Assembly (NCBI RefSeq): GCF_902713615.1
Contig: NC_052149.1
Coordinates: 165,540,379-165,604,378 of the forward strand
From: Scyliorhinus canicula
Lineage: Eukaryota
DNA: 64,000 nucleotides
Direction of reading: 5' to 3'
A model generated the notes under the pieces. The model searched no databases, was not told the origin of the DNA, and saw only the letters and a list, made by a program, of their open reading frames with translations. The translations under genes and the position numbers were made by a program. Every line of letters starts with the position of its first letter. The stretch's first letter is position 1. Shown here one piece after another: positions 1 to 64,000 of the stretch.

Positions 1-560
1 TGAGTGATGCCAAACAAGGAGGATGATGCCGGAACATAATTAGGCAGCAAAAGTGACAGATAGAATATAATAGTGATGTGTGAGGGAATGCATTTTGGCA
101 GAAGGAATAGGAAATATAGATTTAATGGCACAGTTCTAAAGAGTCTGCAAGGGCAGAGGCACCTGTGTGCGCATGTGTACAAATCTTTGAAGGCAAACAT
201 ATTGAGAAAGTAATCAGTGGTTAATACAGGATCTTTAGCTTCACAAATAAAAGGTATTCTGTGCGAAAGTAGACAGCTTTAGCTGAATGTACAAAGCTCC
301 AGGGAACACAGCTTTGGGATCTTGGCCAAGAGATGCAGGATGGAAGGAAGAATTTATTATACACAGTGAGTGGTAATTAATGACCTGAATCTTGCTGCCC
401 ACGATGGGGTGGAAGCAGAGGCTAACGATTTTCAATGGAAATGGGTTGGGCACCCAAGGCAAATAAACTTCCAGAATGGGGCTGACTGGATTGCTCTACA
501 GAGGGCTAGCATGGCTTGCAGAACCAAATGACTGACTTTTGTACTGCAATGATTCTGGCT
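1..560 (+). mobile_element. Degraded CR1 3' portion
   Basis: atgatgccaaac (ADD-K-like), tgcattttggcagaaggaat (HFGRRN) and a CR1-like 3' tail. Confidence 0.65.
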
Positions 561-1212
561 CAGTCTATATCCATCAGAGTTTCTACACAATGTAACTGTA
601 TGCCGCCGCACACATTTAGACTCAAAACGCCCTAAAAAATGACTTTGTAATAGAACAAGATTGGTGGTGAAGGAAGCTGTCTTCTTTGACGAGAGATGAA
701 ATTGTAACAAGCAAATTTCAAGGAAATTGAATATTTATTCCACAAATAATATTGAACCCATCTCATATAGACATGTCTTCAGCTGTGGAGAAAACAGTTC
801 CCAATTAAGCTTTTGTATTCCATGACTATAAACAAGTCACAAGGCTGAAAAAAATTTATATTTATATTCCTAGGCCTGTTTTGTGAACACAATTTTATGT
901 AGCTTTCACTGGAGTGAAAACTTCTGATTTTGAGGTCTTCGGTGAAAGAATAACTAGAAATACTGTATTTAATGAAATCCTATTGCAATAAATACACTAA
1001 TCTGACCGCAATTACTTTGCAGGTCTCGGTTAGTACATCTTTATTAAAAAGTAGAACACACACAAACAATGGTCTTGAATGGATTATCTGGAGGGAAAGG
1101 CAGGTGATTATTGATCTGCAGGATGAGTCAGGGGAGGCATTATGGGTGCAGTCAGGGAGATGGAAAGAAATTGGCAAGATTAACCCTTAGTTGATGCGCT
1201 GAGTGGGAATGT

Positions 1213-1224
1213 GCCCCCCCCCCC

Positions 1225-1259
<35 letters not shown>
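1213..1259. repeat. Poly-C tract (poly-G on the ATP6V0E1 sense strand)
   Basis: About 46 C with one A interruption. Confidence 0.9.
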
Positions 1260-1625
1260 ATCCCATCCCAGAAGAAAAAGAAAAACAATCTAACCCATAC
1301 AATTCAATAAAATAACAACTGTCGGAACAAAAAATATATACAGGAATCATTCTATAAAAATGCTTTAATAGCTTGAATTTCTCAGGAATGTTGCACTTTA
1401 AACTGGAGCTGGAAATTTTGTAAACAAATGGAAAATTATTTTAAAATTAAGTGACTCCATAACTCTCCATGCAATCAAATTTGGGGAATTTAGGCCAATT
1501 TTAATTACTGCCCCAAGAGACCAATTATTTATCAGTATCAACTGAATCGTTGCTCTGACTCAGCATTGCATTACAAAGTGCGATTCCCTCAAGCCGTGTT
1601 TTTAGGCTGCCCACTGCCGCTTTTA

Positions 1626-1855
1626 TTTTAAAAAAAATAAATTTAGAGTACCTAATTATTTTTTTCCAATTAAGGGGCAATTTAGCATGGCCAATCCACC
1701 CTACCTGCACATCTTTGGATTGTGGAGATGACACCCATGCAGACACGGGGAGAATGTGCAAACTCCACACGGGCAGTGACCCTGGTCCGGGATTGAAGAT
1801 GGGTCCTCAGCGCTGTGAGGCAGCAGTGCTAACCGCTGCGCCACCATGCCACTCT
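1626..1855 (-). mobile_element. tRNA-headed SINE, short A/T-tail subfamily
   Basis: Box A/B-like head, central tgtggagtttgcacattctcccc core, 14-bp TSD ca(c/t)tgc(c/t)gctttta. Confidence 0.9.
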
Positions 1856-2214
1856 CATTGCTGCTTTTAAATGTTATTTTTTTCTTTTACTTTGACATAC
1901 TGTTGAAAAGTGCAATGGAAGAGTGAAAAAAGATTAGTACATTCTCCACATGTCTGCGTGGATTTCCTCGTGGTGCTCTAGTTTCCTCCCCCACTCTAAA
2001 ATTGTGCAGGTTAAGGTCATGCTAAATTTCTGCTTAGTGTCCAAAAGGTTAGATGGGGTTACGAGGATAAGACATGGAGGTGGTCCTTGGTGGAATCATC
2101 TTTCCGAGGGTTGGTGCAAACTCGATGGGCCATATGGCCTCCTTAGGCACTGTAACGATTCTATGATTCTTGTTCAATTAGTCACCTAAAGTTGGCAGAT
2201 AATACAGAACTTGA

Positions 2215-2425
2215 ATATTGCTGCGGAGTGATATTTTGCCAAAGTTTTCGACTTGCACTCATCAGGAGAAATGCAAGAGTGCCAAAGTTCAAATGATCAC
2301 AAGTCAAACTGCAGGAGAAAAGCGTGCTGGTTATTTGACGTCAACTCCAATTGGCAAGGAGTTGCCCTGGAGTAAGAGAACCAGCTCCCTATACTTCCAG
2401 GTAATTGAAAAAAGGCACAAGGAAA
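2215..2425 (-). mobile_element. Penelope terminal-repeat fragment with hammerhead-like core
   Basis: Homologous to 29260-29485; minus strand reads CTGATGA-gtgcaagtc-GAAA. Confidence 0.65.
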
Positions 2426-3419
2426 ACATCATTTTGTTGCAGCGAATGGGTTACTACTACTCTTTATTGTCACAAGTATGAAGTTACTACGAAAAGCCCC
2501 CAGTCGCCACATTCCGGTGCCTGTTCGGGTAATTGAACCCACTCTGCTGGCTTTGTTCTGCATTACAAACCAGCTGTCTCGCCCACTGAGCTAAACCAGC
2601 CCTTGGTTCCTAGTGTGGCTATTGGTGCATTCAGGATTGTTCAGCAAGTGCTGCCCAATCGCAGAATCACATCTAACCACATTTTTTTTGTTTAAAAGAA
2701 AACTTTAAAGCAATTATATTTACAGTGTCTCATAGGATCATAGAATCCCACAATGCAGAAGGATGCCATTTGGCCCACCGAGCCACACTGACGCTCCAAA
2801 AGAGCACGCCCACCAGGCCCCCATTCCTGTAACCCAATAACTTCACCTAACCTTTTGAACACCAAGGAGCAATTTAGCGTGGCCAATCCAACTAACGTGC
2901 ACATCCTTGGACAGTGGGAGGAATCTGGAACACCCGAAGGAAACCCAAGCAGACATAGGAGAATCTGCAAATTCCACACAGTGACCCATGGCCAGAAATG
3001 AATCCTGGTCTCTGGTGCTGTGAGGCAGCAGTGCTAACCACTGCACCACTGTGTCATCCACATCTAAACATATCCAACAGTAGACATTTTGTTTAGGGTT
3101 ATGCAAACACAGACTCACTGGATTCCAACTGTGCCCTGTCCATTACGAACAACCGCAGGCAGGAACATGCTGCCTGATGTGTTTCATGCTGCTACCATTG
3201 TGTGGCAAAACATCTCTTTGGGATACTGGCAGTCAGACCAATTAGTGAAAAAGATCACTTGTGTTGCCATGGCATAATACCAGCATGAAGTGGCTAGCTT
3301 AACCGGTTATTCAAATATTTTGAGATACTTTACCTTTCCAGGGTAATTTTTGTTCTTTTCAGGTCGAAAAGACATGCATGTGTATACAGGCACCCATTCA
3401 CTGCAAACAAAAGGAATAT

Positions 3420-3720
3420 AGGGGTGGCATGGTAGCACAGTGGTTAGCACTGTTGCTTCACAGATCCAGGGACCAGAGTTCGATTCCCGGTTTGGTGACT
3501 GTGCGAGTCTGTATGCTCTCCATGTGTCTTTGTGGGTTTCACCCGAGTTCTCCAGTTTCCGCCCACAAGTCCCGAAAGACGTGGTTGTTAGGTGAATTGG
3601 ACATTCTGAATTCTCCCTCCGTGTATCTGAACAGTCCACATTGTGTGGCGACTCGGGGATTTTCAGAGTAACTTCATTGTGTGTTAATATAAGCCAACTT
3701 GTGACACTAATAAAGATTAT
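3420..3720 (+). mobile_element. SINE with third tail type (other copies about 4415-4700-, 17722-18028+, 50985-51190-, 62835-63066-)
   Basis: Same head and core but tail …gtggcgact(a)gggg…cagtaacttcattg…gtgacactaataaagattat. Confidence 0.88.
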
Positions 3721-3724
3721 GTGA

Positions 3725-3945
3725 AAGCCTTGTACTTTTTGGAATTACCCAGAAATATGGAGTGCATATATCTCTGTTGTTTTCTCCATGGAAGCACCTC
3801 AGCCAGAGTCCACTTGCTCTTGCCAACCAATTAGCATCCCTTTTTTCCTGTAGTATAAATTGTGATCATTGAAATTTGGCATTCTTGCCTCCCGATGAGG
3901 GCAAGGTGAAAAGCTTCAGCAACATATCTCTCTTTGCAGCAATAT
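3725..3945 (+). mobile_element. Penelope terminal-repeat fragment with decayed hammerhead-like core
   Basis: Homologous to 29260-29485; reads cCGATGA-gggcaaggt-GAAA-agct-TC. Confidence 0.65.
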
Positions 3946-5699
3946 TAGAGTACACCTGTATATTTTATAAACATTCTTTACTTTGATATTAGAATCAGCA
4001 CATTTTATTGAATTATAAAGCAGTACTTGATACATAAATTACTTTTACACATAACATTAATTTAGATTCAGCTGTCTCCCATATCTCAGTAGGCTTATAG
4101 ACCCACCCTTAAGCAGACACAAACTGGTGGGCTGGCTTTTGGCAAATTATTTTAAACTCAACTAACTTCATCACTCTCTGTACAGTCAAATTTCAGGAAA
4201 CTGATAAATCCATCTCCCTTATTTTGGTGCTGGACTCATTGAGACAGATTGTTTAAACATCAGGTTTATTAGCCAAGAGTGTGATGAGAATGTGGAATTT
4301 TCTACGTGACAGGTTTCTCTAGTTCATCTTCAATGCCAACTTTGATATAGTACACCCGCTAGTCAGACACTGATATATTGCACAGATTTAAAATTCACAG
4401 TGCGATTTAAAAAAAATCTTTGTCACAAGTAGGCTGACATTAACACTGCAATGAAGTTACTGTGAAAAACCCCCGAGTCTCCATATTTCAGCACCTGTTC
4501 AGTTACACGGTGGGAGAATTCAGAATGTCCAAATTACCTAACAGCACATCTTTTGCGACTTATGGGAGGAAACCAGAGCACCCGGAGGAAACCCACACAG
4601 ACACAGCGAGAATGTGCAGATTCCGCCCAGTCAGTGACCGAAGCCGGTAATCGAACCTGGGACCCTGGTGCTATGAAGCAACAGTGCTAACCACTGTGCT
4701 AATTTTAGTATCCTACTCAACCTACTTAATATGTTATTTATAATTTTCAGCCAGCTCAGAATAGCAATTTATAACAAATTGAACCAGAGGGTTTACACAA
4801 TCCATGGCAGACAAGAAGCAAAGTCAAATATTTGGTAATTGACCCTGGTCCTTCATTAATAGACTAAAAACAATATTTGAAAACAACGACAAAGCAAATT
4901 TTCAGGAAACCCTGATTTTACAAAACAAATGCTACCAATGAAATCATCGCACTAAAAAGTGGCAAATGAAAAGATGAAGAACAATGGAACAAACAAAAAC
5001 ATCTACACAGCTTTCACATTTCCTTGCTGTTATATAATCAACTATGTTGGTTGAGACCTGGAGAAAGTTATCCATCCAGCCTAAGGCGATGCTTTGCACA
5101 GAGCCGGGAAATGGGTTCTATTAGTCATTAACATTCACAAATCATTTTCATTTCATTTTTGCTGGTTCACATGGACTGAGACTGCCTTTCAGAACAAGAA
5201 AACGCTTTAACTAGGGCTGACTTCTTGTATTCTAGTAAAATGCATTTATAAACAGAAAATTCTTTGTAAACATTTAACTATCAAACTTTTTCATTCTCAA
5301 AATATATCATAGCAACCAGTTTATAAATTATAGCACCACCTGCTGGTCCTTTGCAAAGCAGCAAGCATGCAGATCTAATAAAGGTTAAATCATAGAATCA
5401 TAGACGCCCGACAGTGCAAAAGGAGGCCATTCGGCCCATCTGCACCTACCCACTGAAAAGAGCCCCACCGTCACCCGTAACCCCACCTTTTGGATACTAA
5501 GAGAAATTTAGGATGGCCAATCCACCTAACCTGCACATCTTTGGACTGTGGGAGGAAACCAAAGCACCCAGAAGAAACCCACGCAGATATGGGGAGAAAA
5601 TGCAAACTCCACTCAGTCAACCGAGGCCGTAATTGAACCGGATCCGTGGCGCTGAGGCAGCAGTACTAACCACTGTGCCACCGTGCTGCCCACAAATCT

Positions 5700-8600
5700 G
5701 TGAACATAGATGCTAAATTAACATAGGAACAGGAATAGGCCATTCAGCCCCTCAAGCCTGTCCCACCATTCAATGAGATCATGGCTGATATGTGACCCAA
5801 CTCCTTTAGCCCAAATCCTTTAATGCTTTTGCTAAGAGAAATCTATCTGTCGCAGATCTAGCAATTGATCTAGTTTAAAATGCTGTTTGTGGGAGAGAGT
5901 TCCAAACCTCAACCCCCCTTTGAGTGAAGAAGTTCTAACATCTCTCCTGAATAGTCTAGCACTAATTTGTAGACTATGCCCATAGTTTCAGAATCTCCAA
6001 CTAGTTTAGCTTTATCTACCCTGTCTTTCCCTGATGCAATTACCCCTTAGCCTTCAAACTTCTATCAAAAAAAAGAGGTCTAATTTGAGTAATCTCTCCT
6101 TTTAACTCAACCCCTGTATTCCAACGTCATACTCCCGCCAAGGCCAAAATATCCTTCTGAAGGTGTGGTGCCCAGAACTGCTCACGGTACTCCAAGTGGG
6201 GTCTAACCAGGGTTTTGTATACCAGCATAACAAGTGTCTTTATATTTCAATCCTCTAGATATAAAGACTAGCATTCCATGAGCATTTTGATCATTTTCTC
6301 AACTTGTTCCGGACATTTTAAGGACTTCTGCACCTGAACTCCCAAGTCTCTTTGGGCATCCACTGCACGCAACGTCTTTCCATTTAGAAAGTACTCTGCT
6401 CCATCCTTTTTTGGTCCAAAATGGACAAACTCACACTTCCTTACATTAAATTTCACCAGCCATAATTTTGCCCATTCAACTAGTTTATCAAAATCTCCTT
6501 GCAATTTTATGCTATCATCTATGCTATCTGCAATTCCACCTAACTTTGTACTATCCACAAATTTGGATACATGACTTTCTATGCCATCATCCAAATCATT
6601 AACGACTGGTGTAAATAATTGAGGCCCCAACACAGATCCCTGTGATACACCACTCGTCACCGTCTGCCCATTTGAGTAATTACCTATTATCCCCACTCTG
6701 TCTCCTGCCACTCAACCGGTTTCCAAACCACACCAAAAAATTACCCTCAACTCCTTGGGCTTCCACCTTAGTTAACAGTCTCTTGTTATCCGGCTGGGAA
6801 GTTTGCTAGAGTCACCCGGGAGGATTTAAACCAGTATGGCAGGAGGGTGGGAACCAGAGCTTTAGCTTAGAAGGTGTAATAACTGAAGGGGAAATAGAGA
6901 ACAAAAATAAGAGACCACCACCACCCTCAGGCAGAGCAAAAAAGGTGACAAGTTTGAGAAGGGAGGCGATCAATACAGGATTGAAGGTGTTGCACCTAAA
7001 TGTGCACAATATACGGAACAAGGTAAATGAGCTTGTTATGCACTTTGAAATTGGCCGGTACGATGTTGTGGGCATCACAGAGATGTGACTGCAAGGGGAT
7101 CAGGGCTGGGATCTAAATGTACAAGGATATGTGTCCTATCGAAAGGACAGGCAGATGGGCAAAGGGAGCGGGGGTTGCATTGTTAGTATGGAATGAAGTT
7201 AAATTGATAGCAAGGAGCGATATAGGATCAGAAGGCATAAAATCTCTTGTGGGTAGAGCTGAGGAATCGCAAAGGTCAAAAGATCCTGATGGGCTTTATG
7301 TACAGGCCCACTAGCAGTAATCAGGATGTAGGGCAGAAAATAAATCAGGAGATAGAAAAGGTATGGAAAAAATGAAATATTACAATAATCATGGGGAACT
7401 TCAATATGCAGGTGACTGGGAAAATCAGATTGGTAGTGGATCCCAAGAAAAGGAATTTGTGGAATGTCGAAGAGATGGTTTTTTGGAGCAGCTTGTGACA
7501 GAAGAGGCAATTCTGGATTTGGTGATGTGTAATGAGGCAAACTTGATTAGGGAACTTAAGGTGAAGGAACCCTTAGGGAGCAGCAACCACAATATTATAG
7601 AATTATCCTGCAGTTTGACAGGGAGAAGCTGAATTCAGATGTAATGGTATTACAATTAAATAAGGGTAACCACAAAGACATGAGGGAGGAGCTGGCCAGA
7701 GTTGATTGGAAAAGGAGCCGAGCAGGTAAGTCAGTGGAACATCAATAGCTGGAGTTTTTGGCGATTATTCGGGAGGCACAATAGAAATTCATCGCAAAGA
7801 GGAGGAAACATACCAAGCGGAGGGCAAGGTAACCATGGCTGACGAGGAAAGTCAAGGACAGAATAAAAGCAAAAGAAAAAGCATACAAAGTAGTGAGGAT
7901 TAGTCGGAAGCCAGAGGATTAGGAAGCCTTTAAAAGCAAACAGAGGACAAGTAAAAAAGCAACGAGGGGGGAGAAGATGAAATGTGTGCAAGCTAGCTAG
8001 TAATATGAAAGATGATAGGAAGAGTGTTTTCAATATATAAAAGGTAAGAGAGGCAGAAATAGACATTGGACCATTGGAAAATGTGGCTGGAGAAGTAATA
8101 ATAGGAAACAAAGAAATATCAGAGGAACTGAATAGTTAATTTGCATCAGTTTTCACAGTGGAATGCCAGGGGGCATAGGGGAGTGTAGTGGCCATCATGA
8201 AGGAGAAGGATCTGGGGAAACGGAAAGGTCTGAAGGTGGATAAATCATCTGGACCGGATGGACTACACACCAGGGTTCTAAAAGTGATAGCTGAGGAGAT
8301 TGTGGAGGCAGTGGTGGTGATTTTTCAGGAATCCCTGGTGGCAGGGAGGGTCCCAGAGGACTGGAAAGTGGCTAATGTAACACCGCTGTTGAAGAAGAGA
8401 GGGAGGCAGAATATGGGCAATTATAGGTTGGTTAGCCTGACATTGGTAAGATTTTAGAGTCAATTATTAAAGATGAGATCGTGGAGTACTTGGAAGTGCA
8501 TGATAAAATAGGACTGAGTCAGCATGGCTTCGTCTAGGGTCTTACAAATCTGTTAGAGTTCTTTGAGGCGATAACAAGGACATTAGACAAAGGAGAATCA

Positions 8601-10140
8601 GTGAACGTGATTTATTTAGATTTCCAGAAGGCCTTTGACAAGGTGCCACATAGGAGACTGTTAAATAAGTTAAGGGCCCATAGTATTACGGGTAAGATCC
8701 TGGCATGGATAGAGGGTTGCCTGACTGGCAGAAGGCATAGAGTGGGGATAAAGGGGTCTTTTTCAGGATGGCAGCCGGTGACTGGTGGTGTACCTCAGGG
8801 GTCTGTGCTGGGACCACAACTTTTCACAATATACATTAATGATCTGGAAGAAGGAACTGAAGGCACTGTTACTAAGTTTGCAGATGATACAAAGATCTGT
8901 AGAGGGACAGGTAGCATTGAGGAAGCGGGGTGCTGCAGAAGGACTTGGGCAGGCTAGGAGAGTGGGCAAAGAAGTGGCAGATGGAATACCATGTGGAAAC
9001 ATGTGAGGGTATACTCTTTGGAAGGAGGAATTCACTATTTTCTAAATGGGGAAATGCTCAGGAAATGAAGCACAAAGAGACTTGGGAGTCCTTGTTCAAG
9101 ATTCTCTTAAGGTTAATGTGCAGGTTCAGTCCGCAGTTAGGAAGGCAAATGCAATGTTAGCATTCATGTCGAAAGGGCGAGAATATAAGACCATAGGTGT
9201 ACTTCTGAGGCTGTATGAGGCTCTGGTCAGATCCCGTTTGGAGTATTGTGAGCAATTTTAGGCCCCGTATCTAAGGAAGGATGTGCTGGCCTTGGGAGAG
9301 CTTCTAGCGGAGGATCACAAGAATAATCAACGGAATGAAGAGCTCGTCATTTGAGGAACAGTTGCGGACTCGGAGTCTGTACTTGTTGGAATTTAGAAGG
9401 ATGGGGGGGGGTTTGAAACTTACAAGATACTGCGAGGCCTGGATAAAGTGGACGTGGAGAGGATGCTTCCATTTGTAGGAAAAACTAGAAGCAGAGGACA
9501 CAATCTCAGACTAAAGGGACAATCCTTTAAAACAGAGATGAGGAGGAATTTCTTCAGCCAGAGGGTGGTGAATCTGTGGAACTCTTTGCTGTAGAGGCCA
9601 AATCACTGAATATCTTTCAGACAGTGATAGATAGGCTCTTGCTAAATAAGGGGATCAGGGGTTATGGGAGAAGGCAGGAGAATGGGGATGAGAAAAATAT
9701 CAGCCATGATTGAATGGCAGAGCAGACTCGATGGGCCGAGTGGCCTAATCCTGCTCCTATGACTTATGGACTTGTGTGAGATTGTATCAAGTGCCTTCTG
9801 GAAGTCCATGCAAATGACATCCATAGACATTTCCTGGTTCCCCCCCTTCTTAAAAAGTGGAGTGACATGTGCAATTTTCAAATCCAGAGGGACTACTCCT
9901 GAATCTAGGGAACTCTGGAAGATTATAGTTAGAGCATTTAAAACGTGCTCCCCTATTTCTTTTAACATCCTCGGATGGAAACGGTCAGGTTCGGGGGATT
10001 GGTCACTCTTTAGTTCCATTAATTTCCTTGTTAGTGAAGCTGTGCTTAAGTTAACTGTATTAAGTCCCTATCCTCTATCAACTATTAATTTTTTTCTGGA
10101 CTTCCGACAAATTATCCTTCTTTTCTACAGTAAACACTGC
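5700..10140 (-). mobile_element. Older CR1, split by a younger plus-strand CR1 (pieces about 5700-6786 and 9771-10140)
   Basis: [14 protein letters not shown]…FVDSTKL (6268-6711); MDFQKALDTISH (right piece) continues as KRLLTKV (left piece). Confidence 0.85.
6787..9770 (+). mobile_element. CR1 LINE, about 3 kb, ORF2 decayed
   Basis: [53 protein letters not shown]; 3' tail cctgctcctatgacttatgg; apparent TSD cttgt. Confidence 0.93.
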
Positions 10141-10364
10141 AAATTCTTCAGCAAAGTAACAATTACAGATAGTGCTACAGTAAATGTTTTGGCTACTGGC
10201 TATTTTAATGGTAATTTTTATCTAGCAAAGACAAAAAACCCAATGATTGAGAAGCCTCATTATCTTCAGCGATGATACAATTTGCTAATTTTATATGACC
10301 ACGACAACTTTCATGAAATGACTGTCAGGCAGGCAATAGTAGGGAACATTGCTCAAATCTATTT

Positions 10365-10702
10365 GGGGCAGCAGGGTAGCATGGTGGTTAGCATAAATGC
10401 TTCACAGCTCCAGGGTCCCAGGTTCGGTCACTGTCTGTGTGGAGTCTGCACGTCCTCCCCCTGTGTGCGTGGGTTTCCTCCGGGTGCTCCGGTTTCCTCC
10501 CACAGTCCAAAGATGTGCGGGTTAGGTGGATTGGCCATGCTAAATTGCCAGTAGTGTCCTAATAAAAGTAAGGTTAAGGGGGGGGGGGGGTTGTTGGGTT
10601 ACGGGTATGGGGTGGATACGTGGGTTTGAGTAGGGTGATCATGGCTCGGCACAACATTGAGGGCCGAAGGGCCTGTTCTGTGCTGTACTGTTCTATGTTC
10701 TA
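10365..10702 (+). mobile_element. HE1/V-SINE-like SINE with CR1-derived tail (other copies about 1945-2170+, 2730-3060-, 5390-5692-, 16395-16680-, 28390-28640-, 37670-37975+, 48750-48930-)
   Basis: ggggcagcagggtagcatggtgg head, shared core, tail gggccgaagggcctgttctgtgctgtactgttctatgttctat like that of the local CR1s. Confidence 0.9.
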
Positions 10703-10942
10703 TTGCAAGATCTATACAGGACATGGTCAGATTTGCATTCTGTATATAAAACTGGTGTGCAATTATTTTTCCTTAGTCTAATCAGGACTAAGAGTATTCA
10801 TGCATTATTTCACCAGTGCTGGTATCTAGCACTTGTCAAACAGGAATTAACCCCGCCAACAGAAAAACATCCCAAGACGCTTCAATGGGGTGGGGTGGGG
10901 GATAAAATCTCATTATGCTCACCCATCTCAAATTCAATTGCT

Positions 10943-13612
10943 GGACTTCTGCTGGAGGTCTTGAGCTGAGCGGTTGCACGAAAGGTGACTGTCGGCCAAG
11001 AACATTGACTAAGGCCTTTTAACCTTAACAAACTGGCACCAAAAGTACTCAATGCCCCAGACTAACCCCCCATCTACCGCACTGCTAAGTAGGATGGGAA
11101 AGAATCAGCTGTCCAGCCGAAACACCAGTAAAGACGAGGGGACGGAAATCTCTGCCTCAGACCTGGGACCACATGTGGAGGCACAGAACCGACGAAGGTC
11201 AACCCCGTCGAGCTCCAGACATAGGGAGAAGATGAAAAGAGACCTCCTGGCAGTCGTCGAAGCGGCAGTGGAGGCCCCATGAGGGAGGCAATGGACAATA
11301 TGGAGCGGAGGCTAGAGTCCCAGGTAACGACAAGACAGGACCTCGAAAAAGCTGGTTGTTGAGGAATGCTTCGCCAAGCCCTCGGAGGTAGACCGCACCC
11401 AGGGTCGCTTTGGCAGTGGCCCAGGGCTGGGGAACCACCGTGAGTGCTAATTGTGAGGCTGCACAAGTACCAGGACCATCTTGAATGGCCAGTGAGCAAG
11501 GGAAGGCCCAGAGGGCGAGTATGGTAGAGCGGGTGGGGAATAGCCCCTCCCTCCATCCAGATAGTAACATGGAGGCGGGGGGCTCAATGGGGCATTAAAG
11601 AGATCCAGAGTCCTCACCCACTCATCTCAAAAGTCTAAATGTGGAAGTAGCCTTCCTACAGGAGGCACACTAGAGGGCGAGACCAACTGTAGGTCAGGAA
11701 GGGCTGGGTCACACTGTCAGTGTGGAGTTTGCACATTCTCCACGTGTTTGCGTGGGTTTCGCCCCCACAACCCAAAGGTGCGCAGGGTAGGTGGATTGGC
11801 CACGTGGACGTACAATTTCCCGAGAGATAAAGAATTCTATTTCTTCCCCCATGTGCACAAAACCTACTCACGCATATATTTTTTGGTTATAGGGAAAAAG
11901 GTGTTTCCTGGGGTAACAAAGGCAGAATACTCCTCGACTGTAATCTCCAACCAATACGCCCCATTATACATGGATCCCCCCCCCCCCCCCCCCCCCCCCC
12001 AGAATGGAAACCAGAATGGAAGGTCTCACCCGCCACGTTCTGGGAGGCACTGAAGGCGGTGATCAGGGGAGCCAAGCAGTGGCTGATCAATCCCAACCGT
12101 GGAATTGCTGGCAGCTGCCAGCAGAGAGGGAAAAGCTGCAGATGGAATTTGATCTGCTCTTCACAAGGAGACAGTCCGCCAGCTCCGCCAGACACCAGGG
12201 CCAACAACTTTGGGGAAACCCATGCAGACACAGGGAGAAAGTGCAATGCCCACACAAACACCCCCTTCCACCTCCCCTTCAGGTGCCATTTAAAGCTTGG
12301 CGAGATGTCCATCAAGGCCCCCATCTGCAACAACCTTAGGTTCACACTGGCAAAGATAGATGCCACATTTGGGAAGTGCAGGGTGGACAGAGGGACAATG
12401 AGTGAAGGACATGTATGTGGACAATAGACTGGTGACCACGGGGAAACTCACGGAGAGGAGAGAGCACTCCAGCTCGAGGTGCCGCACAGGACCAATTCCA
12501 CTTCCTCTTCTGCAGGGCTAAGCCTGATGCAGCTCAAGGTGGTGCACAGAGTGCACCTTACTAAGACATGCATGAGCAGGTTCTTCCTGGAGGTGGTGGT
12601 TAAGTGCGAGCGGTGTCAGGGTGGACCAACAATCCCCACATGTTCTGGTTCTGCCCAGATTCGGAGTTCTGGGCGGTCTTTTTTGAGACGATGCCCAGGG
12701 TTGTAAAGTCGAGATGGAGCCATACAAATCTGTGGTGGTCTTTGGGGCATCAGAGCATCCAGAGCTCTGGACAGCGAATGGGGCTGATACCCATGCCTTC
12801 ATCTCACTGATCGTCAGGTGCAGACATCTACTAGGAAGTTGGCAGCAGGACCCAGGGCCTTGAGAGTGGCTCTCAGACCTGGCCGAGTTCTGAAACTAGA
12901 AAAAATTAAATGCGCAATAAGGGGGTCAGAGGAGAGATTCCATGACATGTGGAAGAAGTTCACAAACCTCTTTGCAGAACCTGTTCACAACCAGCAACTA
13001 AGCTGGGGGGTGGCACCGCTGGGATGAAAGGGAGCTCGTGCATAACAAAGAAATGGGAGACAGGGGGGACGGGGACGGAGACAACACAACCGGCCCAACC
13101 CGGTTTTTGTAACTGACCAGACCAGGGCTGAACTAGCTTATACACTTCAATTCCGCAGAGTTATCTGGTGGCAACCAGAGCAACAAATTCCAATATCAGC
13201 GTTATTTGAACTAAAACAAAAAAGTATTATTATTATTTCATAAAATCCTGTTTATGCAACTAGCCTTTTCTAGTTTGTCATTGGGGGGAGGAATACTGAT
13301 CCCTCCCACAAACCAGGAATGCGCAGGCAACCCCCCCCTCCCCTTCAGCAAATTATAAACAACATAAAGAGTTCTGATGGTAATTGTAAACACTAATGTA
13401 TTACTAAACATTAGAAACCCAATACGAATATTTTAAATATATGATACCCGCTAACATAAATAACGTAAGGAAATGATAGAACTGGGAACACTGCCAGAGA
13501 CACGGTAGCAATGCGAGATACTGGTGTTGTTTTTGTTTTATTATTATTTTTATATTATTCTGCAAAGTTTAGATATTAAAGTGCAAAAATTCCAATAAAA
13601 ATATATACTTTT
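10943..13612 (+). mobile_element. Old, internally deleted L1 lacking RT, with SINE fragments inside
   Basis: TSD aaattca(a/g)ttgct (10930-10942 and 13613-13625). EN remnants (HVHKTYSRI, WEALKAVIRG), C-terminal remnants (QLKVVHRVH, CERC…HMFWFCP), AATAAA at 13594. Confidence 0.8.
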
Positions 13613-13833
13613 AAATTCAGTTGCTTATGCTGACAACACAACCTGCCCAACCCGGTTTTAGTAACTGACCAGACCAGGGGTGAACTAGCTTATACACTTC
13701 AGTTTCGCAGAGTTATCTGGTGGCAACCAGAGCAACAAATTCCAATATCAGTGTTATTTTAACTAAAACAAAAAGCATTATCAGTATTTCATAAAATCCA
13801 GTTTATGCAACTAGCCTTTTCTAGTTTGTCATT
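13080..13833 (+). repeat. Direct duplication of about 200 bp (13080-13282 and 13632-13833)
   Basis: Both copies run gacaacacaacc…ctagccttttctagtttgtcatt with roughly a dozen differences by eye. Confidence 0.93.
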
Positions 13834-14685
13834 TGTAATGTAAACCTCCAGACTTAGTAAGTAGTTTGACAGTCACACAATGTTTATATTTGGAACAGAG
13901 CAAAATCTCATAACAGCAAGCACATTGGAAACTTCTTCCTTTTTAAATTGTTTTGGGAGGGCAGAAGGTAGTTGTATACCGTTCAACAGAAGGTAGCAAG
14001 TTTTGCAAGATATGATACATGCAGAAAACATCAGGATGTATTTCTCTTGCACCACCAAATACATTGGCCATGTTGTTATTTCCAATGTTGTTATTTTCAA
14101 TATAAAATGCAGGAAATTCATTGTGATACCTGGTTGCTCTAATATGGTAACAGCACATTTCTTCAATAACATGTGAGAACCCAATGATAGCAAAGGTAAA
14201 ATTTAAAACATTAAAGCAGCTGTTGTTTTTGAAAGTGAGTAGCCTTCTACCTAGACTTCAGTCATTATGCAATAATTCACTTAAGGATAGAAAAGGATTT
14301 AGCTCAGAAAAACCAGGAAAAAAATGTAACTATGCACTTAAATGAATATTCAAAGTGAATTCATTCAGTTATGTTTAAAACGTCACATTTTGAATAGAGA
14401 ATTTCTGAACACAATGTTTATTGCAATTTTTAATGTTAGAATCATAGAATCCTTACAGTGTAGATTTGGCCCATCAAGTTTTCACCAACCCTCTGAAAGA
14501 AAACTCCACCTGGCCCACTCCCCCACCCTATCTATCCCTGTAACCCCACCTAACCGTTGGGCACTACAGACAATCTAGCATGATCAATCCACCTAACCCA
14601 CACATCTGTTTCATTAGAAGCTAAATTATTAGTTCATAAGATGCTCAATATCCTACAACAGGAATTATGATTTGTTCATACTCAC

Positions 14686-14733
14686 AAAAGGTAACAGCAA
14701 ACAGCACTTGTCACCAGCATAGTGTTAATAACA
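14686..14733 (-). CDS. ATP6V0E1: V-ATPase subunit e, coding exon 2 ((G)VINTMLVTSAVCCYLF)
   Basis: 48-nt exon bounded by ttttcttccacAG and GTGAGT. Its phase joins exon 1 and it matches GVIITMLVTCSVCCYLF. Exon 3 (WLIAILAQLNP…) was not found in 1-14685. Confidence 0.95.
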
Positions 14734-15970
14734 CTGTGGAAGAAAATAACATTTTGAATGCATGATACACACTTGTTAAAGTAAGCATTTCCCTTCACCA
14801 CCCACCAAAGCAGTTTAACCATAACTCAGTTTTCCTCAGAAATATAAAGCCAAAACTAAAAGCAAGTTATGAACATCTCATCTCCATGGCCTTCTCTCCT
14901 TGCAACATCGCCGACCAGTTTACACAATCAGGAACAGGTCACGCCCCAGTGGAATTAATTTTACTACATTAAAGAAATACCAGTAGAAAATGTGCTATAA
15001 ATAATGAAAATTACATGTCATTTCTATGCTATTTCAATTTCAAAAAGCATTGCCCTGCTGCTCCATCAGCATACATTTTTCTTCCATCAATATGAAAATT
15101 ATGAAATAATTCTTAGCTCATATTACAGTATCCCAGTCAAATAAATCCCAGCACTACTTTTGTTCTTATTGTGGGTTGACTGCAGGAATCTGCTAAACAC
15201 ACATACAGCTGAAATACTGCAATTTGGAAACAAAGTAACATTATTCAACACTGCAATCTTACCAGACATGGTCTCATTATCAACCAAATAAATAAAACCA
15301 AAATGACAGATTTGATTTCAAAATAATTATGAAACTGAATGGACACCACGAGCACCCTGTCTTCATGTCACTCTCTCTATAACACCCATCCTCATCAAGA
15401 CACTCGTCTCCCTTAATCAGGTTAGTCCCCTCAATTTCCAAACAGCAGTGTCTTTCCTTTACTCTCGCTCAGTGATTAACACCTTACTGTGCGTCTTTCA
15501 CTCACTTTTCTCACACCCAATCACAATATGACTCCAACAATCCCCTTTCTGCTCTTAGCACCGCCTATAATATAGTCCAATTCCTGAAGTAGGACACTGC
15601 TTCTAGCTTCTTCTGTTTCTCTCACCGACCCAAAAATATTGGATTTAACACACTCCCCACCCACCCTATAGGTCATCGCCCTCCCCGAATCAAGATATTC
15701 TTAACACATAGAATCCCTGCAATGCAAAATGAGGCCATTCGGCCCGTCATGTCTGCATCAACCCATCTCGCCTCTCCACAAGCAGGTTTTGCTCCCCACC
15801 GCTTTAACAGTGCGGCTTTGCCCCCCTCACCTCCGCAGCTTTAACAGGTGCCTTGTGCCCGACCTAGTGTCGCCCTCACTCAGCGCGAGCTGAGCTGCTG
15901 CCCCCCCTCCCCTCCTAACTCGAGCAAGTCGGGCTCCCCTCTGGTTTCCCGTCGCCAGGCTCTGCCTCAC

Positions 15971-16074
15971 CCTCTATTCGGTCCTTTAGGGATGAACCAG
16001 GGCACCACGCCGCCTACGACACCCCAGAAGACGGTGAGGACGATAATGGGCACCGTCAAGCCGCTGTAACCCAT
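15971..16074 (-). CDS. ATP6V0E1: V-type proton ATPase subunit e, coding exon 1 ([35 protein letters not shown])
   Basis: Manual translation of the reverse complement (absent from the ORF track) matches the subunit e N-terminus (…[11 protein letters not shown]). 104 nt, followed by a GTGAGG donor. Calling it e1 rather than e2 rests on the M-x-Y-x-GLTVP start and the RPL26(L1) neighbour. Confidence 0.95.
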
Positions 16075-16260
16075 GGTGCACACACCAAATCAGCTTCACC
16101 CTCAGTGCCCTCTCCCGGAAGACAGCCTGCCGGAAGTTGCTTTAGCCCCGCCCCATGGCATCATGTGCCCGGCACGAGCCTGACGTCACAAAGAGGCTCT
16201 GACTGACAGCCGGCACCATCCAATCAGGAGCACAGCAACGCGTGGAGGTGGGGTTCTCGC
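16075..16260. promoter_or_regulatory. ATP6V0E1 5'UTR and CpG-rich promoter
   Basis: ETS CCGGAAG at 16115 and 16130, GC box GCCCCGCCCC 16145-16154, M-box TCATGTG 16161-16167, CRE TGACGTCA 16181-16188, CCAAT 16220-16224, all just upstream of the ATG. Confidence 0.8.
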
Positions 16261-17474
16261 TCTGGGCGGCACTCTGAAATTACAGGGTCGATGCCTTCAG
16301 GCTTTGCACAACCCGACTCGCTCAGTTTCCACCTCACATGTCCTGATGCTACATCGAAGACTCCTTGTAAAGGGGTGCGAAACCAAGTTTTTGAATCCAT
16401 AGAATCCCTACAGTGCAGTAGGCCCTTCAGCCCATCAAGTCTGCACCGACGTCACTGAAAGAGCCCCCAGGGGAAGCCCACTCCCCCCTCTAACCTGCAC
16501 ATCTTTCGACACTAAGGGGCAATTTAACATAGCCAATCCCCTAAACTGAACATCGTTGGACTGTGCGAAGAAACCGGAGCACCCGGCGAATGGGGAAACT
16601 CGCACAGCCAGTCATCCAATGCCAGAATTGAACCCACGTCCCTGTCTCAGAGTGCTAAGTACTGTGCTACCGTGTGCATTTGTGCTTCAGTGATTGCACA
16701 CAGACATGAAACGGGATATTTATGAAAAGAAAAGTTACTAGTTGTGAAAAGAGGTTTTGAGAATCATATTGTGAAGATAGTAAAATGAGAACCATTTTTC
16801 TTAATTCCAAATGAGCTCTTAAGGTGAAGGGTGGTGACACTAGGATGTTCCCATTTTGAGCAAACCTTTAGTGTCAGTGAAGCTCAGGATGGCACCAATT
16901 AATGCATTTGTGTGACATTTGACTTTCCAGCATCAGCCATCGCATGACTTCATTGCATAAGTTCATCTGTCTATTGTCCAGTGAGAACAAGACTGAAACT
17001 GCTGAGTCTTCCAGTCAGTAGAGAAGAAACTTTTACAACATCACTTTATAGCCTCGCCTCTATTTCTTATCGGAACATCTTGCACTTCTTGAAGATATGC
17101 ACACTGAATGATTGACGTACTTGACTATCCGTCTTCTTTATCTTGGAATTGTCTTATGAGAGTTTTTGGGAAGTAAGAAGTAAACCTGCGTGCATAACAT
17201 TTGTGGTTATAAACCATATTAAGTTAATAGTGCTTCTTTTGGTAACAAAATGTTGAAATCTTGCAGCATTAGGTTAAATGCTTAAAATTTAGTATCCAGA
17301 TTTATTTTCAAAGGTTAACAGTTCCCAAGCAAATCGTAACAATATTCTAAACATACCCACAGGTAGCAAGTAATAATAATCTTTATTGTCGCAAGTAAGC
17401 TTACATTAACACTGCAATGAAGTTACTGTGAAAAGCCCCTAGTCGTCACATTCTGACGCCTGTTTGGGTTCATG

Positions 17475-18627
17475 TGTGATAAATGTAAGAAATTGGCATA
17501 TATATATTATACTTTATATCTGTTGCAGTAAAGTTTTTTAATGCCTGAGTTCAGGTATATATTATCTGTTGCAGTAATATTATTAAATAATCTAGGTTAA
17601 AGTTTCCAGACACTGGTAACAGAAGGTGCAATTAATATGTCATAGAAGTGAGATCATCACTCATTCCAACCATGCATATTGTTTACCTATATAGGGCTAA
17701 TGGCATTTTGTTTATAGAAATGGGTGACACGGTAGCACAGTGGTCAGCACTGTTGCTTCACAGTACCAGGGACCCAGGTTCGATTCCCGACTTGGGTCAC
17801 TCTCTGTGCAGAGTCTGCATGTTCTCCCCGTGTCTGCATGGGTTTCCTTCGTGTACTCCAGTTCCTCCCACAAGTCCCAAAAGGCGTCCTTGTTAGGTGA
17901 ATTGGACATTCTGAATTCTCCCTCAGTGTACTGGAACAGGCATCGGAGTATGGCGACAGGGGGACTTTCTCAGTAACCTCATAACAGTGGTAATGTAAGC
18001 CTACTCGTGACACTAATAAAGATTATTAATAAAGTTCCCTGGGGTTTCGATAATTGAGGGGTCGTGGTTAGCCTTAGTAAAATGATCATAATCCAATTAA
18101 TGGGATAGAGGATGTAATTAATGGGAGGAGTCAGGTCTGTAGCAGACAGTTTAGTTTGAGTTTGGGCTGGAGCTTTGAGCTGAGCAGTAGCTTTTCCAAA
18201 AGAGTGCCAGGTTAAGCAGTAAGAATCTTCAGGCTGTTTCCTGACAGGATCTCCCTCCAAGCAGGATTTCCAAGAAATCTCTATTCAAGTGTACAGCAAG
18301 TATCTCTGCATTTGCTAACTGTATTTACAAGTGGCTTTTAATCTAGGATGGCTTTTGCTTGATTGGAGATCGCAAAGGTATCAGTTAGCAGTTAAAGTGT
18401 TCCCTTTTATTGTTAAGAATTGTTGAAGTGTTAGTTTTAAGCTATAGTCTGTGGCATTAATGTAGTTTAATCCTATGTTAACAATAAAATTTGTTTTAAT
18501 ATAACATGTCAATGGAATCACTTTGGGAGCAAAATATTCTTTCCTCAGTTTTACAAAATTTACAAAAGTGTTTGGAGTTTTTGTTCTGTATCCTAACAGA
18601 TGTTGGAGTCTGTCCAGGATCTTAACT
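17475..18627 (+). mobile_element. Probable old solo LTR interrupted by a SINE
   Basis: Starts TGTGAT, ends …ggatcttaact; flanks catg/caag; AATAAA near 18483; layout resembles 35823-36403. Confidence 0.45.
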
Positions 18628-19099
18628 CAAGTCACCAGTAGAAACGTTTCTTTCCCAATTTATTTTATGAAACCTTTCTTTACTTAGAATGCCTCAATCA
18701 GACCTCTTTTTTTCTTCTAATGAAAGGAGCTCCAATTTCACTAATACCCTCTCATGATATCACGTGAGCACAAAAAGTGTAAGCCATTCAGCCCCACAGC
18801 CGTTTCAGACATTCAATGAGATCTTGATCCCCCCTCCAAGTGCTGTCTCGGTGGACAGAATTCAACAAGGCCAAGAAGAATGGCAAAGTGCTGTTGAATA
18901 GCTGGATGTTTCTCTGCAGGTGATGAGAAACAACTCAGCGAACTTTATCTCAAGTCCACTGGATCACGCCCAGAGTTAATGTTTTGAGTCTGTATGATTC
19001 AAACTGGCAGATTTGTTGACTAATTACTTTGTCAGCCTTCACATGAGAATAACGTTATACCTGGTGTTCCACGAAAACTAATAATGAATCAAGAATGGG

Positions 19100-21050
19100 A
19101 ACTCAGTGAAGTTAAGAAGTGAGGAAACAGTATTAAAAATAGAAAAACTGTCAAATCCCCATACTAGGGTTTACAAGATGTAGGAAATTGTAGATGCTTT
19201 TGCAATAATCTTCCAAAGATTTCCTGATTCAAGTATTGTTCCTTTAGATTGGAAAATTGTAAATTATTTAGGAAACACGGAGCAGAGGAACCTAGAAATT
19301 AGGATTTATTGGTTAAAAGTCGGTGTTGGAGAACTGATTGGGCACTATAATTAAGGACACTATTGAACAATAGGAGGATAATTTAAACTGAGTAGAGACG
19401 CAACATGGATTTTAGAGTTGGTTAAGCTGAACAAAATTAATTGGACACGTGTAGATTCATTAAGGAAAATCAGGATTTGTTAAAAACAATTGATTTTAAC
19501 TGAGATTTTGATGGGGTAACAGAGAGGGTTGATGAAGGTATATGATCTTTGTCAATTGCCATTTGGAATTCTATAAAGTGTCCCATAATAGGTTTGTCAG
19601 CAAAGTTGAAGCCCCCTAATGAAAAGGACAGAGGCAGCATGTATACAATTTTGGCTGAATGACAGGAAACAGACCAAGCTGGTGAATGAGTATTTATTGG
19701 ACTGTTAAAAGGCATAGTCTATTCCCCAGGGATCAGTACTAGAACGACTGCTTTTCTTGATATATATTAATGACCTAGACTTTGGGTATGCATGGCACAA
19801 TTTCAAAATTTATTGATAACATAAACTTGGAAGTATTGTGAACCCTGAGAATAGTAACAAAAAGTTCAAGAAATCATAGACAGATTGCTAGAATGGGTGG
19901 TCATGTGGCAGATTAAATATGATCTGATACATCTTGGTGGGAAGAATAAGAGGTAAACAAAAGGACAGAATTCTAAAGTGGGTCAGGCACAACGTGACCT
20001 GGGGTGCATGTGCACAAGTTGGTGAAGGTGACAAGACAGGTTGATAAAGTGGTTAAGAAGCTATACAGGATCCAGGGTTTTATAAACAGAAGCAGAGTAC
20101 AAATGCAAGGAATTTGTGATAAACCTTTATAAAATATTGGTATGGCTAAACTGGAGTATTGTGTCAAATTCTGGAAGGATTTGAAGGCTCTAGAAGGGTA
20201 CAGAATAGGTTCACAAAAATGGTTCCATGCATGAGGGTCTTTACTTAAATGAATACATTGGAGATGCTAAGGCTGTTGTCTTTACAGCAGGTTTAGAAGA
20301 GATAAGACATGTTCAAAGTCATGAGTCTAGATTGAGTAGATGGAGAGAAATTTATCCTATTGGCGGAAGGGTCAAAAACGAGAGAATACAGATTCAAGGT
20401 AATCGACAAAAAAGGACCAAAGGAGACAGAGTATAAACTTACTGCAGTGAGTGGTTAGGACCTAAGATCCGAGTGGAGGCAGATTCAATTGTGGTTTTCA
20501 AAAGGAAATTGGATCGGTACAAAGAGGAAAAAATGCAAAGTCATGGGTAAAGATTGTTGTTGTGGGACTAATTACACTGCTCTTTCAGAGACCTGAAATA
20601 GACTCAACGGGTTGAATGGCCTCCTTCTGCACTTAACCATTTGAGAATTCTGTGACACTGCCCTTGGCAGGCGTGTAGCACAAATTTGACAGATTTTTAC
20701 CAGGCTTCCAAGGGTTTGATTATGAGGAGATATTACTAAACTAGGCCAATATTCTCTGGAATATAAATGCTTAACGGGTGATGTGAGTGAGGTTTTATAG
20801 ATTTTGAGAAGACTACTAAGATTGATAGAAATATTCTGCTGTAGGAGAACATAGAACAAGAGAATAACCTTAAAGACAGAATGCAGCAATTCAGAAGAAG
20901 GTTTAGAAGCACTTCTGTATGCTAAGAGTTGTGGAAATGTTGAACTATCTCCCATAGAAAGCAATAGATTCTAGCTTAATTGACCATCAACCTTAGATTG
21001 ATCAATTTTCGCTAGAAAGGAGTATATAAGGATATGGAGCCGAGGCAGGT
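19100..21050 (+). mobile_element. Degraded CR1 remnants
   Basis: ccccagggatcagtact (PQGSVL), ctggagtattgtgtc (LEYCV) and CR1 tails; no long ORFs. Confidence 0.75.
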
Positions 21051-21396
21051 GGGTATCGGGTATCGTGAATCTCGCAAGGTTCAACGGCATCGTCCGGACA
21101 AGTTGGGTGCAACGAGGCCGCTGAATCACAAGAACTAAGAGCAGGAGTAGGCCACCTGGCTCCTTGAGCCTCCTCCGCCATTCAATAACACCATGGCTGA
21201 TCTTTTTGTGGACTCAGCTCCATTTGCCTGCCCGCTCACCATAATCCTTTACTGTTGAAAAATCTATCTATCTTTACCTTAAAAACATTCAAAGAGGTAG
21301 CCTCAACTGCTTCACTGGGCTGTTTTTCTCTCCACAAATGCTGTCAGATCTGCTGAGTTTATCCAGCATTTAAGCCAGTTTCTTACTGCCATTTGT

Positions 21397-21607
21397 AATA
21401 ATAATAATCTTTCTATTGTCACAAGTAGGCTTACATTAACATTGCAATGAAGTTACTGTGAAAATCCCCTAGTCGCCACACTCCAGCGCCTGTTCGGGGA
21501 CACAGGGAGAATTCAGAATTCTCAGCCAGTATGGGAATTGAACCCGCGCTGCTGGCCTTGTTCTGCATTACAAACCAGCTGCCTAGCCCACTGAGCTAAA
21601 CCAGCCC
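21397..21607 (-). mobile_element. SINE with a second tRNA-like head joined to the third tail type (also about 2455-2602-, 55270-55441-, 63750-63815-)
   Basis: Head gggctggtttagctcagtggg…gcgcgggttcaattccc, then gtggcgactagggga…cagtaacttcattg tail. Confidence 0.85.
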
Positions 21608-21989
21608 TATCTGCTTACATTATAACGTCGTAATAATAGAACAACAATTTTTAAAATATCACATTTCCCTTGGCTAGCCTTTTACTTCTTCTATAATTGT
21701 AAAAAAGTGTTCATCTTGATATCTCAAGTTTCTTTTCATACTTTTTTTTAAAAAATAATTTTTATTGAGAAATTTTGATTTTATACAACAATAACGCACC
21801 TTAGTAAAATACCGAAAATAACAATAATATTAACAATCATATACATTCGCCCCATCCCCATGAACAACCCAGCATTTTAACAACAACGCAAATTAACACA
21901 CTATAAAGTTACAGAATAAACACTACAATAATGCACCCCCCCCCCCCCCCCCCCCCCCCCCGGGTTGCTGCTGCTATTGACCCAGTTAC

Positions 21990-24900
21990 CTATCTCTGAG
22001 CCAGGAAGTCCAGAAAAGGCTGCCATCGTTTATAGAACCCTTGTATTGAACCCCTCAGGGCAAATTTGACCTTTTCCAATTTTATAAATCCCGCCATGTC
22101 ACTGATCCAGGTCTCCACGCTTGGGGGCCTTGCATCCTTCCATTGTAACAGAATCCTTCGACGGGCTACTAGGGACGCAAAGGCCAGGACACCGGCCTCT
22201 TTCGCCTCCTGCACTCCCGGCTCCACCCCAACCCCAAAAATCGCGAGTCCCCACCCTGGTTTGACCCTGGATCCAACCACCCTCGACACCGTCCCCGCCA
22301 CCCCTTCCAGAATTCTTCCAGTGCTGGGCATGCCCAGAAAATATGGGTGTGGTTCGCAGGACTCCCCGAACATCTGGTGCACCTGTCCTCACCCCCGAAG
22401 AACCTACTCATCCTAGTCCCGGACATATGGGCCCGGTGCAGCACCTTAAATTGGGTGAGACTAAGCCTCGCACATGAGGAGGAGTTGACTCTCTCCAAGG
22501 CCTCCGCCCAAGTCCCGTCCTCTATCTGCTCCCCGAGTTCCTCCTCCCATTTAGCCTTCAGCTCCTCCACTGACGACTCCTCCACCTCCTGCATTACCTT
22601 ATAGATGTCAGACACCTTCCCCTCTCCTACCCACACCCCCGAAAGCACTCTGTCCATCGTCCCCTGCGAGGGCAGCAAAGGGAATCCCTCTACCTGTCGC
22701 CTAGCAAACGCCTTTACCTGCAGGTATCTGAACATGTTCCCCTGGGGAAGGCCAAATTTATCTTCCAGTTCCCCCAGGCCCGCAAACCTCCCGCCAATAA
22801 ACAGGTCCCTCAATTTGCTGATGCCCGCCCTTTGCCATCCCCTGAATCCCCCATCCGTGTTCCCCGGGATGAACCGATGGTTGCCACCCAGTGGAGCCTC
22901 CATCGAGCCCCCTGTTTCCCCCCGATGCCGTCTCCACTGTCCCCAGATTCTTAGGGTCGCCGCCACCACCGGGCTCGTGGTAACCCTCTTGGGGGAGAGC
23001 GGCAATGGTGCCGTTACCATGGCACCCAGGCTTGTACCTCTACATGACGCCATCTCCATTCTTTTCCACGCCGCCCCTCCCCCCTCCATCACCCATTTAC
23101 GCACCATTGACACATTGGCTGCCCAATAGTACCCCAGAAGGTTGGGCAGCGCCAGCCCGCCTCTATCCCTTCCTCGCTCCAGGAATACCCTCCTCACTCT
23201 CGGAGTCCCATGTGCCCACACAAAGCTCAGAATACTGCTAGTCACTCTCCTAAAGAAGGCCCTGGGGATAAATATGGGCAGGCACTGAAAAAGGAACAAG
23301 AACCTCGGAAGCACTGTCATTTTGACGGACTGCACCCTCCCCGCCAACGACAATGGCAGCATGTCCCACCTCCTGAACTCCTCCTCCATCTGATCTACCA
23401 GTCTGGTAAAGTTATGCTTGTGGAGAGTCCCCCAGTCCCTGGCCACTTGCACCCCCAGGTACCTAAAGCTCTCCCCTGCCCGCCTAAGCGGGAGCCTACC
23501 AATTCCTTCCTCCTGGTCTCCAGGGTGCACCACAAACACCTCGCTCTTGCCTAAGTTTAATTTATAACCTGAGAAGGTCCCAAACTCGGCTAGTAACTCC
23601 ATCACTCCCGGCATCCCTCCCACCGGGTCCGCCACATACAGTAACAGGTCGTCGGCATACAACGACACCCTATGTTCCTCTCCACCTCGCACCAAGCCTC
23701 TCCACCTCTCTGAATCTCTCAATGCCATCGCCAGCGGCTCGATTGCCAGTGCAAACAACAAGGGGGACAAGGGGCAACCCTGCCTGGTCCCTCGGTAAAG
23801 CCGGAAGTACTCCGACCTCCTCCTATTCGTGGCCACGCACGCCATCGGGGCCTCATATAGCAGCCTTACCCATCTAATGAACCCTTCACCAAATCCAAAC
23901 CTCCCCAACACCTCCCATAGGTACCCCCACTCCACTCTATCGAAGGCCTTCTCCGCATCCAGCGCCACCACTATCTCTGCCTCCCCCTCAATCGCCGGCA
24001 TCATAATGACATTCAGCAATCTCCGCACATTCGTGTTCAGCTGCCTTCCCTTCACAAAACCTGTCTGGTCCTCATGCACAACCCCTGGCACACAGTCCTC
24101 TTTCCTGGTGGCCAGGATTTTTGCCAGCACCTTAGCATCCACGTTGAGGAGAGATATGGGCCTGTATGACCCACACTGCTGGGGGTCCTTGTCCTTCTTT
24201 AAAATTAACGAGATCAGCGCCCGTGACATCGTCGGGGGCAAAGTCCCCCCTTCCCACGCTTCGTTGAGTGTCCGCACCAGCAAGGGGCCCACTAGGTCCA
24301 CGAACTTTTTATAAAATTCCACCGGGAACCCATCCGGCCCCGGTGCCTTCCCTGACTGCATCTGCCCGATCCCCTTAACTAGCTCCTCCAGCTCAATCGG
24401 CGCACCCAGCCCCTCCACCTTCTCCTCCTGCACCTTCGGGAAAGAAAGCCTGTCAAGGAACCTCTCCATTCCCCTCCTCTCCCCCGTTGGCTCCAACTGG
24501 TACAGTTCCCCGTAAAAGTCCTTGAAGACCTCATTCACCTCTACTCCCTTCCGCACCACATTCCCACTCTTGTCTCTCACTCCAGCAATCTCCTTAGCCG
24601 CATCCCGCTTACGGAGCTGATGAGCCAGCATCCTACTCGCCTTTTCACCATGTTCGTACACTGCCCCTTGTGCCTTCCTCCACTGTGCCTCAGCCTTTCT
24701 AGTGGTCAGCAAATCAAATTTAGCCTGCAGGCTGCGCCTCTTCCCCAACAGTCCCTCCTCTGGTGCCTCTGCATACCTCCTGTCCACCTCCAGCATCTTT
24801 CCCACCAGTCTATCCCTCTCACTCCTCTCGCTCCTCTCCCTGTGTGCCCGGATGGATATCAGCTCCCCACGAATTACTGCCTTCAGGGCTTCCCAGACCA

Positions 24901-25745
24901 TCCCCACCTGAACCTCCCCCGCATCATTCACCTCAAGGTACCCCTCAATACTTGCCCGGACCCTCCTACACACCTCCTCCTCCGCCAATAACCCCACATC
25001 CAACCACCACAACGGACGTTGGTCCCGCACCTCCCCCATTTCCAACTCTATCCAATGCGGAGCATGGTCAGAGATTGCAATGGCCGAATACTCGGCCTCC
25101 TCCACTCTCGGAATCAGTCCCCTACTCACCACGAATAAATCTATCCGAGAGTAGACCCTATGTACGTGGGAGAAGAAAGAGTACTCACGTGCCCTCGGCC
25201 TCACAAACCTCCATGGATCCACTCCACCCATCTGATCCATAAACCCTCTCAGTACCTTGGACGCCGCCGGCCTCCTACCCGTCCTAGAGCTGGACCGATC
25301 CAGTGAAGGATCCAACACCGTATTAAAGTCCCCCCCTATGATCAGACCTCCCGCCTCCAGATCCGGGATCCGTCCCAACATACGCCTCATAAAGCCCGCA
25401 TCGTCCCAATTTGGGGCATACACACTAGCCAGTACCACCTTCTCTCCTTGTAGCCTGCCCCTAACCATCACATACCTACCCCCCTTATCCGCCACCACCT
25501 CCGATGCCTCAAACAACATATTTTTCCCCACCAGAATCGCCACTCCCCGGTTCCTCACATCCAACCCCGAGTGGAAAACCTGCCCCACCCATCCCTTCCT
25601 CAGGCGGACCTGGTCCGCCACCCCTCAGGTGGGTCTCCTGAAGCATCGCCACATCCGCCTTTAGCCCCTTCAGGTGAGCCAGTACCCTTGACCGCTTCAC
25701 CGGCCCATTCAACCCTCTCACATTCCAGGTGACCAACCGGATCAG
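21990..25745 (-). pseudogene. L1 ORF2p (APE endonuclease, RT, C-terminal Cys/His motif) with two 1-nt frameshifts
   Basis: TWNVRGLN…LQETHL, GGDFN, SRID, SDH, RGTRQGCPLSP, LYADD, CTRC…HIFWAC. Split over ORFs 25509-25901, 22169-25621 and 21990-22382. Confidence 0.92.
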
Positions 25746-26456
25746 AGGGCGTCCCGCCCCCCTCCCCCGTCGGCTAGCCATAGCCCGTCGACTGCCCGCC
25801 CCAGGCCAGCATCCCCTGCTCGACCCCGTCCCCATAGCGACAACCCCTCTCCTCTGTCCCCCCAGCCCCCACCAGTTCCTTCTTGACCCTACCAGCAGCA
25901 ACCCGGTATTCCCCTTCCCCCCCAGGCTAGGAACCCTCCCAGCCGCGAACCGTCCTCCATTGTACTTCCGTGGGTCAACTAACTTCTGCTGACCCCGGAA
26001 ACTCCCGCCAATAGCCCAACCCCTCCCGAAGTGGGATCATCCCCCAGTCTATCCCTCCTCCTGGCACCGCTCCAGCGCGGGGAAGAACCAGTTAAGGACC
26101 CACCTCCCCCGTCACCATCTCCGCCCCCCAGCCCCGCAGCGCAGGAAACCAGAGGAAAGCCCGCGCTTTCGCCCTGCCCCACCACACCCTTCTGACGCAG
26201 CTCCCAAATATCAGCCCCCCTCCATACCCCCACTCCGACATAGAATACAACATACCCCCCCGACCCTCCCCGCAAGATACACAGCCCAAACAATGCCCCA
26301 AGCACAAAAACATAGCAGAACAACACCCCCGTAAATAACCATATCAAAATTGCAAAAGTACTAAAACAAGAAGAAAAAAACAGAAGAAAAAAGAGAACAC
26401 AGCAACAGCCGAATCCAGCACTAATATCTTACAGCCGACCTCGCAACCCCCAACCC

Positions 26457-27377
26457 CTAGTTCAAGTCCAGTTTCTCCGTCCGCACGAAGGCCCACGCCT
26501 CCTCCGGGGAATCGAAATAATGGTGCCGGTCCAAATAAATTACCCACAGGCGCGCGGGCAGCAACATTCCGAACTTTATCTTTTTTCTATAAAGCACCTC
26601 TTTCGTCCGATTAAATCCGGACCGCCGCTTAGCCACCTCCGCACTCCAGTCCTGGTAGATCCGCACTACCCCATTCTCCCAATTGTTGCTCTTCACCTTC
26701 TTGGCCCAGCGCAGCACGCAGTCCCGATCACTGAACCGGTGGAACCTCACCAGCACCGCACGCGGGGGTTCATTCTCCTTAGGCCTCCTGGCCAGTACTC
26801 TGTGTGCTCCCTCCAGCTCCAGGGGCAGATGGAGAGACCCGGCCCCCACTAGCGAACCCAGCATTACAGCCACATAGGCTGTCAGGTCCGATCCCTCCAG
26901 CCCCTCCGCAAGGCCCAAGATCCGCAGGTTTTTCCGCCTCATGCGGTGATCCAGCTCCTCGAAGCGTTCCTGCCACTTCTTGTGGAGTGCTTCGTGCCCC
27001 TCCACCTTACTCACGAGGACCACGGCCTCCTCCTCTCGTTCAATGGCCTGCGTCTGCAACTTCTTGATGGCAGCACCCTGGGTGGACTGAATCTCTGACA
27101 GCCTTCTGTTTGTTTCCTGCAGAGAGCTCAGTACTTCATCCTTGAATTCTTTAAAGCAGCGCAGGAGATCAGTTTGTTGTTTCTGGGCCCAGAGTCTCCA
27201 CTCCTCTGGAGCTCTGTCGGTGGCCATCTTGGATCCCTTCCCCCGTTTTTTCTGAGGAGCTGCTGCTGTTTTTTCCACCTTTCCACTCCGAGTTCGAGGC
27301 ATGGACTGCAGGGAAAGTCGTTCAGCACACCTTCCCCCACCGGGAGACGTTGAAAAATTTCCGTTTTGGGCTCTCAA
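26457..27377 (-). CDS. L1 ORF1p (coiled coil plus RRM/CTD, Transposase_22-like); true start may be the internal MPRTRS
   Basis: RRKNLRILGLAEG, PPRAVLVRFHRF, IYQDWSAEVAKRR and YFDSPEEA motifs; uninterrupted. Confidence 0.88.
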   Translation of the reverse strand: MRAQNGNFSTSPGGGRCAERLSLQSMPRTRSGKVEKTAAAPQKKRGKGSKMATDRAPEEWRLWAQKQQTDLLRCFKEFKDEVLSSLQETNRRLSEIQSTQGAAIKKLQTQAIEREEEAVVLVSKVEGHEALHKKWQERFEELDHRMRRKNLRILGLAEGLEGSDLTAYVAVMLGSLVGAGSLHLPLELEGAHRVLARRPKENEPPRAVLVRFHRFSDRDCVLRWAKKVKSNNWENGVVRIYQDWSAEVAKRRSGFNRTKEVLYRKKIKFGMLLPARLWVIYLDRHHYFDSPEEAWAFVRTEKLDLN

Positions 27378-27839
27378 AAGAGCCGAAAAATCTCTTTAAA
27401 ACGGGAGCTCCCACATGTGTGGCTTATTGCTGCATCACTGCCACCGGAAGTCGTTTCTTTTCATACTTAATATCAGCTATTGCTACCTTCTTTATTCTTT
27501 GGCTACTCTTTACATATCTCACAGCCATCTGGATTTGCATTACTTTTTGCAGTTGTATTTGCTCTTTGTTTTAGTTTTGTTATCCCTTGCCTGTCAATGG
27601 AATGTTTTATTTGGTAAATAAAGCTTTTTCCTCTGGATCCTTGTTAAAGCTAACCATACTAAAATTTAGTCACTGTTCTAAGTTTCTTCTCTATTCAGAG
27701 ATTATCTCATTTAAATCTGCCATTATCAACCTCTCTTCAAAAAAATAACTCTTGACCCACCACCATCCTTGCAAATTAAAGTCCCATCTCCAACCTCACT
27801 TTCCTCTCCAAAAGTGCCATAGTACCAAAACAGATCCTA

Positions 27840-28330
27840 CCAAAGGTAAACAATGCCCCCTCCCCCCCTTCTCATCCTGTCAGCAACCTTTGACATGCTT
27901 GAGCACCCCATCCTCCTTCAATGACACTCCACTATCGTCCAATTAGGTGGGATTTCACTCAATTGGATCTATTCTTATCTATCTCATCAGACCCAGAGGT
28001 TCATTTGCCCCACAACTTATTTTCCTGCTGCCCACACCATTATCTATGATGTCCTGCAAGGTTCTAAGCTAGGCCCTCTATTTTGCGTTTAAATGCTGCC
28101 CCTCAATGGCATAATCTGAAAGCACTCCAATTTTTCATGTGTCTGCTGACAATATCCTACCTCACAACCAGACTCCTCTATTTTGCTAAACCCTTAGCTG
28201 ACATTCTCAGTCTGCATCAGAGCAAACTTTCTCCAATATCGAGAAGACTAATGCCATCATTTTGGTCCCCGCTTCGACCTCTCTTCCCTAGCTACTGACT
28301 CTACTCCTCTCCCAGTCTTTCTAGTGTATT
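27840..28330 (+). mobile_element. L2-like LINE RT remnant
   Basis: LSATFDML-, VLQGSKLGPL- and SADNILP-like decayed RT segments; parallels 44140-44620. Confidence 0.55.
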
Positions 28331-28859
28331 TTGAGATAGACCAGGCATTTTTCAGCTGTGATAGTGCCATGTGATTGGCCTATTAACAATCTTTGTAGAA
28401 TCCCTACAGGGCAGGAGGCCATTCGGCCTGTCAAGTCTGCATTGACCATCCGAAGAGAACCCTCCCAGGGGCCCACTCCCCACTCTATCCCTATAACCCC
28501 AGCTATAGGAAATCAGAACAACTGGAGGAAACCCAAACAGGCACGTAGAGAACATGCAAACTCCAGTCACCCAAGACTAGAATTGAACCAGGGTCCCTGA
28601 CGCTGTGAGGCAGCAGTGATTATCACTGTGTCACCATGTAAATAGGGCCAGATTTATTTTCTCACCTTGCAAGCTTGATGCAGAAATAAAAAGCCACCCT
28701 GTGGAACAATGGCTAGCCTGATCAGATTACTGTTTACTTTGTATCATACAAACTCTCAAATATTTCAAAGACTGTCACATTATGGACCTGAAAAGCACCC
28801 AGTCTACCTCAAATTACCACTGAAAGGCAAAAGTCACTAAAAATGTGAATAATAGTTGA

Positions 28860-29485
28860 TATCCGGTGATGACCCAAGTGGTATTTTCCTCTAATAGGAT
28901 GCTGTTGTCAGTTCAAAATGATGTTCTACCCACCACACAATTGAGCAACATTGCATATGAAATTCAGTGCCGGCGTGATGCCAGGTATGTACGCCATATG
29001 GCTGATCGAATCGAACATATTCCTTCAGCAATTAATAAAAGGTTTAACCAGTCCACGCTTTAAAAACCCAAAATAAAATACCTACTGTTAGATGCGATTC
29101 CAAAATTGGGCAGGACTTGCTGGAAATCCTGAGTGTACTAATAACTATACAACCAATTAAAAATAATCAGTTGCGCTCGGGACACATTTAAACTTGCGAG
29201 AAATTACATACATTCGTAACCATGGGCCAATTATCTGCTAACAAAAGGAAACTGTTTAAGCCTTGTGCCTTTTTTAAATTACTCAAAAGCATGGGAGCAT
29301 ATAGTCCTCCATTGCTTTCTCCATGGTAACACCATAGCCAATCAAGAATCCACTTGTCGACAATCAGTGCCCTTTTCTCCTGTAGTACAAATTGTAGTGA
29401 TTGGTTGAAATTAGGTATTTTTCCTGATGAATGAAAGATAAAAAGCTCAAGATAAAAAACACACCTCCCTTTTCAGTAATATACT
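28860..29485 (+). mobile_element. Penelope-like element 3' remnant (GIY-YIG endonuclease plus terminal repeat)
   Basis: SNIAYEIQCRRDARYV…ADRI, then DSKIGQDLLE and IC*QKE remnants. The downstream non-coding segment recurs at 2215-2425 (-) and 3725-3945 (+). Confidence 0.8.
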
Positions 29486-30710
29486 TACCGTTTCACATTA
29501 AATACAATTTGATTTCCATGTGGCCAAATTATAAATTTACTTACAAACTCCTGATTGCATAATGCACAGTTCCATTCATACTTCCACAGAATATAAAGGA
29601 ATTTTTGTGCCCACATGCAGCAATATCCATGTTTGGGCTGATCAAATGACAAGTAATTTTCGCATCAAACCTGGTGCTAGACAATGACCATCTCCAAGAG
29701 GGAGACCAACTCCTCTTCTGGACGTTTAATGGCATTGCCATCATTGAATACTCCAACATCAATATTCTGAGGTCACCGTTGACCAGACATAACAGGATCA
29801 GCCTCATAAATACTGTAGGTAGAATGACAGGTTATAGTGTGCATTCTGTGAGCATTTGACTCACTTCCTGACTTCCCAAAGCCTTTCCACCACTGACAAG
29901 ATACAAATCAGCAGAGTATAATGAAATAATATCACCATCCAGGAAAAAGCAGCTTGCTTTGATTGACACCATATCCACCAGCTCAAATATTCACTCTTTC
30001 CAACACAGGCACAACATGGCTACATTTGTATGCCATCTTCAAGATGCGCAGCTGCAACTCACTAGTTTCTTTAACAGCACCTCTGATCTTTTATCTAGGA
30101 CAAAAGGTGCATTGGGGCACCATGAGATCCAAGCTCCCTCCAAGTCACACACCATTTGACTTGGAACTATAACTTCTACTTCATCGTCGTTGGATCGAAA
30201 TCCTGAAACACTCTTCACCGCACGACTGCAGAGGTTGAAGAAGTGGCTACCTTCAAGAAGGTTCCCAACACAATCAGATGGACAATAAGTACCGGTCTTG
30301 CCTGTGGATTAATTTTTACAAAGCAGTTACTCATCTCTAACCTATTTTTTCCGTTGCAAAATTTTATATTTCTCTGGTTTTTAGGTTAGAGGCTATATAA
30401 ATACAAATTATTGTTTTCAAATGAGCAAACTCGGTGGTTTTACACCAGATTTTATATTTTTGTGTAGCTGGTGCAAACTGTCAATGTATGTCAGGAGACT
30501 GCACATTTGCATCCTATGATTTCCCATACATTGATTTTTTTTAATGATGCAGAAAATTTATATTTAAAATCTTTTGAATGTTATTTCATAAAAACAAGAA
30601 CTAACCTTTAATTGGAGTGAATGTTGCAAGAACTCTGTGGATAGGCTTAGACTGATGGGCTAGCTAGTACATAGTGGGAGAACCTGTATTTTTATTAAAA
30701 AGAGAGCGAG

Positions 30711-30879
30711 GGCGGCACTGAGGACCCGGCCCTGGGTCAGTGTGTGTGGAGTTTGCATTCTCCCCATGTCTGCATGGTTTTCACCCCCACAACCCAAACA
30801 TGTGCACGGTAGGTGGATTGACCATGGTAAATTGCCCCTTAATTGGGAAAAATATTAATTGGTACTCTACATTTATATT
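30711..30879 (+). mobile_element. SINE, short A/T-tail subfamily
   Basis: Same core and tail; 12-bp TSD aaagagagc(g/c)ag. Confidence 0.85.
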
Positions 30880-31591
30880 AAAGAGAGCCAGACTTTCATT
30901 CTCATGAAATCCCTTTCCAAAATGCTGATTGACATTGTTTCCCTCAACACAAGGCTCTCCTTCCTCATACCGGCTGACAGACTGCTCTTTCCCAAATTAT
31001 AGTAGCTGGTATTCTCCCTCAGTGCACAAGTGTACCAATACTGCCAGATGCTGAGAAATCCTTCTACCACTCTTAATCCCATTACCTGTCTTAGTGTTCC
31101 GAGACCTCTGGCACCTTTTCAGTCCTCTTAAAACTGCCTAAAGGTTAATTCCCATCCCAGAATACCCACATTTGCCTGCATTCTGAGATACCTGCCAACA
31201 CTGGTGAATCAATATAGAACATAGAACATTACAGCGCAGTACGGGCCCTTCGGCCCTCGATGTTGCGCCGACCCGTGAAACCATCTGTTTCTTCAGTAAA
31301 ATAAGTTGGCACGATAACTTTCCTGTGCAACACCATAGGAGGCCTGTTATTACATGTAACAGTGAAGGTACCAATTTATATTTAAAGTTTCAAATTTCTA
31401 TATTGCCATATTATTGTGAAAAAAATTCATAAGCATTCTAATTTGTATCTGCTGACATTATGTTTTTGGATGTTCCATTTTTGTGTTCTGCTCTTTTCTG
31501 TTACATCATGCTTGCATCATAATACTGAAGCTCACATCATATTATACTGCATCAATATGTAACAGCTGTAATTTTCATGTTCAGTATTGAG

Positions 31592-32611
31592 ATGGAGGTG
31601 GAAGATAAGAATCAAGTCCACCCCCGACCTCAGGGATCTCTGAAGACACACAAGGAGTCAGCAGGGAGTAAACCTGAGGCGACTGCTAGCAGCAGCTCAT
31701 TCTCCCCTCAAAGTGAGGAGAGCCTGATCCGAGCCCTGATTGATTTAGTGACTACAGCAGCAAAAACAGCTCAAAAGGCAAGAGAGAGTGAGAAAAAAGC
31801 ACAGCTTGCTTTTAAATATTCCGAAGAGGTGCTTTCTTATGCAAGCGATGTGACTGATAATGCTGAGCAGACACTGTTAACAGCCAAAACTCTGTCAGAG
31901 AGACTGGTCAAACATACTTCATATCTGGACTACCAACAAGTTTTCCGATCGGTTTCAGACCTTTCAACAGATTATGCAACATTTGCACAACTTCTGCAAC
32001 TATCAAATGCTGGTGATGATATAGGGAACTCTCGTTTATTAAAAAAAGGGAAAGGGTCCAGATATGGGAGAAGTGAGTCAAAGAGGGAACGACTGTGCTT
32101 CCTCTGTCACTCATTATCTCGCCGTGAAACTGACAATTTCACTCAGAAACGGTCCCAGAACATATCTCAATTGGGAGACAATTATGAGGGCATGATTGAA
32201 GCAGATGATGAAAATACAGATGAGGATGATTTAGGATTTGGGAAAGATGTTCATCGTAAACCTCAAACCACCATGTGTGCTGGGATAAATAGTTCTCATC
32301 ACAAGCAGGTGGAGGCTGTCCGGAAAGAGGAACACATGGGTGGGGCTTTTGTAATCAGCAGACGCAGATCTCCCCGGAGGTCACCCTCTGGTGGCCTTGA
32401 TGGACTTGTGTCACCACTCCTTACTGAAGATGAACTAACAACATTAAAACCATTGAGTCGTTCTCCCTCCCGCCAAGGATCAACAAAGGTTGTTTACAAG
32501 ATGATCCACCGAGACAAATCGCAGGAGAATTCAGATAGCGATATTGAACATTTAGAGGAACCAGCTCATGTTCACGTTTCTGGAACAGAAAATAAAGGTT
32601 TAGATACTTAA
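31592..32611 (+). CDS. Uncharacterised protein, about 339 aa, single large coding exon
   Basis: About 1 kb stop-free frame in non-repetitive DNA. Acceptor-like attttcatgttcAG ends at 31584, the Kozak context is gagATGG, and AATAAA occurs at 32663 and 32992. No TE motifs and no family recognised. Confidence 0.7.
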   Translation: MEVEDKNQVHPRPQGSLKTHKESAGSKPEATASSSSFSPQSEESLIRALIDLVTTAAKTAQKARESEKKAQLAFKYSEEVLSYASDVTDNAEQTLLTAKTLSERLVKHTSYLDYQQVFRSVSDLSTDYATFAQLLQLSNAGDDIGNSRLLKKGKGSRYGRSESKRERLCFLCHSLSRRETDNFTQKRSQNISQLGDNYEGMIEADDENTDEDDLGFGKDVHRKPQTTMCAGINSSHHKQVEAVRKEEHMGGAFVISRRRSPRRSPSGGLDGLVSPLLTEDELTTLKPLSRSPSRQGSTKVVYKMIHRDKSQENSDSDIEHLEEPAHVHVSGTENKGLDT

Positions 32612-35043
32612 AATTCTTCGTAGCAAAAGCATGACAGTATACCTGTGGAAATGACAGATCTAAATAAAAAAAATTACATTTTTTGTATAGAGTTCAGTTT
32701 TGCTGAAGTAGCTCATCCTTTGCTACCAGTGTTGTCCAATACATTAACCACTAGTCACATCTGGCTAATTGAGAATCCAAATGTGACTAACTCCAATTTT
32801 GGTTAGTTAAAATGAAGTGACATGTGATCTCATATGTTGATAAAATGACAAGACAAAGAGCCTGTATCTATTTTTTGATTATTGAGTGCACCCTTTGGCG
32901 TGTCTTGTATGAGTCAACATTTTCTGCAATCACTAATGAGACTGAAGTACTGTAACTGATGGAACAAAAATTTAATAGTGGCACTATGTCTAATAAATTT
33001 ATGTCAGAATTCCAAAGATTGGTGAGGCTGAATAAGTTTTGAACGGAGTGACGGTAATGTTTGTTAAGTAGACACTATTTATTTATATACAGTGTGTAAG
33101 GCATTTTTATTCAAATTAGTGCATGTGTTTAAAGTGATGCTGTAGCGAGCCAGCGATTTCTATTTGGAAGTGTGATATTACATGTACTTTGGCGACAAGG
33201 TGCAAAATGAATACTAGCAGGCATTCTGTGGAATCATGGTATGTATGGTAAATGGAGGCGTGTTGCAAGTAACAGAAGATCATGGAGTAAATGCATGCAG
33301 CAGAGCAACATGTGTGAGCAATGGAGAAACAAAGAGCGAGTGAACAGAATCTGTTGCAAATGACATTTCTGATTTACCACCTCCCTACAGCGATTAACTA
33401 GTAATTGCAATTTATTTTTACCCAAGCTTCACAATTGTATGCTATTGGAAAACCATTACATTTAAAAAGAACCTGACATTTCTTTATTGGCTGTAACTGC
33501 AGAGAACACGTTATGTCATGTTAAACTATATGTGGCACTTTAGGTTTTAGGATGGTAAAGTCACATGTAATTATGCCCTGGTCTCACCCCATAAATACGC
33601 AATCTGTCAACTTTTCACGTGACTGACATTCCAAACATGAACTCAATATGTTCAGAAGATGCTGAGACATGTGTGCACTACATTTTAGTTCCATCAAAAT
33701 CCACCTGGCCACTTTTGCAAGTTGTAATTTTGAGTGGGTGGCACATGGTTAATTGTGCAAGACATCACAGCTGTGCCCAATCTAATCCTTAATTGCATTT
33801 TATTAGTCCCTAGTGTACACCAAACAGGCACAGAAATAGTGCCTAATTTAACACTTAATTAACACAACATGCTGCTTTTTTGTAGCCCTAATTCAGGCTA
33901 GCTAACTGAAGAGGTCTTGTTGTTTTAAAATTAAAAACAAGTTACAAAGTATGTACTTTAATCGCAACAATGAACAAGATTTTCATATATCGGATTTTAT
34001 CACAACAGGAATCACTTGGAATAGTTTGTATAATTTTCAAGTGATGTAGCAGTCATTTTTAAGCTTACCAGTAATGACTACTGTGGGTAAACTGATAGCT
34101 TACTCCCCCATCCTCCTGATTAGATTGCTTTGTTTACCAAGCAACGTGAACATTTTAATCTAAATTTAATTCTGCAGCAGACAGAAAAGAAGCCCATTTT
34201 AAAGTACTGTAAAGCATTCCAAAGCACTTAACCAGTGTTTGTCCATTTTTTGGCAACCCACAGGAGAAATCTGGAAAGATGACCAAAAGCTTTATCAAAG
34301 AGATGGGTCTTAAGGAACCTCAAGGGAGAAGAGGGGTTTTAGGGAGCTTCTTAAAGGGGGGAAAGAAAAGTAGTGAGGTAGAGGGGTTTAGGGTAAATCT
34401 AGAGCTTATGCAGCTGACAATTGTGGAGTGATTAAAATTGGGGGTGTACCTTATACCCCAGTCTGATTCTCATATCTATCACAAATTTCACACACAGCCT
34501 CTAATCATTTAGGCATCAAATACAACCTATTCAATTCAAATGCTACCCTCACAATTCTCCATTGTCAAATAGTTTAATTCCATCCCGGAGTACATTTTTA
34601 TTGCAGACTGTAATTGTGACCAGAATTTGGGATTGGGTGGATTTGTGTGGTTCATTCAAATACAAGTTTGCAGTTCAAGAAGGCAGCTCATCACCACCTC
34701 CTCAAGGCCAACTCGGGATGATCAATAAATGCTGGCCTATCCAACTTTGAATTTTTAAAAATTCAAATGCTCTGTCACATAGTGGTACAATATCGGCATT
34801 TACACTCTTGTTGACTGCTTTCAGAAACTATTATGGCAAGATGCTTTCCCACAGAAGGAGAAATTGAAAGAACTGCCGCTTTAAGCTGAACGTTACTTCA
34901 CACATGAAAATTTCCATAGTATAGAAATTAAATGAATTCACTCCTAACGCAATCAACTGGAATTGAATGAGTTTGGTATTGACATGAAAGTAAGTTAAAA
35001 AATAAGGGTTTGGTAAAAGTAAACAAATTGCAATTTTTAAATC

Positions 35044-35049
35044 TTTATT
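35044..35049 (-). terminator. RPL26 polyadenylation signal AATAAA
   Basis: TTTATT on the plus strand, 26 nt past the stop codon. Confidence 0.85.
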
Positions 35050-35075
35050 GAAAGTAGCAAAGTTCCAACATTCAA

Positions 35076-35204
35076 TTACTCCTGCATTTTTTCTACAGAT
35101 TCTTCCTTGTATTTGCCCTTATCTTTGCCAACTTGGCGAGATTTGGACTTGCGTTCCAGGATCTTCTTACGATCCTTGTCTAGCTTTAGCCTGGTAATCA
35201 CCAC
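35076..35204 (-). CDS. RPL26: RPL26 last coding exon, aa 104-145 plus stop
   Basis: Manual translation [42 protein letters not shown]; acceptor ctctttcAG; total length 145 aa. Confidence 0.98.
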
Positions 35205-35822
35205 CTGAAAGAGATATATAAATTTATTGTTAATTATTCATATGTACAATAGTAGCAAACAGATCAAATCACATCCAGCATGCAATGTATATATAAAAGC
35301 AGGAAGTACAGTCAACTAAGAATAAATCCTCTGTTATGATATTCCGGGTGTGCACTCCCTTCATCATGACTAAAATGTCACAATTCACCATTTCTGAACA
35401 GAACCATCACTTCAATCATAACATTCCTGAAGCCCCAAAAGGACATGACAGGGGAGAAAAAGATCTCACAAGTAAATACAATTGGTTATTTTCAAGTGCC
35501 GTAACTTGTGGGTAAACACAACAGCCAGTTCACAAGCAGTTAAAAGCAGGTTCACAATGGCTGAATGAGGAATGTTTGCTAATACACCAAGAGAAACACA
35601 CATTACAGAACGGGTGACTATTCTTCCCATGTTGTTAAATATATTCAAGACTGAGATAGACAGATTTTTAAATCAGCACAAGAGTCGAATTATGAGGGAT
35701 AAGCAGAAACGTGTAGTTGAGAATCATCACATAAGATCAGTCGTGTGATCTCATTGAATGGCAGAGCAGATTCGATGGACCAAACTGCCTACTTCTGCTC
35801 TGATGTCTTATAATCTTCCCAG

Positions 35823-36403
35823 TGTCTTGCGAGAGTACCTTTAAGAAATGGGTGTGTATATAAATATCTGTAGTGCGATTACCTTTAAGAAATGGGTGTT
35901 TACTACTGCAGTGATGTCAAAGACAGGGTGGAGCTGGGCTGTCTGTCAGATTTTTACTTTAGTTTTTGAGCAGGCTGCAGGGTGTGTTTTAGTTTAGTTT
36001 TCAGTGTCGGAGCTGAAGCCAGACCAAGCAGGTGTACTGCTGTTCTCTCTGCCAGAATTATCAAATGCTCTCAGTAGTGAAGTTAAGCCTGATGGCGTTT
36101 TGAAGGTTTTTAAAAAAGTTTTATGGATGTGAAAAGGAAAGCTTAAATCATTACTTAGCGTTGTATTCTTTGGGGGTTGTATTTGAATTAATGGTTGCTA
36201 AGATGTTCACTGTATGTTTTAAAAAGGTTAACTTGAGTTCATAGAATAAACATTGTTTTGCTTAAAAAAAACACTTTTCCATTTCTGCTGTACCACACCT
36301 TTAGAGCGGGCCCTGTGCTCCCCATACCACAATCTATTAAAAGTTGGGTGTCAGGTGAACTCCATGATACAGTTTGGGATTCTCAAATCCCTGGCCCATA
36401 ACA
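35823..36403 (+). mobile_element. Solo LTR
   Basis: TGT…ACA termini, 4-bp TSD ccag, internal AATAAA, and a duplicated tacctttaagaaatgggtgt. Confidence 0.8.
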
Positions 36404-38104
36404 CCAGAAAACTAATTTTAGGAAAGTACCACCACCACATCCACTCCTCATTTGCCATCTCTTTTGAGACCAGAGGTGAAGTCCATAAGGACCCAGAGAT
36501 TTGTCAGCCAACAACTCCATCAGTTTGCTTTCCTAGTGATTATAATTTTAAGCTCCTCTCTCCCCTCCATTTCTCGATTATAACAATTCCTGGAATGTTT
36601 CTTGTATATTCTATGGTGAACAGGGAAGCAACATATTAGGTAATTTCATCTTCTCTTTCCTTATTATCTAGCAACTCGCCATTCTCAGGCTCCAGAGGAC
36701 CAAAGCTAGCTTTGGTACTATTTTCTTTGTTAAATACGGGTAGAAATTCTTGCTACTTGTTTTCACATTGTAGCCAACTTCGTCTCATACAATTTCTTTT
36801 TCATGATTGACTTTTCAAGTCTTAACTTTGAAGAGCTTGCACAGCTTGGTTAATTTACATCCACTGATTCTCTTGTGTCTCAATGATTATTGGGAGTAAA
36901 TGGGAGTAGAAACATTTTGGAATAAAGTTGAAAAAGAACGGATGGATTGGCAGCTTTATTCCTGCTCTATGCTTGACACTGAAATCGGACAGATCAAGGG
37001 GGGTGAAAACCAAGATGTTCCCGTGTCCAACAACAATCTAATACCAATGCTGGAAAATATGGTTATTTGAATTGTAGATTGAAAATATCCAAATGAAGAA
37101 ATATTAATTGCTGGAGGCATTGGAAGGTTGCGGACACCCACAGAAAAGCATCGACATTTAAGAAATTAGGCAGGTTCAATTGAAAAGGCAAGCAATTTAA
37201 AAGTCAACATTGAGGAACAGCAATTGTTGTAAAACATGCATCAACATAGATGTTAAATGGAACTGGCACATATACAAGTGTTAATACACATCAAAATCGA
37301 CAGTTCAAAAAGGCATAGTTCAGAAATCTAGCCAATTTCAGAAACCAGTTGACAAGTTTTATGATCCAAGATTTGACAGCAAAATAATTTATTGACTTAC
37401 AAAATAGGAGTAAGCCATTCAGCCCCTTGTGCCTACTCCTCCATTCATTATGATTAATCATCAATCTCAGTAACCTGTTCCCGGTTTCCCCCAAATCATT
37501 TGATTCCTTTAGCCCCAAGAGCCAGACCCGACTCCTTTAAAACATAGTTTTAAAACCTGCTCATCTTTGGACTATGGGAGGAAACCAGAGCACGTGGAGG
37601 AAACCCATGCAGAACTGGCTGCAGGATAATCTTCCCAGCACCAATGATGAAACAGTAATGGTCTATATGGGCAGCACAAGTGGATAGCACTGTGGCTTCA
37701 CAGCGCTAGGGTTCCAGGTTTGATTCCCTGCCTGGTCAATTTCTGTGCAGAGTCTGCACGTTCTCCCCGTGTCTGCATGGGTTTCCTCCGGGTGCACCGG
37801 TTTCCTCCCACAGTCCAAAGATGTGCAGGCTAGTTGATTTGGTCATGCTAATTTGCCCCTTAGCATCCAACGGTTAATTAGGGTTATGGGGATGGGTAGG
37901 CCTAGGTAGGGTGCACTTAGTGGGTCGGTGCAGACTCGATGGGCTGAATGGCCTCCTGTGCATTGTATGTTCTATATAGTTATCCAGCTCATTGCATGCA
38001 ACAGTAAAAACCTTTGGAACAATGATTTGAGTGCTTGCAAAAAAAAAAACAATCTTTTTTCTTCACATCTATTTAGGTTGTATCTTATAATCACGAGTTA
38101 TTTT

Positions 38105-51359: not shown

Positions 51360-54300
51360 AAGGCCTTTTCAAAGTGGAGGTCGTGATCCATAGGTGGGTC
51401 GCAGACGGGTATTAAAAAAATTGTGGCGTTCCCCAAAGATTACCTGACATAAACTGCTTCTCGCTGCACCCATCAGCTAATACAGGCATTGAACTACAGT
51501 ATAATTAACAGTACAATCTCCGACCAGAAGAGGCAACTGTGAGGTCAGCGCACCCTGCATGTACACTTGGTACCAAGCACCCTGTTCATAAGTGCTTTTG
51601 ATTTGAATTGACTTGGAGGTGAGCTTCTTTTAGTTGTGAACAAGACAAGAGGACCGTGGACAGAGACCGTTTCATTACAAGAAAGAGGCGGCCAAAGACA
51701 CTAATAGGCAGTGCCTACTGGCCAGGATCTCTCATAAGAATCGAATGGAGCTGCTCTGGAGTGTCCACAACAGGACAAACCAATGCTAGTGTTAGCTCTG
51801 TACTGTGTACCAGAGCCTCCGGTGAACAGTCTACAAAGACACATAAAATCCGGAACAGAGCAGTAAAAGATGATTTCTTGAGGTATGGCTTTGTTAATTG
51901 TGCTAACACAATTCAGGATGCAAAGCCCATGTGTTATATGGAGGGAAATTCCGATGAATTAGTTTAAAACCCTCAAAACTGCAAAGGTACCTGAAGACTA
52001 AACATGGTGAGCTGGAGATTTTTTTTCAAAGGATGCAGCCATAACTGAAATCAGCTCAAGTTCTAAGCATAAATTTTACACTGAATGACAAAGCACAGTA
52101 TGACCTTTTACACAGCAGCACATCACATAGAGAAAATTCCCCACACTACTGCAGAGATTAATTCTCCTGCAGCATGAGACATAGATTGCATGGTCCTAGA
52201 TCAGAGGTCAGCTGAAAAACTGAAATGCATTCCGCTTACTGAGAACACAGTGGCTTGCCGAATTTGTGATATTGCTGGGAATTTAGAAATACCATTTATT
52301 TCTTGTTTAATGTTAGCGCAGAAGTTCTCACTACAATTGGATGAAAGTACAGATGTTTTCAGGTTGTGCAACCTTGCTAGTTTACGTTAGCGATATTTGG
52401 CACAATTATTTATTTAGAATTTGCTGTGCTGCCTGGCATTACCAACTAGCACGATTGCGCACAGATCTTTGAAGTATTGAATAGTTAAGTGGTTAGAAAG
52501 TGCGGGGTTGACAGTTAATTGCAGAGGAATCACAAGCGATGGGACAGCCACCTGGTCAGACAGGATATTGTTTGTAATCATTACTTTATCACTGCAAGGC
52601 ACTGGCACTAAAAGGAATTCCACCAGACCTTGAAGTGGTGTTGGAAGGAATTGTTCGGATATGAGAGCCAAACTCGCACATTTATTGTTCAACACAGGGC
52701 TACATTGGCTGTCAAGGGATTGGGTGCTTGGCAGAGTTTATGAACTGTGGTATGAAATCCATGCTTACCACCTGAGAAATAGTCTCCTCTGGCTGTTTTG
52801 TTTGGTGATGAAAGTTGATCTTTCTAGTTGGTCTATCTTGCTGACATCTTTTCAATTCGATACAAACCGAATCTCAAATTGCAAGGCTGGTTGCTTTCAT
52901 TACCGGCAATAAATAAGTGCTATCCAAAAGCCATTGAAAGCTTGGCAGGTGCAAGTAAAAAACCTAAACTACCACATGTTCCGCACACTGCTATGGCACA
53001 TTGAAGAAAAGTATTAGTAAGGGAACTGTCAATAGCCTGACAGGTCTTATTCAGTCACATCTGGATGCGCTGATCAACAGCTTTGCTTCTTCCCAGAGAA
53101 GTTTCAGATTTGGAAAAAGAGGTGGGTGAAAAATCCCTGAGTTTGAGACCCCAGTCAGTTATTAATATATAGCTAACTCCAAACGGGCAGACTGAACTGC
53201 TGCACCTGACCTGTGACAGCACGTCAAAAGTTGGGATAAATGGGTGTTTCTCTGGTTGGCAATCAGTAGCTAGTGGTGTCCCTCAGGGATCCGTGTTGGG
53301 CCCACAATTGTTCACAATTTACATTGACGATTTGGAGTTGGGGGACCAAGGGCAATGTGTCCAAGTTTGCAGATGACACTAAGATGAGTGGTAAAGCGAA
53401 AAGTGCAGAGGATACTGGAAGTCTGCAGAGGGATTTGGATAGGTTAAGTGAATGGGCTCGGGTCTGGCAGATGGAATACAATGTTGACAAATGTGAGGTT
53501 ATCCATTTTGGTAGGAATAACAGCAAACGGGATTATTATTTAAACGATAAAATATTAAAGCATGCCGCTGTTCAGAGAGACTTGGGTGTGCTAGTGCATG
53601 AGTCACAGAAGGTTGGTTTACAAGTGCAACAGGTGATTAAGAAGGCAAATGGAATTTTGTCCTTCATTGCTAGAGGGATGGAGTTTAAGACTAGGGAGGT
53701 TATGTTGCAACTGTATAAGGTGTTAGTGCGGCCACACCTGGAGTATTGTGTTCAGTTTTGGTCTCCTTACTTGAGAAAGGACGTACTGGCACTGGAGGGT
53801 GTGCAGAGGAGATTCACTAGGTTAATCCCAGAGCTGAAGGGGTTGGATTATGAGGAGAGGTTGAGTAGACTGGGACTGTACTCGTTGGAATTTAGAAGGA
53901 TGAGGGGGGATCTTATAGAAACATTTAAAATTATGAAGGGAATAGATAGGATAGATGCGGGCAGGTTGTTTCCACTGGCGGGTGACAGCAGAACTAGGGG
54001 GCATAGCCTCAAAATAAGGGGAAGTAGATTTAGGACTGAGTTTAGGAGGAACTTCTTCACCCAAAGGGTTGTGGATCTATGGAATTCCTTGCCCAGTGAA
54101 GCAGTTGAGGCTCCTTCATTACATGTTTTTAAGGTAAAGATAGATAGTTTTTTGAAGAATAAAGGGATTAAGGGTTATGGTGTTCGGGCCGGAAAGTGGA
54201 GCTGAGTCCACAAAAGATCAGCCATGATCTAATTGAATGGCGGAGCAGGCTCGAGGGGCCAGATGGCCTACTCCTGCTCCTAGTTCTTATGTTCTTATAA

Positions 54301-54631
54301 AACATGCCACAAGTCCATGGGGCTGTCAGCATTCTGGATTAGCACCTCCCAGGATTATCCAAAGCGGAGTAAAAAAAGCATTTTGTTGCTTTTGCCCGTC
54401 ACGATGACCTATATGTGCGAGGTGGGATTTTCCATTCCCACCGAAGTGAAGACTGTCTAATGGAGCCAACTGAAGTCTGCACCTTATGTGCATTGCCCTC
54501 TCATCCTGATTAATTGAGATTGAGAGGATCAAGCAGGCTCACCTGTCATATTAAAGTGAATGTGGCATGGGTCCCGAAGGTCAGTCAGTTGACAAAAATA
54601 GGTCCCGAGGAAAAAAAGTTGAAAAATACTG
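51360..54631 (+). mobile_element. hAT (Charlie/Buster-type) DNA transposon fossil in RPL26 intron 2
   Basis: 8-bp TSD ctttatat (51352-51359 and 54632-54639) with central TA, and degenerate TIRs. Transposase remnants FLRYGF, KPSKLQRYLKTKH, PLTENTVACRI, FSLQLDESTD, WLSR, and FW…DYP…TYMCEVGFS. Confidence 0.92.
53230..54298 (+). mobile_element. Young 5'-truncated CR1 inserted in the hAT transposase
   Basis: Long open RT C-terminus (KFADDTK…LEYCVQFWSPY…FFTQRVVDLWNSLP) and a (gttcttat)x2 tail. Confidence 0.95.
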
Positions 54632-56198
54632 CTTTATATAATCAACTCCCACTGTTCATGGAGGCTCTGTTGCCACAAATTCTCGTGAAGTGCGAAATCA
54701 CGAACATTGCAATTGTACATGTGCTGAGTAAGGAGAGTGCACTTTCTACTTGGGAAAGGTGAGAATTTAACATTATAAGTTGCAGATGAGAGAAGATTTG
54801 AGGCCACAAACTGCGATTACGTATACAATTTCATTCACATGGGTAAACCAATTTGTGACGGGTCGCAAATGACGAGAGTTGACTGCAAACACATAGTTAA
54901 TTGAGAAGAAACATTCACCGATCATTCACTGAGGCAGGCACAAATGGAACCTGAATTAAGAAAATATTAGGAGGCATAACTCAAAGCTTAGCCGAAGAGT
55001 TCACTTGTAAAGGGAGGTCAAAAGAGGACAGAGACGTATAGGGGTTTAGGGATAGAATTCTGGACCATATTGCCTAGTTGATTGAAGGCAGTTACCAATA
55101 GAGAAACAAAGGGAGTGGGAGAAGAGTCCAAAGAACACAGAGCTCTCACCAAATACTGTTATAAACTCCTGAGGTTAAGCGGAGACGGAGAACTAGCAAT
55201 GGAACAAAGCTCCAAAGTCACAGAAATGGGGCAGAAAATTACTGTTGACCGGACAAGGTAATGTTGAAAAAATGAAATGAAAATCGCTTATTGTTACGAG
55301 TAGGCTTCAATGAAGTTACTGTGAAAAGCCCCTAGTCGCCACATTCCGGCGCCTGTCCGGGGAGGCTGATACGGGAATCGAATCGTGCTGCTGGCCTGCT
55401 TTAAAAGCCAGCGATTTAGCCCAGTGAGCTAAATCAGCCCCTTGGCCAGGCCCCTGGCATTCTAAGCACTAGACTGCATGATACGACAGTTAAGACATGG
55501 GATTGCCAGGCATATTGCCATGGAAACAGCACAAATGGCCACCTGAACATCTGAGAAAGTCACAAAATCAGCCGTAGAGCACATGACAATGAAAGCCTTT
55601 ACAACTACTACCAATAAATACAAAAGGACACGAAAACTCAACCACAGCACTGCAATACAATTGCATTAAAAGCTTGTAAATGCTGGAAATATGAAATGGA
55701 TTCTGAACTATGTGTTTCATCTTTTCTCTCATAAGATGTGGTGTAACTGAATTCACAGGTCTGTCAGTATCAGCTCCACTGAATAAGATTTGAGAAAAAC
55801 AAAACCTATCTTTTCATTTGCTGTATTTTCACAGTAACGTCACTGCAGTGTTAATGTGTTAGTGTTAAGCCTACTTGTAACACTAATAAAAATTTCCAGC
55901 ATTGCCTGGTATTATCTCGACAATGGTTCCATGATCATCATCAGATTTTTAATTTCAGTTTCTTATTCAATTCAAATTTCACCATCTACAGTTGTGAGAT
56001 TTGAACCTGGGACCCCAGACCAATACTCTGGTTCTCTGGATTAATATGCCACCACCTCCCTAATCATGGCAGGTCAGTGTAAAGGGGAAAATATTACAAA
56101 CCAAACATAGTCAATACTTCAGACAGAAAGGCAGGGCAACATTGCAATTGGATGATTTGGTTCATTTCCAACTTCTCTTTTTATATTTTCATGCATTA

Positions 56199-56468
<270 letters not shown>

Positions 56469-56750
56469 TCACATATTAGGCGAAGTAAGGTGGGTTATGA
56501 TCCAAGCAGGAGCTCGGTAACACTGGGGTCTGCGAGTCTCCAGTCCCCCTCCTGCCTCTCGCGCCCGTTGTGTAGGCCCCACGGGCGTCTATATTTTACA
56601 TCAATCTCAGTCACCTCCCAACACGCAACTTAAAAATACTGCCTTGTCAGACTAGTGGACCGTTGTCCGGCTCGGGATGTGGGATCGATTTGTCACGATT
56701 AGATTGCGAAGTGCTCGGATGTTAATAGATATCACTGACAGAATCCTCAC

Positions 56751-56788
56751 CCTCCTGTTCTAGCTTCAATGGCCGCTGGTGAAAAGAG
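56751..56788 (-). other. RPL26: RPL26 non-coding exon 1 with 5'TOP tract
   Basis: Reverse complement reads (TT)CTCTTTTC-accagcggccattgaag…aggagg|GTGAGG: a polypyrimidine initiator, a YY1-like GCCAT and a donor. Confidence 0.85.
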
Positions 56789-56880
56789 AACGCACGCATG
56801 CGCAGTACCCCGATCGTTAGTGCTGAAATCGCGCGAGATTGCAGCAAGGCGAGACTTCCAGGTTCTTAAAGGGACAGTTC
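56789..56880 (-). promoter_or_regulatory. RPL26 promoter
   Basis: NRF1-type CGCATGCGCA at 56795-56804 and a TCTCGCG-type motif at about 56829-56839, CpG-rich and directly upstream of the TOP tract. Confidence 0.7.
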
Positions 56881-56929
56881 CCTCAAATGGCCTCTGGGGA
56901 AAGCTATGAGAGTGGTTACTCTCTGATTT

Positions 56930-57246
56930 CATAGAATTTACAGTGCAGGAGGCCATTCGGCCCATCGAGTCTGCACCGGCTCCTGGAAAGAGCACCCTAC
57001 CCAAGGTCAACACCTCCACCCTATCCCCATAACCCAGTAACCCCACCCAACACCAAGGACAATTTTGGACACTAAGGGCAATTTATCATGGCCAATCCAC
57101 GAGGAAACCGGAGCACCCGGAGGAAACCCATGCACACACGGGGAGGATGTGCAGACTCCGCACAGACAGTGACCCAAGCCGGAATCGAACCGGGGACCCT
57201 GGAGCTGTGAAGCAATTGTGCTAACCACTATGCTACCGTGCTGCCC
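56930..57246 (-). mobile_element. CR1-tailed SINE about 140 bp upstream of the RPL26 TSS
   Basis: Intact head with box B ggttcgattcc and tail …ctgcactgtaaattctatg. Confidence 0.9.
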
Positions 57247-57399
57247 CTGGACTGGGCATTTGTATTCTGGTCAAATTCCAGTTTCAAGCAAAATGTGTAA
57301 ATCCAAAATATAGACACGCAAAGTAACACTATTGTATATGGAAGTAATTAATTGTAGCAGAAGTGCTTCTGAATGTTTCTGAGGCAGTTTGTCACACAA

Positions 57400-58900
57400 A
57401 GAACATAAGTAGGAGCAGGGGCAGACCACACGACCCATCAGGCCTTTTTAAATGAATTCAAAGAGCGAACATCCACAACCCATGGCGTCTACCCTGTAAT
57501 AAAAAGAAAGTGCTGAATAAACTCAGCGGGTCTGGCATAATCTGTGGAGAGAAAGTTAACATTTTGAATTTGTATGACTTATTTATTTTAGAGACTATCC
57601 ACCCCATCGTTCCCCTTCAGAATGTTGTAGGTTTCAATGAGATCGCCTCTCATTCTTTTAAAATGGAGAGTATAAGCCAAATATACTCAGCTTCTCATTT
57701 AGGTCAACCCCCAAGGACCAATTTAGTGAACCTTTGCTTGCACCACCTCTAATGCAAGTATGTTCTTATACGGGGAGACCAAAATTGCACATGTGACTAG
57801 ATACGATCTCACTAAAAGCTTGTACGACTTTAGCAAGACTTTTTTATTCTTGGACTCAAATTCCATTGCAACAAAGGCCAACATGCCCTTGCCTTCCTAA
57901 TTGCTTACGTACTTGCATGTTAACTTTCTGCATTCCTTGTTTTAGCATGCCCAGTTTCTTTGATTATCAAGTCACAAGTTGCTCAACTTTTAAAAAGCTT
58001 TTGTATTCACGACCAAAGTGAATAACTTCACATCTCCTTATATTATACTTCAACTGCCAGCTTGTTGCCCACTCACCTAACCCATCTATATATTTTTGTG
58101 GCCTCTCCACATCCTCTCCACAACTTATTTCTGCTGGTTTGGTGTCATTAGCAAACTATACATTTCTTTCTGTCTCTTCATCTAAATCAGGGGTGGGCAA
58201 ACTTTTCCGTGCAAGGGCCACATTCAGAAATTCACAATTTTAAAGGGCCGCATAGTATATTAAGTAAAATAATTACTTCACCCGGTTATGATTCTGGGCG
58301 CCTCATATAGAACATAGAACAGTACAGCACAGAACAGGCCCTTCGGCCCTTGATGTTGTGCCGAGCAATGATCACCCTACTCAAGTCAACGTATCCACCC
58401 TATACCAGTAAGTAACCCAACAGCCCCCCCATTAACCGTACAATTAAAAAAATAAAAAAAAAAATTTTTTTTTTTAATGACTTGGTGGGCCGCATAAAGA
58501 CCTTAGGCGGGCCGCATGCGGCCCGCGGGCCGTAGTTTGCCCACCCCTGATCTAAATCATTAATATAGATTGTAAATAGACAAGGCCCCATCTCAGATCC
58601 TTGTTGAATTCCATTGTACTGCCTGCCAACTTGAAAAAGCCCCATCTCTGCCCACTCACAGTTTCCCATCCATTAACTCATTCTCTATCCATGCTATTAT
58701 ACCAACTCCACGAACCCTTATTTTGCCGATTAACCTTTTGACCGTATTCAAAGTTAAACTGACTGACTTGTAGTTAGTTGCTGGGCTTATCTTTACAAAC
58801 TTTTTGAACAAGGATGTAACATTTGCAATTCCCCAGTCCTCTGGGGCCACTCTGAGTCGAAGACTGAAAAATTATGGCCAATGTCTTTGCAATTTCTACT
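57400..58900 (-). mobile_element. Degraded CR1 interrupted by a hAT MITE
   Basis: PEDWGIANVTSLFKK and [18 protein letters not shown], which reads directly into the MITE. Confidence 0.8.
58188..58549. mobile_element. hAT (Charlie-type) MITE containing a SINE 3' fragment
   Basis: Perfect 16-bp TIR CAGGGGTGGGCAAACT and perfect 8-bp TSD atctaaat (58180-58187 and 58550-58557). Confidence 0.95.
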
Positions 58901-58959
58901 CTCACTTCCCTCAGTATTTAAGTTCAAATATGTTTTCAATTTTAAAACCACCTGGTGTC

Positions 58960-59370
58960 CGAGTTACCTGTCATATGAGGGACGGTTGAGAACTCTGGGT
59001 CTGTACTCGTTGGAATTTAGAAGGATGAAGGGGAGATCTTATTGAAACTTACAGGATACTGCGAGGCCTGGATAGAGTGGACATGGAGAGGATGTTTCCA
59101 CTTGTAGGAAAAACTAGAACCAGAGGACGCAATCTCAGACTAAAAGGACGATCCTTTAAAACAGAGATAAGGAATTTCTTCAGCCAAAGGGTGGTGAATC
59201 TGTGGAACTTTTTACAGCAGAAGGCTGTGGAGACCAAATTACTGAATGTCTTTAAGGGGATCAGGGGTTATCGGGAAAAGGGATGAGAAAAATATCAGCC
59301 ATGATTGAATTGTGGAACACACTCGATGGGCCGAGTGGCCTAATTTTGCTCATATTTCTCATGGTCTTGT
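58960..59370 (+). mobile_element. CR1 3' end, same family as 6787-9770
   Basis: Closely matches 9350-9770; NFFSQRVVNLWN. Confidence 0.88.
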
Positions 59371-59408
59371 TGCCTTTTCTGTGGATCTGCTCTAAATATG
59401 GCAGTCAG

Positions 59409-60234
59409 TGATGTTGCCCTCCTTTCATTGGATATCAATATTCTAATGCTCAGTCACCAGGTATCAAATGATACCACCACAAGGTTCAACTGGCTATCGA
59501 TCAAAGACCAGTTAGTTAGTTCAAGGTCAAGGGTACTTTATTTACACAGACAATTAGTCATGCAATATAAACACTACTAATTAAACTACACCTATCGACT
59601 AAGACAACCTGTACTTAACTTCAGGCCCCCAGCTTAGGTCAGAGGAACAGTGGCCGTTGTTCAATTCTGGATCCATCAAGTCTGTAGAAGTAACTGCTGC
59701 TCAGCTAGGCTCATCCGTCTGGTAGCGGGCGTTGAACTTGGACTTGCTTCTGGTGGTGCTGCGATTGGAGATGGTTGTTGCCGGGGCTACAGGTCCAAAA
59801 GAGGACAAACACATGGTGGACTCTCTTCTTATGCTTGAGGGTTTTCTCATCTTTTGGGCGCTCCTTCAGTTTGGACCCAACTAATTGTGTGATCCCAGAT
59901 CACTGTTCGACGATTCGAAACAATAAATGGGCAGGTGTCTGGATGGCTGGGCATGTCCCAAGCGGTAACTGACCCTGTTGTTTACGCTTCCCTAGAACAG
60001 GGAGTGGCGCCAAAATGTCTGGGACTGTACCGGTCACTCAAGTACCAGTCCTTTGGTGGAGATGGTCCATCAAATGCTAATCGGTTGGGGTTTCAATACT
60101 GTCTGCATTCCTTACTCCGCAAATATATATTTTCAGGCTCTGAGCCTGCCTGAATCTCGCATTGTCCATTTTACCCGCTATGCTTTCCGAGCTTCTCTGT
60201 TCCTGCTTGTAAGTGGCCATCCCAGATGGCTACA
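59409..60234 (-). mobile_element. Probable solo LTR
   Basis: TG…CA termini, minus-strand TATA-like and AATAAA motifs in LTR order; TSD not clean (gtcag/gtctt). Confidence 0.55.
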
Positions 60235-60314
60235 GTCTTTTCATGTACCGTGACCTAAGTAGCATATTCTTCCTTCGTAAAGTGTGGTCCCTAATCCTCT
60301 TTTTACCACCTTAT

Positions 60315-60538
60315 TACTTTTTTACTCATAAATTTAGAGGACCCAATTCCTTTTTACAATTAAGGGGCAATTTAGAGCAGCCAATCCACCTAACCTGCAC
60401 ATCTTTTTGGGTTGTGGGGGCGAAACCCACGCAAACATGGGAAGAATGTGCAAACTCCACATGGACAGTGACCCAGAGCTGGGATTGAACCTGGGACCTC
60501 AGCACCGTGAGGCAGCAATGCTAACCACCGTGCTGCCC
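60315..60538 (-). mobile_element. SINE, short A/T-tail subfamily
   Basis: Same core and tail; TSD ta(cca/tcg)ccttat. Confidence 0.88.
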
Positions 60539-60919
60539 TATCGCCTTATGTTTAAATGCCTGTGGAAGACTTTTGGATTCCTTTTTATGCTAGCTGCAAA
60601 TATACTTTCATACTCCCACTTTGCTTCTTCTTCTCTCTTCTGAACCTTTTATTTTTATAGCTTGGTGATAGCTTGGTTTTCAATTGTATTTACTACCCGA
60701 CACTTGTCATAAGCATACTTTTTCTTCTTCATTTCTATCTTTCAGCCAGGGAGCTCTGAATTTGTTTGCCCTTTCTGTCCTTTTCTAGTGAATATACTTT
60801 GCCTGTTGTTTGAAGGTAGCCAATTGGTCTTTCTTGCCAACGTTTCACTTCAATTTATTCAGCCAAAATCTGTTCTTACCCCATTGAAGTTGACTTTTTC
60901 CTCAGTTAATTTTTAAAAA

Positions 60920-61084
60920 CTCTGGCATCCTCTTTCCTTCTTGCGCTGTTGGTGTCTTTTGTATTCGGTGGGTTTTAGGTGGCTTTTTGGGCCTAAAACG
61001 CAAATAAATTCACTGTGTTGGGTCCAACTGGGTGGAGAGCAACCTGATTTGCATCCGCTCAGCACATCACTGCCACCGGAAGCC
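60920..61084 (-). mobile_element. Isolated L1 5' end fragment
   Basis: Reverse complement starts GCTTCCGGTGGCAGTGATG, nearly identical to the first 20 nt of the L1 ending at 27452. Confidence 0.55.
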
Positions 61085-61616
61085 CGCAATGGAATAACCG
61101 TCAGGAAAGAATGAACAAGTTGTCGCCCTTTTCTCCAAAAAAGAGGTGACCCAATCTAGAACTATAAAATTCTTAAAGGATTTGCTAGGGTAGGTGAAGA
61201 GAAAATGTTTGCACTTGAGGGAATCCAAAATCAGGGACAATAGACTCCAATAAATCCAATAAGACATTTACTGTAACCATAGACTAAAAGCATTACTGAT
61301 TAAATGCTACCTTTATGGGCAACTGATATTTAAACTAAAACACACTCCACAGGTATCCCCGAAGCCATTCAAATCTCCCTTTAAACAAACTATTCGTTAC
61401 CCTGGAAGGTTTTACTTCTGCTCTTTTTCTTTCTCAGCCTGATAACTTCTAATTCCAAGCTGTTCCCCACAGCGATCCACCCTCTAGCACAAGCTGGGAG
61501 AATCTTCCAGCTGTGCTTTAACTCCAGAATTTGGTCCTTTCAATCGGATTCTGAGCTTCAACCTGCAGTCAGGCACCTCATTGCTCTCTCTGATCCCTGT
61601 AGATTTTTTAGGACTG

Positions 61617-62246
61617 CAGCGGGATTCTTCACAATCAGCGCAAACCACTCTGGCGTTGGGCTGTCCGGAAGTAGCGGAATTCTCCGCATTTCTGGGGGCT
61701 GGGTAGATGCCGGAGGGGTTGGTGCCATGCCAGCCAGTGCCAAAGGGACTGCACGTGTCCGCGCATGCGCCAAAGGGCCCGCGTGATCCTGCGCATGCAC
61801 GGAACTGCCGGCGTATTCTGGCGGATGCGCGGGGGGGGGTTGTATTCTCCATGCCGGCCATGCCGGAGCTCTACGTGGGCCAGTGCAGAAGGAAGAAGAG
61901 CCCCCACGGCACAGGCCCGCCCACAGATCGGTGGGCCCCGATCGCGGGCCAGGAAACCGGGGTTGGATGCCCTGACGCACCCCCCCCGCCCGCCGCCGCC
62001 GCCAAAGACTGCACCAGCTGACTTACCTGCCAGGTCCTGACACTTGGGACCATGTCTAAACCACACTGGTGGGACTGGCCAGAAACCAGCTGGTCAGCCC
62101 ATTGGGGCCCGGAGAATTGCCGGGGAGCCGCTGCCAACGGCCCCCGACCGGTGTGACAGAGAATACGGCAGCCGACGTCAGGGCGGGATTTTTACCACCC
62201 CCGGGGATTCTCCAACCTGGGCTGGGGGGGTCGGAAAATCCCGCCC
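61617..62246. mobile_element. GC-rich MITE, probably PIF/Harbinger
   Basis: Termini cagcgggattcttc and gaaaatcccgccc (imperfect TIR), flanked by ctg on both sides (3-bp TSD); CpG-rich. Confidence 0.65.
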
Positions 62247-62619
62247 CTGATCTTTACAAGTTTCCTCTATACCCTGGCAGCATGCATCACATGCTGGACA
62301 TCTTATCCAGGTTGCAATGCTGTTTAGCTATCCTAGAGAGCCTCATCGCACTATAGAACTAAATGGGTAGTTTAAAGCACCATTTACAGCCAGGCATTCT
62401 CACTTTTGTGGAACTAGGAGGCGGTCTGTCCACTGGCATCATAGCTGCTGTAACCATTTCTTGCCAGTGTGAATACTTTGCACATTTTCACTATTAAAGC
62501 AATCTAGAGCTTCCTCTAATCTTTAACAGCACCATCACCCAGACTGGATGTCAGGCATACTTCAGCTCGTGATTCCCTCATTTCACCCTCCAGACAACCT
62601 GAGTCTTATTTTATTAGCT

Positions 62620-62830
62620 ATGGTGTGGAGATGCCAGTGTTGGACTGGGGTGAGTACAGCAAGAAGTCTTACACCACCAGTTTAAAGTCCAACAGGTTTG
62701 TTTCAAACACTAGCTTTTAGAGCACAGCTACAAAGTCAAAGATGCAAGACAATACTTTGAATGCAAGTCTTTGCAGGTAATGAAGTCTTTACAGGTCCAG
62801 ATGGAGCAATTGGAGAGGGAGGGATAATCA
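62620..62830 (-). mobile_element. Probable Penelope-like fragment of a different family
   Basis: Minus strand …gtgctctaaaagctagtgtttgaaacaaacctgttggacttt…; assignment from recalled resemblance only. Confidence 0.45.
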
Positions 62831-64000
62831 GTTATTTTATTAGTGTCACATGTAAGCTTACATTAACACTGCAATGAATTTATTGTGAAAACTCCCTAGT
62901 CGCCACACTCCAGCACCTGTTTGGGTACACAGCGGGAGAATTCACGTAACAAGTACGTCTTTTGGGACTTATGGGAGGAAACCGGAGCACCTGGAAGAAA
63001 CCCTAACCAAGAATCGAACCTGGCGCTATGAAGCAACAGTGATAACCACTGTGCTACCATGCCACCCTCATAAATTTCATCTGTAACAATAGAGTATGTG
63101 AGACTGCCACATGAAATGGTTGAACCAAATAGATGTCCTTAGTTTCTCTGCTGTTTGGCCCACCTTTTATTCTCTCTGGGGACTGCCATTAGCACTCTTT
63201 TCCCCCTGGGCCTTTCAGTTTCCAGCATCCGCAGTAATTTGCTTTTACCTCCATGTTTGCCATGACTAGACCAAAATAAAGAAATCTGCACTTAAATTTA
63301 GATAAAATCTGCAAAGTTAAAAGATATTTTACTTGAAAAATTGCTAGTTGACTCCATATGCAAAAAGTGCACAAAAGCATAATAACCAGTCCAATAGAAA
63401 AGACTAATTGCCTATTAAGTTGCTTCCAAGACAATTAGCTTACTGCATTCAGCATATGCTCCAGGGGAGGGCACTAATTTAGGGAAAATTCCCTGCCCAA
63501 CAAAAATTTAAACTAAAGCTAGATTATGGTAACCCATAAATCCTTCCACTCTTAGTAATTTATCCTCCTTTCAGTAAGAGTTTGAATTATGTAGGACTAC
63601 ACAGTAAAATGTTACAAAGCACTGGACAAACTTTGATATTGAGCAGAGAGGATATAATAGCACAATTGACTAAACAGTGGTTTTAAACAGCATCTTGCAG
63701 AAAAATTGAGGGAAAAGCATAAGGGTACAAAAAGGCCAGAGTTGGAGGAATCATGAATCGTGCTGCTGGCCTGCCTTCAAAGCCAGCGATTTAGCCCTGT
63801 GCTAAACAGCCCCTGCAGAAGCAGGGTGAACGTGCAGACTCTGCCCAGGCAGTGACCCAAGCCAGTAAGTGAACCTGGTGCTGTGAAGAAACAAAACAGT
63901 CTAACCACTGTCCCACCCAATAACTTTGAGAAAAGAAATAGAACATCTAACCTTTCGCCAGCCCTCCCATCCATTGTGTGGGTCTGACAATTAAAGGAAA

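What the first reader, a model, noticed from the sequence alone, without database searches (positions are those of the whole stretch)
31585..33000. Unrecognised ~339-aa protein-coding exon between ATP6V0E1 and RPL26(L1)
Seen: the only long non-TE ORF in the window, in repeat-free DNA, with an acceptor 7 nt before a strong-Kozak ATG and downstream AATAAA. The protein has an Ala/Leu-rich, probably helical N-half (EESLIRALIDLVTTAAKTAQKARESEKKAQLAF…), a CxxCH motif (LCFLCH), an acidic patch (EADDENTDEDD) and basic RSP repeats (RRRSPRRSP, SRSPSR). Knowledge: I know of no protein-coding gene between these two genes in human. Inference: a lineage-restricted gene or one lost in bony vertebrates; the RS/SP motifs hint at a phosphoregulated nuclear protein. 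Function cannot be read from the sequence.
Basis: partly seen in the sequence, partly recalled or inferred. Interest (0 to 1): 0.75.

Follow-up and report, generated by a model that had tools for sequence, protein, structure and literature searches.

The report
Shark copy of T-ENOL/CDIPTOS gene family
The ORF is a real, expressed and strongly conserved shark gene with relatives across jawed vertebrates (a pseudogene next to CDIPT in humans); in sharks and chimaeras it is an intron-free copy at a different locus, and its function is still unknown.

Summary
Window 31592-32611 (+) encodes a 339-aa protein between ATP6V0E1 exons (minus strand, up to 16077) and the last RPL26 exon (35079-35213, minus).

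It is a working gene:
- dN/dS against the bamboo-shark ortholog is 0.054.
- Residues 234-287 show 17 synonymous and 0 nonsynonymous changes.
- Two RNA-like assemblies from separate studies hold the whole CDS as single contigs.

It is not confined to cartilaginous fishes. Homologs, all labelled 'uncharacterized', occur in chimaera, coelacanth, lungfish, sturgeons, amphibians, squamates, turtles, monotremes and marsupials. In tetrapods the gene has 6-8 coding exons and lies beside CDIPT. In monotremes and marsupials it lies between CDIPT and SEZ6L2, where human CDIPTOSP lies. A marsupial/monotreme profile also finds the eutherian 'putative protein T-ENOL', a truncated form without the conserved C-terminal module.

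The shark and chimaera CDS lacks all five shared intron positions and sits at another locus. The most likely origin is an ancient retrocopy that replaced its parent.

The protein has a confident helical domain (aa 42-151). The rest is predicted disordered and includes a highly conserved module (HKQVE helix, RRRSPRRSPS, SPLxxE, acidic SDSD tail). No Pfam family, solved relative or fold match was found. A phospho-regulated adaptor role is inference only.

The parts
31435..31584 (+). Conserved upstream block: either the core promoter and 5'UTR, or the 3' end of a 5'UTR intron. Candidate acceptors are at 31565|31566 (aacag, conserved in all three cartilaginous fishes) and 31584|31585 (ttcag, conserved in the two sharks).
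   Evidence: It is 87 % identical to Chiloscyllium, against about 75 % at third codon positions and in the distal 3'UTR. Alignability stops at 31435. RNA-like contigs begin at 31563 (X1) and exactly at 31585 (X2).
31592..32611 (+). Complete CDS in one exon: 339 aa plus stop.
   Evidence: It is 94 % identical to P0001, 84 % to P0002 and 64-68 % to Callorhinchus P0003. dN/dS is 0.054. X1 and X2 each hold it as one contig, at k-mer depth 60 and 42.
31715..32044 (+). Helical domain, aa 42-151: one very long helix followed by short helices.
   Evidence: AF2 pLDDT is about 90-96. dN/dS is 0.027. It is conserved in non-mammalian homologs (A10). No fold match was found.
32096..32110 (+). CxxCH (aa 169-173), inside a predicted disordered linker.
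   Evidence: A CxxC recurs in coelacanth, lungfish, caecilian and newt. It is absent in frogs and altered in chimaera and reptiles. The His is not conserved.
32198..32233 (+). Acidic patch (aa 203-214).
   Evidence: An acidic TDEE-type patch is kept across the family (consensus of A4 and A8).
32291..32452 (+). Family-defining core module (aa 234-287): SHHKQVExVRxEE helix, MGGA[FY]V, RRRSPRRSPS, then G-L-x-SPL-x-[ST]-E and T-[IL]-K-P.
   Evidence: It is the most conserved stretch in 23 non-mammalian sequences. There are 17 synonymous and 0 nonsynonymous differences to Chiloscyllium. It aligns to the monotreme/marsupial profile with hhalign probability 98.7 % and E 3.5e-16.
32522..32557 (+). Acidic Ser-rich tail (ENSDSDIEHLE, aa 311-322).
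   Evidence: An ENSDSD-type motif is conserved from sharks to reptiles.
32612..33015 (+). 3'UTR with AATAAA at 32663-32668 and 32992-32997.
   Evidence: The X1 contig runs to 32971. X2 depth falls from 42 to 14.5 after 32675, although a SNP at 32676 could also explain that contig break. The block is alignable to Chiloscyllium up to 33077.
14685..16077 (-). Flanking gene: ATP6V0E1-type V-ATPase e subunit exons (14685-14747 and 15970-16077), divergent from the ORF.
   Evidence: tblastn to the Callorhinchus locus gives 95-97 % identity. Pfam ATP_synt_H matches.
35079..35213 (-). Flanking gene: last coding exon of RPL26, convergent with the ORF.
   Evidence: It is 91 % identical to the Callorhinchus RPL26 exon. 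Pfam Ribosomal_L26 matches.

Best explanation
This is the shark ortholog of a small, single-copy gene family of jawed vertebrates with no assigned function. The family's tetrapod members lie next to CDIPT. Its eutherian remnant is annotated 'putative protein T-ENOL' (mouse Cdiptos, human pseudogene CDIPTOSP).

**Shown**
- The gene is intact, transcribed and under strong purifying selection.
- The family spans chimaera to marsupials.
- Bony-vertebrate members have 6-8 coding exons at shared intron positions.
- The shark and chimaera CDS has none of these introns and lies at a different locus, between ATP6V0E1 and RPL26.

**Inferred, about 0.65.** The cartilaginous-fish gene is an ancient processed retrocopy. 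It inserted between ATP6V0E1 and RPL26 before sharks and chimaeras split, and it took over from the lost parental copy.

**Inferred, about 0.35.** The protein works as a largely disordered regulatory adaptor. The N-terminal helical domain would bind a partner or self-associate. The near-invariant C-terminal module would be a cluster of short linear motifs read by conserved partners in a phosphorylation-dependent way. Its parts are a short helix, basic Ser-Pro sites (RRRSPRRSPS), an SPLxx[ST]E site and a CK2-like SDSD tail.
For: **The gene is real.** The ORF is intact. dN/dS is 0.054 at dS 0.575 against Chiloscyllium, every segment is at or below 0.10, and the core has 0 nonsynonymous against 17 synonymous changes. 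Identity by codon position is 94/97/75 %. RNA-like assemblies X1 and X2/X3, from two studies, hold 95 % of the CDS words and carry it as single contigs. Their depth is zero in the flanking unique DNA.

**The family.**
- phmmer and profile hits reach chimaera, coelacanth, lungfish, sturgeon, caecilian, newt, frogs, squamates and turtles.
- Echidna scores E 1e-12 and koala E 4e-5 in a library of 1.8 billion proteins.
- hhalign of the non-mammalian profile against monotremes plus marsupials gives 98.7 %.
- The marsupial/monotreme profile hits eutherian T-ENOL at E about 1e-27.
- The tree shows one copy per species and recovers the major groups.

**Synteny.**
- Callorhinchus has the same ATP6V0E1(-)/gene(+)/RPL26(-) order as the window.
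- Squamates and a turtle have kinase, gene, CDIPT.
- Echidna and wombat have CDIPT(-), gene(+), SEZ6L2-like(-).
- Human CDIPTOSP is listed as lying between CDIPT and SEZ6L2 (PMC11211608).
- Whale T-ENOL is listed in the same gene cluster (PMC11289666).

**Retrocopy.** Intron positions map to shark residues about 72, 148, 204, 240 and 286. They are shared among lizard, gecko, turtle and echidna, and the last one also by sturgeon. The shark and chimaera CDS is uninterrupted. No CDIPT exon was detected in the 64-kb window.

**Architecture.** The AF2 helical domain covers aa 42-151 at pLDDT above 90. The rest is below 60 apart from a weak helix at aa 237-247.
Against: - Direct similarity between the shark-type profile and eutherian T-ENOL is not significant (hhalign probability 0.4 %). 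That link rests on the monotreme/marsupial intermediates and on synteny.
- No outgroup (lamprey or hagfish) homolog was found, so the direction of change is inferred from parsimony only. An intron-free ancestral state is not excluded.
- I could not search shark genomes for a surviving or decayed parental copy near CDIPT.
- Retrocopy hallmarks such as a poly(A) remnant or target-site duplications were not sought.
- The 5' end is unresolved. It may be the gene's own promoter or a spliced non-coding exon.
- No experiment or homology supports any particular biochemical function. The motif readings come from general knowledge of linear motifs.
- The homodimer test gave no verdict.
- Sample tissues are coded, so the expression pattern is unknown. 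One oligo-dT RNA run (X24) had no reads on the exon.
Confidence: 0.7

Rival explanations
1. The position between ATP6V0E1 and RPL26 and the intron-free CDS are ancestral. The bony-vertebrate lineage moved the gene next to CDIPT and gained 5-7 introns.
For: No outgroup fixes the direction. The cartilaginous-fish proteins evolve slowest and are the longest and most complete versions.
Against: It needs several intron gains in a short CDS, which is rare in vertebrates (general knowledge). The introns are already shared by sturgeon and tetrapods.
Confidence: 0.15
2. A DNA-level translocation in one lineage, plus separate in-place intron loss in cartilaginous fishes (recombination with a cDNA), rather than retroposition to a new site.
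For: It explains the same two facts, new locus and no introns. A possible 5'UTR intron would fit a gene that kept its original 5' end.
Against: It needs two independent rare events. One retroposition followed by loss of the parent is a well-known route. All coding introns are gone at once.
Confidence: 0.12
3. One reading: a gene restricted to cartilaginous fishes, or one lost in all bony vertebrates.
For: No gene is found at this position in tetrapod loci.
Against: There are clear homologs in coelacanth, lungfish, sturgeons, amphibians, reptiles, monotremes and marsupials, and truncated ones in eutherians.
Confidence: 0.02
4. A chance, TE-derived or decaying ORF with no function.
For: There is no Pfam domain. 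LINE copies are nearby.
Against: dN/dS is 0.054. Conservation extends from chimaera to marsupials. Depth is single-copy. It is transcribed. It has no RT, transposase or other TE domain.
Confidence: 0.01

Closest known systems
RefSeq/GenBank 'uncharacterized protein' orthologs: Chiloscyllium punctatum chiPu_0007993 (P0001) and Callorhinchus milii LOC103187233 (P0003)
   Same: Same length. They are 94 % and 64-68 % identical. Both have a single coding exon. In Callorhinchus the neighbours are the same, ATP6V0E1 and RPL26.
   Different: Nothing of substance. These are the same gene in other cartilaginous fishes. None has a name, a function or a Pfam family.
CDIPT-adjacent uncharacterized genes of tetrapods, e.g. 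Sceloporus LOC121932750, Mauremys LOC123369168, Tachyglossus LOC119942764, Vombatus LOC114043626
   Same: They share the helical N-domain (non-mammals), the acidic patch, the HKQVE/RRRSPRRSPS/SPL core module and the acidic tail. There is one copy per genome.
   Different: They have 6-8 coding exons against one. They lie next to CDIPT rather than between ATP6V0E1 and RPL26. The mammalian forms have replaced most of the N-terminal domain with a mammal-specific block.
Eutherian 'putative protein T-ENOL' (mouse Cdiptos; human CDIPTOSP, classed as a pseudogene)
   Same: It belongs to the same family by transitive homology through monotreme and marsupial proteins (E about 1e-27). By synteny it lies between CDIPT and SEZ6L2, or in that gene cluster.
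   Different: It is only about 110-125 aa. It lacks the whole conserved C-terminal module. Direct profile similarity to the shark-type proteins is not significant. No functional study was found.
'Orphan' retrogenes: processed copies that outlived their parental gene
   Same: All coding introns are lost at once, the site is new, and there is a single surviving copy.
   Different: The age (before the shark-chimaera split) would have erased a poly(A) tail or target-site duplications, and I did not look for them. Loss of the parent could not be checked. The direction of change is not fixed by an outgroup.

Membership tests
T-ENOL / CDIPTOS-type vertebrate gene family (no Pfam entry) | Significant sequence homology to the CDIPT-adjacent genes of tetrapods | tested here: met
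   The lizard hit scores E 9e-21 with the single sequence. Profile hits range from E 1e-70 to 1e-12 for gecko, turtle, caecilian, frogs and echidna. hhalign against monotremes plus marsupials gives 98.7 %.
T-ENOL / CDIPTOS-type vertebrate gene family (no Pfam entry) | Conserved C-terminal module (HKQVE helix, RRRSPRRSPS, SPLxx[ST]E) | tested here: met
   It is present at aa 234-287 and is the most conserved block of the family.
T-ENOL / CDIPTOS-type vertebrate gene family (no Pfam entry) | Direct similarity to the eutherian proteins that carry the name T-ENOL | tested here: not met
   hhalign of A8 against A7 gives probability 0.4 %. Eutherian T-ENOL keeps only a mammal-specific N-terminal part. 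The link is transitive, through and synteny.
T-ENOL / CDIPTOS-type vertebrate gene family (no Pfam entry) | Position next to CDIPT | tested here: not met
   In the window and in Callorhinchus the gene lies between ATP6V0E1 and RPL26. No match to turtle CDIPT exons was found in the 64-kb window.
T-ENOL / CDIPTOS-type vertebrate gene family (no Pfam entry) | Multi-exon CDS with the shared intron positions | tested here: not met
   The CDS is uninterrupted in the window, in Chiloscyllium and in Callorhinchus. There are 6-8 exons in lizard, gecko, turtle and echidna, and at least 2 in sturgeon.
Processed retrogene | Lacks all the coding introns of its multi-exon relatives and lies at a different locus | tested here: met
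Processed retrogene | Poly(A) remnant and target-site duplications | not tested
   They are expected to be erased, because the event predates the shark-chimaera split. Only the transcript block is alignable even between two sharks.
Processed retrogene | Parental multi-exon copy present or decayed at the ancestral locus in the same genome | not testable with these tools
   No shark genome collection can be searched here. Protein searches found only one cartilaginous-fish cluster.
SR / RS-domain splicing proteins | RRM domain plus a long RS repeat domain | tested here: not met
   There is no Pfam domain at all. There are only two short RSP-type motifs.
c-type cytochrome (CxxCH haem site) | Conserved CxxCH within a folded haem-binding domain | tested here: not met
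   The His is not conserved in orthologs, and the motif is altered in chimaera and absent in frogs. The region is predicted disordered. There is no cytochrome Pfam match.

The most novel reading that the evidence does not exclude
A protein family that spans the jawed vertebrates and has a near-invariant 55-residue module has so far escaped naming. In cartilaginous fishes it survives only as a retrogene that predates the shark-chimaera split and replaced its parent. Eutherians truncated it to T-ENOL, and in humans it decayed to the pseudogene CDIPTOSP inside the 16p11.2 copy-number region. The conserved module would be the docking site for a still unidentified, phosphorylation-dependent partner.
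Probability: 0.45. Interest if true: 0.55.

Novelty: new member of a known kind. Interest (0 to 1): 0.4.

Why it matters
The finding turns an 'unknown ORF' into a defined member of a vertebrate-wide orphan family.

- **Ancestral form.** Sharks and chimaeras give the slowest-evolving, full-length version of a protein that is truncated in eutherians and a pseudogene in humans, inside the 16p11.2 region.
- **Target for function.** The most constrained part is aa 234-287, which shows no amino-acid change between two sharks at dS of about 0.6. That is the obvious stretch to use for finding binding partners.
- **Evolutionary case.** If the retrocopy reading holds, this is a very old case of a retrogene replacing its parent. 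It is also a reminder that a break in synteny does not mean a gene is lineage-specific.
- **Annotation.** The shark gene can be labelled as T-ENOL/CDIPTOS-like rather than left anonymous.

Tried and rejected
- **Pfam.** The ORF has no match. Scans of 46 family members and 11 mammalian members gave only scattered chance hits.
- **PDB by sequence profile.** The only hit was a designed helical bundle (E 1e-5), which reflects low-complexity helix composition. I rejected it.
- **Fold searches.**
  - Whole model: PDB Foldseek found nothing, VIA gave Z of 5.9 or less on generic long helices, and AFDB clusters gave TM of 0.21 or less.
  - Domain-only model: PDB and AFDB gave nothing.
- **ESM Atlas.** Feature searches with the whole protein, the N-domain and the C-module gave no usable hit.
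- **Phage tblastn.** No match. This was an uninformative choice of collection.
- **Homodimer test (aa 36-156, two copies).** 'No answer', score 0.01. This is no evidence either way.
- **Earlier findings of this scan.** Nothing near the place or under the words CDIPT, TAOK2 or SEZ6L2.
- **Contig look-ups.** Those for the coelacanth protein and for one Sceloporus isoform were not on record. The caecilian and lungfish genes were too long to fetch, at 158 kb and 1.2 Mb.
- **Sturgeon synteny.** Unresolved. The neighbour is a 478-aa kinase with no detectable match to the turtle locus.
- **Rfam, 30500-35500.** No RNA family.
- **DARPP-32 / inhibitor-1 idea.** The 'QVE...RRR-S/T-P' stretch recalled these PP1 inhibitors. 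That is only a resemblance from memory. No Pfam match supports it and there is no RVxF motif, so I dropped it.
- **CxxCH as a haem site.** Rejected because it is not conserved.
- **Upstream ATG at 31577 as the start.** Rejected because it is not conserved in Chiloscyllium.
- **Exact 5' end.** Could not be settled. Contigs start at 31563 and 31585, both beside CAG. The single read-laying run could not reach the ATP6V0E1 promoter 15 kb upstream.
Full report
**1. The observation**

The window holds one ORF at 31577..32611 on the plus strand. The conserved start is the ATG at 31592, in the context gagATGg, giving 339 aa. The ATG five codons upstream reads ATA in the bamboo shark.

- the 'ttcag' 7 nt before the ATG;
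- the two AATAAA signals (32663-32668 and 32992-32997);
- the LCFLCH, acidic and RSP motifs.

The flanking genes are as stated. V-ATPase e-subunit exons lie at 14685-14747 and 15970-16077 on the minus strand. The last RPL26 coding exon lies at 35079-35213 on the minus strand.

The other long ORFs I checked are LINE pieces or have no Pfam match. They include an apparently intact 1150-aa ORF2 at 22172-25621(-). The exon is single-copy DNA.

**2. It is a real gene**

Comparison with the Chiloscyllium punctatum ortholog (locus L003) gives these figures:

| Measure | Value |
|---|---|
| dS | 0.575 |
| dN | 0.031 |
| dN/dS, whole CDS | 0.054 |
| dN/dS, each of five segments | 0.10 or less |
| aa 234-287 | 17 synonymous, 0 nonsynonymous differences |
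| Identity at codon positions 1/2/3 | 94 / 97 / 75 % |
| Identity, distal 3'UTR | 76 % |
| Identity, 150 bp upstream of the exon | 87 % |

Within 10 kb on either side, the only long alignable block between the two sharks is 31435-33077. That block is the transcription unit plus a short upstream element.

Two small, RNA-like assemblies from different studies (X1, and X2/X3) hold 95 % of the CDS words. Each carries the CDS as a single contig:
- X1 covers 31563-32971 at depth 60.
- X2 covers 31585-32675 at depth 42.

Both have zero depth on the unique DNA around the exon. X15 covers everything at depth 3-7 and is evidently genomic.

An oligo-dT RNA run (X24) had no reads on the exon, so expression is not ubiquitous. 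Tissues are not given.

**3. What it is related to**

There is no Pfam family.

*Sequence searches*
- A single-sequence search found five proteins, all 'uncharacterized': bamboo shark (94 %), another shark transcript (84 %), Callorhinchus (64 %), Latimeria (37 %) and a fence lizard.
- An exhaustive profile search of 1.84 billion representatives found only 19 clusters.
- Their names add lungfish, sturgeons, a caecilian, a newt, frogs, geckos, snakes, turtles, echidna (E 1e-12) and koala (E 4e-5).
- A second profile search added many squamates, turtles, platypus and eight marsupials.
- No bird, crocodilian or teleost appeared. These are annotated-protein searches, so absence is not proven.

*Link to mammals*
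- A profile of the marsupial and monotreme proteins (A5) then found eutherian proteins named 'putative protein T-ENOL', at E about 1e-27.
- These are 110-125 aa. They share only the mammal-specific N-terminal block and stop before the family's conserved module.
- The non-mammalian profile matches the monotreme/marsupial profile (hhalign 98.7 %, E 3.5e-16).
- It does not match the eutherian profile, so the link to T-ENOL is transitive.
- A tree shows one copy per species. The major groups are recovered, cartilaginous fishes have short branches and mammals sit on a long stem.

**4. Genomic context and gene structure**

| Lineage | Gene order |
|---|---|
| Callorhinchus and the window | ATP6V0E1(-), gene(+), RPL26(-) |
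| Two squamates and a turtle | large protein kinase, gene, CDIPT |
| Echidna and wombat | (MVP), CDIPT(-), gene(+), CUB-Sushi SEZ6L2-like gene(-) |

The echidna and wombat position is exactly where a review of the 16p11.2 region lists human 'CDIP transferase opposite strand, pseudogene' (CDIPTOSP), between CDIPT and SEZ6L2 (PMC11211608). A whale study lists T-ENOL in the same gene cluster (PMC11289666). No turtle-like CDIPT exon was detected in the 64-kb window.

The CDS of lizard, gecko, turtle and echidna is split into 6-8 exons. Sturgeon has at least two. The shark and chimaera CDS is uninterrupted.

Mapped onto the alignment, the intron positions coincide between lineages at shark residues about 72, 148, 204, 240 and 286. 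The last is shared by lizard, turtle, echidna and sturgeon.

All coding introns are missing and the locus is different. The simplest reading is a processed retrocopy fixed before sharks and chimaeras split, followed by loss of the parent. I put this at about 0.65.

The alternatives cannot be excluded without a cyclostome outgroup or a search of shark genomes. They are an ancestral intron-free gene with later intron gain, or a translocation plus in-place intron loss.

**5. The 5' end is open**

- The X1 contig begins at 31563, at the CAG of an 'aacag' that is conserved in all three cartilaginous fishes.
- Contig ends beside AG dinucleotides would fit graph branch points at splice acceptors.
- Both are also compatible with transcription starting in the conserved 150-bp block.
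- In Callorhinchus the ORF lies only about 1.2 kb from ATP6V0E1 exon 1, head to head. In the window the distance is 15.5 kb, with a LINE in between.

**6. The protein**

- AlphaFold2 with the family alignment gives a confident helical domain at aa 42-151 (pLDDT about 90-96). It is a helix of about 66-69 residues followed by short helices.
- Everything else is below about 60, apart from a weak helix at aa 237-247.
- Neither the whole model nor the domain alone finds a specific fold. PDB Foldseek finds nothing, VIA gives Z of 5.9 or less on generic long helices, and AFDB clusters give low TM.
- The homodimer test returned no verdict.
- The strongest conservation is in aa 234-287, followed by an acidic ENSDSD tail.

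My working model is inference from the nature of these motifs, not a tested result. I read the protein as a mostly disordered regulatory adaptor:
- The helical domain would bind a partner.
- The C-terminal module would be a composite docking site controlled by phosphorylation. It has basic Ser-Pro sites, an RSxS-type 14-3-3-like core, an [LV]SPLx[ST]E site that resembles proline-directed phospho-motifs, and CK2-type acidic serines.

I give this about 0.35.

**7. Novelty and verdict**

The gene is not new as an annotation, because shark and chimaera orthologs are already in GenBank and RefSeq as hypothetical proteins. It has no name, no family entry and no literature.

- the assignment to the CDIPT-adjacent T-ENOL/CDIPTOS family;
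- the finding that eutherians keep only a truncated form;
- the evidence for an intron-free, relocated copy in cartilaginous fishes.

Its interpretation as lineage-restricted or lost in bony vertebrates is wrong for the family and right only for the locus.

Noticed in passing
window 22172-25621 (-): This is an apparently intact 1150-aa LINE ORF2 with Exo_endo_phos and RVT_1 domains. It lies between ATP6V0E1 exon 1 and the gene. Together with other repeats it stretches an interval of about 1.2 kb in Callorhinchus to 15.5 kb here.
   Followed up: partly
window 30652-30848 and 31046-31439: These are very highly repeated short elements. K-mer depth reaches about 1e5 in the DNA run X15 and thousands in the RNA-like runs. 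They abut the conserved upstream block of the gene. The piece 31211-31271 recurs at a non-orthologous place in the Chiloscyllium locus (L003 4867-4927, 93 %). They look SINE-like.
   Followed up: no
window 39970-40842 (-) and surrounding ORFs at 38.3-42.7 kb: This is a second reverse-transcriptase-bearing ORF (RVT_1) inside a cluster of overlapping long ORFs on both strands. It is probably a degraded retroelement downstream of RPL26.
   Followed up: partly
window 6.3-10 kb and 53.2-54.3 kb; L001 14.7-17.4 kb: Protein-level similarity of 40-65 % links repeated ORFs in the window to a stretch of the Callorhinchus locus. This suggests an old TE family shared by sharks and chimaeras.
   Followed up: no
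Alignments A5 and A6 (monotreme, marsupial and eutherian proteins): Mammalian members carry a strongly conserved block (DQGTQ[MI]SRH ... TRGTDTRSDRNRTR.K.HLLP) that non-mammals lack. It is the part that eutherian T-ENOL retains, so the eutherian remnant may still be under selection for a mammal-specific function.
   Followed up: partly
window 32676 and 32972: Contig breaks or variants in several runs (A>G at 32676 in X1, and breaks at 32972 in X1 and X15) suggest polymorphic sites in the 3'UTR. They complicate reading poly(A) site usage from contigs.
   Followed up: no
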